The notes under the pieces were generated by a model. It saw only the letters and a list, made by a program, of their open reading frames with translations, did not search any database and was not told where the DNA came from. The position numbers and the translations under genes were made by a program. From the NCBI GenBank assembly GCA_017650085.1, contig JAGCFN010000019.1, positions 3,879 through 67,878 of the forward strand: 64,000 bases of DNA. Reading direction: 5' to 3'. Below are positions 1-64,000 of the stretch, piece after piece. This DNA is from Bacteroidaceae bacterium (GTDB lineage Bacteria > Bacteroidota > Bacteroidia > Bacteroidales > Bacteroidaceae). Position 1 is the stretch's first letter, and each line of letters starts with the position of its first letter.

Positions 1-1380
1 TACGATGCCGACTACACTTTCGAGAACGGATGCTGGGAGCCTTCCTTCCTGGAACTGCCAAGCGGGGAACTTCAGTTGTACTTCGCAGACGAGAGTCCCT
101 ACACGAGCAGCGGCGAGCAACAGATTTCGCTCTGTCGCAGCCACGATGGCGGACTGACCTGGACATTGCCCCAACGCATCTCCTATCGCAGCGGATTCCG
201 TGACGGAATGCCTGTTCCCGTGTTGCTCAGCGACAACAAGAACATTGTGGTGGCCATCGAGGACAACGGATGGAGTGGGATTGGCGACTTCCTGCCAACC
301 ACAGTCCGCACAACGCTCTCCAACAACTGGAGGGGCAGCACCTTTGTGAGTGGAACCAGCAGTCAGCGGAATCGCAGCATCAACTACGACTACTGCCCCA
401 TTGCAAAGGGCGGAGCACCCTATCTCCGGGTGTTACCCAACGGCGAAACCGTACTCTCGCATCAGTCCACATACGGCGATGGCGACAACATGAAGATGTA
501 CACCTATGTCGGAAACAAGCAGGCAAAGGACTTCAAGGCAATGTCCAGACCCTTCTGGCAGGGCACCACAAAGGGCTGCTGGTGGAACTCGCTGGCAGTC
601 ATAGACACAGGCATCGTGGTGGCTGTGGGCGGACTGGACGGCAAGATCTGCATGGTGAAAGGCTATCCGATGAAGCAGTTCCAAGTGCCCTTCGCGTCGC
701 CCAAGGTGGATGGCCGGTTCAGTTCCTCGGAAGGCTATTACCACACCACTGCCAAGCAAGTCCCCATGGGGAGCGAGACAGGCACCTTCTCCTATGCCGA
801 CTTTGCCTACGACGCCGACAATCTCTACCTGAGCTGCCTCGTCTATCGCGGCAATGCACGCTCCAGTGAGCCCTACCCCGACGGCATATCCTTCTACATC
901 GAAAGCAAAGGGGCCAGCACAAATGTCCCGATGAACACATCCTACAGGTTCAACCTGTTGCCCGACGGCGCCTGTTCAGTCAGCAGAGGCAACGGCTCGG
1001 GATGGGAAGAGACCGGCATGGAAGTGCAGACTGCCAGCCAGGCCAACTCGTCGTACTATCGGCTCGAAATGGCCATTCCATGGGCTCGCATCGGGCTCAC
1101 AACGGTTCCCTTGGGGCAGAAACTGAGTGTCAACCTGGAAGTCATCACAGGCGACGGCACCAGCCAAGTCGTGGAGCGCATCCCGGACACATCCCCCACA
1201 AAGCCTGCAACGTGGGTTCTGCTGAACCTCATCGAGCCGGAAGACCCCTCTGGGATAGGCAAGATTGGGAAGACCAGACCTTCAGAAGGCAAGACCTACA
1301 ACCTGCTCGGGATGCAGGTTCCAGCCAACTCTCGTGGCATTTTTGTCGAAGACGGCAGGAAAATCATCTCGCTCCGGTAA
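1..1380 (+). CDS. BNR/Asp-box sialidase-like glycoside hydrolase with CBM9-like domain and T9SS C-terminal sorting domain (5' end outside window)
   Basis: Frame 1 is open from base 1 (YDADYTFENGCWEPS...). Asp-box SHDGGLTW. CBM9-like block (KVDGRF..FAYDADNLYL..YRLEMAIPWARIG). The last ~30 aa (KTYNLLGMQVPANSRGIFVEDGRKIISLR) look like a Bacteroidota T9SS CTD. Confidence 0.75.
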   Translation, partial: YDADYTFENGCWEPSFLELPSGELQLYFADESPYTSSGEQQISLCRSHDGGLTWTLPQRISYRSGFRDGMPVPVLLSDNKNIVVAIEDNGWSGIGDFLPTTVRTTLSNNWRGSTFVSGTSSQRNRSINYDYCPIAKGGAPYLRVLPNGETVLSHQSTYGDGDNMKMYTYVGNKQAKDFKAMSRPFWQGTTKGCWWNSLAVIDTGIVVAVGGLDGKICMVKGYPMKQFQVPFASPKVDGRFSSSEGYYHTTAKQVPMGSETGTFSYADFAYDADNLYLSCLVYRGNARSSEPYPDGISFYIESKGASTNVPMNTSYRFNLLPDGACSVSRGNGSGWEETGMEVQTASQANSSYYRLEMAIPWARIGLTTVPLGQKLSVNLEVITGDGTSQVVERIPDTSPTKPATWVLLNLIEPEDPSGIGKIGKTRPSEGKTYNLLGMQVPANSRGIFVEDGRKIISLR

Positions 1381-1461
1381 GCAGACAAAGCATCAGCCAC
1401 TCGCAGTCGCCTTTCAGGTCAACTATTTAATATATATTAAGAAAGTTTAACTTAAATTGCG

Positions 1462-1602
1462 TAAAGCGTTACACGTATCATATACGCAAAACACAGACCC
1501 CCTACAAGGGAAAAGAAATTCTATTATTATATTAATATAATAATAGACTTATATTTTTGGGAGGCGTTACATATTTTCGTATATGATACGTGTAACGCTT
1601 TA
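1462..1602. repeat. 141-bp nested palindrome downstream of DUF4248 copy 1
   Basis: Perfect 25-bp inverted arms: taaagcgttacacgtatcatatacg (1462..1486) and its reverse complement (1578..1602). They enclose a perfect 28-bp AT palindrome, tctattattatattaatataataataga (1520..1547). Confidence 0.95.
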
Positions 1603-1612
1603 AGCCACCACG

Positions 1613-1804
1613 CTATGCAACCTCGGCGTAGTCGATGCCGTATTCGTCACACACCCACTTCACAGCCCTGGGAGGGAGCATTTTGCTTTTTGGCTTCACG
1701 CCAAATTGTTCGAGGTGCGAATTATTCTCTTTGAGCCAGCGCCAAAAAGTTGTGCGGCTCACTCCTGCAGCGTCTGCAAGGTCGGATTTATACATGCTTT
1801 TCAT
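1613..1804 (-). CDS. DUF4248-like small helix-turn-helix protein (63 aa), copy 1
   Basis: 63-aa ORF MKSMYKSDLADAAGVSRTTFWRWLKE..LPPRAVKWVCDEYGIDYAEVA. About 59% identical (37/63 by eye) to the ORF at 35007..35198. A TAAATTTG -7 box lies 17 nt upstream. Confidence 0.8.
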   Translation of the reverse strand: MKSMYKSDLADAAGVSRTTFWRWLKENNSHLEQFGVKPKSKMLPPRAVKWVCDEYGIDYAEVA

Positions 1805-1820
1805 AGTCCTTATTTTTCTG

Positions 1821-1828
1821 CAAATTTA
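1821..1828 (-). promoter_or_regulatory. Bacteroidota -7 box TAAATTTG for DUF4248 copy 1
   Basis: Matches the TAnnTTTG consensus; 17 nt upstream of the ATG. Confidence 0.6.
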
Positions 1829-1913
1829 CGAAAAAATATTGGCATTTGCAAGTTTATTGTTATTTATCTTTTCAGATTGTTTCAGTGCGTTTCAACGCCT
1901 CGGAAAGATGTCG

Positions 1914-1921
1914 TACCTTTG
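1914..1921 (+). promoter_or_regulatory. orphan -7 box TACCTTTG directed into array A
   Basis: It lies within the 15-mer atgtcgtacctttgt, which is identical at 35397..35411. The next CDS (2308) has its own box at 2256. Confidence 0.5.
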
Positions 1922-2013
1922 TGCTGGATTTAGGAATCCATCACGAGTCTGCTTTCGCTCGGGATAGCAAATCCGCGGCTTGCTCTCCTCTCGCTAAAAC
2001 GCAGACTTGTAGC

Positions 2014-2142
2014 GTGATTCAAAACATCACACGTGAAAGTGGCCAATTTCACACGTGAAGTTTGCAAATTACAAACGTGACGATGCGAAACGTAACACTA
2101 TACGAAGGCCAACGTAACACTATACAATCGCAATCGTAAAAG
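2014..2142. repeat. 22-bp quasi-palindromic tandem array A (about 6 units)
   Basis: Units: gtgattcaaaacatcacac / gtgaaagtggccaatttcacac / gtgaagtttgcaaattacaaac / gtgacgatgcgaaacgtaacac / tatacgaaggccaacgtaacac / tatacaatcgcaatcgtaaaag. Confidence 0.9.
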
Positions 2143-2255
2143 CCAGAGATGCTAAACTTAAAACCAACCCCTAAACACTAAACCACCTTGCGCAGACTCC
2201 GTCTGTTCTGAACAAAATTTCTTCCGTATTTCTTTGCAGGTAAGAGAGATTTTCG

Positions 2256-2263
2256 TATTTTTG
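2256..2263 (+). promoter_or_regulatory. -7 box TATTTTTG for CDS 2308
   Basis: TAnnTTTG match 45 nt upstream of the ATG. Confidence 0.5.
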
Positions 2264-2307
2264 CACCAGAAAACCAACCGGATTATTAACTAAACAAAAG
2301 AACAAGC

Positions 2308-3252
2308 ATGAAAAAGATTCTATTCTCCCTAATGTTGCTTTGCTGCGCCATTGCGGGCAAAAGTCAGAGCGATGTGTACACTGCGACTCTACAGCACGGC
2401 GACGAAGTGAAGGTCTTCCATGGCACAAGTGCGCTCAGCCAGGCCGTTGGAGCGGCAGAGGATGGTGATGCCATCAACCTGTCTGCTGGCAATTTCAGCG
2501 GAGTGAATATAACCAAGGCAGTGAGTGTTTATGGTGCCGGTTTCGAGGAAGACGAAGCGACGGGCACGTATGTCACACTAGTGACTAGCGCACTGTCGAT
2601 CAACAGTTCCAACGTACGTCTGGAAGGACTGCGTGTGAATGGTGGCATAAACTTTGGGGCGGTAAGTGACATTCTCATTACGAAATGCTACTGGGGCGGT
2701 TCCTCTTTTTACAATCCGGCATCTGTGATAGAGATTTCCAAGTGTGTAATCATCGGCGCTTTCGATTGTAAAAGCCAAAACATACAAGGCTTACGGGTAC
2801 TCAACAGCGTGATAGGTGCAGTAAGAAACGTGACCATTGACAGCCGTGTGCAGGTTGACCACTGCATGGTCTACGAAGACTACGGCGGAGCTTTGCTCTA
2901 TACGAACTCCCTGCTGGTAAACGGCTATGTGGGCAGTTCTGCAATTGCAGAGAACAGTACTGTCCACAATTGTGTCATCATAAGCAATATCCCCGCCAAC
3001 CGTGTTGTGGAAAACTGCTATGTGGTGCCCTTGGCGGAAATATTTGCCGATGGAGAGAACTACAACTACTCTCCAGAACGCACCTACGAGCTGAAACAGC
3101 CAGAAGTGTGGATCGGTACCGACGGCACACAATGCGGACTCCATGGCGGCGATGGCTGGAGCAAAGTCCCCGCAACTCCGGTCCTCAAGAACATGACAGT
3201 GGAGGTGGATGGCTCGACTCTGAAGGTTAACTATGAGGCTCAGACGAGATAG
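2308..3252 (+). CDS. secreted hypothetical protein (signal peptide; possible beta-helix fold)
   Basis: ATG start with signal peptide MKKILFSLMLLCCAIAGKSQS. A TATTTTTG -7 box lies at 2256. No catalytic motif recognised. Confidence 0.7.
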   Translation: MKKILFSLMLLCCAIAGKSQSDVYTATLQHGDEVKVFHGTSALSQAVGAAEDGDAINLSAGNFSGVNITKAVSVYGAGFEEDEATGTYVTLVTSALSINSSNVRLEGLRVNGGINFGAVSDILITKCYWGGSSFYNPASVIEISKCVIIGAFDCKSQNIQGLRVLNSVIGAVRNVTIDSRVQVDHCMVYEDYGGALLYTNSLLVNGYVGSSAIAENSTVHNCVIISNIPANRVVENCYVVPLAEIFADGENYNYSPERTYELKQPEVWIGTDGTQCGLHGGDGWSKVPATPVLKNMTVEVDGSTLKVNYEAQTR

Positions 3253-3273
3253 AATGACTAACAAGCAAACGAC

Positions 3274-4683
3274 ATGACTGTAAGAATTAGATATTTATCT
3301 GTTGCGGCCGTGTTAGCGATATGCTCGTCTGCGCTTGCACAGAAAACCGTTGAACGCCAGGAATACTGGATAGACGGCGATGTGGCAGGCAGCACAACGA
3401 TTGCTCCGGGAGCACAGATTGACCTGACGGGGCAGAATGTCGGGCCGCATACCCTGACCGTTCGCATCTGCGATAGCGAGGGAGTGTGGAGCAGTCCTGT
3501 GACGCGTTACTTCGTGAAGGCTTCGGTTCCAGGCACTTCCGCCACAACTATTGCTCAATGCGAGTATTGGATAGACGGCAAGGTGGATGAGCGCCAAACC
3601 ATTTCCGATGGGGCTATAATCCCCATGGACGACCTGCCTGTAGGTCCGCACACCATAACGGTCCGCACAAAGGACGACCTCAATGTGTGGAGCGCTCCCG
3701 TCACCCGTTACTTCATAAAAGCTTCGGTTCCAGGCCCTTCTGCTACAACTATCGCTCAATGCGAGTATTGGATAGACGGCAAGGTGGATGAGCGCCAAGC
3801 CATTTCCGACGGGGCTATAATCCCCATGGACGACCTGCCTGTAGGTCCGCACACCATAACGGTTCGCACAAAGGACGACCTCAATGTGTGGAGCAGTCCC
3901 GTCACCCGCTACTTCGTGAAAGCTTCGGTTCCAGGCCCTTCTGCCACAACTATCGTTCAATGCGAGTATTGGATAGACGGCAAGGCCGACGAGCGTCAGA
4001 GCATTTCCGACGGAGCAATAATCCCCATGGACGACCTGATTGTAGGTCCGCACACCATAACGGTTCGCACAAAAGACGACCTCGGTGTGTGGAGCAGTCC
4101 CGTCACCCGCTACTTCGTGAAAGGCTCCACCCCCTCAGCACCCGCTACGACCATTGCTCTGTGCGAATACTGGTTCGACGGTAACACGGCCGAGCGAAAG
4201 AAAGTGGAAGACTGTGGCGAACTGGTGCTCGAGAATCTCGACCCAGGCGTACACACTATCACCGTTCGCTCGAAGGACAACCTGAATGTGTGGAGCAGTC
4301 CCGTGACGCGATACTTTGTCATTACGGGTCAGAAGGCTCCGGCAGAGATAACCCAATGCGTCTACTGGTTCGACAACGATGCAGAACACACATACACCGC
4401 GCCTCTGAGCGGAAGTGAAGGTATGGCCGAGATATCCGTCTTCGGCATGTTGGCGGTAGGCGAGCACACCATCACATGGGCCGTTGTCGACTCGGAAGGC
4501 CGCATGAGCAACACCATGACGGAGAAATTCTACATCATTGTGGATGGAATGAAGACCATTGACAACGGACAGTTGAGAATTGACGACGACTCGTGGTACA
4601 CGCTTTCGGGTGTGAAACTGAACGCCAAACCCACCGAAACAGGCATTTACATCTGGAAGGGTAAGAAAGTGATACTCAAGTAA
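3274..4683 (+). CDS. T9SS-sorted surface protein built from six ~67-aa tandem modules
   Basis: Signal peptide MTVRIRYLSVAAVLAICSSALAQ. Repeated module ..CEYWIDGK..GPHTITVRTKDDLNVWSSPVTRYF... C-terminal YTLSGVKLNAKPTETGIYIWKGKKVILK is T9SS-CTD-like. Confidence 0.8.
   Translation: MTVRIRYLSVAAVLAICSSALAQKTVERQEYWIDGDVAGSTTIAPGAQIDLTGQNVGPHTLTVRICDSEGVWSSPVTRYFVKASVPGTSATTIAQCEYWIDGKVDERQTISDGAIIPMDDLPVGPHTITVRTKDDLNVWSAPVTRYFIKASVPGPSATTIAQCEYWIDGKVDERQAISDGAIIPMDDLPVGPHTITVRTKDDLNVWSSPVTRYFVKASVPGPSATTIVQCEYWIDGKADERQSISDGAIIPMDDLIVGPHTITVRTKDDLGVWSSPVTRYFVKGSTPSAPATTIALCEYWFDGNTAERKKVEDCGELVLENLDPGVHTITVRSKDNLNVWSSPVTRYFVITGQKAPAEITQCVYWFDNDAEHTYTAPLSGSEGMAEISVFGMLAVGEHTITWAVVDSEGRMSNTMTEKFYIIVDGMKTIDNGQLRIDDDSWYTLSGVKLNAKPTETGIYIWKGKKVILK
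3541..4143 (+). repeat. three near-identical 201-bp (67-codon) tandem repeats inside CDS 3274..4683
   Basis: Copies start at 3541, 3742 and 3943. The landmark gcttcggttcc recurs at 3520, 3721 and 3922. Diverged copies flank them on both sides. Confidence 0.9.
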
Positions 4684-4690
4684 GAAATCC

Positions 4691-4718
4691 AGAGGCGTTA
4701 CCGGTTGGCAGCGCCTCT
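4691..4718. terminator. hairpin between convergent genes (3274..4683 and lolD)
   Basis: Stem agaggcg / cgcctct with a 14-nt loop, then a short TTT. Weak. Confidence 0.4.
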
Positions 4719-4723
4719 TTGCA

Positions 4724-5377
4724 TTACTCTACAATCTGGCCGTCCTTCATGGAGATTTTCCGGTCAGCAAGGTCAGCCAGTTGTTCGTCGTGAGTGACAA
4801 TGACAAAGGTCTGCCCCATCTGGTCGCGAAGGTCAAAGAAGAGGCGATGCAACTCCTGCTTGTTCTGCGTGTCGAGCGAACCGCTCGGCTCGTCGGCGAA
4901 CACCACATCGGGCTTGTTGACGAGTGCACGGGCAACTGCAACCCTCTGTTTCTCACCTCCGGAAAGCTCGTTTGGCTTGTGCGAAGCACGGTCCGAAAGT
5001 CCCATGAATGCGAGGAGTTCCTCTGCACGACGCTTTGCCTCTTTCCTCGATGTGCCCCCGATGAGGGCCGGCATCATGACATTCTCGAGCGCAGTGAACT
5101 CGGGGAGGAGCTGATGGAACTGGAAGACAAAGCCCATGTGCTTATTGCGGAAGGCGGAACGCTTGGCATCACCGAGTTTGCTGACATCGATTCCGTCGAT
5201 GATGACACTGCCACTGTCAGCCTTATCGAGTGTGCCCATTATCTGCAGGAGGGTGGTCTTGCCTGCTCCACTCGGCCCGACAATGCTGACGATTTTGCCT
5301 TTTTCAATGTCCAAATCAATGCCCTTCAGCACTTCCAGGCTGCCAAAACTCTTCTTTATGTTGCGGATTTCTATCAT
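4724..5377 (-). CDS. lolD: ABC transporter ATP-binding protein, LolD-like
   Basis: Walker [10 protein letters not shown], signature LSGGEKQR, Walker [10 protein letters not shown] prefer the ATG at 5377 ([12 protein letters not shown]), which sits 1 nt after the upstream stop. The track ORF starts at a TTG at 5422. Confidence 0.9.
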
Positions 5378-5378
5378 T

Positions 5379-7493
5379 TTATTGTCTGTAAAGGATTTTT
5401 CTGCGATTTCCATTTGTGTCAACTACAATGTAGATGCCCCCTGAAGGATGCTCCACGATTCGCCCCTGGAGGTCGTAGATGCGCTCTTTTCCTTTGGGAT
5501 GGGCGGAGGGAGAACCCATTCCGTCGTAATGCGACTTGAGGTACTTCAGCCCCGCCTCTGCATCTATTTCACCATAGCCGTAGTCGTTATTGGGGTATGC
5601 GAGCAAGGGGTCGTGGCGGTGACAAGTGGCTTCGAATGCCGCGATGACCTGTTCGTGAGTCAAGGTGGGGATTGCCTCGAGCCATTGCGCTATGATGCCA
5701 GCCACGATGGGGCATGCCATGCTGGTCCCTCTCTGCGAAGACCATCTGTACTCACGCCCCCGGAAGGTGGACATGGCGACATCGAAGTCGGTCATGTAGT
5801 CACCCGGATTCATCTCGGAATAGTAACTGTTGAAAGCCGCGACAATGTTTGTGCCTGGAGCAAGGACATCGGGCTTGACAAGACCTGCCAGCGTTGGTCC
5901 TCTGCTACTATAGGTCGCGACCTCTCCGTCGCTGCCCCTGTCGTAGCTCATGTAAGCGCCTTTCAGGTTGTAGAAGCCTTTCCTGTAGGAGGTGGCGCCA
6001 ACGCAAATGACATTGGGGTCTGTGGCAGGATAGAGGATATTGTGCGACTTCTGGGCATCCTGATAGTCGGGATATGAAGATTGATTCACGAGCCAACCTA
6101 TCTCCTGGAACGCCTCCACTTCTGCTTCTTCACCGCTGATGGACATTCCCATCTGCACAGAACTGAGCACACCACCGCCTATCTTCTTGATCACAACATC
6201 TGTGACAAGCTGAGTGGAATCGTAGCAGGAGGGATAACTGCCAAACCGAAGTTCGAATGTCAGGCTCCCCGCTTTGATGGTATCCACGAGGAGGCTGTCC
6301 TCTGTGGCAAGGATTTCATCCAAAGGGACTTCCCTGCTGGAGAACTTCTCTGTGGGAGAGCCCATGAAATCTATGCTGACCGCAAAGTCTCCACGACTCC
6401 GCAACATCATATACGTAGTGGAACCCGTGGGCAGAATGAGTGCCGCAACCCGTTGCTTCCCCACAGGTTTGTGCAGATATGTCCCGTAGTTGCTCTGATT
6501 GCCCGCAGCCGTACAGATGAGACGCCCAGGCCGAACCAGACTGTCGAGCACAGTGCTGTAAAGTTGCGCCTCGCCCCACAAGTCCTCGTGCGAGCCTTCG
6601 CTGAAACTGATGACACAAGGCTTGTTCACCCTGTCCGCATACCGGAAGATGTATTCAAAGCCAAGCAGGTCGACTGCGGAACCATAGAAGTCCCAAAGGC
6701 TATCGGGAATAAGTTCCTTGTCATCCGTTACTGCATTGGAGACGAGACATAAATCTGCGTCTGGGGCCATACCCATGTAGGGCGAATCATAACCGCTCCC
6801 TGCAGCCGTGCTGGCAGTATGAGTGCCATGAAACTGCAGTCGGCTGTCCGTAGAACAAGCCTTTGCGAGGATACTCTTGCTTGTCGTATAGGAAGTTCCT
6901 ATGGGCAGATCCGACACTTCATCAGTTCCTTGTCCCTCATAATCAAGCATGTCCCAAAAAGAACGGATGCGATATGTGCTGAGGTCCCGGCTATAGAAAG
7001 AAGGATTGGTCAAGTCGAACCCGATATCCATCACACCCACCACAACACCTTTTCCAGTATAGGCGGAGCGATTGGGTGTGGCTGTGCGGAGCAAGTCAGA
7101 GCGTGTGATGATGGCAGAGGTGTCGGTCTGAGCCTCGCAAACCTTGCCGTTCTCGATGCGCAAGACTTCCTTCCGAAGCGAAAGAGGAGCCAGTTCTGCT
7201 TTAGGAATGCTGACTGCATAGATGTTCCCCCAATGTGAGAAGATGCGGCAATCGTGCCTGCCGAGCACTTCTTCGTCATTGGTCTGGACAAGAGTAAGCA
7301 TCCGACGAGGGTTCTTTTCCCTGACCTTTGTTCTTTGAGTCACATTTCCAGTCTCCTGTTGCAAGACTTCATACCTGACCATAGGCGACATCTTGTCGAA
7401 TCTGGGGCGTTGTGCCTCGGCCAAGAAAGGCAGAAGAACTGCCAACAAGACAACTGTCGAGCGACGGGCCGTGAAGAACAATCTTCGAATCAA
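5379..7493 (-). CDS. alternative model: S8 family peptidase (T9SS cargo) translated as its own cistron from TTG 7493
   Basis: An in-frame TTG (7493..7491) or ATT immediately precedes the signal-peptide-like segment. The first ATG (..DKMSPM..) lies after that segment and would delete it. Confidence 0.35.
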
Positions 7494-9611
7494 AGCGCCG
7501 ATGGAGCGAGGCTGGCGCTGTACTGCAGTACCATTAGGAGTGAAGACCGAGATGCTTTCCTGCGGCTCTCCCCACTGGTCGGGGAACAACAACATGACAC
7601 TCGTATGACTGAAATAGCGATGAATGAGCAAAGGAAGTTCCTCGAATCTGTCTTGATACGAGATGAAGCCAGGCCTTGCCGTAACTGCGACAAGCATGCA
7701 ACTAAGGTCCATGTCGTGCCTCAAATTGAGGAACTGCATCCATCGGTTCATCTCGAAATAATGGGAGCGGACATGACTGTGCTTCTGCTCCATATAACCT
7801 TTTATATAAGGTAAGGTGTCGGCATGAGCGTGATACTCCAAATGACAGTCAAGCTCTTCACCTATCCTGCAGATATGCTCCAGCCATTTATAGAAGCCAA
7901 CTTCGTACTCGGCCTTCTGCGGGACGGCTATCACGACTCGACGAATCGTTCCAGGAGGCACGATGCTGCGAACCGCCATCACTTCTCTGTGACTGCCGCT
8001 CACCACATTATCTATGACAGTTCCCAGCGAAGACTTGGCCATGCCTGTGGTTCTGTCATTCAGGCAAACGATGACCTCGCCACAATCATACTCGCTCATT
8101 GTGTGCAAGATGCCTCCTGCGATATTTGTGCTCATACGGTTCAGGATAGCCATAGGAACATCAGCCGCGGCGGCAATCATTTGGGCTTTCTCGAGCATAT
8201 GACGCCCTTTCAGGTGACTGTTGTCGCTTGTCTGCTGCCCATTATCATAGGCAACACAAAGTCCCATCAGGCTATCGGGTATGAATGGGTTGCGAATGAG
8301 GATGGCGAGCTGAGTCATCACATCCACATTGTCCTCCTGACTGTAGGTTATCAGGCATTTGCCATGATAAGAACCCCTGTTGTCTTCGAGCGGCATATCG
8401 CTCAAAGCGAGTTGTTTGGCTCCTCTGTTTGTGGCAAAACCACTGACAATACAACTGATGAGGATGAGCATAACGGTACTTCCCAACACTTCATCGTTCA
8501 TGAGTTGGACATTTGGAGCAGTTCCTATGGTTACTATTGCGAGGGCTCCGGCAGCATGGGCATTGGTCAGGCCGAACATCAGCCACATACTGTTCCTGCC
8601 CTCTCCCATTGTCCAAGCCATGATGGCTGAGGCGATAAACTTGGAGAGCATTCCCGTCAGGACCATTACCGTGACCAGCCAAAGCATTTCAGGCCGCCTC
8701 ACCAGAATGCCCGGGTCGATTATCATGCCCACTCCTATCAGGAAATACGGGATGAAGAGGGCATTTCCGACAAACTCAAGACGAGACATCAACGGACTTG
8801 TCTTGGGGATGAGACGGTTGACTATCAAGCCTGCGAGGAACGCTCCGAGCAATCCCTCGAGCCCCACCATCTTCGCCAACGAAGCGCTCAGGAAGACGAG
8901 GGCCAAGATGAAGATGAACTGCATCACACCGTCCTCATACCTTCGCAGGAACCAGCGTCCCACTCTGGGAAAGACGAGAATGGCGAATGTGACATAGAGT
9001 GCGCACTTCAGGCCAAAGAGAATCCAGGTCACCCAACTCGTGTCAGGATTTTGTCCTCCCACCACAAAAGCCAAAACAAGCAGGGCGACAAAGAGAGCGA
9101 TGGCAGTTGCAACCACACTCACCACGACTGCCCTGTGCCGATTCAGGCCATAACGTCCTATAATCGGGTAAGTTACGAGAGTATGGCTGGCATAGATACA
9201 AGCCAGAAGAAGGCTTGTGGAGAGGCTGAATCCTAACAGCCAGACACTTGTCATAATGCCCAATACGAAGGGAATCGAGAAGGTGAGAATGCCGAAACGA
9301 AGTCCGCTCCGGCCATACAACTCCACACTCCCCATCTCCAGCTCCAAGCCAGCAAGGAACATTATATAATATATGCCGACTTGTCCGAAGAGTTCGAACG
9401 AGCTGTCATGGTCGAGAAGATTGAACCCGTACTGCCCTACCAGAATACCTGCGATGATGAGGCCTACGACTGGTGGAACCCTAAGTCTTCTGAACAAAAG
9501 AGGGGCAAACAAAATGATGGCCAGCACCACCGAGAAAATCCACGTGGGATCGGTGATGAGCGCAGTCGCAGGAACCGCTTGAAGGGTACTGAATGGCATC
9601 ATTTTGGGCAC
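5379..9611 (-). CDS. single uninterrupted frame encoding a CPA2-type cation:proton antiporter (N-terminal ~700 aa) followed by a complete S8 serine peptidase with T9SS CTD
   Basis: aa 1-~400 form a multi-TM Na+/H+-exchanger-like domain, followed by a ~300-aa soluble domain. aa 707-733 [28 protein letters not shown] is signal-peptide-like. The S8 triad contexts are VMDIGFD, HGTHTAS and GTSMACP. The C-terminal [33 protein letters not shown] is CTD-like. No stop codon occurs between the two parts. Confidence 0.7.
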
Positions 9612-9765
9612 TTTTGGGTATAATTCGGGACAAAGTTACGAAGAAAAGTTGAAAAATGAAAATCGAGAGTTGAAAATTTGCAATTGAAGGCAACTCCATA
9701 TACTATTATGCGACAAAGAATGCCGGGCTTCTGCCCGAAACAGGGGGACTTCCAAAACAAGGGCA

Positions 9766-9910
9766 GTGAAGTTTGAAAAGTTCACGTGTGAAGTTGGCAA
9801 AGTTCACGTGTGAAGTTGGCGATTTACTAGTGTGAAGTTTGCAATTTACTAGTGTGAAGTTTGCAATTTACTAGTGTGAAGTTTGCAATTTACTAGTGTG
9901 AAGTTTTGCA
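9766..9910. repeat. 22-bp tandem array B (6.6 units, three of them identical)
   Basis: Units: gtgaagtttgaaaagttcacgt / gtgaagttggcaaagttcacgt / gtgaagttggcgatttactagt / gtgaagtttgcaatttactagt x3 / gtgaagttttgca. Confidence 0.95.
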
Positions 9911-9956
9911 TCCCTCTATTTGACATTTGTCAAAAACACTCGCCAAAAACAAAAAA

Positions 9957-9984
9957 CTCTAAACTCCAAACCCTAAACTCTAAA
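9957..9984. repeat. 7-bp tandem repeat CTCTAAA-like x4 upstream of the asd promoter
   Basis: ctctaaa ctccaaa ccctaaa ctctaaa. Confidence 0.8.
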
Positions 9985-9993
9985 CTTTTTTCG

Positions 9994-10001
9994 TATCTTT
10001 G
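9994..10001 (+). promoter_or_regulatory. -7 box TATCTTTG for asd
   Basis: TAnnTTTG match 50 nt upstream of the ATG. Confidence 0.6.
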
Positions 10002-10050
10002 CAGCGCAATTAAATTCATAATTCTTAACTCTTAATTCTTATCTATAAAG

Positions 10051-11061
10051 ATGCGAGTAGCAATTGTAGGCGCAAGTGGCGCCGTTGGGCAGGAGTTCCT
10101 GCGAGTTCTTGACGAGAGACAGTTCCCCATCGACGAACTGCTGCTTTTCGGCAGTCAGCGTAGTGCGGGCCGTAAGTATACATTCCGAGGCAAGGAGATT
10201 GAAGTGAAGCTCCTGCAGCATAACGATGATTTCAAAGGCGTCGACATAGCCTTCACAAGTGCCGGAGCCAGCACAAGCAAAGAGTTTGCAGAAACCATCA
10301 CAAAGCATGGAGCTGTGATGATTGACAACTCAAGCGCTTTCCGTATGGACGAGAACGTGCCCTTGGTAGTGCCAGAATGTAATGCCGAAGACGCTCTCAA
10401 CCGCCCTCGAGGCATCATTGCAAACCCCAACTGCACCACCATCATGATGGTTGTTGCCCTCCAGGCACTCGAGAACCTGTCCCACATCAAACGCATCCAT
10501 GTCGCCAGCTATCAGGCTGCAAGCGGAGCAGGGGCAGCTGCGATGGCTGAGCTCTACGAGCAATATCGCCAAGTACTGGCGGGAGAGAAGCCGACAGTCG
10601 AGAAGTTCGCCTATCAGCTGGCGTTCAATGTCATCCCTCAGATTGATGTCTTCTGCGAAAATGGCTACACCAAAGAGGAGATGAAGATGTACTACGAGAC
10701 CAAGAAAATAATGCATACAGATTGCGAAGTCAGCGCCATGTGTGTTCGCGTCCCCAGCCTCCGATGCCACAGCGAAAGCGTTTGGGCAGAGACAGAGCGT
10801 CCCGTCAGCGTAGAAGAGTTTCAGCAAGCCGTCAGAGAAGGGCAAGGCCTGCAACTCGAGGACGAGCCTGCAAGCAAGAAGTACCCAATGCCCCTCTTCC
10901 ACGAGAACTGTGATGATGTCTTCGTAGGCCGTGTCAGGAAGGACCTCGCGAACCCCAATGGCATCACATTCTGGCTCGTTAGCGACCAGATCAAAAAGGG
11001 TGCAGCACTCAATGCAGTACAGATTGCAGAGTACCTCATCAAGGTAGGAAATATCAAATAA
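10051..11061 (+). CDS. asd: aspartate-semialdehyde dehydrogenase
   Basis: [19 protein letters not shown]-binding N-terminus; active-site context [13 protein letters not shown]; 336 aa. Confidence 0.95.
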
Positions 11062-11095
11062 AGTCAAGCGAGAGTACTCTCCGCCATAATTCCAA

Positions 11096-11141
11096 CCCCT
11101 TTACGCATTCCACGCGATGCCGTAAAGGGGCTTTTTGTTTT
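11096..11141 (+). terminator. rho-independent terminator of asd
   Basis: 10-bp stem cccctttacg / cgtaaagggg followed by ctttttgtttt. Confidence 0.85.
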
Positions 11142-11212
11142 CTGCATGGCACGATTTTGCAAGTAAAGTGAAAATAATTGTGGATTTTCTTGACACATAT
11201 TAAAATAATGTA

Positions 11213-11220
11213 TAACTTTG
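11213..11220 (+). promoter_or_regulatory. -7 box TAACTTTG for CDS 11271
   Basis: TAnnTTTG match 51 nt upstream of the ATG. Confidence 0.6.
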
Positions 11221-11270
11221 GTGCAAAATATGTATAATTAACCCAAATTATTAACTAAACTTTAACAAGT

Positions 11271-14200
11271 ATGAAGAAACATTTATTAATTCTCGCTTCG
11301 CTTGTGTTAGGCTTAGGACAGCTATTTGCCGACGAAGTCACTTTCTCAGTAAGTGATCTGAAGGCATCACTGCCAAGCAGCAACACAAACATTGCCATTC
11401 CTTATGCATGGAAGACTGCACCTTATCATGTGACAGCCACCATTGCAAAGCAAGACGGATCAGAAGCTTCGCTCGGTGTCAGCACTGTGATTGCGCTCAA
11501 CAACACCTACAAAATCACAGTATCTGTAGCTGGAGCAGGAACACTGAACAGCATCAAGTTCACCACCAATCCCACTGGCAACACAGCTAACATTACAGCC
11601 AGCACTGGTTCTTATGCCAGCAGTACATGGACACCTGGTGAAGATGAAACTGTTTCCTCAGTAACATTCACCTGCACAGGTACATTCCGCTTGACACAGA
11701 TCTTTGTAGATTACACTCCCGACAGCGGTTACACACCTGATGTACCAGACGAGGGTCCGACAGAACCCTTCGAGGCAACAAAGGTCGACAATCTCGCATC
11801 CTACACAGGCAACGACCCCTATGTCTTTGACAACAACACCCAGAAGTACTACGCCCTCAACACCAATGGCGAATACGAAGAGTATGGTGTCGTTACGGAA
11901 GTCAACACATTGAAGGTGGCTGGTGATGCAATTACTGAGATTGAATACATCAAGAGCACCAACGATGCATACATCAACCTGAACTACATTCCCAAGGCAA
12001 ACTCAAAAGCTGTTTGCACGCTGGTTGCCTACGAAGGTGGAGACTGGAAGGCAGCTTACGGTTGCGGTTACTATGACAATGGATGGAAGGACCGCTTCTG
12101 CTTCTTCACAACCAACGCGACCATCAACCTCGGTGGTGAAACTGGCAACAGAGAAGCTATGGCTTACGACAGGAAGATTGTCACCGTTCTTGATGCCGTT
12201 GCAGGCAAGATGGACATCTTCGAAGCAGACGGAACAACAAAAGTCGGCACTATCACCGACTCTCCCAAAACTGCTGATTGTAAGACTCCTCTTTATGTCT
12301 TCGCACAGAACAAAGACAATCCAAACGCTGGTAGCACACAGACTGACTGCTACAACCCATTTATAGAGCTCTATGGTCTTCAGCTTTATGAAGGCGAGAC
12401 TCTCGTCATGGATCTCGTACCTGCCATCAACGGCGAAGGTAAGGGTGGCTTGAAGGACAAGCTGACAGGCACATTCTATGGTTCAGCCAACAACGGCGAG
12501 TTCGAACTGAGCCCCGACGGCCAGGCAATGGCTGGCGAATCAGGCATTACTGCTTACGAAGGCAAGATTGTCATTTACAATGGCCACGAGTACATGTATT
12601 GGAACGGCGAATGGAAAGACCAGGGCGCAGTAACTTATCAGGCTGTTTCCGAGATTGGCAACGACTACCAGAACCTTTCGAACTGGAGCTATCCTGGTTC
12701 TGAATACGACAGCACATTCGGCGTGAACGTCTTCGACGGAACCACTAACACACTCAGTCCTTACGAAGGCAAGGGCGGATGGGAGCCTCTCTCATTCAAA
12801 CTTACTGGTCTGACAAAGGGCGACAGCTATCGCGCATCCTTCATTTATTCAGGCACTCCTTGGCATTCATGGAGTTCTTACACTGTTCTGCCCTTCTTCG
12901 TGCTTGACAGCGAGAACATGGGCGACCGTGCATTCAACAATCCTAGCGCAGCTCTTGGTTACATCGCACTGCCCAACGGAGAAACAGTCAACCAGCCCTA
13001 TTCAACAATCTTCACCGCTAACCACAACTATGCATTGCTTTGCATCCAGTTTGGTGTAGTTGATGACGGTTCACACGATCCCGCATTTGCATTCAGCTTT
13101 GGCGACATCAAGGTTGAGAAGCGCGTCATTCCTACTGCTTACAATAAGATCATATTTGCTGATCCCAACAAGTACACTCCGCTTGAGTACATTGAGGCTA
13201 TCAGCCAAGCTCGTGAGAACACCTACACGCTGCCTTACACTCCTGTTACTGCCACACAGATTGATGCCAAGTTCCAGGTTTATGACACTTCAACTGGCTG
13301 GTGCGGTATCTTCTCTGCACGTAACACCTATGCAGGCACAGGTATCTCCCTCTACATGAATGGTAACGACAGAGCACACTTCGGTTACTTCACTGGTGGC
13401 ACAACAAGCAGTGGCGACAACTTCGCTCCCTTCAGCCTCAACACTGACTATGAGGTTTCTGCTGATGTGACCAAGTTGATTGTAAATGGTGAGGAATATC
13501 CGACAGGCAACACTGTTACCAATGCCACCACACGCAAACTGTCACTCTTCGCTAACCCCGAATGGGATAACCCAATGCGTGGTCGCTTCTACTACTGCAA
13601 CATCAGTGAAGCTGGCGAAGCCCTCTTCAACTTCAAACCTGTAATGCGTCACGACGGAGTATTCGGCTTCTACGACAAGGCTACACAAACCTTCGTACTG
13701 CCCGCACAAGGCAAGCTCGACGGATATGGCTACAAGAAGCTCGATGACCAGGCATACGTTACTTTCACAAACGAAACTCGTCTCGTGATTGCTGGTAACA
13801 CAGCTCAGTTCCTGCCCGACGTACAGAACCTCGACGATGCAACCTTCACTTGGACATCTGCCGACGAGACCATCGCAACTGTTGCTGCCGATGGTACTGT
13901 AACTGGTGTGGCTGCCGGTAAGGTTATGATTACTGTTACTACCGATGCCGACCAGGGTTGGACAGCAAGCTACGAGCTGACTGTTTCTGAGCCCGACTAC
14001 AAGCGCTTCGACAAGAACAATGTAGGTTATGCTATCGTAACTGGTGGCAATGGCTGGGGCGACTCTCCTGTTGCAGGTCTTGTTGACAACGATGCCAACA
14101 CCAAGTTCGGTTGCAGCGGCACAGGTGATGCTTGGGCTATCATCATTGCCAGCGAGCCCGTTGCCGTTCAGCAGTATTCTCTCGTAACTGGTGCCGACAC

Positions 14201-15614
14201 CTACAACTATCCCAGCCGCAATCCTGTAAGCTGGAAGCTCGAAGGTTCTAACGACAACCAGACATGGACACTCATCGACGAGAAAGTTCAGACTTACCAG
14301 CTCAAGAGCTTCAACAAGTACGAGAATACCGTTGAAGTTGACGGCACAGAGACCTACAAGTTCTTCAAGTTCTCTGTTACTCAGATTGCTGACGGCTTCC
14401 AGCTCAGCGAACTCTGGATTAACGAGCAGGCACACAGCTTTGGTGAGGAATCAACAGTTCTGTATGAACCAACTTGCGCAACAGAAGGTAAGGCCGCATT
14501 TGCATGCTCCGATTGCGGTGCTGTGAACATTGAATCCGTTGCTCCTCTTGGCCACGACTATGTTGATGGTGTTTGCTCAAGATGTAATGGTAAGATTTCT
14601 GAGATTGTTCTCCTGCCCAACCGTGGTAACGACAACAGACCTTACTTCGCTAAGTACCGCCACGCCAATGCAGTCGTTGATGGTGAATATGCTGACATCG
14701 AAGAAGGATGGGCATCTGTCGACTTCGATGATTCTGAATGGGACGAACTGATGTTGCCTCTCGGCTCATTTGGTCCTTACCATACACGCTGGTTCGGCGA
14801 CTACAATACATTCTGGTTCCGTCGTTCCTTCAACATTGACGATCCTGCCACTATTGCTAAGCTGACTCTGAGAGCTACTCACGATGACGACTACGCAGTA
14901 TTCCTCAATGGCACTAAGATTACTCAGGAGTACAACTGGACAAACGGTGAAAACGACTTCAGAGTTGTTGATGTTGATCCCACATTGCTTGTTCCTGGCA
15001 AGAACGTTCTTGCTATGTACATCGAACAGAACTGGGGCGGTGCATACTGCGACTTCGGTCTCGAAGCTACCCTTGGTGCAAATGTCGAGGTAACCGATGC
15101 TCTGTACGCTACCTTCGTTGCTCCTTGCGACGTTGACTTCACAGAAGCTGGTGTAAGTGCATTTGCTGCTCAGCCAATCGGAAAGTATGTTCATCTCGAG
15201 CCCGTTACCACAGTTCCTGCAGGTGCTGCAGTTGTTGTGAAGGCCGACGAAGCTGGTTCATACTATGCTCCTAAGACATCTGGTGCCGTTCTTGGAGCAG
15301 AAAACGCTCTCATCGCAAGCGAGACACCTGTTACCGCTGACGGTTCTCAGTTCGTTCTTGCAAAGCCCGAAGGCGAAGAAGTTGGCTTCTATCGAGTAAT
15401 CGAGAACACTGTTATCAATCCTAAGACAGGTTACTTGGTAATCAGTGGCGAAGGTGTCAAGGGCTTCTATGGCTTCGATCCTGACAATGGTACAGGCATC
15501 AAGGGCATTGATTTCGCTGACGAAAATGCTCCAATCTACAACGTTGCCGGTCAGCGTCTCCAGAAGATGCAGAAGGGCATCAACATTGTAGGTGGCCAGA
15601 AAGTGCTGAAATAA
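11271..15614 (+). CDS. very large (1447 aa) T9SS-sorted surface protein with Big_2, F5/8 type C (discoidin) and GH2-N-like sugar-binding domains
   Basis: Signal peptide MKKHLLILASLVLGLGQLFA. Big_2-like TFTWTSADETIATVAADGTVTGVAAGKVMITV. Discoidin-like NDANTKFGCSG..SWKLEGSNDNQTW. DDSEWDEL..FWFRRSF..VFLNGTKI resembles a GH2 N-terminal sugar-binding domain. C-terminal APIYNVAGQRLQKMQKGINIVGGQKVLK is CTD-like. Confidence 0.85.
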   Translation: MKKHLLILASLVLGLGQLFADEVTFSVSDLKASLPSSNTNIAIPYAWKTAPYHVTATIAKQDGSEASLGVSTVIALNNTYKITVSVAGAGTLNSIKFTTNPTGNTANITASTGSYASSTWTPGEDETVSSVTFTCTGTFRLTQIFVDYTPDSGYTPDVPDEGPTEPFEATKVDNLASYTGNDPYVFDNNTQKYYALNTNGEYEEYGVVTEVNTLKVAGDAITEIEYIKSTNDAYINLNYIPKANSKAVCTLVAYEGGDWKAAYGCGYYDNGWKDRFCFFTTNATINLGGETGNREAMAYDRKIVTVLDAVAGKMDIFEADGTTKVGTITDSPKTADCKTPLYVFAQNKDNPNAGSTQTDCYNPFIELYGLQLYEGETLVMDLVPAINGEGKGGLKDKLTGTFYGSANNGEFELSPDGQAMAGESGITAYEGKIVIYNGHEYMYWNGEWKDQGAVTYQAVSEIGNDYQNLSNWSYPGSEYDSTFGVNVFDGTTNTLSPYEGKGGWEPLSFKLTGLTKGDSYRASFIYSGTPWHSWSSYTVLPFFVLDSENMGDRAFNNPSAALGYIALPNGETVNQPYSTIFTANHNYALLCIQFGVVDDGSHDPAFAFSFGDIKVEKRVIPTAYNKIIFADPNKYTPLEYIEAISQARENTYTLPYTPVTATQIDAKFQVYDTSTGWCGIFSARNTYAGTGISLYMNGNDRAHFGYFTGGTTSSGDNFAPFSLNTDYEVSADVTKLIVNGEEYPTGNTVTNATTRKLSLFANPEWDNPMRGRFYYCNISEAGEALFNFKPVMRHDGVFGFYDKATQTFVLPAQGKLDGYGYKKLDDQAYVTFTNETRLVIAGNTAQFLPDVQNLDDATFTWTSADETIATVAADGTVTGVAAGKVMITVTTDADQGWTASYELTVSEPDYKRFDKNNVGYAIVTGGNGWGDSPVAGLVDNDANTKFGCSGTGDAWAIIIASEPVAVQQYSLVTGADTYNYPSRNPVSWKLEGSNDNQTWTLIDEKVQTYQLKSFNKYENTVEVDGTETYKFFKFSVTQIADGFQLSELWINEQAHSFGEESTVLYEPTCATEGKAAFACSDCGAVNIESVAPLGHDYVDGVCSRCNGKISEIVLLPNRGNDNRPYFAKYRHANAVVDGEYADIEEGWASVDFDDSEWDELMLPLGSFGPYHTRWFGDYNTFWFRRSFNIDDPATIAKLTLRATHDDDYAVFLNGTKITQEYNWTNGENDFRVVDVDPTLLVPGKNVLAMYIEQNWGGAYCDFGLEATLGANVEVTDALYATFVAPCDVDFTEAGVSAFAAQPIGKYVHLEPVTTVPAGAAVVVKADEAGSYYAPKTSGAVLGAENALIASETPVTADGSQFVLAKPEGEEVGFYRVIENTVINPKTGYLVISGEGVKGFYGFDPDNGTGIKGIDFADENAPIYNVAGQRLQKMQKGINIVGGQKVLK

Positions 15615-15630
15615 AGAATCTCACTCCTAG

Positions 15631-15654
15631 TCCCTCCCCCTCGTGGGGAGGGGA
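15631..15654. repeat. GC-rich CCCTCCCC/GGGGAGGG hairpin element (single copy)
   Basis: tccctccccctcgtggggagggga, located 17 nt after the stop of CDS 11271..15614. No T-tract follows. Confidence 0.7.
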
Positions 15655-15699
15655 ATAGGAACAAAAAGTATTCATTAACAAAACAAAAATATAAAGACT

Positions 15700-15855
15700 A
15701 TGAAATATTTAGCACCTGCAATGAAGGTTGAAGAGGCTCAGGTTGTCAACATGTTGGCAGAGAGCCTGAAGATAGACTCAGAGATTAAGGTTGACGGAAG
15801 CCAAGGCTTGGCCAAGGAAAACTTCGCTTGGGACATCTGGAACACAGAAGACTAA
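15700..15855 (+). CDS. candidate small protein (51 aa), unknown function
   Basis: Found by hand; it is below the ORF-track cutoff. ATG with an A-rich leader. Sequence MKYLAPAMKVEEAQVVNMLAESLKIDSEIKVDGSQGLAKENFAWDIWNTED. A strong terminator hairpin follows at 15898..15936. Confidence 0.35.
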   Translation: MKYLAPAMKVEEAQVVNMLAESLKIDSEIKVDGSQGLAKENFAWDIWNTED

Positions 15856-15897
15856 TCGTCTCGCTCCACTAGTCCTGTCAACTGACAGAACATAGAT

Positions 15898-15936
15898 AAT
15901 CCCCGATGCACGAAAGTGTGTCGGGGATTGTTGTTT
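15898..15936 (+). terminator. rho-independent terminator after the small ORF 15700..15855
   Basis: 9-bp stem aatccccga / tcggggatt followed by gttgttt. Confidence 0.75.
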
Positions 15937-15945
15937 AAGGTAGTT

Positions 15946-16080
15946 GGAAAACTTCACGTGGGATGATTCAAAACATCACGTGTGACGATTGCAATTTACT
16001 AGTGTGACGATTGCAATTTACTAGTGTGACGATTGCAATCTTCACGTTTGAAGTTTGCGATTTACTAGTGCAACGTTTTG
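15946..16080. repeat. 22-bp tandem array C (about 6 units)
   Basis: Units: ..gggatgattcaaaacatcacgt / gtgacgattgcaatttactagt x2 / gtgacgattgcaatcttcacgt / ttgaagtttgcgatttactagt / gcaacgttttg. The array ends 1 nt before the stop of the convergent gene 16082..17437. Confidence 0.95.
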
Positions 16081-16081
16081 A

Positions 16082-17437
16082 TTATCCTCTAGGGTTGCTG
16101 AAAGTCGTAGTACTGCAAACCCTTCCTGTATAGATGTTATGGATGGTGACAACGAGCTTTCCGTCCTTCACTTCGCCATCTATCACAGTCGGGAAGTGCC
16201 CTTCGTTCTTGCCCGTCATGTTAGGTCCGCCCCCCACTATCTGCATCCATTTATGCTCTTCATTCGGCAAATCCAACCGATAGACATGTTGATGAGCTGT
16301 AATCAAGAGCTGACATTTTGCTTCTTCGAGCAGCGGTCCCCAGAGTTTGGAACAAGTCCTTTGCCACTCTGCGAAATCGCCTTCATGCTTATCATCCACA
16401 TCAGCAGGGAAAAGGTCACCTGGATTCACTTCTGGACGAGGGTCGTAAAGTGGAATGTGACAAAATGCAACGAGATACGGAGCACTCGCTATCTCTGGTT
16501 GTTTGAGTGCATCTCGAAGCCATTCTCGTTGGGCAACCCGATAAGGTTCACTCACAAAAAGGTTGCAGAACCTGGGGTTCGTATCCAGCTTATCCTCCGC
16601 AGTATCGAGTCCGACGAGTGCGATATCTCCCATCCTGACTGCAAAGTTTCTACCCAAATCCCAGTCTCGAGGCTGACGTTCCTCAGGCTGACGATACATC
16701 CAAATGCGCTCAAGATGGCGGTTTGCCAAGCCTCTGCTGTCGTGATTGCCTGGACAGAATAGGTATGGAATATTAGCCGCGAAGTCTTTTCGCTCTATCT
16801 CGGGCTTGAAGAAGATGCGCTTCTGGGCTGCTATCGTCTCTTCTGTATTGCAGGCGTCTCCATTCCAGATGACACAACTGGGCTGCAGTTCCATCACTTT
16901 ATTTATGGTAGGATTGACGGCTTTCCAAGAGGCATGAGTGTCATTGATGACGCAAAAATGCCCTTTCGCCCCTTCGCCTGCAGTTCGGAAAGTGTATATC
17001 TGAGACTTCTCCTCGTTGCCCGTGATGCGGATATGATAGCCGTCCTTGTACTCTATGCGGTCTGCGCCTATCCTATAATAATATAATGTATAGGGTTTCA
17101 AGCCAGTCAAACGGACATGAATGGCTTCATTGTCCATTCCTGAAACGCGATAACCGCCACACCACACCTTCTTGCCGTCGCTCAGGTCGGGTTTCTCTCC
17201 ATAGATGACATAACCGTTTGCCCAGTCTGTCACGCTGAAAGCAATGCCCATACTGGTTGCAGCATAGTTCTGCAAGACAGGTTCGCTGTCGATGAGCGAC
17301 TCGGCTTTCTTCCCCTCGTTCCCAGTCTTGCTCCCTTCTTCAGCAGGTAGCAAACTCTCTGCAGCCTTGACTTCAGTAGCAAGACCACTCGTTGCGGCAA
17401 CTATGGCTGCGTTTCGTAGAAACTCACGTCTTTTCAT
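16082..17437 (-). CDS. Tat-exported metallophosphoesterase (purple-acid-phosphatase-like)
   Basis: Twin-arginine signal MKRREFLRNAAIVAATSGLATEVKAA from the ATG at 17437. Motifs GDACN and GNHD. Confidence 0.85.
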   Translation of the reverse strand: MKRREFLRNAAIVAATSGLATEVKAAESLLPAEEGSKTGNEGKKAESLIDSEPVLQNYAATSMGIAFSVTDWANGYVIYGEKPDLSDGKKVWCGGYRVSGMDNEAIHVRLTGLKPYTLYYYRIGADRIEYKDGYHIRITGNEEKSQIYTFRTAGEGAKGHFCVINDTHASWKAVNPTINKVMELQPSCVIWNGDACNTEETIAAQKRIFFKPEIERKDFAANIPYLFCPGNHDSRGLANRHLERIWMYRQPEERQPRDWDLGRNFAVRMGDIALVGLDTAEDKLDTNPRFCNLFVSEPYRVAQREWLRDALKQPEIASAPYLVAFCHIPLYDPRPEVNPGDLFPADVDDKHEGDFAEWQRTCSKLWGPLLEEAKCQLLITAHQHVYRLDLPNEEHKWMQIVGGGPNMTGKNEGHFPTVIDGEVKDGKLVVTIHNIYTGRVCSTTTFSNPRG

Positions 17438-17605
17438 AGTATTGTCTTCTAATTGCATCACAAAGATAATGTTTTTTCTCCTAATCAACATTTCTAGCGT
17501 GTATTAAATACTACTTTTTTGTGCTTTCCCTTTTCTTTTGGGCAAAAATAATACAATTCACTACAACTTTTAAGCAAAAATATTGCATGATAAAATAATT
17601 TTCGC

Positions 17606-17613
17606 TACCTTTG
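17606..17613 (+). promoter_or_regulatory. -7 box TACCTTTG for the exuT-uxuB-uxuA-uxaC operon
   Basis: TAnnTTTG match 30 nt upstream of the exuT ATG. Confidence 0.6.
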
Positions 17614-17642
17614 TAGGCAGAATTAATTATGAAGTATAGACT

Positions 17643-19070
17643 ATGGACTATGAACTGAAAAACGGAAAGATGACCAACTACCGTTGGCTTATCTGCGGCA
17701 TGCTCTTCCTCGCAACCACTATCAACTACATGGACAGACAAGTGCTTTCCCTCACATGGAAAGACTTTATTGCACCAGAATTCCATTGGACGGATGCCGA
17801 CTACGGTCGCATTGCCGCCATTTTCTCCATCGTTTATGCCATCGGCAACCTTTTCAGCGGTCGCTTCATGGACTGGATTGGCACGAAGAAAGGCTACCTT
17901 TGGGCCATCGGAATATGGTCTTTGGGAGCTTGCATGCATGCCTTCTGCGGTGTCGCAACTGCTGAATGGCTGGGCCTTGAGGGCAAAGAAGACCTCATCA
18001 ATGCAGTAGGTACGAGCACGGCAGTCATTGCTTCTGTCAGCGCTTGGTTCTTTATTGTTTGTCGCATCGTACTTGGTATTGGCGAGAGCGGCAACTTCCC
18101 CGCTGCCATCAAGGTAACTGCAGAATATTTCCCAAAGAAGGACAGAGCCTTCTCTACCAGTATTTTCAATAGCGGAAGCACTATTGGAGCACTCATCGCG
18201 CCTATCTGTATTCCTCTGATTGCCAAATTCTACGGCTGGGAGATGGCTTTCATTATCATAGGTGCAATTGGCTTCATCTGGCTCGGACTATGGGTGTTCA
18301 TCTATAAGAAACCTGAAGAATGTGCCAGCGTGAACAAGGCAGAACTGGCTTACATCCAGCAAGATGAAGAAGTTGACGAAGAGGAAGAAACGAACGAGAA
18401 ACCCATTCCTTTCGCAAAGTTTATTACCTTCCCACAGACTTGGGGCATCTTCTTTGCAAAGTTCTTTACCGACGGCGTTTGGTGGTTTTTCCTCTTCTGG
18501 ACGCCAGCCTACATCAGCGACGTCTATGGATTGAAGTCCGACAACCCGACTGCCATGTTGCTCATCTTCGTGCTCTATGCCATCACGATGCTTTCCATTT
18601 ATGGAGGCAAACTTCCAACCATTATTATTAACAAGACCGGACAGCATCCCTATGATGCCCGCCTCAAGGCAATGTTCATCTTTACGCTGTTCCCTCTCCT
18701 CACTTTGTTTGCACAACCTCTTGGCGCTTACAGTTATTGGTTCCCAATTATCCTGATTGGTTTGGCAGGTGCGGCACATCAAAGTTGGTCGGCAAACCTG
18801 TTCTCTGTGGGAAGTGACCTCTTCCCGAAGAAAGCTGTCGGCACCATGACGGGCATCAATGGTTTGGCAGGAGGTATCAGTTCATTCCTCATCAACTGGA
18901 TAAGCGGCTATCTCTTCGACTATGCCGACCAGACACAGATGCACTTCCTCGGCTTTACAGGCAAGCCTGCAGGCTATTTCATCATCTTCTGTTACTGCGC
19001 CATAGCCTATCTCTTAGGCTGGATCTTACTCAAGACATTCGTGCCTAAATACAAGGCAGTACAAGGATAA
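17643..19070 (+). CDS. exuT: MFS transporter, hexuronate transporter ExuT-like
   Basis: 12-TM MFS pattern (..YRWLICGMLFLATTINYMDRQVLS..). It heads the uxuB-uxuA-uxaC cluster. A TACCTTTG -7 box lies at 17606. Confidence 0.85.
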   Translation: MDYELKNGKMTNYRWLICGMLFLATTINYMDRQVLSLTWKDFIAPEFHWTDADYGRIAAIFSIVYAIGNLFSGRFMDWIGTKKGYLWAIGIWSLGACMHAFCGVATAEWLGLEGKEDLINAVGTSTAVIASVSAWFFIVCRIVLGIGESGNFPAAIKVTAEYFPKKDRAFSTSIFNSGSTIGALIAPICIPLIAKFYGWEMAFIIIGAIGFIWLGLWVFIYKKPEECASVNKAELAYIQQDEEVDEEEETNEKPIPFAKFITFPQTWGIFFAKFFTDGVWWFFLFWTPAYISDVYGLKSDNPTAMLLIFVLYAITMLSIYGGKLPTIIINKTGQHPYDARLKAMFIFTLFPLLTLFAQPLGAYSYWFPIILIGLAGAAHQSWSANLFSVGSDLFPKKAVGTMTGINGLAGGISSFLINWISGYLFDYADQTQMHFLGFTGKPAGYFIIFCYCAIAYLLGWILLKTFVPKYKAVQG

Positions 19071-19106
19071 AAAAGAAAGTAACAACATAAAAACACAATA
19101 CTAAAA

Positions 19107-19916
19107 ATGAAAAACTTATTTGATATTCAAGGGAAAGTCGTCGTGCTGACTGGCGGCTGCGGCATTCTTGGCAAGAACATTGCCCATTATCTGGTAGAGC
19201 AAGGCGCAAAAGTGGTTGTGCTCGACCGCATCGAAGACCAGGGTAAAGAACTGGAAGCCGAGTTGAACAAGAAGGGCGAGGCGCTCTTCCTCGTGACTGA
19301 TGTGCTGAAACGCGAAGTCTTAGAGCAGAACAGAGATGCCATCGTGGCACGCTTCGGCACCATCGACATCCTGCTCAATGCCGCAGGAGGTAACATGGCT
19401 GGAGCCACCATCGCTCCCGACAAGACCTTCCTCGACCTTGACCTCGATGCCTTTAAGAAGGTTGTGGAACTCAATCTCTTTGGCACAGTCATTCCCACAC
19501 AAGTGTTCGTACCCGTTATGGCAAAGAATGAGAAGGGCGCCATCGTGAACTTCTGCTCCGAAACGGCACTTCGTCCTCTCACTCGTGTTGTGGGATATGG
19601 AGCAGCAAAGGCAGCCATCGCGAACTACACGAAGTATATGGCGACCGAACTCGCCTCGAAGTTCAGCCCAGGCCTGCGCGTCAATGCCATCGTGCCGGGC
19701 TTCCTCCTGACTAATCAGAACAGGTCATTGCTGACTAATGAGGACGGCTCGTTGACCGACAGGGCAAAGACCATCATCGCCCACACACCTGCTGGTCGCT
19801 TTGCAGAACCAGAGGAACTATTCGGCACGATACACTACCTCATCAGCGATGCCAGCAGTTTCGTCACAGGAGTCCTCTCCGTAGTTGACGGCGGATTTGA
19901 TGCTTTCTCAATTTAA
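19107..19916 (+). CDS. uxuB: SDR family oxidoreductase, probable D-mannonate oxidoreductase
   Basis: TGGCGILG cofactor motif and YGAAK catalytic motif; positioned between exuT and uxuA. Confidence 0.8.
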
Positions 19917-19938
19917 AACACTTTATACCTTATATAAT

Positions 19939-21111
19939 ATGTATCTTTGCGAACAAAGTTTCCGTTGGTATGGTCCCAACGACCCAGTAAGTCTGCAGGA
20001 CATCAGGCAGGCTGGAGCCACAGGTATAGTAACCGCTTTGCATCACATCCCCAATGGTGAGGTGTGGACGAAAGAGGAAATTCTCAAGCGTAAAAAGGTC
20101 ATCGAAGACGCAGGAATGCGTTGGGCAGCCGTGGAAAGCGTGCCTGTACACGAGCATATCAAGACCCAAACGGGCGATTTCCAACGCTATATTGACAACT
20201 ACAAGCAAAGCCTCATCAACCTTGGAGAGTGTGGTGTGGATGTCGTAACCTACAACTTCATGCCCGTTCTCGACTGGACACGAACCAACTTGGCTTATGA
20301 AATGCCCGACGGAAGCCGTGCTCTTCGTTTCGAGAGGGCAGCTTTCGTAGCTTTTGACCTGTTCATCCTGAAAAGACCGGGTGCAGAGAAAGACTACTCC
20401 GACGCAGAGAAAGCGAAGGCCAAGGCACGCTACGAGCAGATGGACGATGCGGAAAAAGAGCTCATCACCCGTAATATGATTGCCGGTTTGCCTGGCTCTG
20501 AGGAGAGTTTCACGCTGGAACAATTCCAGAAAGAACTCGACAGATACAAGGACATCACGCCTGAGAAGTTGCGCTCGAACCTCATCTATTTCCTCAACGA
20601 GGTGTGTCCTGCAGCCGAGAAAGCCGGCGTAAAGTTGGTCATACACCCTGATGACCCACCTATGTCGATACTTGGTCTGCCTCGCATTCTCAGTACAGCC
20701 GAGGACTTCCAGGCACTCATTGATGCCGTTCCAAGCCCTGCTAACGGGCTCTGTCTCTGTACCGGATCATTTGGTGTGAGTGCACAAAACGACCTGCCAG
20801 CAATGATGCGTCGTTTCTGGGACCGTATCGATTTCGTTCATCTCCGCAGCACTCAGAGGGATGCTGAAGGCAACTTCCACGAAGCGAACCACCTCGAAGG
20901 TGACGTCCCGATGTATGAAGTGATGAAAGCTTTCCTTGAGATTCAGCAGAAACGGCAGAAGAGCATTGTGATGAGACCTGACCACGGGCATCAGATGTGC
21001 GATGACCTCAAGAAGAAAACCAACCCCGGATACAGTTGCATAGGCCGTCTCAGAGGTCTTGCCGAACTGCGAGGATTGGAAATGGGAATCGCCATGAGCC
21101 TGAACCCATAA
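19939..21111 (+). CDS. uxuA: mannonate dehydratase
   Basis: Collinear with E. coli UxuA from [43 protein letters not shown] to ..[28 protein letters not shown]. The ATG at 19939 is chosen over the upstream track start. Confidence 0.95.
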
Positions 21112-21147
21112 ACCCCATTAACCCTATTAAGCCTATAAAACCCATTA
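21104..21147. repeat. 9-bp tandem repeat (about 5 copies) in the uxuA-uxaC spacer
   Basis: acccataa / accccatta / accctatta / agcctataa / aacccatta. Confidence 0.8.
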
Positions 21148-21149
21148 CT

Positions 21150-22553
21150 ATGAAAGCCTTCATGGACAAAGATTTCCTGTTGCAGTCGCGAACGGCACAG
21201 GCTCTCTACCACAACCACGCAGCCCATCTGCCCATCATCGATTACCATTGCCACCTCAATCCAAAGGAAGTTGCGGAGGACCATCGCTTTTCTGGTATCA
21301 CGGAACTCTGGCTTGGAGGGGACCACTACAAGTGGCGCGCCATGCGGAGCAACGGGGTTGAGGAGAAATATATCACTGGCGATGCGAGCGATTGGGAGAA
21401 GTTCCAGAAGTGGGCCGAAACGATGCCATACTGCATGAGGAATCCTCTCTACCATTGGACGCACCTTGAACTTCGCACGGCTTTCGGCATAAACAAGCTC
21501 CTGAATGCAGATACGGCTCGCGAGATATATGATGAATGTAACGAGAAACTGCAGTCGCCAGAGTTCTCGGCTCGTGGCTTGATGCGCAGGTACAAAGTGG
21601 AAACAGTCTGCACAACCGACGATCCAGCGGATACTTTGGAGCATCACATCGCCACTCGTCGCAGCGGTTTCGAGGTGAAGGTCCTGCCTACATGGCGTCC
21701 TGACAAGGCGATGGCGATTGACAATCCCACAGCTTATCGGGCTTACATCGAGGCTTTGAGTTCAACCGCAAAACAGGAAATCCGCACTTATACTGACCTG
21801 CTCGAGGTCCTTCAAAAGCGTCACGACTTCTTCGCTTCTGTAGGTTGCCGCCTTTCCGACCATGGTGTCAACGAGTTTTATGCAGACGACTTTACCGAGT
21901 CGGAGTTGAATGCCATCTTCCGTAAAGTGATGGACGGCAAGACGCCTACTGCCGAGGAAGTCAATAAGTTCCGTTCTGCACTCATGCTCGAAGGGGGAAG
22001 GATGGATGCGAAGGCAGGTTGGACGCAGCAGTTCCACTATGGTCCGATGCGAAACAACAACTCGAAGATGTTCCGCCGTCTCGGTCCAGATACGGGTTAC
22101 GACAGCATCGGCACTTGGAACACAAGCGAAAGCCTCTCGCGTTTCCTCGACAAGTTGGACAGCGAAGGCAATCTCGCCAAGACTATCCTCTACCCTATCA
22201 ATCCTTCGGACAACGAGATGGTTGCCACCATGACAGGCAACTTCCAGGAAGGTCCAACGCCAGGCAAGATTCAGTTCGGCAGCGGATGGTGGTTCAACGA
22301 CCAGCTCGACGGTATGGAACGCCAGATGAACTGCCTCTCGGTCCTCGGATTGCTAAGCCGTTTCGTAGGCATGCTGACCGACAGCCGCTCGTTCCTCTCC
22401 TACCCTCGCCACGAGTATTTCCGCCGATTGATGTGCAACCTCATCGGTCAGGACGTGGAAGACGGCAAACTGCCTGCAGAGGAAATGGAGTTCATCGCAC
22501 AGATGGTGGAGGACATCAGCTACTATAACGCGAAGAGATATTTCGGCTTTTGA
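21150..22553 (+). CDS. uxaC: glucuronate isomerase
   Basis: MKAFMDKDFLL..LPIIDYHCHL motif; 467 aa. The track ORF N-terminus ([16 protein letters not shown]) is translated 9-bp repeat and is not coding. Confidence 0.95.
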   Translation: MKAFMDKDFLLQSRTAQALYHNHAAHLPIIDYHCHLNPKEVAEDHRFSGITELWLGGDHYKWRAMRSNGVEEKYITGDASDWEKFQKWAETMPYCMRNPLYHWTHLELRTAFGINKLLNADTAREIYDECNEKLQSPEFSARGLMRRYKVETVCTTDDPADTLEHHIATRRSGFEVKVLPTWRPDKAMAIDNPTAYRAYIEALSSTAKQEIRTYTDLLEVLQKRHDFFASVGCRLSDHGVNEFYADDFTESELNAIFRKVMDGKTPTAEEVNKFRSALMLEGGRMDAKAGWTQQFHYGPMRNNNSKMFRRLGPDTGYDSIGTWNTSESLSRFLDKLDSEGNLAKTILYPINPSDNEMVATMTGNFQEGPTPGKIQFGSGWWFNDQLDGMERQMNCLSVLGLLSRFVGMLTDSRSFLSYPRHEYFRRLMCNLIGQDVEDGKLPAEEMEFIAQMVEDISYYNAKRYFGF

Positions 22554-22555
22554 AA

Positions 22556-22669
22556 AAACATAACGTGCCAAGTCGCCAAACTTCACGTGTGTCGTTGGGA
22601 AACTTCACGTGTGATGTTGGCGAACTTCACGTGTGTCGTTGGCAAACTTCACGTGTGAAGTATGGCAAC
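22556..22669. repeat. 22-bp tandem array D (about 5 units)
   Basis: Units: gtgccaagtcgccaaacttcacgt / gtgtcgttgggaaacttcacgt / gtgatgttggcgaacttcacgt / gtgtcgttggcaaacttcacgt / gtgaagtatggcaac. The array starts 3 nt after the uxaC stop. Confidence 0.95.
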
Positions 22670-22736
22670 TCAACATTATTTATTTAGTAAAAGAACGTTT
22701 TTCTGTCGGAAGATTTGGCTGTTATAAAAAGAAAGC

Positions 22737-22744
22737 GTACCTTT
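22737..22744 (+). promoter_or_regulatory. -7 box TACCTTTG for the tlpA-like/tldD/pmbA genes
   Basis: TAnnTTTG match 43 nt upstream of the ATG at 22787. Confidence 0.6.
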
Positions 22745-22786
22745 GCACCTGTCAAATACGAAACACCTAAACAATTTTATACAACT

Positions 22787-23887
22787 ATGAAAAGGAATTT
22801 CTTTATGACCCTGCTGGCTGCTATTTGCTTGGTAGCTTGCGCTGAGACTAAGACAGAGATTAAGGTTGTAGGCGACCTTGGCGACCCTCAACCCACATTC
22901 CTCTACAGTATGTTTGACGGTAAGATGCTTGCAGAAGGACAAGTTGCCGACGGAGTTGTAACGTTCGTAGTGGACACCGTCGAGCCCACAGTTGCCGTGA
23001 TAGGCCGCAGCGCTGACCGCCGTCAGCCGATTTGTACCGTCATTATCGACGGCAAGCCCATCGAGGTAACCATTAAGGAAAGTGAAGCTACCATCACAAA
23101 AGGCTCTGAAAGCAACATGGCACTCGCTGACGCAATGGAGCGTGTGAAGATGGCAAGCAGTCCGATGGAACAGCTCATGAAGGAGTATAGCGAGGCTCAC
23201 GAAAAGTATAAAGGCGAGATTCCCGACTCTATAATGGACGGCTTCAACAAGCGTTACGATGAAATCTCTGAAGAAGTCATCGCCACTCAGAAGCAGATTA
23301 TCATGGAGAACAAGGGCAATATGGCTCCTCTCTACCTTCTGCGTACTGGCAGCGACTCTTACGGAGTGGAATTCATCGAAAGCTTCCTGAAGGATTACAA
23401 GTATAAGGATTCTAAGGTACTCGAGCCTGTCGTAGCCTCTATCAGCGGCGAAAAGAACAAATTGCCTGGTGCTTCTGTAGTTGATTTCGTGGGTAAAGAC
23501 CTCAACGACCAAGAGTGTCACCTCACCGATTACGTGGGTAAAGGCAAATATGTCCTCGTTGATTTCTGGGCTTCATGGTGTGGTCCCTGCCGCGCTGAAA
23601 TGCCGAATGTGAAGGCAAACTACGAGAAGTACAAGGACAAAGGCTTCGAAGTGGTCGGCATCTCCTTTGATGACAACAAAGAGGCTTGGGCGAAGGGTGT
23701 GAAAGACCTTGGCATCACTTGGCCTCAAATCAGCGACCTGAAGGGTTGGGAGTGCGCAGCTAGCGACCTCTACAACATCAAGGCCATCCCTGCAACCCTC
23801 CTCTATGGCCCCGACGGAAAGGTCATCAAGGCCAACCTTCGCGGCGAAGACCTTGGCAATGCCTTGGCTGAATACCTCGACAAATAA
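22787..23887 (+). CDS. TlpA/ResA-family thiol-disulfide oxidoreductase lipoprotein
   Basis: Lipoprotein signal MKRNFFMTLLAAICLVAC. Thioredoxin motif DFWASWCGPC. A TACCTTTG box lies at 22737. Confidence 0.85.
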   Translation: MKRNFFMTLLAAICLVACAETKTEIKVVGDLGDPQPTFLYSMFDGKMLAEGQVADGVVTFVVDTVEPTVAVIGRSADRRQPICTVIIDGKPIEVTIKESEATITKGSESNMALADAMERVKMASSPMEQLMKEYSEAHEKYKGEIPDSIMDGFNKRYDEISEEVIATQKQIIMENKGNMAPLYLLRTGSDSYGVEFIESFLKDYKYKDSKVLEPVVASISGEKNKLPGASVVDFVGKDLNDQECHLTDYVGKGKYVLVDFWASWCGPCRAEMPNVKANYEKYKDKGFEVVGISFDDNKEAWAKGVKDLGITWPQISDLKGWECAASDLYNIKAIPATLLYGPDGKVIKANLRGEDLGNALAEYLDK

Positions 23888-23890
23888 GGA

Positions 23891-25267
23891 TTGATGTTTC
23901 CTCTTACGAGCGAACAACTTAACGGCATACTCGCTACTGCACTCATGCAAGGTGGTGAGTATGCCGATATTTTTATAGAAGATACGCGAATCAGCAGCAT
24001 GGTGCTGCAGGATAGCAAGGTGAGCCAGGCTCAGCAAGTGTGCCTTTATGGTGCTGGTATTAGGGCGGTTAAGGGCACGCAGACAGGTTATGCCTACACG
24101 ATGGACTTGAGCGAGAGGGCTATGCTGCAGGCTGCAAGGTTTGCGGGAAGCATGTTTGGCTGTAATTCGTGCAGGGAGGCTATGTCGGCAACAACAAAAC
24201 AATTATGCGCAAGCAATCCTGCCGAAACGTTGTCTCCCGATAAAGTCCGCCAACTTCTACTGCTTGTCGAGCAGAAAGCCCACACTCTCGACGCTTCCGT
24301 CATCAAGGTAAAAGCCTATGTTTCCCAGCGAATGCAGGAAGTGCAGTTTGCCAGCAGCGACGGAACAGCCTTCCACGATTTCCGTCCTCGCACATCACTT
24401 TCCATAAGTATCGTTATGGAGAGAAACGGGCAAACACAAATGGGCTACGCTTCTAGGATGCTGCAAATGGGTGCGGAATTCATTTCGGACACTCTCATAG
24501 AAGAGGTTGTCAGAGACGCTATCAAGCAAACAGACCACCTATTCTCTGCCTCGCAGATAGAAGGAGGCGAGATGCCTGTCGTGATGGCTGCAGGAAGTAG
24601 TGGAATCTTGTTGCACGAAGCTATTGGTCACGCCTTCGAAGCCGACTTCATTCGAACCGGAGACAGCATCTTTACGGGTAAGTTGGGACAACAGATATGC
24701 AACCCAAGCATCAGTATTGTCGATGATGGAACGCTTCCGAACGATGCCGGAATGCTTCGCTACGATGATGAAGGCATCCCAGGACAAAGGACAATTCTCG
24801 TCGAGAAAGGCAGGTTGAACAGTTATCTCTACGACCGAATCAGTGCTCGACATTTTGGTGTCGAACCGACAGGAAATGGCAGGCGAGAGAGTTTCCGCTG
24901 TGTGCCCATCCCACGAATGCGCTCGACCTACATGCTTCCTGGTGAAGCGAAGGAAGAAGACATCATCCGAAGCGTCAAACGCGGTATTTATGCCCAGTCG
25001 TTCACGAACGGTCAAGTGCAGATTGGAGCTGGCGATTTCACCTTTTTCATGAAGACAGGTTACCTCATCGAGGACGGCAAGTTGACCAGACCTCTTCGCG
25101 ACCTCAACATCATCGGGAACGGTCCTGAAGCACTTCAACGCATCAGTATGGTTGGCGACAATCTGCGCATCGACCATAGCGCAAGCATGTGTGGTAAGGA
25201 AGGGCAGAAAGTGGCTGTCAGTCAAGGCTTGCCAACGGTATTGATAGACAAGTTAATTGTGGGATAG
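23891..25267 (+). CDS. tldD: TldD-family metalloprotease
   Basis: 458 aa with the TldD/PmbA fold signature (..GSSGILLHEAIGHAFEAD..), paired with the downstream PmbA-like gene. Confidence 0.9.
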   Translation: MMFPLTSEQLNGILATALMQGGEYADIFIEDTRISSMVLQDSKVSQAQQVCLYGAGIRAVKGTQTGYAYTMDLSERAMLQAARFAGSMFGCNSCREAMSATTKQLCASNPAETLSPDKVRQLLLLVEQKAHTLDASVIKVKAYVSQRMQEVQFASSDGTAFHDFRPRTSLSISIVMERNGQTQMGYASRMLQMGAEFISDTLIEEVVRDAIKQTDHLFSASQIEGGEMPVVMAAGSSGILLHEAIGHAFEADFIRTGDSIFTGKLGQQICNPSISIVDDGTLPNDAGMLRYDDEGIPGQRTILVEKGRLNSYLYDRISARHFGVEPTGNGRRESFRCVPIPRMRSTYMLPGEAKEEDIIRSVKRGIYAQSFTNGQVQIGAGDFTFFMKTGYLIEDGKLTRPLRDLNIIGNGPEALQRISMVGDNLRIDHSASMCGKEGQKVAVSQGLPTVLIDKLIVG

Positions 25268-25271
25268 AGAG

Positions 25272-26582
25272 ATGAACAAGAACCTGATATATCGTGCCGA
25301 AGAGGACATCTTGAAGCTTCCGTCGAAGCTCGACTACAAGCTTGTTTTGCTTGAGAATCACGAAGATAACATCATCCTGCGAGATGGCAAAGTGGAGAAG
25401 ATGCTGCGAGCCACATCCCTTTCGCTCGCCATCAATCTCTTCCTCGATGGTCGCGACGGCTTCTTCTACACGAACAATCTGCAAACGGAGGCTGTCAGCA
25501 AGTTCATCAAGGAAGCCTACGAGACGACTCGTTTGCTGGAACCAGACGAGACCCGAACGCTTGCCGACCCCAGCAGATACTATAAAGGTGGCGGACCTGA
25601 CCTGAAAAACTTCGATGCCACGTTTTCTGAAATCGATCCGAAAGAGAAGTTGGATTTACTCCAAGAAACAGCTTCGGAAGTGGATGGAACAGATCAAAGC
25701 ATCATCAGCATGCAGACACGTTATACTGATAGGCAGCATCAAGCGCATTACCTCATCAGTAACGGATTTGACGGCTACGAGGAAAGTAGCTACTGCACGC
25801 TGACAAGCATCATTTCCGTGAAAGGTGAAAATGGTCAGCATCCTATGGATGGTTGGGGCGAAACGCGTCTTTTCTTCACTCAAATGCCTCGCAAAGGAAT
25901 CGCTCCGACCGCTCTTCGAAGGACGCTTCAAAAGATAGGTCAAAGACCTGCAGCTAGCGGTCGCTACCGAATGATACTGGAGTCGCCCTGCGCTGGGAAC
26001 TTCCTCCAGCCCATGCTTAACGCGATGAACGGACAGGCTTTGCAGCAGAAGACTTCGTTCCTCTTAGGAAAACTTGGCAAACAAGTCGTTTCGCCACTCG
26101 TGAATATCGTGGACGATCCGCTCATTCCAGGCACTCGAGGGGCTTCGCTCTTCGATTATGACGGAGTTGCGACAAAGCGAAGAGAACTCTTCACAGAAGG
26201 CCGTTTGAGGACATATTTCATCGATACTCCGATGGGTAAAAAGCTTGGGATGGAACCCACCACGCAAGGTATCCACCATCTTGTTATGGAACAGGGAACG
26301 ATGAGTAAGGAGGACGTGATTCGTGACTCCAGTCGAGCCATCCTCGTAACCGATTTCAACGGGGGAAATTGCGACCCCGTAACGGGCAATTTCTCGTATG
26401 GAATCGAGGGTTTCCTCATCGAAAATGGCATCATCACACAGCCCATCAGCGGTATGAACATTACAGGAAATTTGCTTGATGTATGGCAGAGATTGAGTCT
26501 CGCCTGCAACGATGCAGACCCTTGGGAAACGGAGTTCATCCCCACCCTCGCTTTCGAAGATGTCGCTTTCGGCGGTTGCTAG
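25272..26582 (+). CDS. pmbA: PmbA/TldE-family metalloprotease partner
   Basis: 436 aa TldE-like protein. The ATG at 25272 lies 5 nt after the tldD stop. Confidence 0.85.
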   Translation: MNKNLIYRAEEDILKLPSKLDYKLVLLENHEDNIILRDGKVEKMLRATSLSLAINLFLDGRDGFFYTNNLQTEAVSKFIKEAYETTRLLEPDETRTLADPSRYYKGGGPDLKNFDATFSEIDPKEKLDLLQETASEVDGTDQSIISMQTRYTDRQHQAHYLISNGFDGYEESSYCTLTSIISVKGENGQHPMDGWGETRLFFTQMPRKGIAPTALRRTLQKIGQRPAASGRYRMILESPCAGNFLQPMLNAMNGQALQQKTSFLLGKLGKQVVSPLVNIVDDPLIPGTRGASLFDYDGVATKRRELFTEGRLRTYFIDTPMGKKLGMEPTTQGIHHLVMEQGTMSKEDVIRDSSRAILVTDFNGGNCDPVTGNFSYGIEGFLIENGIITQPISGMNITGNLLDVWQRLSLACNDADPWETEFIPTLAFEDVAFGGC

Positions 26583-26703
26583 GAAAACGTAACACGTTAA
26601 GTTGCCAAACATATAGTGTTACGATTGCAAACGTATAGTGTTACGATTGCAAATGACTAACGTGACGATTGCAAACATCAAACGTGACGATTGGCAACGA
26701 CAC
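26583..26703. repeat. 22-bp tandem array E (about 5 units)
   Basis: Units: gttaagttgccaaacatatagt / gttacgattgcaaacgtatagt / gttacgattgcaaatgactaac / gtgacgattgcaaacatcaaac / gtgacgattggcaacgacac. The array starts directly after the pmbA stop. Confidence 0.95.
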
Positions 26704-26780
26704 TGCCCACGTTTTCAGACTTCCCTCGAACAGTTCAAAAGAAAAACTAGTTTTCCTTTTGCTTTTCGCTCTTTTATTCG

Positions 26781-26788
26781 TAACTTTG
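26781..26788 (+). promoter_or_regulatory. -7 box TAACTTTG for the endonuclease I gene
   Basis: TAnnTTTG match 33 nt upstream of the ATG at 26821. Confidence 0.6.
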
Positions 26789-26820
26789 CAGACACGAAAA
26801 CGACTAAACCTTCAAATCCA

Positions 26821-28323
26821 ATGAAACAACATACTACTCTATTCCTCCTTTCTCTGCTGCTTCCATACCTCGCTCTAGCAGGCATTCCAGAAGGCTACTA
26901 TACGAATGCGAACGGCAAGAAAAAGGCTGAACTCAAGGCCGCAATGTACAGTATAATTTCCCCTCACACGGAATTGGGATACGGTAACCTGTGGAAAGCA
27001 TACGAGAATGTTGACTATTTGCCTGCCACTAACTCGTCAGGTCAGCATCAAGTAATGGATTACTATAGCGACAACGTGTACTATTTCACAGGAAATGGCA
27101 CAGCTGTAAGCGGGATGAACAAAGAGCATGTCGCTCCCCAAAGCTGGTGGACTGGCGGAACAGGAATTGCGGTAGGCAACGATTTGTTTCAAGTCATTCC
27201 ATCCGACTCAAAAGCGAATAGTGCTAAAGGTAACCTTCCTTTGGGAGAAGTGACAGGAGCCGTTTCGTATCCAAGCAGCGGCGTTTCAAATACACGAATG
27301 CGAACTGGAAGAGATGCAAGTGGGAAATTTGTGTTTGAACCCTGCGATGAATACAAAGGAGACTTTGCCCGCATCTTCTTTTATGTGGCGACATGTTATC
27401 CCGACGTTGATTGGCAGAACCGCACCGACGTGAATGTTTCGTTCAGACGTGAAGACTACCCTACTCTGAAAGAAGACATCCTGCCAATGTTACTGCGATG
27501 GAGTAAGAACGATCCGGTTTGCGAATGGGAAATAACCCGCAACGAACGTGCCTATGGAGAACAAGGGAATCGCAATCCTTTCGTCGATTTCCCTAACCTT
27601 GCAGAGTACATTTGGGGCGATAGCGTCGAGTTTGCCTTCTCTGTTGACGGCACTTCCAGTGGTGGTGGAGGTGGTGGCGACGAGATTCCTGACTTTGCAA
27701 CTTTGGTCGATTGTTCTTTGAAGTCAGGTCTCGACCCGTTCTTTGTCCGTACTTATGAAGGTTGTGAAGGTGAGGTTTGGACAAGCAAATCCCAATTCGG
27801 AGCTGTGGCAAATGCCTACAACCTCGCAAACAAGGAAGCAGACGAATACCTGATGGTCAACCTCGACCTGACTCATGCCGAAACGGCTACGCTGAATTTC
27901 CAGCACGCAACAGGCTATAACAAGGACGTTCCAGTGAAGGATACATATTTCCAAGTGCTTGTCAGCGAGGACTATGAGGGTGTTCCTGAAGATGCGACAT
28001 GGAGGTTGCTCGACGTAACATTCCCTCCACTCAAACCTAGTGGCGGCTTCACAAACTTCGTTTCCTCTGGCGACATCAGCCTCAATTCCTATAGCGGAAA
28101 GGAAGTCACGCTTGCATTCCGCTACATTAGCAACAGTTCAGCCTGCTACGCATGGGAAGTAACGGATGTTAAAGTGACTGCCTATACTGTTCCAGATGCC
28201 CTGCCTCTCATTGCAGAAGAGGACACGACAGAACCCATCACATACGACCTGATGGGTAGAAGAGTGCCTTGGAACACGAAGGGTATCGTCATCAGAAACG
28301 GACACAAGATACTGCAAAAATAA
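26821..28323 (+). CDS. secreted endonuclease I family nuclease with extra C-terminal domain and T9SS CTD
   Basis: Signal MKQHTTLFLLSLLLPYLALAG. Endonuclease I motifs NKEHVAPQSWW and GNRNPFVDFP. Poly-Gly linker SSGGGGGGDE, then a ~170-aa domain. C-terminal ITYDLMGRRVPWNTKGIVIRNGHKILQK. The track N-terminus (26638-) is translated repeat array. Confidence 0.85.
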   Translation: MKQHTTLFLLSLLLPYLALAGIPEGYYTNANGKKKAELKAAMYSIISPHTELGYGNLWKAYENVDYLPATNSSGQHQVMDYYSDNVYYFTGNGTAVSGMNKEHVAPQSWWTGGTGIAVGNDLFQVIPSDSKANSAKGNLPLGEVTGAVSYPSSGVSNTRMRTGRDASGKFVFEPCDEYKGDFARIFFYVATCYPDVDWQNRTDVNVSFRREDYPTLKEDILPMLLRWSKNDPVCEWEITRNERAYGEQGNRNPFVDFPNLAEYIWGDSVEFAFSVDGTSSGGGGGGDEIPDFATLVDCSLKSGLDPFFVRTYEGCEGEVWTSKSQFGAVANAYNLANKEADEYLMVNLDLTHAETATLNFQHATGYNKDVPVKDTYFQVLVSEDYEGVPEDATWRLLDVTFPPLKPSGGFTNFVSSGDISLNSYSGKEVTLAFRYISNSSACYAWEVTDVKVTAYTVPDALPLIAEEDTTEPITYDLMGRRVPWNTKGIVIRNGHKILQK

Positions 28324-28329
28324 TCAGAA

Positions 28330-29058
28330 ATGCGCTTCTTCATCACTCTTTCATACGACGGAACCCGTTATCATGGCTGGCAGATTCAACCAAATGGCGA
28401 TAGTGTTCAGCAATGTATGCAGGAAGCACTCTCTACGCTCCTACGCAAACCTGTCGAAGTTGTTGGGGCAGGCCGAACTGATACCGGTGTTCATGCACGG
28501 ATGATGGTAGCGCATTTCGACTGGGAAGAGCCTTTGGATGGGAAACAATTGGCTTACAAACTCAACAAGTTGCTGCCCGGGGACATTGCAGTTCAGGAAG
28601 TTCGTCAGGTCGAGGACGATATGCATGCTCGCTTTTCTGCCACTTCGCGCACGTACCATTATTATATTCATACACGCAAAGACCCGTTCCTGCAGGCATA
28701 CAGTTGGCAGATTCCCTTTGCGCTTGACTTCGAGAAGATGAACGAAGCGGCAAAGGTTTTGCTTGAATATGAGGACTTTACGAGCTTCTCAAAGGTGAAC
28801 ACAGACACCAAGACAAATCTTTGCGACCTGAAGGAAGCCTATTGGGAAGAAGTGGCTGCGTGGCAATGGCGATTCACGATAACTGCCAACCGTTTCCTTC
28901 GCAATATGGTTCGAGCCATTGTGGGAACGCTTGTTGAAGTGGGTCGAGGAAGGACAAGCATTGAGGAAATGCGGCAAATCATCGAAGCGAAAGACCGTTG
29001 CCAAGCTGGCGAGAGTGTTCCCGGGAAAGCGCTCTTCCTGGTTGATATAAAGTATTGA
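28330..29058 (+). CDS. truA: tRNA pseudouridine(38-40) synthase
   Basis: [11 protein letters not shown] catalytic-Asp motif; 242 aa. Confidence 0.95.
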
Positions 29059-29059
29059 A

Positions 29060-29929
29060 ATGTGGTTAGCCCTTGCCTTCGTTAGCGCGGCCCTGCTGGG
29101 CTTTTATGATGTCTGCAAGAAGTACTCGCTTCGGAACAATGCAGTCATTCCCATTCTCTTCCTCAACACGCTTTTCTGCTCAATTATCTTCTTGCCTTTA
29201 GCTTTCCAAACACCTTTCGGGGGATGGGAAATGCAACGCTACATCCTGCTGAAAGCATGCATTGTGCTGAGCAGTTGGTTGCTCGGCTATATCGGCATCA
29301 AGAATTTGCCAATCACGATTGTAGGTCCCATCAATGCCACACGACCTGTCATGGTACTTGTGGGTGCCTTGATTATCTTTGGCGAGAGGTTGAACCTTTG
29401 GCAATGGGCTGGTGTCCTGCTTGCCATTTTGAGTTTCTTCTTGTTGAGTCGAAGCGGTAAGAAGGAGGGCATTGACTTCAAGCACAATCGCTGGATTCTT
29501 TGTACCGTGGGAGCTGCCGTGCTTGGAGCGATAAGCGGACTTTACGACAAATACTTGATGGCGACAGAAAGCGGCTTAGGTTTGCCTCGCTTGACCGTTC
29601 AATGCTATTATAACTTCTACCAATGCATCATGATGGGTGCGATGCTCTTGTTGATTTGGTGGCCCAAAAGGAAGGAAAGCACGCCCTTCAAATGGCGTTG
29701 GAACATTTTGCTCATTAGCGTGTTTTTGAGCGTGGCCGACTACGTTTATTTCTATAGCCTTTCCTTGGACGGCGCCTTAATAAGTGTGGTGAGCATGGTT
29801 CGAAGGAGTAGCGTTTTAGTCAGCTTCATGCTTGGTGCCCTACTCTTTCACGAAAAGAATCTGCGGAGCAAAGCCGTCGACCTTGCCCTCGTCTTGTTGA
29901 GTATGATTCTGCTTTGGTTAGGGCAATAG
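29060..29929 (+). CDS. EamA/DMT family transporter
   Basis: 10-TM, two-EamA-repeat hydrophobic pattern; 289 aa. Confidence 0.85.
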   Translation: MWLALAFVSAALLGFYDVCKKYSLRNNAVIPILFLNTLFCSIIFLPLAFQTPFGGWEMQRYILLKACIVLSSWLLGYIGIKNLPITIVGPINATRPVMVLVGALIIFGERLNLWQWAGVLLAILSFFLLSRSGKKEGIDFKHNRWILCTVGAAVLGAISGLYDKYLMATESGLGLPRLTVQCYYNFYQCIMMGAMLLLIWWPKRKESTPFKWRWNILLISVFLSVADYVYFYSLSLDGALISVVSMVRRSSVLVSFMLGALLFHEKNLRSKAVDLALVLLSMILLWLGQ

Positions 29930-30508
29930 ACGACTTATGTCGTGAACTTTGCCTTCGACTTTTTGTCTCTGTTCACGAGTCAGTTCGCTTGTCTGCAGCT
30001 CGAAAGTGACAGTCTCGCTGTTTTCTGAAAGCGAGGCTTTGATGAGCGGCAAAGCTTGAAGAGCAAGACGGACGTCAATATCCACATCTTCGCTTAGGAA
30101 CTCATCTACGGAAGGACGCTCAACCGTTTGTGGCAACTCGTTCCAGGAAGTGTCAAAAAGGCGGATTTGACTGTCGGAAGCAGGGGCATTATAGGTCTGC
30201 ACCATGCAAAAAGTGCTGTCGTTGAGCAGTCGCATCTCGACGATACAATGTTTGGAAAGTTGCAGTTTGAGGTATCTTTCGCTCAGGATAAGCAGCTCCG
30301 AATGGTCCTCGAACTTGTTCTTCACATCAGCCTTCATATTGTTCTCGCGGAAGTCAATCTGGTCGAGGCGGTTGTTCTTGGTCAAAAGAGGGAAAATGCT
30401 GTCTGGAGCCTCGGCATAGATGTCGCGAATGCGAGTTTGGGCGTTCAATATTGAACATTGAACATTGAACATTGAAAGGATGAACAAGAAAAAAACCAAT
30501 CGCCTCAT
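29918..30508 (-). CDS. DUF3256-like secreted protein
   Basis: Signal peptide MRRLVFFLFILSMFNVQCSILNAQ. The block ..APDSIFPLLTKNNRLDQIDFRENNMKADVKNKF.. matches my recollection of the DUF3256 family. Confidence 0.7.
   Translation of the reverse strand: MRRLVFFLFILSMFNVQCSILNAQTRIRDIYAEAPDSIFPLLTKNNRLDQIDFRENNMKADVKNKFEDHSELLILSERYLKLQLSKHCIVEMRLLNDSTFCMVQTYNAPASDSQIRLFDTSWNELPQTVERPSVDEFLSEDVDIDVRLALQALPLIKASLSENSETVTFELQTSELTREQRQKVEGKVHDISRLLP
30450..30477. repeat. heptanucleotide repeat ATTGAAC x3 plus ATTGAAA inside the DUF3256 signal-peptide coding region
   Basis: attgaac attgaac attgaac attgaaa. It overlaps the 14-bp palindrome gttcaatattgaac (30443..30456). Confidence 0.9.
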
Positions 30509-30520
30509 AACTATAATACT

Positions 30521-31513
30521 CTACTTCAGTTTCCAGTCAGCAAGGTAGAAATGACTCTCCGCGGCATCCTCTATGTCATCTGGCAAGTTGCAGAAAAAGT
30601 CGATTCCCGTCCGACGTTCAAGTTCGTCGATGGAAATGGCATATTTGGAACTTACATCATCCGCATTCTCTTTGTGCTCCATCCAGAAGGCGATTGCATA
30701 GTAGCCGCCATTGGTCTTGGCATATTTCTTGGCAAAGGCGAGGATGGCCATATAGAAATACTTCGGGCAAACCAATCTGCCACCATTTATCATGGTATAG
30801 TTTCCCGCAGAAATGGTACCGCCTTTGACCACATAGAGCGTGTCGCGGAAAGTGGATTGGTCGTATGTGCTGCGAAGGAAGTTTTCCAGGTTCCACCAAA
30901 TGCCTTGCTCGTTGAATCCTCCCAGTTGCGGCTGAATATTGCTGAGGTAGAAGGTCTGGCCGTTCGCTTCTTTCGAGTTGAGACGGTCTGCGCTTCCCAT
31001 CAAATGACCTCGCTGATAACCGCTACCTGAATAGTCGCTATAATTGGTACGAATCGCTTCCGGGAGCACAGGATCGGGTTGGAAGGGGTCGCCTGTCCCA
31101 CCATAGCCGTTGAAAGTCTCGCCGTTCCTCCATCTGTTTCGGTTCCAGTTCTTGTTGTTCGACGAGAAGCCCGTATACCACTTGAATGCCGTCCAGCAGT
31201 TTGCCTTGAGCCGGGTGTTGTAGCCGACACAATAGTTCAAATTGCCATCAGGAAGCGAGTGGACGATGAAGGCATCGATTCCACCCGTCTTGAGGGAAGG
31301 AATCTCCATGCCGTGCATGGCGTCTGCCCTGAGAGAAGCTGGTGTCGTGGTTTCGGTATAGAGAGCCTGAGGCGCTACGGTATTCCTGTTGAAATTGGTT
31401 GTCTTGGGTTTCACATCCGAGTCGCCGCCGCAACCAACCAGAAGCAGGGAAACAACAAGAGATGCAGACAGCAAAATGCTTCTGCACCTCTTGTTATTTG
31501 TCCTTTTAACCAT
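30521..31513 (-). CDS. DNA/RNA non-specific endonuclease lipoprotein (NucA/Endonuclease_NS family)
   Basis: Lipobox LLLVGCGG; active-site context GYQRGHLMGSADR. Confidence 0.85.
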   Translation of the reverse strand: MVKRTNNKRCRSILLSASLVVSLLLVGCGGDSDVKPKTTNFNRNTVAPQALYTETTTPASLRADAMHGMEIPSLKTGGIDAFIVHSLPDGNLNYCVGYNTRLKANCWTAFKWYTGFSSNNKNWNRNRWRNGETFNGYGGTGDPFQPDPVLPEAIRTNYSDYSGSGYQRGHLMGSADRLNSKEANGQTFYLSNIQPQLGGFNEQGIWWNLENFLRSTYDQSTFRDTLYVVKGGTISAGNYTMINGGRLVCPKYFYMAILAFAKKYAKTNGGYYAIAFWMEHKENADDVSSKYAISIDELERRTGIDFFCNLPDDIEDAAESHFYLADWKLK

Positions 31514-31554
31514 AAAACTTCTCCCAATAGAGAGGAGGGAGTCAGAAAGGGTTC

Positions 31555-31806
31555 TTATTTCTTCATGCGAGCGTAACGGCTCATGAACTTATCTACGCGA
31601 CCAGCGGTGTCGACCAGTTTGCTCTTACCTGTGTAGAAGGGGTGAGAGGTGTTACTGATTTCGAGCTTGAACAGGGGATAAGTCTCGCCTTCGAACTCGA
31701 TGGTTTCGTTTGTCTTAGCGGTTGAGCGGCTCAAAAAGCAGTCGCCATTGCTCATGTCCTTGAATACTACGGGACGGTAGTTTTCGGGATGAAGTCCTTG
31801 TTTCAT
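31555..31806 (-). CDS. rpmE2: 50S ribosomal protein L31 type B (no CxxC zinc motif)
   Basis: [17 protein letters not shown]...[17 protein letters not shown]; 83 aa. Confidence 0.95.
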
Positions 31807-31914
31807 TTTCTTTTTTGTTCTTTATGTCCCCGTTCCTCTTCCAAACACCCTTGAGAGGCAGATAAGGGACTGATTAATACTATTTAGCGCATGTGCATTT
31901 TTCAAAATGCGCGG

Positions 31915-31922
31915 CAAAGGTA
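31915..31922 (-). promoter_or_regulatory. -7 box TACCTTTG for rpmE2 (about 100-nt leader)
   Basis: TAnnTTTG match on the minus strand. The palindrome gcatttt-tc-aaaatgc (31895..31910) overlaps the expected transcription start. Confidence 0.5.
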
Positions 31923-31963
31923 CGACTTTTTTCTCAATGCGCCAAATTTTTGCAGGAAAAAGT

Positions 31964-32749
31964 TTACTTTGCCCAGTCCATGATGAGCCGATAGGCAATG
32001 GAAGACGGGTCGGGAAGGTACGGAAGATTGTCCCGTTTGTACCAACCGCCGTCGCTGAGTTCCGCCTTTTGGAGTTCAATTTCGCCCGAGAGATAGTCTG
32101 CCGTGAAGCCCACCATCAAGCCGCTCGGATAAGGCCAAGGCTGCGAGGCGAAGTAACGGATGTTTGTGACGCGCAGTCGCGTTTCTTCCCAGACTTCCCT
32201 TTGCACACATTCTTCCAGCGTTTCGCCTGTCTCGACGAAGCCTGCCACAAGTCCGTAGTGCCTGTCCCTAAAGGTGTGGGCATGAACCATGAGTATCTCG
32301 TCGCCACGCGTCACACGGACGATAATGGCAGTTGCGAGGCTCGGCCAAAGTTCCTTGCCGCACTCACGGCATTGCTTGCTGATTTCCGTCTGCCAACGCA
32401 TCTCGCCGCCACAAACGCCACAGAACTTGCTATTCTGGTGGAAGTAAACCAGTTCGGCGCACTTTCCTGCAAGTTGATAATCCTCGGGCGAAAGGATGTG
32501 GAAGCTTTTGCGAAGCGGTACCATTTGCAGGTCGGGCCTATCCGTTACGGGATTCGAGAGAGAGGCAACAACGACCTGACCTCCCTGCAGTTCAGTTACC
32601 TTTTCCCACGGCTTCAACTCGATGGGAGGCGTGTCGCCACAAGGAATCGTTCCCTCTTTGGTGAGAAGGATATCGCCCTGGCAGAAGAAAAAGAAAGACC
32701 CCCTAACCCCATTAAGGGGGAATTTCTTCTTCTCAATCTCTTCTAACAT
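31964..32749 (-). CDS. nudC: NAD+ diphosphatase (NADH pyrophosphatase), Nudix family
   Basis: Zinc-ribbon cysteines CGVCGGEM..CRECGKEL. Nudix box GFVETGETLEECVQREVWEETRL. Start is the ATG at 32749 (a GTG lies at 32752). Confidence 0.85.
   Translation of the reverse strand: MLEEIEKKKFPLNGVRGSFFFFCQGDILLTKEGTIPCGDTPPIELKPWEKVTELQGGQVVVASLSNPVTDRPDLQMVPLRKSFHILSPEDYQLAGKCAELVYFHQNSKFCGVCGGEMRWQTEISKQCRECGKELWPSLATAIIVRVTRGDEILMVHAHTFRDRHYGLVAGFVETGETLEECVQREVWEETRLRVTNIRYFASQPWPYPSGLMVGFTADYLSGEIELQKAELSDGGWYKRDNLPYLPDPSSIAYRLIMDWAK
32697..32721. repeat. GC-rich hairpin element, inner copy (inside the first codons of nudC)
   Basis: gaccccctaaccccattaaggggga. It has the same block structure as the reverse complement of 32772..32796. 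Confidence 0.75.
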
Positions 32750-32771
32750 CACTGGACGTTGAAACTCTTAC

Positions 32772-32796
32772 TCCCCCTATAGGGGGACGGGGGGTC
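32772..32796. repeat. GC-rich hairpin element, outer copy (abuts the phosphoglucomutase stop codon)
   Basis: tccccctatagggggacggggggtc. It contains the perfect 16-bp palindrome tccccctataggggga. Confidence 0.75.
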
Positions 32797-34538
32797 TATA
32801 ATCTCATCGACTTCTTTATCTCCTCGACCTTTGCCTTTGCTTTCTCCACGCAAGCGCCGTAGCAGTTGGCACAGCCCATCGTGTCCTTGATTTCGAGGTA
32901 GAACTTAATCTTCGGCTCTGTACCGCTGGGACGAACGCTCACCTTCGTGCCGTCTTCGCAGAAGTACTGGAGCACATTGCTTGTAGCGGGCATGTCGAGA
33001 GGTGTTTCCTTGCCTTCGCCGTCGCGAGCCTTGAGCGTCTTGAAGTCCTTTGCCAGAACGACTTTGCTGCCTGCAATCTCGGTGATGGGGTTGTTGCGAT
33101 AGCCTTCCATCATGGCCTTGATTTCGTCGGCACCGCTCTTGCCTGGCTTAACGACGTTGATGGTGTGCTCGTAGCTGAAGCCGTATTCGAGGTAGATCTG
33201 CATCAGGAGGTCGTAGAGCGTCATGCCGTTGTCGCGAGCCCATGCTGCAATCTCGCAGATGAGACAAATGCTGGCTGGAGCGTCCTTGTCGCGAACCTTG
33301 TCGAAGGGCAGGAAGCCGAAGCTCTCCTCGCCGCCGCCGATGTATTTCTGCTTGCCTTCGCTGATGGCTATTTCGCGGGCAATCCACTTGAAACCAGTGT
33401 AGCAGTCGCGCAGCTCGATGTTGTTCTTCTGCGCCATCTTGGTGATGACTTCGGTCGAAACGATGGTCTTGACGAGGAAGTCGGTCGGTTTGAGTTGGCC
33501 GAGCGCAATCTTGTTCTTGATGATGTAGTAGCAGAACATCATGCAGGTCTGGTTGCCGTTGATGATGGTCCATTCGCCCTTGCTGTCGCGGCAAACGATA
33601 GCCAGGCGGTCGGCATCGGGGTCGGTTGCTACGACGAGGTCGGCATTGAGTTTCGTGCCAAGTTTCATGCCGAGCGTCATTGCCTCAGCATTCTCGGGAT
33701 TGGGACTGATGACAGTCGGGAAGTTGCCGTCCACAACCATCTGTTCGGGCACCACATGGATGTTCTGGAAGCCCCAGCTGCGCAGGCACAGAGGCACGAT
33801 GACGCGGCCCGTTCCGTGCATGGCGCTATAGACGATGTTGAGGTCTTTCTGGCGCAGGATGACGTCCTGGTCAATCATGGCTTCCTTCACGGCAGTCATG
33901 TAGTCGTAGTCCATCTCGCCACCGATAATCTCGATGAGGTCGGGGTTGCCCTGGAACTTCACGTCCTCTATTATGACCTTGTTCACCTCGTCGATGATGC
34001 CCGTATCGTGCGGAGAAATCACCTGAGCGCCGTCCTCCCAATAAGCCTTGTAGCCGTTGTACTCCTTCGGATTGTGGCTGGCCGTCACGTTCACACCGGC
34101 CTTTGCGCCAAGCTGACGAATGGCGAAGCTCACCTCGGGTGTGGGACGAAGGCTTTCGAAGAGATAAACCTTGATGCCGTTGGCCGAGAAGATGTTGGCA
34201 ACCGTTTCAGCGAACAGACGGCCATTGTTGCGGCAGTCGTGACCGACCACAACGCTGAGTCCCTGCTGTCCCGGGAAGGCTTTCAGGATGTAGTTTGCAA
34301 AGCCCTGAGTGGCCATACCGACGATATATTTGTTCATGCGGTTCGTGCCAGCGCCCATAATGCCGCGCAGACCGCCCGTTCCGAACTCCAAACTCTGATA
34401 GAAAGCATCCACCAGAGCTGTTTTGTCCTCATTTTGCAACATAGCGGAGATTTCCGCCTTCGTCTCAGCATCGTAATAGGGAGAATCGAGCCATGCCTGG
34501 GCCTTAGCTTCGCAATCTTTAATCAATTGTATGTCCAT
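32796..34538 (-). CDS. phosphoglucomutase / phospho-sugar mutase (alpha-D-phosphohexomutase family)
   Basis: Phosphoserine loop TASHNPKEYNGYK; 580 aa. A TAAATTTG box lies 32 nt upstream. Confidence 0.9.
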   Translation of the reverse strand: MDIQLIKDCEAKAQAWLDSPYYDAETKAEISAMLQNEDKTALVDAFYQSLEFGTGGLRGIMGAGTNRMNKYIVGMATQGFANYILKAFPGQQGLSVVVGHDCRNNGRLFAETVANIFSANGIKVYLFESLRPTPEVSFAIRQLGAKAGVNVTASHNPKEYNGYKAYWEDGAQVISPHDTGIIDEVNKVIIEDVKFQGNPDLIEIIGGEMDYDYMTAVKEAMIDQDVILRQKDLNIVYSAMHGTGRVIVPLCLRSWGFQNIHVVPEQMVVDGNFPTVISPNPENAEAMTLGMKLGTKLNADLVVATDPDADRLAIVCRDSKGEWTIINGNQTCMMFCYYIIKNKIALGQLKPTDFLVKTIVSTEVITKMAQKNNIELRDCYTGFKWIAREIAISEGKQKYIGGGEESFGFLPFDKVRDKDAPASICLICEIAAWARDNGMTLYDLLMQIYLEYGFSYEHTINVVKPGKSGADEIKAMMEGYRNNPITEIAGSKVVLAKDFKTLKARDGEGKETPLDMPATSNVLQYFCEDGTKVSVRPSGTEPKIKFYLEIKDTMGCANCYGACVEKAKAKVEEIKKSMRL

Positions 34539-34569
34539 AATTAATGTATTTGAAGTTGAAATTATGCTG

Positions 34570-34577
34570 CAAATTTA
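34570..34577 (-). promoter_or_regulatory. -7 box TAAATTTG for the phosphoglucomutase gene
   Basis: TAnnTTTG match 32 nt upstream of the ATG at 34538. Confidence 0.6.
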
Positions 34578-34793
34578 CGAAAAAGCAGGCAAAGGACAAA
34601 GAAAATGCCTGGATTTTTCATTAAGTTTTCAATCAGGCAGGGCTTCAACGATTTTGGCGAAGGGTCAAATTTTGCGATGAAATGGGCGTTTTTTGCAACT
34701 TCGGAGCATTTTTGCCGTGAGAGTTACGAAATGTTTGTGACAAAATGACAAATAATGCCAAATAATTTTCATCAGTTTCTTTCACATGGTAAC

Positions 34794-35004
34794 AGCGTAA
34801 AGCGTATCATTTACGCAAAATATGATACACCCCCTCAGGAATGAACCTCTATTATTATATAATATAATAATAGACCTCAAAATCCTATATGCGTATCACT
34901 TTTTTCGTATCGTTTACGCTTTACGCTACTATTTTCCTGGAAACGCCGTTCTGGAGGCGCTTTGGTAAAAACGTATCACGTATCATTTACGCGAAATATG
35001 ATAC
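34794..35004. repeat. nested palindrome module downstream of DUF4248 copy 2
   Basis: 13-bp arms agcgtaaagcgta (34794..34806) and tacgctttacgct (34915..34927). Central 27-bp palindrome tctattattatataatataataataga (34848..34874). The hairpin motif gtatcatttacgcRaaatatgatac occurs twice (34804..34828 and 34980..35004). Confidence 0.9.
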
Positions 35005-35006
35005 GC

Positions 35007-35198
35007 TTACGCCACTTTAGGGAAGTCAATTCCATACTCGCGGCAAATCCACTCCACGGCTCGGGGAGGCAGAAGCTGTTTTCTGGGACTGACTCCCAAT
35101 TCCATCAGTTTGTTTTTGTTACTGCTCAGCCATCGCTGAAAGGTTCTGTAATTCACACCGGCAGCATCGGCCAGTTCGTATTTGTATGCACTTTTCAT
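35007..35198 (-). CDS. DUF4248-like small helix-turn-helix protein (63 aa), copy 2
   Basis: MKSAYKYELADAAGVNYRTFQRWLSS..LPPRAVEWICREYGIDFPKVA; paralog of 1613..1804. Confidence 0.8.
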   Translation of the reverse strand: MKSAYKYELADAAGVNYRTFQRWLSSNKNKLMELGVSPRKQLLPPRAVEWICREYGIDFPKVA

Positions 35199-35222
35199 GG
35201 TATTTTTTTGTTTTTGACAACC

Positions 35223-35286
35223 GACTACAGACTACAGACTACAGATTTGTTCCTTGTCCGTTGACTGTTGTCCGTTGACTGTTGTC
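35223..35286. repeat. micro-repeats in the 5' leader of DUF4248 copy 2
   Basis: gactaca x3 (35223..35243) and ttgtccgttgactg x2.4 (35254..35286). This segment is absent from the copy 1 leader. Confidence 0.85.
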
Positions 35287-35298
35287 TTTTTTTGTTTA

Positions 35299-35306
35299 CA
35301 AAATTA
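35299..35306 (-). promoter_or_regulatory. -7 box TAATTTTG for DUF4248 copy 2
   Basis: Homologous position to 1821..1828 (context acgaaaaaat conserved). The leader is ~100 nt because of inserted micro-repeats. Confidence 0.5.
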
Positions 35307-35403
35307 CGAAAAAATCTTGACATTTGCAAGACTTTCTACAACTAATAATAGACAATAATAGACAACGTCAGACAAAGACAGACAACGCCCTCCAAGAATG
35401 TCG

Positions 35404-35411
35404 TACCTTTG
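35404..35411 (+). promoter_or_regulatory. orphan -7 box TACCTTTG directed into array F
   Basis: Same 15-mer atgtcgtacctttgt as at 1907..1921. Array F starts 5 nt downstream. No + strand CDS follows. Confidence 0.5.
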
Positions 35412-35415
35412 TATC

Positions 35416-35490
35416 GTAATTCAAAACAACACACGTGAAAGTAGGCAATTTCACACGTGAAGTTTGCGAATTACACACGTGACGATTCCC
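35416..35490. repeat. 22-bp tandem array F (about 3.5 units), paralogous to the first half of array A
   Basis: Units: gtaattcaaaacaacacac / gtgaaagtaggcaatttcacac / gtgaagtttgcgaattacacac / gtgacgattccc. About 90% identical (by eye) to 2014..2084. Confidence 0.9.
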
Positions 35491-35565
35491 TTCGCGGAAC
35501 ACCATATATGAATGGGGACACGCAGCGGCGCATCCCTATCCCAAACAAAATCTTTGAATTACTGA

Positions 35566-36129
35566 TTATCCTACGCTCTGGCAAAAAGCCTCGTACGACT
35601 GCTCCAGACGGGCTATCTGATAGGGCTGAAGACGAAGGGAGAATGTACCGGTCAACTCCTCCAGTCCGAAAGCGACCTTGATGATGCTGGCAAGGTTGAA
35701 ACTGGCTCCTGTGCCGCGTTTCATCAACTGGCGGGCTACCTTCAGAACCTCAACGCGGTCGTGCTCGATGTAACGCAAAGAACGCAACAACAGGAACAAA
35801 CATGGCAGGGTGTCCACACGGACCAGATAGACCATTTGCTCGCGGCCTTTCGGAATGCCCATCGCCGAGAAGAGTTCCTCCACCTGCTGGGGCTGGCCCA
35901 GTTCGGGCAAGATGAGCAACCCTACCTTCTGACGCTCCACCTCGTTGAAGCCCGACGCAAGACGCTTGAAACCCGCATCCGAAAGACTGGCCGAACCGTT
36001 CTTCAGCCGGACGAGAAAAGTCTTCATCAAGGTGATGAGATAGGCCTTGCTCTCGTAGCGCACCAAAGCCTCCGTCATCTGCCAGTAGAGGTCAATCGGG
36101 CAGTCGGCCAGAAGACGCTCTCCGAGCAT
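35566..36129 (-). CDS. hypothetical alpha-helical protein, last gene of the rhamnose operon (187 aa from ATG; 231 aa if TTG 36261 is used)
   Basis: Natural-looking Leu-rich composition (MLGERLLADCPIDLYWQMTEALVRYESKAY...). It is codirectional with and abuts rhaD. No motif recognised. The upstream part of track ORF 35566..37002 overlaps rhaD out of frame and is rejected. Confidence 0.5.
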   Translation of the reverse strand: MLGERLLADCPIDLYWQMTEALVRYESKAYLITLMKTFLVRLKNGSASLSDAGFKRLASGFNEVERQKVGLLILPELGQPQQVEELFSAMGIPKGREQMVYLVRVDTLPCLFLLLRSLRYIEHDRVEVLKVARQLMKRGTGASFNLASIIKVAFGLEELTGTFSLRLQPYQIARLEQSYEAFCQSVG

Positions 36130-36254
36130 ATAGCCCGCAGTCCGCTGCTCACTTCTGGAGAACGAAGAAAGCAGCCCGACAAGCCCCTCGGCATCGCCCT
36201 CTTTCAGGGGGGGGAGCAACTTCTGCTCGATGGTTTTGCTATAATGCTTTTCGG

Positions 36255-37058
36255 TCAGCAAGGTCTGGATGTGGGCAAATGAAACACTTCCTGAATTTCC
36301 TTCATCTGAGCGTCGGTCATGCCTTCCGGTTCGAAGCCCATCGACTTGGCTCGCAGATAGATGGTGGCAGCTTTGTTCAGGACATCCGTCTGGTCGAAAG
36401 CGTCCATGATGTCCGTACCGACAGCCACCGTGCCATGCTTCTCCCAAAGCACTACGTCGTAGTCCCTGATCTGCTCCAAAGTGGCAACGGCAAGCGCGAC
36501 GGAACCCGGCAAGGTGTAGGGCACAATGCCCAATCCGAGCGGCGCGAAAGCCAGCGTTTCGGGAATCATCGACCAGAGCAGGCGCGTGAGCACATCTTTG
36601 CCCAGAAAGGCCTTCGAATGACTCATGGCAACCAGTTCGATGGGGTGCGTGTGGAGGCTCGCCTTGTAGGTCGAACCGCTGGCAATCAGGTAGTCGTGGA
36701 TGGACAGATGCGATGGCAGTTCGCTGGTCGGCAAAACCGGTTCGTCGGCAATGATGACATACGATTTGCAGTCGTCCAGGATGCGAATGATGCTGCCGTT
36801 CTGCATGGGCCATCGAGCCAAGTCGCGCATACGCTTGCCTGTCCCTTTGCAATAGAAATAGCAACCTTTCAGGTGGGGCAAAGTCGTGCCTATTTGAAGC
36901 GGCTCGGAAAGGGCAGGAAGGGCTCGCATCCCGTCGTCCACGAACTCCGTAATGTTGACGGTAATGTTGCCGCCATTGCGCTCGGCCCAACCCTTCTGCC
37001 AAAGGTAACCGGCCACCTCGGCAACCTTCTGAATCTCTCTATTCAATGCGTCGTTCAT
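36255..37058 (-). CDS. rhaD: rhamnulose-1-phosphate aldolase (class II aldolase)
   Basis: MNDALNREIQKVAEVAGYLWQKGWAERNGGNITV.. is a typical RhaD N-terminus; 267 aa; operon context. Confidence 0.9.
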   Translation of the reverse strand: MNDALNREIQKVAEVAGYLWQKGWAERNGGNITVNITEFVDDGMRALPALSEPLQIGTTLPHLKGCYFYCKGTGKRMRDLARWPMQNGSIIRILDDCKSYVIIADEPVLPTSELPSHLSIHDYLIASGSTYKASLHTHPIELVAMSHSKAFLGKDVLTRLLWSMIPETLAFAPLGLGIVPYTLPGSVALAVATLEQIRDYDVVLWEKHGTVAVGTDIMDAFDQTDVLNKAATIYLRAKSMGFEPEGMTDAQMKEIQEVFHLPTSRPC

Positions 37059-37075
37059 ACCGGATGTGGTTATTT

Positions 37076-37103
37076 CAATCTTAAATCTTCAATCTTCAAT
37101 TAT
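37076..37103. repeat. 7-bp tandem repeat (CAATCTT-like, 3-4 copies) in the permease-rhaD spacer
   Basis: caatctt aaatctt caatctt caattat. Confidence 0.75.
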
Positions 37104-38482
37104 CATTCTTCTCCATAACGTTCACTAGTAATCTGTTCGAGCGATTTGCCGCGCGTATTCGGGCAACCCAGCACACCTATCACGAGGGAGAGCAACAGGA
37201 GCGCTATCATGCAATAGGCCGCAAGAGTGAAGCCCTCGCCGTTCTCGCCATAAATGAAGGTGAAGACCAGTCCCCAAAGCGCTGAGAGGCCTCGAACGAT
37301 AAAGAACATCAGTCCCTGGGCACCTGCGCGGAACTTGGCTGGGAAGAGCTCGGACCCCCAGAGCGCATAGAAAATCTGCACGCCCAAACCGCCATTGATG
37401 CCCCACAGAATCGAGAAGGCCCAAAGGCTGCCGATTCCGCTCACCCCACGGATGATGACCAGCCATGTGGCAAGGCCTGCAAGCAAGCCGAGCACATAAA
37501 CCAATTTGTGAGATATCCGGTCAATAAAGAATGAAAGACAGAACGTTATGACCACCACAACAACCCAACCGATGCAACTCAGCATGTTGGCATATTCGTT
37601 GCTCAATCCGCCTGCCGTTTCGTAGATGTGCGGCTGGAAGAAACCCATCACGGAGGCCACGAGATTCCACGTCAAATAGATGCTGGCAAGGTAAGCGACC
37701 GTGCGGACTGCAACCTTGTTGGTGAAGAGGAGTTTGATGTTCTCCCAGATGCTGCTCTTGTCCTTCTCTCGGCTCTCCTCGAAGGCGGCACTCTCATCCA
37801 GTTGGCGCTGCAAAGTCCAAGCCACAAAGGCCACGACAAAAAGTGTGAAGAAGACCACACGCGAACTGAACACCTGGACAACCTCGACCGGCGCATCTGT
37901 TCCGATGAAAGCATAAGCAACGCTTTCAACAAGGCCATAGAGGTAACCTCCAGGGGCGAACAGCATGCCGAAGAGCAGGATAACCATCGGCCCGAAGCCC
38001 CACGACATTTGCGAGATGCAGATATTCCTGCCGCGCTTGTTCACCTCCGAACTCTCGGAGATATATGTCCACGATGCCGGTACGCCAATGCCCACGGAAA
38101 TGCCTGTCACAAGGAAGCCACAAAGCAGCATCGGGAAGTTCACAGAGCACATAATCAGCAAGACGCCAAGCATATAGACCAAAAGATTGTAGGTGAAGAT
38201 GAACTTCCGTCCGAACTTGTCGGCAAGGAAGCCACCAATGATGGCGCCTATTGCAGCGCCTAACGCATTGGCACTGATAGCGTTAAGCCAGCCAAGATGC
38301 ATCTCGCTCAGTCCGAGATAGTTCTGCCAGAGCGTAATGCCGCTCGCTCCGGCCACAATAGCGCCAGCATCCAGATAATTGTTCAACGAGACCGCCAGGG
38401 TGCTCTTGAGAGACCCACCCCTTCCCCTCCCTGCGAGGGAGGGAGCGTTTACCTCTGCTGCTTGAGTTTTTTTATTGTTCAT
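37103..38482 (-). CDS. MFS sugar porter, probable L-rhamnose permease
   Basis: 12-TM MFS with the sugar-porter motif GGFLADKFGRK. It sits between rhaA and rhaD. The first ~20 codons are encoded by a GC-rich repeat element. Confidence 0.85.
   Translation of the reverse strand: MNNKKTQAAEVNAPSLAGRGRGGSLKSTLAVSLNNYLDAGAIVAGASGITLWQNYLGLSEMHLGWLNAISANALGAAIGAIIGGFLADKFGRKFIFTYNLLVYMLGVLLIMCSVNFPMLLCGFLVTGISVGIGVPASWTYISESSEVNKRGRNICISQMSWGFGPMVILLFGMLFAPGGYLYGLVESVAYAFIGTDAPVEVVQVFSSRVVFFTLFVVAFVAWTLQRQLDESAAFEESREKDKSSIWENIKLLFTNKVAVRTVAYLASIYLTWNLVASVMGFFQPHIYETAGGLSNEYANMLSCIGWVVVVVITFCLSFFIDRISHKLVYVLGLLAGLATWLVIIRGVSGIGSLWAFSILWGINGGLGVQIFYALWGSELFPAKFRAGAQGLMFFIVRGLSALWGLVFTFIYGENGEGFTLAAYCMIALLLLSLVIGVLGCPNTRGKSLEQITSERYGEE
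38412..38444. repeat. GC-rich hairpin element, inner copy (codons ~13-24 of the MFS permease)
   Basis: gacccaccccttcccctccctgcgagggaggga, with internal hairpin ccctccct-gcga-gggaggg. Confidence 0.85.
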
Positions 38483-38514
38483 ATTTCAAATTTCTTATTT
38501 CTTATTACTAATTA

Positions 38515-38549
38515 CACCCTCCCTCACAGGGAGGGGCAAGGGGTGGGTC
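38515..38549. repeat. GC-rich hairpin element, outer copy (ends 1 nt before the rhaA stop codon)
   Basis: caccctccctcacagggaggggcaaggggtgggtc. Its reverse complement matches 38412..38444 with 1 indel and ~2 mismatches. Confidence 0.85.
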
Positions 38550-38550
38550 T

Positions 38551-39801
38551 TTACCGTTTACTTGTTACATTCTTTTCGTATTCCTGAATAGCGGGTATGA
38601 ACGCCTCGCCGACAGGCACATTGTTCTTCAGGTTGAAGTAGTCGAAGACGGCTCCGAAGGGAAGGCTCTTCGCCTCTTCCAAGAGAGCGAGGCGCTCGAA
38701 ATTCTGCTCCTTATCCTCATACTCGCGCAACAAGGCAAGCGGCTCCAAAAGGGCTTGCAGCACGCATTTCTGCGTCGCTCTGGTTCCAACCACATACGCT
38801 CCGATGCGATTGATGCTGGCGTCAAAGTAGTCGAGACCGATATGGGCGCGATTCAAAGCGTCTGCACGGACGATTTCCTTGAAGAGGTCGAGCGTCTGGT
38901 CGTTCATGATGGTAACGTGGTCGCTATCCCAACGAACGGGACGAGACACGTGGAGCATCAGTTCGGGCACAAACAGGAGCAACGAAGCCACCATGTCGCT
39001 CACGTTTTCCGTCTGCTCGTAGTGTCCCGTATCGAGCGTGTACATCAGTTTCCTCGTAGCGCAGTAGCCGGCCACAAAGTCGTGAGAGCCAACGGTATAG
39101 GACTCCAGCCCGATACCGAAGAGCTTCGCTTCGAGGCAGGTCTTCATGTTCGGCAAGTCTTCCTTCAGAATCTCGTCGAGGCTCTCGGCAAATATCTCGC
39201 GATAACGTTTCCGCTCGACCGTAAGGTCCTTCGAACCGTCGTGAACCCAGATGTTCATGATGGAGGGGTCGCCTTGTTTGCTGCCCATATAATCGGCAAT
39301 TCGGCGGCAACGTTTTGTATGTTCAATCCAGAACTCACGAATCGCAGGGTCGGGATTGCTGAGCGAAAGGTTTCCGCTCTTGGGGTGCGAAAAGCTTGTA
39401 CTGTTGAAGTCGAGCTTCATGCCTTGTTCCCTCGCCCACTCTATCCAGCTGTCGAAATGCTTCGGTTCCACCTCGTCCCTATCGACAAACTGGCCACCAA
39501 AGTCGCCATAAATCTCGTGGAGGTTAAGTCGGTGATTACCTGCGAGCAAGCTCTTCGCAAAAGCCACATCGGCACGCACCTCATCGATGTTGCGGGCACG
39601 ACCAGGATAGTTGCCTGTCGTCTGGATGCCACCACTCAAGGCTTCATTCCGTTCGAAGCCCACCACATCATCCGTCTGCCAGCAATGCAGGCTGATAGGT
39701 GTTTTCTCCAACTGAGCGACGGCAAGGTCGGTATCGACGCCAACAGCCGCATAGCGCTCTTTTGCAATCTCGTAGGATTTGAGAATCAGTTCTTCTTTCA
39801 T
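38551..39801 (-). CDS. rhaA: L-rhamnose isomerase
   Basis: 416 aa; ..TPISLHCWQTDDVVGFE.. and overall RhaA-like collinearity. Confidence 0.95.
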   Translation of the reverse strand: MKEELILKSYEIAKERYAAVGVDTDLAVAQLEKTPISLHCWQTDDVVGFERNEALSGGIQTTGNYPGRARNIDEVRADVAFAKSLLAGNHRLNLHEIYGDFGGQFVDRDEVEPKHFDSWIEWAREQGMKLDFNSTSFSHPKSGNLSLSNPDPAIREFWIEHTKRCRRIADYMGSKQGDPSIMNIWVHDGSKDLTVERKRYREIFAESLDEILKEDLPNMKTCLEAKLFGIGLESYTVGSHDFVAGYCATRKLMYTLDTGHYEQTENVSDMVASLLLFVPELMLHVSRPVRWDSDHVTIMNDQTLDLFKEIVRADALNRAHIGLDYFDASINRIGAYVVGTRATQKCVLQALLEPLALLREYEDKEQNFERLALLEEAKSLPFGAVFDYFNLKNNVPVGEAFIPAIQEYEKNVTSKR

Positions 39802-39809
39802 ATATTCTG

Positions 39810-41246
39810 TTATTTATATTCTTTCAATTCAATGCTTTTCCTGACGATAGCCCGCATCTGCGAGAGCGAACCGACCAAGCCTGCAGCACGGATTTGCACC
39901 AAGGCATTGCCCAGAGCCGTTCCCTCTTTAGGCCCGGCAATAACGGGAATCTGGAGAGCGTCGGCTGCAAACTGCATGAGGAAGTTGTTTTTGCTTCCCC
40001 CTCCAATGACGTGAAGTCGCTGAATATCAATAGGAGAGATGGCGCGAAGCAGCTCCACCACTTCGGCATAACGCTTGGCGAGGCTACGGAAAATGACGCG
40101 TACATAATCGGCTGGCTTTTGCGGAAGTTCCTGACTGGTTTCAGCCAGATAGTCTCGAATGGCAGCCGTCATCGAATCGGGATGGGCAAAGCGCGGGTCG
40201 TCGGGATTGATGAGACTCTCGAGCGAGGAATTGAGGCAAAGCGCATTCAACTCGTTCACATCCGTCGGAACTTGTCCTTCCGTCCATTCTTTCCGACATT
40301 GTTCCATAAGCCAAAGCCCAGTAATGTTCTTGAGGAAACGTATCGTACCGTCCAACCCGCCTTCGTTCGTGAAGTTATGTCGGAAACTCGATTCGTTGAT
40401 GATGGGTGTCGGACTCTCGATGCCGAGCAGGCTCCAAGTCCCACAACTCAAGTAAGCGTAATTGCCGTCCTCAGCAGGAATTGAAGCCACAGCTGAAGCC
40501 GTATCATGACTTCCCACAGCAACCACAGGAACAGGACCTAATCCAGTCATTTCCTGAACCTTACGACTCAACGCTCCTACCCTTTCGCCTGGCTTGACGA
40601 GACGTCCGAAACGCTCTCGGCTCATTCCTATCGAGGCCAGAATCTTCGTGTCGAGGTCGCCCGTTTTGGGGTTGAGCATCTGCGAGGTGGAAGCAACTGT
40701 CTGCTCCATAACCGCCTCATCCGTAAGCATATAGATGATGGCATCGGGAATGAAAAGCACCTTTTCGGCTTTGGCAAACGCGTCTTTGTTCTCGCGACGA
40801 ATCGTGTCAAGCTGGAACAAGGTGTTGAAGGGCATGAACTGGATGCCTGTCCGCTCGTAGAGCTCCTGGCTCGACATACATTCCGCAAAGTAGCGCTCCA
40901 TCGCCCCATCCGTATGAGGGTCGCGATAGCAATACGGCAAACCTATCAGCTCGCCATTCTTTCCGAAGAAAGCCACATCGCAACCCCAAGTGTCCACACC
41001 AATACTGGTGAGCGTAATCCCCTCTGTCTTAACCTTTTGCAGAGCAAGAAGGATTTCATCACGGAGGTGAGGAAGGTCCCAGAAGACGTGTCCGTCGCGA
41101 TGAATCTGCGTGGTTTCGAAGCGCGTCAGTTCGCTCATCTCAACTCGCTCGCCATCGTATTTGGCGATAATCGTACGGCCGCTCGTGGCACCTAAATCAA
41201 TCGAGAGATAATATGTGGAATGCATCGTTACTGTTTTGTTTTTCAT
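39810..41246 (-). CDS. rhaB: rhamnulokinase (FGGY family)
   Basis: YYLSIDLGATSGR phosphate-1 motif, 478 aa, first gene of the operon. A TAACTTTG box lies 15 nt upstream. Confidence 0.9.
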   Translation of the reverse strand: MKNKTVTMHSTYYLSIDLGATSGRTIIAKYDGERVEMSELTRFETTQIHRDGHVFWDLPHLRDEILLALQKVKTEGITLTSIGVDTWGCDVAFFGKNGELIGLPYCYRDPHTDGAMERYFAECMSSQELYERTGIQFMPFNTLFQLDTIRRENKDAFAKAEKVLFIPDAIIYMLTDEAVMEQTVASTSQMLNPKTGDLDTKILASIGMSRERFGRLVKPGERVGALSRKVQEMTGLGPVPVVAVGSHDTASAVASIPAEDGNYAYLSCGTWSLLGIESPTPIINESSFRHNFTNEGGLDGTIRFLKNITGLWLMEQCRKEWTEGQVPTDVNELNALCLNSSLESLINPDDPRFAHPDSMTAAIRDYLAETSQELPQKPADYVRVIFRSLAKRYAEVVELLRAISPIDIQRLHVIGGGSKNNFLMQFAADALQIPVIAGPKEGTALGNALVQIRAAGLVGSLSQMRAIVRKSIELKEYK

Positions 41247-41260
41247 AGTTAAATCTTCGC

Positions 41261-41268
41261 AAAGTTAC
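41261..41268 (-). promoter_or_regulatory. -7 box TAACTTTG for the rhamnose operon
   Basis: TAnnTTTG match 15 nt upstream of the rhaB ATG. Confidence 0.6.
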
Positions 41269-41404
41269 ATAAATAATCGCACAATCAGGCACTCACGGAC
41301 AAGAAATTGCTCTCAGAGAGTCATTTTCGACTATAAAAAAATCAATTTCTTACATTAGGGACGGCTTTCAGCAGAGCGGACAAGTCCATTTTGGCAAGGG
41401 ACAA

Positions 41405-41507
41405 ACAGAAACGACACACGTGAAGTTCCCAAACGTGACACGTGAAGTTTGCAAACATCAAACGTTAAAATGGCAAACATCAAACGTTAAGTTTGCGATT
41501 TGACTGT
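41405..41507. repeat. 22-bp tandem array G (about 4.5 units)
   Basis: Units: gtgaagttcccaaacgtgacac / gtgaagtttgcaaacatcaaac / gttaaaatggcaaacatcaaac / gttaagtttgcgatttgactgt. Confidence 0.9.
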
Positions 41508-41513
41508 GCCACG

Positions 41514-41546
41514 AAAAAAGAGAGTCCACGAGGGGACTCTCTCTTC
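41514..41546 (-). terminator. rho-independent terminator of tRNA-Thr
   Basis: Minus strand: stem agagagtcc / ggactctct followed by TTTTTT. Confidence 0.85.
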
Positions 41547-41563
41547 GATGTTTTCTGCTTTCG

Positions 41564-41637
41564 AGCCTCTTGTCGGATTCGAACCAACGACCCCGAGATT
41601 ACAAATCACGTGCTCTGGCCAACTGAGCTAAAGAGGC
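41564..41637 (-). tRNA. tRNA-Thr (anticodon TGT)
   Basis: Hand-folded cloverleaf: acceptor GCCTCTT/AAGAGGC, D arm GCTC-AGTTGGCCA-GAGC, anticodon loop TTTGTAA, T arm GTTGG-TTCGAAT-CCGAC. CCA is not encoded. One T-T mismatch in the anticodon stem. Confidence 0.9.
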
Positions 41638-41737
41638 GGGTGGGAAAGCTTGCTATATCGCGCCGCTACAACCTGCTGCCCTTGCTGCGGTCAAGCCCTG
41701 GGGGATTCACAAGGAGCATGCCGTATAGGACTTTCCC
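41638..41737 (-). ncRNA. candidate ~100-nt structured RNA abutting the 5' end of tRNA-Thr (identity unknown)
   Basis: A TACCTTTG -7 box lies ~15 nt upstream (41753..41760). The ends pair (5' GGGAAAG / 3' CTTTCCC, then CTATA/TATAG), giving a long imperfect hairpin. The 3' end ..CCCACCC recalls E. coli 4.5S RNA, but I could not find the conserved SRP domain IV motif. Confidence 0.3.
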
Positions 41738-41752
41738 ATGATTTTGCGGGTG

Positions 41753-41760
41753 CAAAGGTA
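41753..41760 (-). promoter_or_regulatory. -7 box TACCTTTG for the candidate RNA plus tRNA-Thr transcript
   Basis: TAnnTTTG match ~15 nt upstream of the GGGAAAG 5' end. Confidence 0.55.
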
Positions 41761-41854
41761 CAACATATAATTCAAAAATCAAAATTATAAAATTCAAAAT
41801 TGTATGATAAGGCTTTTTTTTTGCCTCTTTATACATTATTTATATTATTATTTC

Positions 41855-41862
41855 GTACCTTT
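41855..41862 (+). promoter_or_regulatory. -7 box TACCTTTG for the DUF4199-GT2-...-apbE-crp gene string
   Basis: TAnnTTTG match 24 nt upstream of the ATG at 41886. Confidence 0.6.
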
Positions 41863-41885
41863 GTCAACTCATACAGATAGGACAA

Positions 41886-42410
41886 ATGGCAAACGAAGTA
41901 CCTAAAACGATGGATGCTGCCGGATGGATGGCACTGCCGATCGGACTGATGTGGTCGGCAAGTTTCCTCTGTACGATGTACGGAACGGAACGGCCTTTCC
42001 TCTCGATGCTAAGCACGGTTCTGGCCATCATCAGCATTTACATGCTCTACAAGCAACTGACGAACTACTACAGACTCTACCCGTCTGTCAGCTGGCTGCA
42101 CATCCTTCGCCTCTCATTCGTGACCTGTCTGCTGGCAGGCTTGCTGACAGATATGGTCCAGTACGCCTATTTCCTTTGGCTCGACAACGGACGTCTGCTC
42201 TCCATTCTGGGAACCTCTCTGCAAAACGAGGAATATCGCGAGGCCTGGAAAAAGATGATGCCCGAAGTGGACCTGAATGAGATGCAAAAGTTGGTACAGT
42301 CAATGACCGTTCGCGACATAGTGCTCCAACTGGCATTCTACAACGTCATCCTGGCACTCCCCGCCTCTCTGCTTGCAGCATTACCCGTCAGAAAACCCGT
42401 TAAGAAATAG
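41886..42410 (+). CDS. DUF4199-like membrane protein
   Basis: 174 aa, 4-5 TM segments, immediately upstream of a GT2 gene as is usual for DUF4199 in Bacteroidota. A TACCTTTG box lies at 41855. Confidence 0.75.
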   Translation: MANEVPKTMDAAGWMALPIGLMWSASFLCTMYGTERPFLSMLSTVLAIISIYMLYKQLTNYYRLYPSVSWLHILRLSFVTCLLAGLLTDMVQYAYFLWLDNGRLLSILGTSLQNEEYREAWKKMMPEVDLNEMQKLVQSMTVRDIVLQLAFYNVILALPASLLAALPVRKPVKK

Positions 42411-42416
42411 AATATT

Positions 42417-43379
42417 ATGGATATTAGTGTTGTTGTTCCCCTTTACAACGAAGACGAGTCGCTACCCGAACTGTTCAGCTGGATCAAGCGTGTAATGATA
42501 AATCACGGCTTCAGCTACGAGGTCATCTTCGTCAGCGACGGCAGTACAGACAATTCGTGGAACGTGATAGAAGACCTCAAGAAAGAGAATCCCGAAACGG
42601 TTCACGGCATCAAGTTCCGTCGCAACTACGGCAAAAGCCCGGCCCTCTATTGTGGTTTCGGCGCAGCAAAAGGCGATGTGGTCATCACGATGGATGCCGA
42701 CCTGCAGGACTCTCCCGACGAGATTCCCGAACTCTACCGCATGATAACCGTTGACGGCTACGACCTGGTGAGCGGCTACAAGATGAACCGCAGCAAGGGC
42801 GACCCGCTCTCGAAAACGATTCCGACAAAACTCTTCAACGCTACAGCAAGGCAAGTGAGCGGCATTCACAACCTGCACGACTTCAATTGCGGCTTGAAAG
42901 CCTATCGCAAAGACGTGGTGAAGAACATCGAAGTCTATGGAGAGATGCATCGCTACATTCCCTATCTGGCCAAGAACGCCGGTTTCAGCAAGATTGGAGA
43001 AAAGAAAGTGCATCATCAGGCACGCAAGTTCGGCAAGTCGAAATTCATGGGCCTCAACCGCTTCGTCAACGGATACCTCGACCTCCTATCGCTTTGGTTC
43101 CTGAACAACTTCGGGCTGAAACCGATGCACGTCTTCGGCTTCATCGGCACTTTGATGTTCATCATCGGCTTCCTCGCAGTTTGTTTAGTAGGCGGCACAA
43201 AGCTCTATTGCATGGCGAAAGGCATCCCCCACCCCCTCGTCACCAACAGTCCTTACTTCTACATCGCTTTGACGATGATGATACTCGGCACCCAGCTCTT
43301 CGTGGCAGGCTTCCTCGGAGAACTCATCAGCCGTAACTCTGCCGAACGCAACAACTATCAGATTGAGAAGACAATATGA
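42417..43379 (+). CDS. family 2 glycosyltransferase (polyprenol-phosphate sugar transferase, GtrB/DPM1-like)
   Basis: N-terminal VVVPLYNE, DxD context ITMDADLQD, two C-terminal TM helices. Confidence 0.9.
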   Translation: MDISVVVPLYNEDESLPELFSWIKRVMINHGFSYEVIFVSDGSTDNSWNVIEDLKKENPETVHGIKFRRNYGKSPALYCGFGAAKGDVVITMDADLQDSPDEIPELYRMITVDGYDLVSGYKMNRSKGDPLSKTIPTKLFNATARQVSGIHNLHDFNCGLKAYRKDVVKNIEVYGEMHRYIPYLAKNAGFSKIGEKKVHHQARKFGKSKFMGLNRFVNGYLDLLSLWFLNNFGLKPMHVFGFIGTLMFIIGFLAVCLVGGTKLYCMAKGIPHPLVTNSPYFYIALTMMILGTQLFVAGFLGELISRNSAERNNYQIEKTI

Positions 43380-43849
43380 GGCGAAGGCTTCTGTACATAG
43401 CATCAATTGTCCTGCTGCTCGCGGCTTGCGAATCGTACGACTGCACTCTCTACAACCATGTAGGCTGTTATGGCGCATTCTATCAAGACAGCGCAAGCGT
43501 GTCCCTCGACGACACACTTACCATTACAGCCGGCAAGTCCGGACCGGTCTTGCTCAACAAAAGTGTCGGCACGTCTAAAATAGACCTTTCATTGAGCTAT
43601 TGGCAAGACGAGGACACACTCGTGCTGACAGTCAAAGGCACGGACTATCTCGTTCAAGATACCATCTGGATATCAAAAAGCAACCAAGTGCATTACGAGT
43701 CGCCAGACTGCCCGGCAACCCTCTTCCACACCATTCAAGGCGTTCGCTCCACACACGAATTCATCGATTCCATCAACGTCATACGCTCCTCTGTGAACTA
43801 TGAACAGACCAACAACCTGCAGATACATCTGTTCTCTGCTGCTGATTAG
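43376..43849 (+). CDS. hypothetical lipoprotein
   Basis: Lipobox LLLAAC after MRRRLLYIASIV. ATGA start/stop overlap with the GT2 gene. Confidence 0.65.
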   Translation: MRRRLLYIASIVLLLAACESYDCTLYNHVGCYGAFYQDSASVSLDDTLTITAGKSGPVLLNKSVGTSKIDLSLSYWQDEDTLVLTVKGTDYLVQDTIWISKSNQVHYESPDCPATLFHTIQGVRSTHEFIDSINVIRSSVNYEQTNNLQIHLFSAAD

Positions 43850-44516
43850 CCTGACTTGCCTCAGCTTGCAAGCGCAGGAGCAAAAGGAGAAAGAGGGCAA
43901 GGCGCCCCTGTTTAGCGGCATTGCTGTCAGCGCAGACATCGTTGGCTTTGTCATGAAAGCCGTCGACGCAAAGTTCGCGAATATGGAGGTGGGAGCTCGA
44001 GTTAACCTCTATGACAAGATTTTCCCTGTTGCCGAACTAGGCATTGGCGACTGTCACAGGGAAGGCGCGGAAACGGGCAACACATTCTCAACAACCTCGC
44101 CCTACATGCGCTTCGGTATGGACTACAACTTCAACAAGAAGCACAACGGCAACCGACTTTTCGGACTCTTTCGCTATGGTTTCAGCAGCTTCAAGTATGA
44201 CGTCGCCAACAAGGCATTTACCGACCCCATATATGGAACAACCATTCCTCTTGAAATGAATGACGAGAAAGCGACAGGTCACTGGCTGGAGTTTGGCGTT
44301 GGCGTCGAAACAAAGCTCTGGAAATTCATTCGCCTTGGTTGGAGCATGCGCTACAAGTTCCGCATCTCCATGAAATCACCTGATGGAGGCGACCCGTATT
44401 TCATTCCCGGATATGGAAAGAACGACACGAACGGTTGGGGCGGTACGGTCAGCCTCGTCTTTGATGTCGGCCAAAACCTTATGAAAAAGAAGCAAAGTAG
44501 GGAGACAAATAAATGA
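43800..44516 (+). CDS. hypothetical outer-membrane beta-barrel protein
   Basis: Signal peptide ..LLLISLTCLSLQAQ, alternating beta-strand pattern and an aromatic-rich C-terminus. It overlaps the upstream gene by 50 nt. Confidence 0.65.
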   Translation: MNRPTTCRYICSLLLISLTCLSLQAQEQKEKEGKAPLFSGIAVSADIVGFVMKAVDAKFANMEVGARVNLYDKIFPVAELGIGDCHREGAETGNTFSTTSPYMRFGMDYNFNKKHNGNRLFGLFRYGFSSFKYDVANKAFTDPIYGTTIPLEMNDEKATGHWLEFGVGVETKLWKFIRLGWSMRYKFRISMKSPDGGDPYFIPGYGKNDTNGWGGTVSLVFDVGQNLMKKKQSRETNK

Positions 44517-45478
44517 AACAACGCAGTTTATACATCGCTTTACTTGCTGTCATTGGCATCATTTGCCTTTTGGTCTTCAGACGATCAGGCAGTCAGGCGG
44601 CAGCTTCTTATCAGCATAACGAGGGCACAGTCTTCGGCACGCTTTACCATGCCAAGTACCTCTACAATAAAGACCTGCAGGCAGAACTTGAAGCAGAGCT
44701 TCAGAAGGTTGACGCCTCGCTTTCGATGTTCAATCCGCAGAGCACTATCAGCAAGATAAACCGAAACGAGACAGACGAAACAGACGAGATGCTGAACGAG
44801 GTATTGAAACTGTCTTTCACTATCTACGAAGCTACCGACGGAGCCTTCGACCCAACGGTTGCGCCTTTGGTAAATGCTTGGGGATTCGGTTTCAAAAGCG
44901 GTCAAATGCCAGACAGCACACACGTTGACAGCCTTCTCGCTCTTGTTGGCCTTTCCCACATACATCTCGACGGAAACAAACTCGCGAAGGACAATCCGCT
45001 CTCCATTCTCGACTTCAGCGCTATCGCGAAAGGCTATGGCGTGGACAGAGCCGCACAAGTTCTGCGAAATCACGACATCAAGAACTTCATGGTCGAGATT
45101 GGCGGCGAAATAGTTACGGAAGGCGTCAACGAAAAAGGCGAGCCATGGCGTATCGGCATCAATAAGCCTGATGACGATTCCACCTCGACCAATACTGAAC
45201 TGCAAGACGTCATAGAACTTTCAGGCAAAGCGATTGCCACAAGCGGCAACTACCGAAACTACTACATCAAGAACGGACGCAAGATAGCCCATACCATCAA
45301 TCCCAAGACTGGTTATCCTGCTCAGCAGAATATACTTTCGAGCACGGTAATCGCACCAACTTGTGCAGAAGCAGATGCCTTTGCAACTGCCTTTATGGTG
45401 TTGGGAACAGAAGGAGCAAACCGAGTGCTCGAGAAGCAGCCACAACTGGAAACGTACTTCATCACGAATGATAAATGA
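44513..45478 (+). CDS. apbE: FAD:protein FMN transferase
   Basis: ApbE motifs GAFDPTVAPLVNAWGFG and ..AIATSGNY..; 321 aa. Confidence 0.9.
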   Translation: MKQRSLYIALLAVIGIICLLVFRRSGSQAAASYQHNEGTVFGTLYHAKYLYNKDLQAELEAELQKVDASLSMFNPQSTISKINRNETDETDEMLNEVLKLSFTIYEATDGAFDPTVAPLVNAWGFGFKSGQMPDSTHVDSLLALVGLSHIHLDGNKLAKDNPLSILDFSAIAKGYGVDRAAQVLRNHDIKNFMVEIGGEIVTEGVNEKGEPWRIGINKPDDDSTSTNTELQDVIELSGKAIATSGNYRNYYIKNGRKIAHTINPKTGYPAQQNILSSTVIAPTCAEADAFATAFMVLGTEGANRVLEKQPQLETYFITNDK

Positions 45479-46139
45479 CTATGCTCTCCTAACCCGCCTG
45501 CCTTTGCTTCAGGGCATCAGCAGCACGGATTTACTCAACTGGGAAGATGCCTTACGCCTTGACATCGACGAGTTGCCGGCCTCCAAGTTGCCACTCATCC
45601 GTCAAGGGGACAACTGCACCCAGCTGCTCTATCTCGTTGAAGGAGAATTGCTCAGAGAGTATCGTTCCGAAGACGGAAACTATGTCATGCGCTCCTACCT
45701 GAAAGGCCCTTCAGTTATTGAAGTGGACAGGCTTTTCGGCCTTTACCCAACATACGAAAATACCTATTATGCAAAGACGGATATTAAGTTTTTGAGCATA
45801 AGAAAGACTCTCCTCAACAGCCACATGATGAAGAGCGAAGTGTTTCGACTTAACCTGCTCAATGCCCTTTCCGCTTGTGCACAAAAGCGAGCAATTGCAC
45901 TCTTCCCGTCCCAATCAGGAACAGCAGAAGAACGTCTGAAGCACTTTCTGGGCATAATCTTCCTTGATTGCGAAGGCGAAGTGGAACTTATCATTCAAAT
46001 GAAAGACCTTGCCCGATACATTGACGAAACACGCCTTACCATCTCCCACCTCCTCAACAAATGGGAACGCGAAGGTAGCATTCACTTGGGTAGAGGGCAT
46101 TTCATCATTCACAACATACAGACTTTACTAAAGAAATGA
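45468..46139 (+). CDS. Crp/Fnr family transcriptional regulator
   Basis: cNMP-binding-like N-terminal domain and a C-terminal HTH (..LARYIDETRLTISHLLNKWEREG..). The ATG at 45468 overlaps the apbE stop by 11 nt. Confidence 0.8.
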   Translation: MINDYALLTRLPLLQGISSTDLLNWEDALRLDIDELPASKLPLIRQGDNCTQLLYLVEGELLREYRSEDGNYVMRSYLKGPSVIEVDRLFGLYPTYENTYYAKTDIKFLSIRKTLLNSHMMKSEVFRLNLLNALSACAQKRAIALFPSQSGTAEERLKHFLGIIFLDCEGEVELIIQMKDLARYIDETRLTISHLLNKWEREGSIHLGRGHFIIHNIQTLLKK

Positions 46140-48148
46140 ACATACTTTGCTCCCCGACCTTCCAGACCTTGCATGGCACGACCCCGTTCTCAAGCATCAA
46201 GATTGAGAACTACGAGCCTGCTATCATCGAAGCGATGAAGCAAGAGGATGAAGCCATCGAAGCCATCATCAATAATCCGGAAGAGCCAACTTTCGAGAAC
46301 ACCATAGCCGTACGAACTGGAGAGCAACTTGAACGTATCACAAGCATCTTTTTCAATCTCCTCAACGCCAATACTTCTGACGAGATGGATGCTTTGGCTC
46401 AAAAACTCTCGCCCATGCTTTCCGAGCACTACTCCAACATCATGCACAACGAGAAACTGTTCGAAAGGGTGAAGCAAGTGTGGGGAAAGGACGAAACTTT
46501 GACTGACGAGCAAAAGAAGCTCCTCTCTGACACCTACGATGCTTTCGTTCGCTCAGGAGCGTTACTCGGCAGAGAGGACAAAGAGAGGTTTGCAGCCATA
46601 GAAACAGAGTTGGCTCAACTTGGTCTGCAATTCTCTCAGAATGAGCTAAAGCAGACGAACGACTTCGAGCTTCATATCACCAATCCCGACGACCTTTCGG
46701 GCCTGCCGGATACTGCAAAAGAAGCCGCAGCTCTAGCCGCAAAAGAGAAAGGCAAGGATGGTTGGCTCTTCACGCTTCATGCCCCATCATACATTCCTTT
46801 CCTCACTTATTGCGACAATCGCGAACTGCGAAAGCAGATGTACATGGCAAAGAACACAATCTGCTGCAAAGGCGATGCCTGCGACAATAGGGAAATCATT
46901 CGCAAAATAGTTAATCTCAGACATGAGTTGACTTCGCTTTTCGGCTATAAATGTTATGCCGACTATGCTCTAGCGAACAGAATGGCAAAGACGACATCCC
47001 GGGTGAACGACCTCATCGAAAAACTCTACGATGCTTACATGCCCGTCGCGAGGAAGGAAGTGGAGGAACTGGAAATTCCTGAATTAATGCCTTGGGATTG
47101 GGCATATTACAGCCACAAACTGCAACTCAAGAAGCACAACATCGATAGCGAAATGCTTCGTCCCTACTTCCAATTGCAGAAGGTAAAGGACGGCATCTTC
47201 GGGCTTGCGACAAAGCTCTACGGCATCCAGTTCAAGCTACAAACCGAGATTGAGGTCTATCATCCAGATGTCGAAGCCTATGAGGTTTTCGACAAAGACG
47301 GCAGCTTCCTGGCAGTTCTCTATGCCGACTTCTTCCCGCGGGCAAGCAAACAAAGCGGGGCTTGGATGACGGACTTCCAGGAGCAATATATCGACGAGAC
47401 TGGTTTCGACCATCGTCCTCACGTCAGCATAGTGATGAACTTGACTAAACCAACAAGTGAAAAACCTTCGTTGCTTACCTTAAGCGAGGTCGAGACATTC
47501 CTTCACGAGTTTGGTCATGCTCTTCACAGCATCTTCTCAAGGGTGCATTACAAAGCCCTCAGCGGCACAAATGTTCTCCGCGACTTTGTGGAACTTCCCT
47601 CGCAAATAATGGAAAACTTTGCCGTCGAGCCAGAGTTCCTCCACACCTTCGCTTTCCACTTCGAGACAGGCGAGCCGTTGACCGACGAACTCATCCAGAG
47701 GATAAGGGAAAGCAGAAACTTCCATTGTGGTTATGCTTGCATCCGTCAGCTCAGTTTCTGCATGCTCGATATGGCGTATTACACTCTAACAGAGCCACTT
47801 ACGGACGACATCATGGACTTCGAGAGAAAAGCATGGAGCCGCACTCAACTCTTGCCCGCCGTGCCTGGAACAAACATGAGTGTGCAGTTCTCGCACATTA
47901 TGAGCGGCGGTTATGCTGCGGGCTATTACAGCTATAAATGGGCAGAAGTACTAGATGCCGACGCTTTCAGTCTTTTCCTCGAGAAAGGCATCTTTGACAG
48001 AGAAACGGCACATAGTTTCCGCAAGGAAATCCTTTCGAAAGGCGGAACTGCCGACCCCATGCAACTTTACGTGAACTTCCGAGGCAAGGAGCCCGACATC
48101 AAGGCTCTCCTCAAACGCAACAACATACAAACAAATGAAAGACCCTAA
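46136..48148 (+). CDS. dcp: M3 family metallopeptidase (peptidyl-dipeptidase Dcp-like)
   Basis: Zinc motif HEFGHALH; 670 aa. Confidence 0.9.
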   Translation: MNILCSPTFQTLHGTTPFSSIKIENYEPAIIEAMKQEDEAIEAIINNPEEPTFENTIAVRTGEQLERITSIFFNLLNANTSDEMDALAQKLSPMLSEHYSNIMHNEKLFERVKQVWGKDETLTDEQKKLLSDTYDAFVRSGALLGREDKERFAAIETELAQLGLQFSQNELKQTNDFELHITNPDDLSGLPDTAKEAAALAAKEKGKDGWLFTLHAPSYIPFLTYCDNRELRKQMYMAKNTICCKGDACDNREIIRKIVNLRHELTSLFGYKCYADYALANRMAKTTSRVNDLIEKLYDAYMPVARKEVEELEIPELMPWDWAYYSHKLQLKKHNIDSEMLRPYFQLQKVKDGIFGLATKLYGIQFKLQTEIEVYHPDVEAYEVFDKDGSFLAVLYADFFPRASKQSGAWMTDFQEQYIDETGFDHRPHVSIVMNLTKPTSEKPSLLTLSEVETFLHEFGHALHSIFSRVHYKALSGTNVLRDFVELPSQIMENFAVEPEFLHTFAFHFETGEPLTDELIQRIRESRNFHCGYACIRQLSFCMLDMAYYTLTEPLTDDIMDFERKAWSRTQLLPAVPGTNMSVQFSHIMSGGYAAGYYSYKWAEVLDADAFSLFLEKGIFDRETAHSFRKEILSKGGTADPMQLYVNFRGKEPDIKALLKRNNIQTNERP

Positions 48149-48563
48149 GAAACAACGTGCCCTCGACCTCCGTTACTTGCGAATGGCAGAGATTTGGAGC
48201 GAAAACAGTTATTGCCAACGCCGACAAGTAGGAGCGCTCGTCGTCAAAGACAAAATGATTATCAGCGACGGCTACAACGGCACTCCATCAGGTTTCGAGA
48301 ATGTGTGTGAAGAAGACGGTGTAACAAAGCCATACGTCCTGCATGCCGAGGCAAACGCCATTACCAAAATAGCGCGAAGCGGCAACAATAGTGACGGATC
48401 CACCCTCTACGTCACCGACTCGCCTTGCATAGAGTGTGCCAAACTCATCATTCAGGCAGGCATCAAGCGCGTCATTTACAGTCGTGAATACCGACTGACG
48501 GATGGAATCGACTTGCTTCGCAGAGCAGGAATTGAAGTGCAGTATCTACCTATAGAACAATAA
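48135..48563 (+). CDS. deoxycytidylate (dCMP) deaminase
   Basis: HAEANAI and PCIECAKLI zinc-binding motifs. Confidence 0.9.
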   Translation: MKDPKKQRALDLRYLRMAEIWSENSYCQRRQVGALVVKDKMIISDGYNGTPSGFENVCEEDGVTKPYVLHAEANAITKIARSGNNSDGSTLYVTDSPCIECAKLIIQAGIKRVIYSREYRLTDGIDLLRRAGIEVQYLPIEQ

Positions 48564-48566
48564 ATT

Positions 48567-50276
48567 ATGAACCCCGACACCAAGCATCGCTTTACACCGC
48601 TACTCATTGCCATCGGCACCATAGTGGGCATCTTCGTCGGCTCTTTCTACACGAGCCATTTTTCGGGCGGTCGCATCAACATCATCAATACAGGTTCTTC
48701 GAAGGTGGGCTACCTGTTGCAACTCATCGACAACATCTACGTCGACACGGTCGACATGAACACCCTAGTCGAGGACGCTATGCCTTTGATACTCAGTGAA
48801 CTCGACCCTCACAGCAGCTACTTCGGCCCGAAGGATGCTGAGGAGGCCAACGAGAACCTGAAGGGTAGTTTCAGCGGAATCGGCGTACAATTCACGATGG
48901 AACAGGACACCGTCAACGTTATGTCTGTCATCCACTCCGGTCCTGCCGAGAAGGTGGGCATATTGGCTGGCGACCGCATCGTTACGGCCGACACCACTTC
49001 GCTCGTCGGAATGGAAAGTGACGACGTAATGAAGCACTTGAAAGGCGTGAAAGGCTCGAAGGTCAAACTTGGCGTCAAGCGTCACGGCTCGAAAGACCTG
49101 CAGTACTTTACCGTCGTTCGAGGCGACATTCCTGTGGTCAGCGTGGATGCCTATTATATGATGGGCGACAAGACGGGATACATTCGCGTCAAGAACTTCG
49201 GAGAGCAGACTTACGCCGAAATGCTCGTCGCTCTCGCCAACCTCAATGTAGAAGGCATGAGGCAGCTCATCGTCGACCTCCGCGGCAACCAGGGCGGCTA
49301 CATGCACATCGCCATTCAGATGGTCAACGAGTTCCTGCCTTCTGGCAGACTGATTGTCTATACAGAAGGACGAAAGAGTCCTCGCGAAGAGTTCCGCAGC
49401 GACGGTCGGGGCACATTCCAGAAGCTGCCGCTCGTGGTACTTGTGGATGAGGGAAGTGCCAGCGCAAGCGAGATATTTGCGGGTGCCATTCAGGACAACG
49501 ACCGAGGTACGATTATCGGTCGCCGCACTTTCGGGAAGGGTCTTGTCCAGCAACCCAAGGAATTTCGCGACGGCAGTGTCGTCCGCCTCACAGTTGCCCG
49601 CTACTATACGCCGAGCGGTCGTTGCATCCAGAAACCCTACGAGAAGGGGCATGGACAGGAATACGAGAATGAACTCATCGCGCGTTATGAGCGAGGCGAG
49701 TTCTTCTCGCAAGACAGCATCCACAACGAGGGGCCGCAATACGAGACGAGCATTGGCCGCATCGTATATGGCGGCGGCGGCATTACGCCCGACATCTTCG
49801 TGCCGGAGGATACGACGGGCATGACCAGCTACTATCGCGAAGCTTTCCTGACGGGACTCATCCGCCAGTTCGCCTTCGCCTATTCCGACGAGAACCGCGC
49901 CAAGCTCACCTCGCTTCGTACGGCCGAACGCATGGAGCAATACCTGAGGCGTGAGAACCTCTTGGAAAAGTTTGCGCAGTTTGCCGAGAAACGCCAGTTG
50001 CGCCGCCGCAACCTCATGCTCCAGAAGAGCCGGCGACTCTTCGAACGCAACATCTACGGCAATATCATCTACAATGTGGGCGAGATGAAGGACTATCTCC
50101 AATTCCTCAGCAAGGATGACCCAGTCGTAATCAAAGCCCAAGAAATACTCGACAAAGGACTCTCCTTCCCCGAGAAAGTCGAAGAGACGGAAAAGGTAGG
50201 CTCGAAAGAGGCTCGTCTGTTTTCCTCAGAATCTTTCCCCCTTCATCAGAACACAGTCCGAGTCTTTAGATGTTAG
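48567..50276 (+). CDS. S41 family C-terminal processing peptidase
   Basis: N-terminal TM anchor, PDZ region, catalytic context DEGSASASEIFAGA. Confidence 0.9.
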   Translation: MNPDTKHRFTPLLIAIGTIVGIFVGSFYTSHFSGGRINIINTGSSKVGYLLQLIDNIYVDTVDMNTLVEDAMPLILSELDPHSSYFGPKDAEEANENLKGSFSGIGVQFTMEQDTVNVMSVIHSGPAEKVGILAGDRIVTADTTSLVGMESDDVMKHLKGVKGSKVKLGVKRHGSKDLQYFTVVRGDIPVVSVDAYYMMGDKTGYIRVKNFGEQTYAEMLVALANLNVEGMRQLIVDLRGNQGGYMHIAIQMVNEFLPSGRLIVYTEGRKSPREEFRSDGRGTFQKLPLVVLVDEGSASASEIFAGAIQDNDRGTIIGRRTFGKGLVQQPKEFRDGSVVRLTVARYYTPSGRCIQKPYEKGHGQEYENELIARYERGEFFSQDSIHNEGPQYETSIGRIVYGGGGITPDIFVPEDTTGMTSYYREAFLTGLIRQFAFAYSDENRAKLTSLRTAERMEQYLRRENLLEKFAQFAEKRQLRRRNLMLQKSRRLFERNIYGNIIYNVGEMKDYLQFLSKDDPVVIKAQEILDKGLSFPEKVEETEKVGSKEARLFSSESFPLHQNTVRVFRC

Positions 50277-50283
50277 TAAAAAA

Positions 50284-51300
50284 ATGGAAGCTTCAACTTT
50301 TCAATTTTTTGACTTTTCGACATTCAATAGGGCAGTCATCTGCACGCACGTCAATCCCGACGGCGATGCTATCGGCTCTTCGTTGGCCCTGAAACTCTAC
50401 TTGGAGCGTATGGGCAAGCAGGCGACAGTCGTTGTGCCCAACATTTTCCCCGATTTCCTGAAATGGTTGCCCAGTGCCGACACCATTCTCATATACACGA
50501 AACAAGCCGAACTGGCAAAGAAGGCCGTCGAGGAAGCCGACCTCGTCATCGTTTGCGACCTGAACCAACCGAGCAGAATGGCCGGACTGGAAGCAGACAT
50601 TATGGCGAGTACGGCACCACGCATCCTCATCGACCACCATCTCGACCCCGATACCAACTTCTGCCAAGAGATGCATTCCGAACCGCAAGCATGTGCAGCA
50701 GCCGAAGTCATATGCCACATTCTCAGCGAGTTAGACGAATTGGACAACATCTCCCACGACGAAGCCACATGCCTCTACTGCGCCATGATGTGCGACACAG
50801 GGGCCTTCTCCTTCAACTCCAATCGCCCCGTCATCTACGAGTATATCAGCCGTCTTCTGGCACGCGGAATCGACAAAGACCAAATCTACCGAAACGTCTT
50901 CTGGACCGCTTCTGAAGGCAGATTGCGGCTGCAAGGCTATCTGCTCTACGTGAACATGCGCGTCCTGCACGAGCGAAACACCGCCATCATCACACTCACG
51001 AACGACGAGCGGCGCCGTTTCAAAGTCAAGAACGGCGACACGGAGGGCATCGTCAACATTCCCCTGACCATGCTGGGCACACGGCTGAGCATATTCATCA
51101 ACGAAGACACGGAGCACCCTGGCATCATGAAATTGAGCCTTCGCAGTGTGGGCGATTTTCCGTGCGACCAGATGGCTTCGAGGTTTTTCAATGGTGGCGG
51201 ACACAAAAATGCCAGCGGCGGCAAGCTGCAATGCACTATGGAAGAAGCGCTCGACCGCGTCAAAGCCGCCATCGAAACCTATGCCGACATGCTGAAATAG
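50284..51300 (+). CDS. nrnA: DHH family phosphoesterase (NrnA-like oligoribonuclease/pAp phosphatase)
   Basis: HVNPDGDAIGS, DHH at LIDHHLD, GGGH at NGGGHKNASGG. Confidence 0.85.
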   Translation: MEASTFQFFDFSTFNRAVICTHVNPDGDAIGSSLALKLYLERMGKQATVVVPNIFPDFLKWLPSADTILIYTKQAELAKKAVEEADLVIVCDLNQPSRMAGLEADIMASTAPRILIDHHLDPDTNFCQEMHSEPQACAAAEVICHILSELDELDNISHDEATCLYCAMMCDTGAFSFNSNRPVIYEYISRLLARGIDKDQIYRNVFWTASEGRLRLQGYLLYVNMRVLHERNTAIITLTNDERRRFKVKNGDTEGIVNIPLTMLGTRLSIFINEDTEHPGIMKLSLRSVGDFPCDQMASRFFNGGGHKNASGGKLQCTMEEALDRVKAAIETYADMLK

Positions 51301-51330
51301 GTTTACAATAGGTTTATCAACATTACGCCC

Positions 51331-51460
51331 TAAAACACAGCACGTCAACTTTGCAATCGTCACACGTGAAAATGCCCGATGACACACGTGAAAATTGCAA
51401 TCGTCACACGTGAAAACCTCAATCGCCACGTGCTTAAACGACCAACTTCACACGCGAAGC
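51331..51460. repeat. 22-bp tandem array H (about 5.5 units)
   Basis: Units: gtcaactttgcaatcgtcacac / gtgaaaatgcccgatgacacac / gtgaaaattgcaatcgtcacac / gtgaaaacctcaatcgccac / gtgcttaaacgaccaacttcacac. Confidence 0.9.
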
Positions 51461-51570
51461 TACCAGTTCTGCCGTAAACAGATAGTTGCGACTCGTCCAA
51501 TAGAAAGCAAGATTTCATGGCTCAAAAAGAAAAACTTTCCGTTTCTCTTTGTATTGTTCTCACTTATTCG

Positions 51571-51578
51571 TACCTTTG
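51571..51578 (+). promoter_or_regulatory. -7 box TACCTTTG for lipoprotein gene 51602
   Basis: TAnnTTTG match 24 nt upstream of the ATG. Confidence 0.6.
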
Positions 51579-51601
51579 CAGCCAGAAACATAAAATGCAA
51601 G

Positions 51602-52297
51602 ATGAAGAAAGCGCTATACATCTTAATCCCCTTCCTCGCCGCAATCCTCTTCGCTTCCTGCAAGAACAGCGAAACGTATGCCCAGCAGAAAGACAAGGAG
51701 TACAAGGCCATCAAGTCGTTTCTGGATCGTGAAGTCGTGATTCGGGACGAGGACGGCAGCGTGCTCTGCAACGTGGGGAAAATAACGCCAATCAGCGAGG
51801 AACAGTTCCTCCTGCAAGATTCTACGACCGACCTCGAAAAGAACGAATATGTGCTCTTCCAGAACACAGGTGTCTACATGCAGATTGTGCGTAAGGGCAC
51901 GGGCGAGAAACTGGAACGGGGCAAAACGGCCCGCGTCATCTGCCGATTCATAGAATTCAACATTCTGGGCGACAGCATCCAGCTCCGCAACGACGTGTAC
52001 TTCTGGCACTCCAGCCCCGACATCATGAAGATTTCGAACAACTACGGCAGCTTCGCAGCCAACTTCGACACAGAGTCGAACGGCGGCGGTGCCATGTACA
52101 ACACGTATGGCAGCACGAGCGTTCCGAGCGGTTGGCTCGTCCCCTTCTCCTACATCCGCATCGGACGCCAGGAATCGGCCGATGAGGGCATAGCAAAGGT
52201 CAGACTCATCGTGCCGCACACCGAGGGCCAAACGAGCGCTACAGGCAATGTTTATCCCTGCTTCTACGAACTCACCTTCCAGAAGATGCGCGATTAG
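51602..52297 (+). CDS. hypothetical lipoprotein
   Basis: Lipobox ILFASC after MKKALYILIPFLAA. A TACCTTTG box lies at 51571. The track ORF N-terminus (51395-) runs through a repeat array. Confidence 0.7.
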   Translation: MKKALYILIPFLAAILFASCKNSETYAQQKDKEYKAIKSFLDREVVIRDEDGSVLCNVGKITPISEEQFLLQDSTTDLEKNEYVLFQNTGVYMQIVRKGTGEKLERGKTARVICRFIEFNILGDSIQLRNDVYFWHSSPDIMKISNNYGSFAANFDTESNGGGAMYNTYGSTSVPSGWLVPFSYIRIGRQESADEGIAKVRLIVPHTEGQTSATGNVYPCFYELTFQKMRD

Positions 52298-52353
52298 TTT
52301 ACCGTTTACCGCTTACAGCTTACCGTAAGCCGTAAGCCCATAAGCCGTAAGCC
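52298..52353. repeat. intercistronic palindromic micro-repeat filling the whole lipoprotein-hemW spacer
   Basis: tttaccg x2, cttaca, gcttac, then cgtaagc, cgtaagc, ccataagc, cgtaagc. gcttacAgcttac faces gtaagcCgtaagc. Confidence 0.85.
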
Positions 52354-53466
52354 ATGTACATTCACTTTCCTTTCTGCCGGTTGCGATGTATCTATTGCGA
52401 CTTCTATTCCACCACGCTCGGACAGGACACGATGGCGTCTTACGTCCGTGCCCTCGAAAGGGAGATGGCTTTGCGCAAAAATTATCTGGAAAGTTCGCGC
52501 GTACATACTATATATATAGGGGGCGGCACGCCCAGCCTTTTGCCCACGGACTTGCTCCACAGACTCTTTGAAGCGATTGGTCGCTTGTGGACGCTCGACG
52601 ACAAAGCCGAAGTCACCATTGAAGCCAATCCGGACGATGTGACGAGGGAGTGGCTGGAAGGGCTCAGGGGAACACCCGTCAACCGCATCAGTATGGGTGC
52701 CCAGACGTTCAACGACGATATTCTGCAACTTATCGGACGCCGGCACACCAGCCAGCAGACCATCGACGCTGTGAAGGCTTGCAGGGAAGCTGGTTTCGCA
52801 AACATTAGCCTCGACCTTATCTATGGCTTACCCGGACAGACTTTCGAGGACTGGAAGGACGATGTGGAACAGGCTCTGAGCCTCAACATCAAACACCTCA
52901 GCGCCTATTCTCTCACTTTCGAGGAAGGCACTCGGCTCGACACAATGCTCCGGCAAGGTTTGGTCGAGGAAGCCGACGAGGAACTCTCCCGACAGATGTA
53001 CGACCACCTCTTGGATGCCACGAACAAGGCCGGCTTCTTGCACTACGAAATCTCGAACTTCGCTCTGCCTGGATATCACTCGCGCCACAACAGCTGCTAT
53101 TGGCAAGGCTCGCCCTACTTGGGACTGGGCGCAGGCGCACATTCCTACGACGGCAAACGTACTCGCCGTGCAAACTTGCCCGACATCAAGGCTTACATCG
53201 CAGCAAAAGAAGACATGCCGCACGAAACGGAGGAACTGAGCAACGACGCGCTCTACGATGAGTATATCATGACTCGTCTCAGGACCTCTGATGGAATCCC
53301 CCTCGACGAGCTCTCGGAAAAAGACCGCAAATACTGCCTCGAAATGGCTGAGCCCCACCTTTTGCGCAACCTTCTGCGCATCGAAAAAGAGCATCTTTGT
53401 CTCACAAAAGAGGGCATATTCACATCGAACGACATCATAAGCGATTTGATGAAAATTGACAATTGA
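52354..53466 (+). CDS. hemW: radical SAM heme chaperone HemW (oxygen-independent coproporphyrinogen oxidase-like)
   Basis: CX3CX2C at FCRLRCIYCDF; 370 aa; HemN_C-like tail. Confidence 0.9.
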   Translation: MYIHFPFCRLRCIYCDFYSTTLGQDTMASYVRALEREMALRKNYLESSRVHTIYIGGGTPSLLPTDLLHRLFEAIGRLWTLDDKAEVTIEANPDDVTREWLEGLRGTPVNRISMGAQTFNDDILQLIGRRHTSQQTIDAVKACREAGFANISLDLIYGLPGQTFEDWKDDVEQALSLNIKHLSAYSLTFEEGTRLDTMLRQGLVEEADEELSRQMYDHLLDATNKAGFLHYEISNFALPGYHSRHNSCYWQGSPYLGLGAGAHSYDGKRTRRANLPDIKAYIAAKEDMPHETEELSNDALYDEYIMTRLRTSDGIPLDELSEKDRKYCLEMAEPHLLRNLLRIEKEHLCLTKEGIFTSNDIISDLMKIDN

Positions 53467-53581
53467 CAACTAAAAATTGGCATTTATGTTGTTTAACATA
53501 TTTCCAAGCGCTTGCCATTATGGTAAATAATAGTAACTTTATGCCCGAAATTCTGTATTAATCAACAAAAACAATAACGTC

Positions 53582-55738
53582 ATGAAGACTTACAAAACTA
53601 ATGAGATTAAGAACATTGCCCTTCTGGGTAATGATGGAGCCGGCAAGACGACCTTGACTGAAGCCATGCTCTACGAGGCAGGAATCATCAAGCGTCGCGG
53701 CAGAGTCAGTCAGCACACAACCGTCAGCGACTATTTCCCCGTAGAGCACGAATACGGCTATTCTGTCTTCTCCACTGTTTGCCATGTAGAATGGAACGGT
53801 AAGAAGATTAACTTCATCGACTGCCCAGGCAGTGATGACTTCGCAGGCGCTGCCATTACGGCCCTGAACGTCACCGACACCGCAATCCTCCTGCTCAAGG
53901 GAGCTGCAGGCGTCGAGGTAGGCACACAAAACCACTTCCGCTACACAGACAAGCTCGGCAAGCCCGTCATCTTCCTCGTCAACCAACTCGACGACGAGAA
54001 CTGCGACTTCGACCAGCTCTTGGAACAACTGACAAGCATCTACGGCCCGAAGGTTGTGCCCATTCAGTACCCCATCGAATGTGGTCCAAACTTCAACTCC
54101 CTCATCGACGTTCTGCTCATGAAGAAATATTCATGGGGCCCCGATGGCGGCGAACCAAAGATTGAAGAAATTCCTGCCGACCAGATGGACAAGGCAATGG
54201 AAATGCACAAGGCACTCATCGAAGCAGCTGCCGAACACGACGAAACCCTCATGGAAAAGTTCTTCGAAAGCGAAGACCTCACCGAGGACGAGATGCGCGA
54301 AGGCATCCGCAAAGGCCTCGCCAGTCGTGGCATGTTCCCCGTCTTCTGCGTTGACGCAGTTAAGGACATGGGTGTTCGCCGTCTCATGGAGTTCCTCGGC
54401 AACGTCGTTCCTTTCGTCGACGAAATGCCTAAGGTTGCCAACAGCAAGGGTCAGGAGATTGCCCTCGATGCAACTGGTCCCACAAGCCTCTTCTTCTTCA
54501 AGACTGCCGTCGAGCCACACATCGGCGAAGTACAGTACTTCAAGGTGATGAGCGGCACAGTCAAGGAAGGCGATGACCTGACAAACGCCGACCGTGGCAG
54601 TAAGGAGCGTATCGCTCAGATGTTCGTCTGCGCTGGTGCAAACCGCATCAAGGTAGAAGAACTCGCAGCTGGCGATATCGGTTGCAGCGTGAAGCTCAAG
54701 GACGTCAAGACTGGCAACACGCTCAACGGCAAGGATTGCGACAACAGCTTCAACTTCATCAAATATCCTAACGCCAAGTACTCTCGTGCCATTCGCGCCG
54801 TCAATGAGAGCGAGACCGAGAAAATGATGAACGCCCTCCAGCGCATGCGTGAGGAAGACCCAACGTGGCAAATCGAGCAGAGCAAGGAGCTTCGCCAGAT
54901 TCTGGTTCACGGACAGGGCGAGTTCCACCTCCGTACCCTCAAATGGCGCATGGAAAACAACGAGAAGATTCAGATTGTCTTCGACGAGCCGAAGATTCCG
55001 TATCGCGAGACCATCACAAAGGCTGCACGTGCCGACTATCGCCACAAGAAACAATCCGGTGGTGCAGGTCAGTTCGGCGAAGTGCATCTCATTGTTGAGC
55101 CATACGTGGAAGGCACTCCCACTCAGGAAGTCTATCGCTTCGGTAATCAGGAATTCCGCATCAACGCAAAGAGCGAGGAAACCATCGACCTGGAATGGGG
55201 TGGCAAGCTCGTCTTCATCAACAGTGTCGTTGGTGGTGCCATCGATGCACGCTTCATGCCCGCCATTCTGAAAGGCGTAATGCAGCGCATGGAACAAGGT
55301 CCTCTGACGGGCTGCTATGCTCGCGATGTTCGCGTCATCGTATACGACGGCAAGATGCACCCCGTTGACTCCAACGAGCTTTCATTCATGCTCGCAGGCC
55401 GTCAAGCCTTCGCTCAGGCCTTTAAGGAGGCAGGTCCAAAGATTCTGGAGCCAATCTACGACGTAGAGGTTCTCGTTCCCAGCGACAAGATGGGCGACGT
55501 GATGAGTGACCTGCAAGGACGCCGTGCCATGATAATGGGCATGAGCAGCGAAAGCGGTTATGAAAAGCTGACTGCAAAAGCTCCCCTGAAGGAGATGGCA
55601 AGCTACAGTACCGCTCTGAGCAGCTTGACAGGTGGTCGTGCAAGCTTCAACACGAAGTTCGCAAGCTACGAACTTGTTCCTGCTGACGTTCAGCAGAAAC
55701 TCGTGGCAGAGTACCAAGCAACGCTTAAGGAAGATTAA
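53582..55738 (+). CDS. elongation factor G paralog (EF-G2-like; switch II histidine replaced)
   Basis: P-loop GNDGAGKTT. The G3 motif reads DCPGSDDF instead of the canonical DTPGHVDF. Five-domain EF-G length (718 aa). Confidence 0.9.
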   Translation: MKTYKTNEIKNIALLGNDGAGKTTLTEAMLYEAGIIKRRGRVSQHTTVSDYFPVEHEYGYSVFSTVCHVEWNGKKINFIDCPGSDDFAGAAITALNVTDTAILLLKGAAGVEVGTQNHFRYTDKLGKPVIFLVNQLDDENCDFDQLLEQLTSIYGPKVVPIQYPIECGPNFNSLIDVLLMKKYSWGPDGGEPKIEEIPADQMDKAMEMHKALIEAAAEHDETLMEKFFESEDLTEDEMREGIRKGLASRGMFPVFCVDAVKDMGVRRLMEFLGNVVPFVDEMPKVANSKGQEIALDATGPTSLFFFKTAVEPHIGEVQYFKVMSGTVKEGDDLTNADRGSKERIAQMFVCAGANRIKVEELAAGDIGCSVKLKDVKTGNTLNGKDCDNSFNFIKYPNAKYSRAIRAVNESETEKMMNALQRMREEDPTWQIEQSKELRQILVHGQGEFHLRTLKWRMENNEKIQIVFDEPKIPYRETITKAARADYRHKKQSGGAGQFGEVHLIVEPYVEGTPTQEVYRFGNQEFRINAKSEETIDLEWGGKLVFINSVVGGAIDARFMPAILKGVMQRMEQGPLTGCYARDVRVIVYDGKMHPVDSNELSFMLAGRQAFAQAFKEAGPKILEPIYDVEVLVPSDKMGDVMSDLQGRRAMIMGMSSESGYEKLTAKAPLKEMASYSTALSSLTGGRASFNTKFASYELVPADVQQKLVAEYQATLKED

Positions 55739-55798
55739 GACAAGGCTTAGTTTACAAAAAGACAACTTAACAGAGCCTAATCTCTTAAATAAGTTAAA

Positions 55799-55830
55799 CG
55801 TCAGTACAAAAGTGCTGGCGTTTTTCTTTT
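55799..55830 (+). terminator. rho-independent terminator of the EF-G paralog gene
   Basis: Stem cgtcagtac / gtgctggcg (two G-U pairs) followed by tttttctttt. Confidence 0.7.
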
Positions 55831-55849
55831 ACTGTTTAACATTTATTAT

Positions 55850-55857
55850 TACCTTTG
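55850..55857 (+). promoter_or_regulatory. -7 box TACCTTTG for the HK/RR operon (near-leaderless)
   Basis: TAnnTTTG match ends 4 nt before the ATG at 55862. Confidence 0.5.
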
Positions 55858-55861
55858 CAAT

Positions 55862-57364
55862 ATGAAAAGGAGTTACATCTGGTTTATTTGCCTTGTCGTC
55901 TGCATAGCATTCGTCTCGCTGCTCTACTTGCAAGGACGCTATGCCAAGGAAATGATTAGGATGCGCCAAGAACAGTTCAGCGAGAACGTTCTTCGCAGTC
56001 TTGACCAGGCTTCGCGCGAACTGGAGAAAGCCGAGACCTTCCGATACTTGCAGAAAGTGCTCAATGAGCACGAAACAGAGAACGAAAGGATGATTCTTCC
56101 GGACAGTTTCCGCATGTCTGACTACACGCTGCCGCTCGACACGCTTTCACCCAGTTCCGGCAACATGTCGCTTGGTTCACTAACGATGAACAGGTACAAC
56201 AAGGTGGCAGAAACTATCAGCAATCTGCAGAAACATGCTCGCGAAGCCTACCTCTACGAACAGGGAGTGCTCGACGAAGTCATACTTGCCGTCTTGTATA
56301 CTGCCAGCGAACAAAGGCTTCAAGACCGCCTCAACCCTGCCATTCTAGACGGTTACCTTCGCAATTCTCTGCAAGCCAACGGTATAACCCTACCCTTCCA
56401 CTTCATCGTTTACACCAGTGATGGACGCGAAGTGTATCGATGCGAAGACTATACAGAAGAGGGTAAAGACCCAAGCTATCAGCAAACGCTCTTTCGAAGT
56501 GACCCGACAGGACAGATGGGTACCGTCGTCATACACTTCCCGGACCAAAAGCAGTTCATCCGAGGCGTGGCAAGCTATGTGGCACCGGCAATGGGATTTA
56601 CCATTATCCTGCTCATCACGTCGCTCCTCACCATCTATCTCGTAGTTCGACAGAAACGAATTAGCGAGATGAAGAATGACTTCGTGCACAACATGACGCA
56701 CGAGTTCAAGACACCCATCTCCACCATCTCCATCGCTGCGCAGATGCTTGCGGACAAGAGTGTGAACAAGAGCGAAGCGACATACGAACGACTGGGAAAT
56801 GTCATAGACGGAGAGACACGACGCCTTCGCTATCAGGTTGAAAAGGTCTTGCAGATGAGTCTCTTCGACAACAACAACATTGCCCTCAAGATGCAAGAGC
56901 TCGATGCCAACGAGATAACCGAGAACGTGGTAGACACCTTCTCGCTCAAAGTATCGCAAATCGGAGGCACGCTCGACATGAGACTGGAGGCTTACAATCC
57001 CTTCATCAATGCCGACGAAATGCATTTCACTAACATTATATTCAATCTGTTGGACAACGCCTTCAAGTACAGACGCGAAGATGAGCCGCTTAGCATCGAG
57101 GTTCACACTTTCAACCAGGGCGAGACGCACTTCTGCATCAGTATTGCAGATAATGGAATCGGCATACAGAAGGACAACCTGAAGCGCATATTTGACAAGT
57201 TCTATCGCGTTCACACTGGCGACCAACACAACGTCAAGGGCTTCGGCCTCGGTCTTGCCTACGTCCAGAAAATGGTCGAACTGCATCATGGAACTATCAA
57301 GGCAAGCAGCGACCCTGGCAAAGGAACCAAGTTTACTATAACCATCCCTCTTTCAAAAGATTAA
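55862..57364 (+). CDS. sensor histidine kinase
   Basis: Two TM segments, H-box HNMTHEFKTPIS, N/G boxes LLDNAFKY, DNGIGI, GFGLGLAYV. Confidence 0.9.
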   Translation: MKRSYIWFICLVVCIAFVSLLYLQGRYAKEMIRMRQEQFSENVLRSLDQASRELEKAETFRYLQKVLNEHETENERMILPDSFRMSDYTLPLDTLSPSSGNMSLGSLTMNRYNKVAETISNLQKHAREAYLYEQGVLDEVILAVLYTASEQRLQDRLNPAILDGYLRNSLQANGITLPFHFIVYTSDGREVYRCEDYTEEGKDPSYQQTLFRSDPTGQMGTVVIHFPDQKQFIRGVASYVAPAMGFTIILLITSLLTIYLVVRQKRISEMKNDFVHNMTHEFKTPISTISIAAQMLADKSVNKSEATYERLGNVIDGETRRLRYQVEKVLQMSLFDNNNIALKMQELDANEITENVVDTFSLKVSQIGGTLDMRLEAYNPFINADEMHFTNIIFNLLDNAFKYRREDEPLSIEVHTFNQGETHFCISIADNGIGIQKDNLKRIFDKFYRVHTGDQHNVKGFGLGLAYVQKMVELHHGTIKASSDPGKGTKFTITIPLSKD

Positions 57365-57395
57365 ACACAATTATTAACTCTTAACTGATAAAACT

Positions 57396-58100
57396 ATGGA
57401 ACAGAAACTTCACATTCTGCTTTGCGAGGACGAAGAGAGCCTCGGAATGCTCGTTCGGGAATATCTCGAAGCAAAAGGTTACGATGCAGAACTTTTCCTC
57501 GATGGTGAAGCGGGATATCGCGCCTTCATGAAAAGGAAGTACGATATGTGTCTGCTCGACGTGATGATGCCTAAGATGGACGGCTTCGCTCTGGCAAAAG
57601 AGATACGACTCGTCAATACAGAAGTGCCCATTATCTTCCTGACAGCCAAGAACTTGAAGGAGGACATCCTGGAAGGCTTCAAGCTTGGAGCTGACGACTA
57701 CCTCACCAAACCGTTCTCGATGGATGAACTCGTCTATCGCATGGAAGCTATCCTGAGACGCGTGAAAAGCAAGGAACAGAAGAACATCACTCGCTTCCAA
57801 CTCGGAAAGTTCATTTTCGACACACAACGCCAAGTGCTCATCCTCGGTGACGAGCAAACCAAACTCACCACAAAGGAAAGCGAATTGCTCACCATGCTTT
57901 GTGTTCACGGGAACGATGTCCTTGAGCGCGACCTCGCACTCAAGACGATCTGGATGGACGACAACTACTTCAACGCACGTAGCATGGACGTTTACATCAC
58001 CAAACTCCGCAAGCTCCTCAAGGGCGATCCGGACATTGAGATCAACAACGTTCACGGCCGAGGCTATCGCCTTATCGTGCCAAACATGCTGAAAGACTAA
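57396..58100 (+). CDS. OmpR-family response regulator
   Basis: Receiver Asp context LLDVMMPKMDG; winged-helix C-terminus ..VHGRGYRL. Confidence 0.9.
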   Translation: MEQKLHILLCEDEESLGMLVREYLEAKGYDAELFLDGEAGYRAFMKRKYDMCLLDVMMPKMDGFALAKEIRLVNTEVPIIFLTAKNLKEDILEGFKLGADDYLTKPFSMDELVYRMEAILRRVKSKEQKNITRFQLGKFIFDTQRQVLILGDEQTKLTTKESELLTMLCVHGNDVLERDLALKTIWMDDNYFNARSMDVYITKLRKLLKGDPDIEINNVHGRGYRLIVPNMLKD

Positions 58101-58109
58101 GGGACGACT

Positions 58110-58186
58110 CCAAACGCAACACGCCTAGATTGCAAACATAACGTGCCACGTTGGCAAACTTCAAACGTGTCGTTGGCAATCGTCAC
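58110..58186. repeat. 22-bp tandem array I (about 3.5 degenerate units)
   Basis: Units: gcctagattgcaaacataac / gtgccacgttggcaaacttcaaac / gtgtcgttggcaatcgtcac. The array starts 10 nt after the response-regulator stop. Confidence 0.8.
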
Positions 58187-58215
58187 TGCAGTTGTTGAAA
58201 ACTGAAACAAACAGC

Positions 58216-58257
58216 ACCGCCTCGAAAGGTATTTCTTCCGAGGCGGTTATTTATTTT
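58216..58257 (+). terminator. terminator between the convergent RR and OMP genes
   Basis: 9-bp stem accgcctcg / cgaggcggt followed by tatttatttt. Confidence 0.75.
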
Positions 58258-58273
58258 GCTAAGACGGAATAGC

Positions 58274-59185
58274 CTACAGAATGTAGCCGACGGTAATCAT
58301 GAAGTTGTTTGCCGTAGAAACCTTCTCGTCGCAGTTTGTGCCGATGTTTGGCAAGTTGCCACCCTCAGGTGTGCTCTTCGAGGTCAGTTCCGGAGAACTC
58401 TTATGACCTGCAAACTTTGTAAGGTCGCGCATATAGGCAATGCCGAAGGTGTACTTCTTGTAGTAGGCATTCACACCAAGTTGAACGCCGGGCTGCAGGA
58501 GTTTGCCAACATGCAGCTTCCTGTCGAAAGCTCTCATATAGGGGCTGCTCTCGCCGTATTCCTCCAAACCTTCGCCCTTGTCGGTATCCATCAGGGATGC
58601 AGTATAGACTTTCTTCGTGTCGGTACCAGGAACGAGGGCAGCCGAACCGTCAGGCAAATAAGCTCTTGCAGTACGCTTTGCCATTACGTTAAAGCGGAAA
58701 TAGAGGCCTGCGAAAGGTGCCAAAGTGAGGTCTTCCACGCCAAAAGCATCCTTGAACTGTTTGTTGATGCTGACAGGAATCGTAACTGTGAAGGCCTTTA
58801 CCTTATAACGATAGTATTCGTCTTGATGCACATTCCAACGTTTGTCCTTGCTCTTACCTGCATGAACTGCGAGGTTAGCACCAAGTTCCAAGAAAAGACC
58901 GCGGTCCTTGTCGATGCGCAAGTCGCCCATCCACCCCATACTGAATCCGCTAAGGAAATAGTTGTTGTAGTCTGGAGAAACCCCAAAATTCGTGTACTTC
59001 ACGCCGGTACCCATGTAACCTAACTGGACACGATGGAAGAACTTCACATCGCTTGGAGTAGTAGGAACAGCGACCTCAGTAGCTTCTTCTTCCACATCGC
59101 CCAGCGTTTCATCTTCATCCTGGGCAAAAGCATTGAGACTTACACTCAGCAACAAAGCTGCAGGCAGTATTTTCATCAAATTCAT
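58274..59185 (-). CDS. outer-membrane beta-barrel (porin-family) protein
   Basis: Signal peptide MNLMKILPAALLLSVSLNAFAQ, alternating strands, C-terminal ..ITVGYIL. A TATATTTG box lies 36 nt upstream. Confidence 0.75.
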   Translation of the reverse strand: MNLMKILPAALLLSVSLNAFAQDEDETLGDVEEEATEVAVPTTPSDVKFFHRVQLGYMGTGVKYTNFGVSPDYNNYFLSGFSMGWMGDLRIDKDRGLFLELGANLAVHAGKSKDKRWNVHQDEYYRYKVKAFTVTIPVSINKQFKDAFGVEDLTLAPFAGLYFRFNVMAKRTARAYLPDGSAALVPGTDTKKVYTASLMDTDKGEGLEEYGESSPYMRAFDRKLHVGKLLQPGVQLGVNAYYKKYTFGIAYMRDLTKFAGHKSSPELTSKSTPEGGNLPNIGTNCDEKVSTANNFMITVGYIL

Positions 59186-59220
59186 AGTGTATATGTATTA
59201 GTTTTCGTTAATTCTTCATG

Positions 59221-59228
59221 CAAATATA
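59221..59228 (-). promoter_or_regulatory. -7 box TATATTTG for OMP gene 58274..59185
   Basis: TAnnTTTG match 36 nt upstream of the ATG. Confidence 0.55.
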
Positions 59229-59302
59229 TTCATTATTATTATAAGTTCCAAACAATTTTTGCATTAAATTAACATTACGGCGTAAAATTTGCCTTTTAGG
59301 CG

Positions 59303-60946
59303 TTATTCTGCACGTTTCATCTCGATAACCTGCGAGCAATATTCGATAACTGCAGGCCGATGAGTGACGCAAATAATGGTCTGTCCAACATCACGGCTAC
59401 TGAGATTCTTCAAGAGCTGCTGTTCGGTATGCATATCAAGGGCACTCGTCGCCTCGTCAAGCAGCAAAACAGACCCTTTTCGAAGCAAAGCTCGAGCAAT
59501 CGCTATACGCTGTGCCTGCCCTTCGCTAAGCCCTGCACCAAGCTCTCCGCAAATGGCGTCAAGTCCATCAGGACGGTCCATCACGAAACCTGCGCAAGCT
59601 GTTTCGAGGGCTTCACGCATATCCTCTTCCGTAGCATCAGGATTGCCGAGCAGAAGATTGTCGCGAATGGTACCGCTGAAAAGAGTATTCCCTTGCGGCA
59701 CATAAACCAGATTGTTGCGGGTTCGAGGCGAAACATTTACCGTTTGATTCTCGTCGTACATCACAACACTACCATCCGTCGGCTTCAGCAAAGCGAGAAT
59801 CAGACGGATCAAAGTCGTCTTTCCAGCTCCCGTCTCACCCAAGATAGCCGTAGTCGAACCCTTGGGGAAGTCGCAAGAGAACTTGGAGAGAATGAGGCGA
59901 CCGCTTTCTCTGTATTGGAAGTTGACGTCGGAAAAACGCACACCAGCACCATTGCGAAAAGTGATAGGATTGGAATCGTCCTCCAAAGGCATATCCTCGA
60001 GTTCGATGAGACGTTCGCTTGCCGTCAGAGTGCTAATCATAATCGGAATGAAACGCGTCATACTACGAAACGGACCTTGTATCTGTCCCACCAATTGGAT
60101 GAAGGAAATCATCATACCATAAGTGATGGTTCCTGCCTGAAGGCTGCTGACGCCCCAAAGGAAGGTGACGAGATAACCCGTACCAAACCCGATACTGAGC
60201 AAAGTTGAGGAAAAGCTGCTGAACACAGTACGATGGCGAACATGTCCGCGAAGCACGCTTTGTGTCTGTTCCAACTTATCAATCATCGTGCCTACGCGCT
60301 CCAATGTCTTGAGAATAGCACGATGTTGGATGCTCTCTTGGAGAATGCTCTGAATCTTACTATCCGTAGTACGGATGTCACGAGTAATGGCTCGCATCTT
60401 GCGCACATACACCTTGCTCAAGACAAGGAAACATGGCACTATGCAAACAATCAGGCAAGCCAAACGCGCGTCCATGCTGAATAGGTAGAAGAAAGCACCC
60501 ACAAGACGAAAAGACACCTCGAGGAAAGAAGGGAATGTCTCTGTGATACAAGACGTTATGTCGCGGACATCTCGTTCCAATCGGTTCAGGGTGTCACCAC
60601 TATGACGGTCCTCCTGTCCGTTCCACTCACTTTGAAGAAGATGAGCAAACAGCCTTTGCTGAAAGATATTCTGCGAACGAACACCAAGCAAAGCACCAAT
60701 CCACTTGCTGGTAAAACCAAGCAAAATCTTGCTGACCATAATGGCGACAAGAGCATATGCAGCCATGCGAAGGCTACCTTCTGCTCGGTTTGTGGCAATA
60801 TCTATTGTCCACTTTGTGGCATAGATAAAGGCGAAGTCAAGGACAACAGACAGGATGCCAATAAGCGCATTGAGCACCGCTTGCAGCCGTAGCCCTCGAG
60901 AGGAGCGCCAGAACCAAATGGCAAGTTCGCGAATGGTTTTCGTCAT
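59303..60946 (-). CDS. ABC transporter permease/ATP-binding fusion (MsbA-like exporter)
   Basis: N-terminal 6-TM domain; Walker A GETGAGKTT, signature LSEGQAQR, Walker B LLLDEATS. Confidence 0.9.
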   Translation of the reverse strand: MTKTIRELAIWFWRSSRGLRLQAVLNALIGILSVVLDFAFIYATKWTIDIATNRAEGSLRMAAYALVAIMVSKILLGFTSKWIGALLGVRSQNIFQQRLFAHLLQSEWNGQEDRHSGDTLNRLERDVRDITSCITETFPSFLEVSFRLVGAFFYLFSMDARLACLIVCIVPCFLVLSKVYVRKMRAITRDIRTTDSKIQSILQESIQHRAILKTLERVGTMIDKLEQTQSVLRGHVRHRTVFSSFSSTLLSIGFGTGYLVTFLWGVSSLQAGTITYGMMISFIQLVGQIQGPFRSMTRFIPIMISTLTASERLIELEDMPLEDDSNPITFRNGAGVRFSDVNFQYRESGRLILSKFSCDFPKGSTTAILGETGAGKTTLIRLILALLKPTDGSVVMYDENQTVNVSPRTRNNLVYVPQGNTLFSGTIRDNLLLGNPDATEEDMREALETACAGFVMDRPDGLDAICGELGAGLSEGQAQRIAIARALLRKGSVLLLDEATSALDMHTEQQLLKNLSSRDVGQTIICVTHRPAVIEYCSQVIEMKRAE

Positions 60947-60952
60947 ACGTTA

Positions 60953-61849
60953 TCAGTCTGTAATATTTTGGCGAGTGTCGCTTCCCCAAAGCAGCTTACT
61001 GCGCAAAGTGTGCAGGAAGGTTGTCTCTGGACGTTTCAAGACAATAACTTGGTAAGGAGCTTTCCGGATAGTGAGCTTTGTCGTATCTTGACAAGATTCA
61101 CTACGTCCGTCGATAGCAACAAGGAAGTTGTGGCTACGACTCTCCACGGTAAGCGTCACTTCGAGATTATCGGGCAAACTCAAAGGCCGAACTGTAAGAC
61201 CATGCGGAGCTACTGGAACAAGGCCGATACTCTGACTTCCAGGCAACATGACAGGACCTCCCACACTAAGTGCATAACCCGTACTTCCTGTCGGAGTATT
61301 AACAATCAGGCCGTCGGCTTGATAAGTCGTAAGGTATTCTCCGTCAAGGTCCACACGTATGCATATCATGCTACTGTTGTCGCGTTTGAGTACCGCCACC
61401 TCGTTAAGGGCAAAAGGATAACCTTTCATTTGACCTTCAGAACATTCCACTTGAAGCACATTGCATTGCTCTGTCCGTAGCCGTCCGGCAAGGAAGTTCT
61501 CAAATGTCTGTGTAATATCGTTGAGCGAGAAGTCGGCAAGGAAGCCTAGACGGCCAGTATTGATGCCAAGAATGGGAATCTGCTTCTCTCCCACCCTCAT
61601 TGCTGTCGTCAGGAAAGTACCGTCTCCGCCCATACTGACGGCAATGTCAGCATCAAAAGTATCGTCAGTTATAAGCTGATGCTCCGGAATATTGGCATGC
61701 ATCTCATCTTTGAGATAATCAAAGAAAGATTTGTCAATAAGCGGAACAATACCCAAAGAAGACAATGCATCAAAGAGTTTCTGCACCGCTTCACACTTCT
61801 TGGGTTGGTAAGTGTTCCCGAAGATTGCGCATCTTTTTGCCTTTTCCAT
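60953..61849 (-). CDS. nadK: NAD kinase
   Basis: GGDGT motif (SMGGDGTFL); 298 aa. Confidence 0.9.
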   Translation of the reverse strand: MEKAKRCAIFGNTYQPKKCEAVQKLFDALSSLGIVPLIDKSFFDYLKDEMHANIPEHQLITDDTFDADIAVSMGGDGTFLTTAMRVGEKQIPILGINTGRLGFLADFSLNDITQTFENFLAGRLRTEQCNVLQVECSEGQMKGYPFALNEVAVLKRDNSSMICIRVDLDGEYLTTYQADGLIVNTPTGSTGYALSVGGPVMLPGSQSIGLVPVAPHGLTVRPLSLPDNLEVTLTVESRSHNFLVAIDGRSESCQDTTKLTIRKAPYQVIVLKRPETTFLHTLRSKLLWGSDTRQNITD

Positions 61850-61872
61850 AAAATAAATTCGCTTTAGGCTGG

Positions 61873-61900
61873 CAAAGTTAAGTATTTTTTCCTAACTTTG
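61873..61900. promoter_or_regulatory. back-to-back divergent -7 boxes (TAACTTTG on each strand) for nadK and the DJ-1 gene
   Basis: caaagtta-agtatttttcc-taactttg: two TAACTTTG boxes in inverted orientation, 12 nt apart. Confidence 0.55.
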
Positions 61901-61932
61901 CAACACAGTAACCACTAATAAATAATTAAGGT

Positions 61933-62490
61933 ATGATTTATGTCTTTTTAGCCACTGGTTTCGAGGATATAGAAGCCATCGCTCCAGTTGATATCATTCG
62001 TCGTGCCGGATTGGAGGTGCAGACGGTATCCATTACTGGCGAACGTATTGTAAGAAGTGCTCATGGCGTTGGTATTGAAGCCGACCTTTTGCTTTCCGAA
62101 GTTGACTTTTCAGAAGCAAAAATGCTTGTGCTGCCTGGCGGACTGCCTGGCTCAACCAATCTGGATGCATGCAAACCTTTGACGGATGCCATCAAGCGAC
62201 ACTATGAAGCAGGCGGTGCCATTGCTGCCATTTGTGCAGCCCCGCTGGTATTCGGTCATTTGGGATTGCTGCAAGGACAGCGAGCAACATGCTATCCAGG
62301 CGTAAACACAGAGTTGTGGGGAGCAGACTATTCCACTGCCTTCGTGGAATGCGACGGCAATATCATCACAGGAAAAGGTCCTGCAGCAGCATTCGAGTTC
62401 GGCTACACAATTGTTGATTTCTTCCTGGGCGAAGGCGCTTCCCTGCCCTTGCGTCAAGGCATGATTTATCAAGAACTGGTAGAAGGATGA
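61933..62490 (+). CDS. DJ-1/PfpI family protein
   Basis: Nucleophile-elbow Cys context [10 protein letters not shown]; 185 aa. Confidence 0.85.
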
Positions 62491-63146
62491 AGACCTTTGC
62501 AATCATCGTAGCCGGTGGTAAAGGACTTCGAATGGGTGGAGACGTGCCGAAACAGTTTCTGCCTATCGGTGGGAAACCCGTGCTGATGCACACCATTGAG
62601 GCCTTCCGTGAAGCTCTCGACAATGTGCAGATTGTGCTCGTATTGCCTGCCGAACAGCACGACTACTGGCAAAAGCTCTGCAAAGACTACAGTTTCTGTT
62701 CGCCCGACTTGATTGCAACAGGTGGTGAGACGCGTTTCCATAGTGTCAAAAACGGCTTGGCTCTTTTGCCAGAAGATGATGAAGCGGTAGTTGGCGTGCA
62801 TGATGGTGTACGTCCGTTTGTGTCGAGGGATACCATACAACGTTGCTTTTCTGCAGCAAGCGAAGGGAAAGCGGTAGTGCCGGTAGTTCCTGTCGTAGAG
62901 ACATTACGCCAGATTCTTCCCGACGGCAGCAGTATCACAAGACCGCGCAACGAATACCGTCTTGTCCAGACACCACAGACCTTTCCTCTCACACTATTGA
63001 AGCAAGCATACGAACAGCCTTACTCCGAAACTTTCACAGATGATGCTTCGGTAGTCGAAGCAATGGGCAAGGAAATCACCATGGTTGAAGGCAATCGCGA
63101 GAACATTAAGTTGACAACTCCTGCCGACCTGAAGTTTCTGCCGTAG
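62487..63146 (+). CDS. ispD: 2-C-methyl-D-erythritol 4-phosphate cytidylyltransferase
   Basis: [11 protein letters not shown] motif; 219 aa; ATGA overlap with the upstream gene. Confidence 0.9.
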
Positions 63147-63160
63147 CGTTGAATGATATA

Positions 63161-64000
63161 ATGGAAGACCTGCAACAAAAAGCCATCAACTATCTTCCTG
63201 GCATCGGGCCTGCTAGAGCCAAAATGCTGGAAGCTGAGCTGGGCATCAAGACCTGGCACGACTTGCTGTACACCTTCCCATACAAACATATCGACCGCAG
63301 CCGCTTATACAAAATCCGCGAGTTGACCACTGAGATGCCTTTTATGCAGGTCTTGGGACAATTCCTCAGTTTCGAGGAAGCGGGACAAGGGCGCAAGCAT
63401 CGTCTGACAGGACACTTCTGGGACGGAGAAATGTTTCTTGACGTCACCTGGTTTCATGGCATCAAATACATAAAGCAAAGCGTAAAGACACGAAAAGATT
63501 ATATCCTTTTCGGACGACCAGGCGTTTATGGAGGCAGGTTGAGCGTCATTCATCCCGACCTCGACAAGCCAGAGTCGATGACGCTCAGCAAAATGAGCAT
63601 GCAGCCTTATTACTCCACAACGGAGCGCATGAAGAAGGCTGGCATGACATCACGTTCTTTGGAGAACTTCACTAGCTCGCTCTTTACAAAACTTACCTGG
63701 ACATTACCCGAGACATTGCCGCAGTATCTCATTGAGCGACTGCACCTTATGCCTCTTGACAAAGCACTCCGAGCCGCGCACTACCCCAATACTGCCGATG
63801 AGTTGGCAGCAGCAAACATGCGACTTAAGTTCGAGGAGTTGTTCTTCATCCAGCTCGTCATAATGTCCTACGCCCGCAAACGACAACAAGAACGTGTTGG
63901 TCGTCGATTCGCTCGTGTTGGTAATGCATTCAACACCTTTTACCACAAATACCTTCCTTTCCCACTGACCGAAGCACAGAAGCGTGTTATCCGAGAGATG
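63161..64000 (+). CDS. recG: ATP-dependent DNA helicase RecG (3' end outside window)
   Basis: Found by hand and open to the window end. MEDLQQKAINYLPGIGPARAKMLEAELGI.., OB/wedge region, ..LPFPLTEAQKRVIREM just before the helicase core. Confidence 0.85.
   Translation, partial: MEDLQQKAINYLPGIGPARAKMLEAELGIKTWHDLLYTFPYKHIDRSRLYKIRELTTEMPFMQVLGQFLSFEEAGQGRKHRLTGHFWDGEMFLDVTWFHGIKYIKQSVKTRKDYILFGRPGVYGGRLSVIHPDLDKPESMTLSKMSMQPYYSTTERMKKAGMTSRSLENFTSSLFTKLTWTLPETLPQYLIERLHLMPLDKALRAAHYPNTADELAAANMRLKFEELFFIQLVIMSYARKRQQERVGRRFARVGNAFNTFYHKYLPFPLTEAQKRVIREM

Follow-up and report, generated by a model that had tools for sequence, protein, structure and literature searches.

Non-coding repeats are rarely kept in bacterial genomes, and families that do persist, such as REP/BIME, act as sites for gyrase, IHF or the control of RNA decay, or as partners of domesticated transposases. 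In Mycobacterium tuberculosis, the MIRU-VNTRs are dispersed intergenic tandem repeats with fixed loci and a copy number that varies between strains, their units being 46-101 bp long, non-palindromic, oriented with the operon and provided with small ORFs that overlap the flanking genes. The Rickettsia palindromic elements (RPEs) are single elements of 100-150 bp, which can be inserted in frame into conserved genes. Short sites spaced by the helical turn are known from the MetJ metboxes, the omega heptads and the 11-bp iterons of ParR-parC, in which symmetric dimers polymerise along the array, while CRISPR arrays are recognised by repeats of 24-48 bp that alternate with unique spacers of about the same length, often in the company of cas genes.

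The two closest described systems have been characterised more precisely. REP elements carry a conserved unpaired tetranucleotide, GTAG or CGTC, at one end of the palindrome (PMC3733652). BrickBuilt, from Porphyromonas gingivalis, is a 23-nt minisatellite MITE with the non-palindromic unit AGAYCATARTATCCTCTCRTRTG, whose leader and tail segments end in IS5-like TIRs (GAGACCTTTGCA), and whose 19 copies per genome lie at 49-591 nt from coding sequences (PMC4596501).

The window analysed here, a stretch of 64,000 nucleotides from a Bacteroidaceae bacterium, contains a family of 22-bp repeats that resembles the REP/BIME elements of Enterobacteria and Pseudomonas, including REPINs, in being high-copy, extragenic and enriched at gene 3' ends and in convergent gaps, as well as in its palindromic consensus, alternating unit orientation and vertical, long-lived inheritance. 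However, the rumen arrays are strictly head-to-tail with a 22-bp period, have no variable linkers, do not keep their arms complementary, carry neither a GTAG/CGTC tag nor abundant identical copies, show no sign of a RAYT in the sequence covered, and are confined to a few rumen Bacteroidales MAGs. With BrickBuilt, which belongs to the same order, they share spacerless intergenic arrays of 22-23-nt units, imperfect copies, strain-variable copy number and stable locations, but their unit is unrelated, they lack leader, tail and TIRs, they often touch a stop codon, and their density in the window is ~1 per 7 kb (nine arrays in 64 kb), against the 19 copies per genome given above. MIRU-VNTRs are similar as a dispersed intergenic tandem family at fixed loci, and differ in unit size, orientation and ORFs. 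Operator and centromere arrays also consist of short repeated sites at helical-turn spacing on duplex DNA, but there are one to few of them per replicon, beside the genes that they control or partition, whereas the rumen arrays stand at scores of gene ends. RPEs and intragenic REPs share the in-frame palindromic insertion, which has a parallel in an array within mnmG described below, although RPEs are not tandem. A CRISPR array is ruled out by contiguous units without spacers, by the 22-bp period and by the presence of nine short arrays among housekeeping genes. What is new is this family, the kind of element being already known.

Structure and extent of the repeat family

A previous description made from the sequence alone (the sequence-only reading) had proposed nine intergenic arrays with a period of 22 bp, and this is borne out. 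When the DNA is laid out in lines of 22 nt, the register of head-to-tail tandem units is directly seen in nine of nine intergenic regions (Table 1). Tandem Repeats Finder (TRF) reports period-22 arrays at 2027, 9766, 15948, 22577, 26596, 35429, 41409 and 51341, and the ninth (58110) falls below its threshold, with 3-4 units still in register. The window holds ~36 well-formed units, or ~45 if degenerate edge units are included, close to the ~46 counted before. The skeleton GTGNNGNTNGCNANNNNCAC, with at most one mismatch, is matched 29 times, against 1.18 +/- 1.34 expected from 100 dinucleotide shuffles (0/100 reached 29), and 27 of these 29 matches fall in the nine arrays.

Table 1. Repeat arrays of the window and the hairpins next to them (positions in the window).
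Feature	Position	Strand	Description
Array A	2014..2164		~6.5 units, AC linkers, mixed words, degenerate right edge; TRF, register
Array B	9766..9910		6.6 units, among them four identical GTGAAGTTTGCAATTTACTAGT units; TRF score 186
Array C	15938..16083		~6 units, convergent gap; TRF, register
Intrinsic-terminator-like hairpin AATCCCCGATGCAC...GTGTGTCGGGGATT	15898..15929	+	left of array C, separate from the array; conserved in L027
Array D	22554..22669		~5 units, GT linkers; begins directly 3' of the uxaC stop
Array E	26583..26718		~5.5 units, GT and AC linkers mixed; begins directly 3' of the pmbA stop
Array F	35416..35490		~3.3 units, paralogue of array A; TRF, register
Array G	41405..41507		~4 units; TRF, register
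Array H	51331..51460		~5 units, degenerate; flanked by the nrnA stop and bamK; TRF 64-73% matches
Array I	58104..58202		~4 units, register; begins 3 nt downstream of the rprY stop codon
Strong hairpin, 13 pairs on the - strand	58216..58247		between array I and the convergent gene; conserved in L066

The archetype GTGAAGTTTGCAAACTTCAC, followed by a 2-nt linker (GT or AC) and with dyad centres 11 bp apart, had been put forward as a palindrome, and it is a fair description of the consensus. Each 22-bp unit is formed by two 11-bp half-sites in opposite orientation, with the consensus [C/T]GTGAAGTTTG, so that half-sites recur once per helical turn. Once the units are oriented by their linker, word usage is seen to differ between the two half-sites, and thus the unit is not perfectly symmetric. 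Arrays comprise about 3-12 units. It had also been suggested that word choice is uniform within each array, which holds only in part, since words are mixed within arrays A, C, E, G and I.

The same arrays recur at corresponding positions in independent metagenome assemblies and MAGs; therefore, they are not assembly artefacts. A scan of 185,579 species genomes revealed the family only in 12 ruminant-gut MAGs of Bacteroidales/Prevotellaceae, and the window together with 62 loci from these 12 related MAGs provided a set of 86 arrays. A phage or plasmid origin was examined in a collection of 2.9 million viral contigs, none of which contained the pattern. At the gathering threshold, Rfam recognised in the whole window an SRP RNA and one tRNA only, with no match to an array, and permissive Rfam scans of arrays B and D gave only chance-level matches (<=19 bits). 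The literature on intergenic tandem or palindromic repeats of Prevotella and Bacteroidales that was searched contained nothing relevant. The previous remark that these repeats were not recognised as a described family thus stands with respect to Rfam, the searched literature and BrickBuilt. The family is confirmed as a real set of lineage-specific, dispersed intergenic minisatellites, apparently undescribed so far.

It has to be considered whether the arrays could be the minisatellite inside a BrickBuilt-type non-autonomous transposon (MITE), or a REP/REPIN mobilised by a RAYT, a Y1 transposase whose single-copy gene is flanked by such repeats. The occurrence of BrickBuilt in the same order, as an intergenic tandem repeat of 23 nt, would speak for this, as would the fact that REPs are high-copy extragenic palindromes in which tandem reiteration is frequent, and a 35-nt inverted repeat encloses a long array in L067 (6568-6833). 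Nevertheless, this inverted repeat corresponds to the two divergent promoter regions; the BrickBuilt unit has zero matches, at <=2 mismatches, in 541 kb around the arrays, where the unit is 22 nt long (GTGAAGTTTGCAAACTTCAC plus GT or AC); arrays of the same genome have no common leader or tail, their flanks being alike only in degenerate units; and the TIR-like matches are ordinary Bacteroidetes promoter boxes. Neither tag of the REPs is invariant, GTAG appearing in ~1% of the units and CGTC/GACG in ~14%, the latter always belonging to the ACGA/TCGT word of unit positions 3 and 15. Moreover, hairpins are not maintained and identical master copies are missing. Altogether, a MITE or REPIN origin is extremely improbable. 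The arrays are not a recently active transposon, since identical copies are absent (median array-array identity within one genome, 73%) and an all-against-all BLAST of the 200-nt flanks joined only orthologous loci of different genomes.

Genomic placement, inheritance and copy number

Arrays prefer gene 3' ends, and above all convergent gaps: they occupy 28/56 convergent, 38/258 tandem and 7/52 divergent gaps, and the quartiles of the distance from stop codon to array are 15, 40 and 90 nt. The family is thus high-copy, extragenic and 3'-enriched, as REP/BIME elements are. Arrays D, E and I begin 0-10 nt after the stops of uxaC, pmbA and rprY, and within the window no credible CDS is entered by any array, both in accordance with what had been read from the sequence. 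Elsewhere, in L053, a three-unit array lies in frame inside mnmG, where it adds 17 aa in comparison with the solved structures of MnmG.

The surroundings of the individual arrays are diverse. Array A stands between a module with a 63-aa HTH gene and a gene at 2308-3252(+); the same HTH gene adjoins array F and does not occur at any of the 62 other array loci. Arrays A and F, at unrelated loci, are 91% identical over 76 nt that include three different units, and array F starts 4 nt after the promoter-like box TACCTTTG. Array B lies in the divergent gap between the gene of a Na/H exchanger-peptidase S8 protein (1407-1410 aa, -) and asd (+). Array C is located beyond the hairpin terminator of a small ORF on its left, and its right end falls 12 nt short of the stop of a metallophosphatase gene (-) at 16082, or reaches this stop with a degenerate last unit. 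Array D is separated at its end by ~65 nt from the promoter box that follows, again TACCTTTG. Array G is placed between the start region of rhaB (-) and the terminator 3' of the tRNA and SRP RNA genes (-). The terminal units of arrays E and I are CACTG-CCCACGTTTTC and CACTG-CAGTTGTT, respectively.

On the downstream side, the distance from array to -7 promoter box is at least ~55 nt, with two exceptions at 2 and 24 nt from an array end, motif matches that were taken as edge units of the array itself. A fixed spacing between array and box was rejected, this lower bound of ~55 nt being found without a sharp peak. Two further candidate regularities were discarded. The asymmetry of TGGCAA and TTGCCA agrees in sign with local GC skew in 26/50 loci, which indicates no link to GC skew at the 8-kb scale. 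Linker type (GT or AC) was related to transcription by 22:8 in tandem gaps in one count, although it was rejected as an orientation marker tied to transcription because stricter counts gave 19:19 and 64:64.

Promoter activity of the units, with transcription starting within the arrays, was also contemplated. Units with GTT for GTG create exact Bacteroidetes -7 boxes (TAnnTTTG), for instance GTTAAGTTTGC at 41486, arrays B and L067 sit between divergent genes, and copy number differs between strains. However, exact boxes within units are exceptional, divergent gaps hold only 7 of 73 arrays, most of which adjoin 3' ends, and the recognisable -7 boxes of the downstream genes are found at variable distances, 55-170 nt past the arrays. 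A promoter role is therefore very improbable.

In related species, arrays are found at the same chromosomal sites, and one is common to four species at a single site. Length differences between orthologues and between strains are multiples of 22 (e.g., 22 or 44 bp). Thus, array B has 5.5 or 6.5 units among contigs with identical Asd, array I has 4, 5, 6 or 7 units among contigs encoding identical RprY, and array E is one unit shorter in L061. This combination of a fixed locus and whole-unit differences between strains is that of a VNTR. In L027, the orthologue of array C is present and built from different units, whereas array D, which is present in L061, is absent from the orthologous site. 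The most recently expanded units, TAGTAAATTGCGAACGTCACAC and GTGAAGTTTGCAATTTACTAGT, are not palindromic at all.

In 13 orthologous locus pairs, which are phylogenetically non-independent and in which repeat alignment can inflate identity, mean identity was 93.5% for arrays, 77.3% for third codon positions, 87.8% for other intergenic DNA and 96.0% for codon positions 1+2. Some arrays contrast strongly with third codon positions, as in L030/L065 (98%, against 64% for third positions) and L040/L041 (98.7% against 65.5%). Conservation is uneven, with arrays B, D and I changing at about the rate of their flanks or above it. Substitutions between orthologues are not concentrated at the positions that vary in the logo (4.9% vs 6.4%, p = 0.31, with 66 substitutions and low power).

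These data bear on the main rival of the preferred explanation given below, namely that the arrays represent a selfish or neutral minisatellite, tolerated and without host function, seeded by insertion or block copying, modified by slippage and surviving where it does no harm. Several observations are in keeping with it: the empty site of array D in L027, the in-frame array in mnmG, typical of invading repeats such as the Rickettsia RPEs, the identity of arrays A and F over three different units, the strain-variable copy number, the extension of arrays from a stop codon to ~55-65 nt before the next promoter box, and the conservation of arrays B, D and I, which is no better than that of their flanks. 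On the other hand, mean array conservation is far above that of synonymous sites and other intergenic DNA, arrays have kept their sites between species that are almost saturated at synonymous positions, and no identical or near-identical copies mark an ongoing spread. In addition, no recurrent or transposase-like paralogue was found in the 541 kb around the arrays, which comprise the 64-kb window and ~480 kb of fragments, and at the one empty site, that of array D in L027, no target-site duplication is visible. Taking both sides into account, a purely selfish minisatellite seems somewhat unlikely.

Hairpins, terminators and proposed duplex-DNA sites

The sequence-only reading had favoured a REP/BIME-like role, in which transcribed arrays would fold into rows of hairpins, stabilising mRNA 3' ends or terminating transcription. 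Many arrays start within 8-30 nt of a stop codon and must be transcribed. As previously noticed, uxaC, pmbA and nrnA are not followed by a scan-type terminator; among gene ends with an array at <=40 nt, such a terminator appeared within 100 nt after the array in 0/52, against ~20% of array-free ends, a figure that is partly a limit of the method, since the scan admitted only loops of <=8 nt and the real hairpin following array I escaped it. Some terminal units do consist of a small hairpin and a T-run, e.g., AACGACACTGCAGTCGTT-TTTATT in L056. Fold energies, the calculation of which had been proposed, gave z-scores of -5.2 to -2.7 for arrays D, B and C, array D (-5.2) being the sole window array that is clearly low, while five of the nine (A, F, G, H and I, +0.4 to -1.9) fold like shuffled sequence.

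The remaining tests are contrary to an RNA function. In real units, arm complementarity averages 5.35 of 8 positions, against 5.28 for shuffled partners (z = 1.5), and pairing across the linker has z = -0.1; hence the maintained stem pairing of REP/BIME elements is not seen. The palindrome lives only in the consensus, without covariation between the arms. On the sense strand, 29 arm mismatches are G.U and 45 are A.C, so G.U is not favoured. With respect to the adjoining gene, arrays are split 19:19 between the two orientations, and in 10 cases the tail unit is proximal to this gene, against 4 in which it is distal. A consensus scan for a stem plus T-run, covering arrays C, D, E, G, H and I, detected no terminator at C, D, E, G or H, and one weak 5-pair match in I (58144-58156, - strand). 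Furthermore, separate true hairpin terminators flank arrays C, G and I, with C and G lying beyond an existing terminator and I before one; the strong hairpin that comes after array I (Table 1) is likely the true terminator of that gap. The expansion of non-palindromic units points in the same direction. A function as RNA hairpins is thus quite improbable, and the earlier proposal is not sustained.

The second suggestion of that reading, phased binding of a dimeric protein to duplex DNA, agrees with the data on covariation, orientation and folding. The consensus-only palindrome, the lack of preference for G.U, the 19:19 orientation, the weak folds and the expansion of non-palindromic units were all counted as points for a duplex-DNA character. 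On this basis, we propose, with a probability of about 40%, that the arrays are phased duplex-DNA sites at gene ends for a symmetric binding protein, with copy number set by slippage. The arrays would act as DNA and not as RNA, each of them offering a phased platform on which a sequence-specific protein, dimeric or filament-forming, could bind in adjacent positions along one face of the helix. Since arrays lie at gene ends and in convergent gaps, their effect is likely to be local, and the arrays may constitute a barrier or roadblock to read-through transcription or, alternatively, a site for topology or for a nucleoid protein, as BIME-2 is for gyrase in E. coli; BIME-2, a duplex-DNA gyrase site, is the functional analogy proposed for the rumen arrays. 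Copy number would shift in the interior of the array through replication slippage or unequal exchange, and new arrays would be rare, arising by the insertion or copying of multi-unit blocks.

Helical-turn phasing, symmetry restricted to the consensus, independence of orientation and conservation lend indirect support to such binding sites. Against them stand the uneven conservation (arrays B, D and I), the strain-variable copy number, the imperfect symmetry of the units and the filling of the space from stop to promoter, which is also how a tolerated selfish element would look. A simple half-site model, in turn, predicts that substitutions should be concentrated at logo-variable positions, contrary to the distribution given above.

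Significance for rumen Bacteroidales

To our knowledge, no cis-regulatory or chromosome-organising elements have been known in these abundant uncultured rumen hosts. In practical terms, rumen metagenomics can use the arrays directly as strain markers (VNTRs), and the same arrays likely cause contig breaks and mis-called ORFs in MAGs.

A broader and rather speculative extension of the binding-site explanation, which we consider unlikely as a whole, would make the arrays the sites of a candidate clade-specific DNA-binding protein, coating phased platforms of 70-260 bp at gene ends, whose number per genome would range from scores to a few hundred. Recognised only in their duplex-DNA form, the arrays would act as a genome-wide boundary system, providing insulation or supercoil management between neighbouring or convergent genes. 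If true, this system would be a functional counterpart of the BIME-gyrase sites, evolved independently in rumen Prevotellaceae. In any case, the family is dense, occupies common sites in different species and has none of the hairpin logic seen in REPs, and therefore it may represent a different solution at gene ends.

Unit structure and occurrence of the arrays

The nine intergenic arrays of 22-bp period (A to I, in order along the window) described in the sequence-only reading are borne out, since Tandem Repeats Finder reports eight of the nine places and the ninth is in register. At 58110 the array is more degenerate than the others and not as long; three to four of its units can be aligned in register. 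Scanning the window with position weights derived from the units gives about 36 good units, with few, weak and stray matches outside the nine intergenic regions, and the skeleton GTGNNGNTNGCNANNNNCAC, allowing at most one mismatch, is matched 29 times (1.18 expected from dinucleotide shuffles), 27 of these matches falling within arrays. The window is otherwise an ordinary Bacteroidales chromosome of 50% G+C, containing asd, uxaC, pmbA, rhaB, nrnA, bamK and rprY, as well as a Bacteroidales SRP RNA and a tRNA. Taking into account that independent metagenome assemblies and MAGs carry the window arrays at identical sites, these are not artefacts.

The consensus drawn from 331 interior units, pooled from 86 arrays, is GTGAAGTTTGCAAACTTCAC followed by a 2-nt linker, GT or AC. 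Conservation reaches 78-95% at unit positions 1-4, 8, 10, 11, 13 and 17-20, while positions 5-7 and 14-16 hold variable words (AAG, ACG, TCG, ATG, AAA, TAA). Two oppositely oriented 11-bp half-sites, [C/T]GTGAAGTTTG, recurring once per helical turn, give the best description of the unit. When units are oriented by linker, the half-sites differ somewhat in word usage, and the unit thus has a weak polarity. Units are degenerate at array edges and often mutually identical in the interior, and a recurrent terminal unit, CACTG-CAGTCGTT or CACTG-CCCA(C/T)GTTTT, closes about a quarter of the arrays. One core variant, TGGCAA, has G at unit position 9; the nine window arrays show it 14 times on the plus strand and three times as its mirror, TTGCCA, and its direction mostly agrees between two arrays on one contig (seven clear cases, from per-array counts by inspection). 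This asymmetry is linked neither to the type of linker nor to gene direction, nor to GC skew over 8 kb, and might originate from replication direction.

A scan of other genomes, as suggested in the sequence-only reading for relatives, was carried out on 185,579 species (one genome each) with a 42-bit pattern comprising the full unit and both linkers, for which about 0.3 chance matches are expected by our own arithmetic. Of 64 loci returned, 63 belong to 12 MAGs from the ruminant gut, which carry the labels Bacteroidales, Prevotellaceae or Bacteroidaceae (RUG12460, RGIG10220, RUG12173, RUG11599, RUG12391, RUG606, RGIG4268, RGIG7250, RGIG2699, RGIG9433, RGIG3434 and RGIG9965), and one is a chance match in a deltaproteobacterium, without an array. 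True arrays are present at 62 loci, 15 of which have a second one, and the same pattern has no match in 2.9 million viral contigs. Array density is higher in the window (nine in 64 kb) than at the scanned MAG loci. RUG12460, at 93-95% identity, is the closest relative of the window among species representatives.

Neither Rfam nor the searched literature holds anything matching the family, in agreement with its earlier non-recognition. The arrays are like REP/BIME, MIRU and BrickBuilt in kind, as bacterial interspersed extragenic repeats, but differ from the specific families, the defining tests having failed for each one testable. The unit and terminal inverted repeats of BrickBuilt, the 23-nt minisatellite MITE of Porphyromonas gingivalis, are absent or explained by promoter boxes, and the GTAG or CGTC tags of REP elements were not found in the arrays.

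Inheritance and turnover

RUG12460 also has arrays D and E, RGIG10220 has array I and RGIG7250 has array C, and a single locus retains its array in four species. Length differences between orthologous arrays amount to 22 or 44 bp. Contigs with identical RprY have 4, 5, 6 or 7 units in array I, the edge units of which are conserved and the interior units variable, and contigs with identical Asd have either 5.5 or 6.5 in array B. Array D is missing from the orthologous site in RGIG7250, where no target duplication is visible. At another MAG locus, L053, an in-frame array of three units is located within mnmG/gidA, a conserved tRNA-modification gene; the ORF stays open, and its encoded product has an insertion of 17 residues (KTQTSHVNFA..TRELCQL) when compared with solved MnmG structures.

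No identical array copies were found among the arrays of one genome. Arrays A and F share 91% identity spanning three different units, and therefore multi-unit blocks can be copied; otherwise the similarity between arrays within one genome is only about 73%. That the arrays are MITEs or REPINs is highly improbable, because array flanks within one genome share nothing except degenerate units, and no transposase-like or other recurrent gene was found near arrays.

Substitution rates were compared in 13 orthologous locus pairs, which are non-independent and in which repeat alignment may flatter array identity: 96.0% at codon positions 1+2, 93.5% in arrays, 87.8% in other intergenic DNA and 77.3% at third codon positions. 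In several pairs, array identity is 98-100% with third positions at 57-66%. Conservation of window arrays B, D and I is no better than that of their flanks, and avoidance of substitutions at conserved logo positions is not significant (4.9% vs 6.4%, p = 0.31). A selfish minisatellite, tolerated by its host, is a further explanation, which we regard as rather unlikely.

Features beside the arrays

Arrays A and F adjoin paralogous modules of about 500-600 bp, each with a perfect AT-rich palindrome and a 63-aa HTH gene found at no other array locus; a promoter-like GTCGTACCTTTGT, common to both, is directed at the array. The longest array seen, of 12 units, lies at L067, between copies of a 35-nt inverted repeat corresponding to the upstream regions of two divergent promoters, TACCTTTG and TAACTTTG. 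A perfect G+C-rich hairpin, GCGTGCCGTG-loop-CACGGCACGC, is confined to positions immediately next to arrays and occurs at two orthologous sites that are independent of each other; it resembles a variant of the unit in which the arms are fully complementary, and it may be the real terminator at its loci.

Short tandem repeats of heptamers (AAACTCT, AATTCTT, ATTGAAC, GACTACA, TTCAATC and others) are also numerous; judging by position, most of them appear to be just 5' of start codons or within short intergenic gaps. A 201-bp tandem repeat within an ORF probably represents a repeated protein domain. The gene of a 1447-aa Big_2 protein and array C flank a small ORF (MKYLAPAMKVEEAQ..., about 52 aa), which has a hairpin terminator of its own and is conserved at the MAG locus L027.

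Coordinates of the features (window positions unless an L number, denoting an array locus of a related MAG, is given)
Feature	Position	Strand	Remark
Module A	1459-1922		adjoins array A
Module F	34780-35412		adjoins array F
HTH gene, module A	1613-1804	minus	59% identical to that of F
HTH gene, module F	35007-35198	minus	
Palindrome, module A	1521-1546		
Palindrome, module F	34849-34873		
28-nt inverted repeats	1459-1486, 1578-1605		either side of module A palindrome
201-bp repeat	3484-4316		3.2 copies, 91% matches; also called as period 402
ORF with 201-bp repeat	3274-4683	plus	
Small ORF	15700-15858		
Small SRP RNA and directly adjacent tRNA	41564-41744	minus	RF04183, 116 bits
Heptamer repeats	9954-9986, 10013-10041, 30450-30476, 35223-35286, 37074-37111, 38478-38506, 41769-41801, 52297-52353		
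Array in mnmG	L053 4798-4860		
Longest array	L067 6568-6833		
35-nt inverted repeat	L067 6522-6557, 6874-6910		
G+C-rich hairpin	L014 3019, L044 5726, L051 7929, L020 7753, L030 5645, L065 7694		

Placement at gene ends and proposed mode of reading

Among 73 arrays with simple gene calls on both sides, and relative to the gaps in the sequence examined, arrays occupy 28 of 56 convergent, 38 of 258 same-strand and 7 of 52 divergent gaps. The distance from stop codon to array has quartiles of 15, 40 and 90 nt. Downstream, the TAnnTTTG promoter box lies at least about 55 nt away with no fixed spacing, if two matches to the motif, at 2 and 24 nt from an array end and taken to lie in the array's own edge units, are set aside; that the arrays themselves serve as promoters seems very remote. 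A hairpin terminator precedes arrays C and G, which lie beyond it, and array I sits ahead of one; a terminator-like hairpin separates stop and array in 18 of 51 cases with the array more than 40 nt from the stop. At array G, the minus-strand tRNA/SRP RNA is followed by the hairpin terminator and then by the array.

The sequence-only reading had suggested RNA hairpins with a role in 3'-end stabilisation or termination, which is now disfavoured by tests of arm pairing, mismatch, orientation, folding and terminators, and which we consider improbable. Within the unit, arms are complementary at 5.35 of 8 positions, equal to the value after random re-pairing (5.28, z = 1.5), and pairing across the linker has a z of -0.1. 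When each array is oriented by the gene at whose stop it lies, A.C mismatches number 45 and G.U 29, which shows no preference for G.U, and the majority of arm mismatches are of transversion type. The two linker orientations are equally frequent on the sense strand (19:19), and the terminal unit is proximal to the adjoining gene in 10 cases and distal in 4. The recently expanded units GTGAAGTTTGCAATTTACTAGT (array B) and TAGTAAATTGCGAACGTCACAC (array I) are non-palindromic. RNA fold energies are strong solely for D, moderate for B, C and E, and unremarkable for A, F, G, H and I (z +0.4 to -1.9). A consensus terminator scan of arrays C, D, E, G, H and I has no match at the first five and a single weak 5-pair match inside I. 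In favour of RNA hairpins, a scan-type terminator follows the array at 0 of 52 closely adjoining gene ends, vs about 20% of array-free ends, in a scan limited to loops of at most 8 nt that overlooked a real hairpin after array I.

Taking into account that symmetry is confined to the consensus, that orientation is irrelevant, that compensatory change is absent and that primary sequence is conserved, the most likely reading, with a probability of about 0.4, is that the arrays would be read as duplex DNA by a putative symmetric protein, once per helical turn and on one face. Their placement suggests a local role at transcription-unit ends, where they might be a roadblock, an insulator or, like BIME-2, the gyrase site of E. 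coli, a site that governs topology.

In sum, the arrays form a family that is restricted to one clade, long-lived and in many cases well conserved; its 22-bp tandem units are strictly phased and consist of inverted 11-bp half-sites. The family is concentrated at gene ends, changes copy number by whole units and seldom appears at new sites. It is not in itself surprising.
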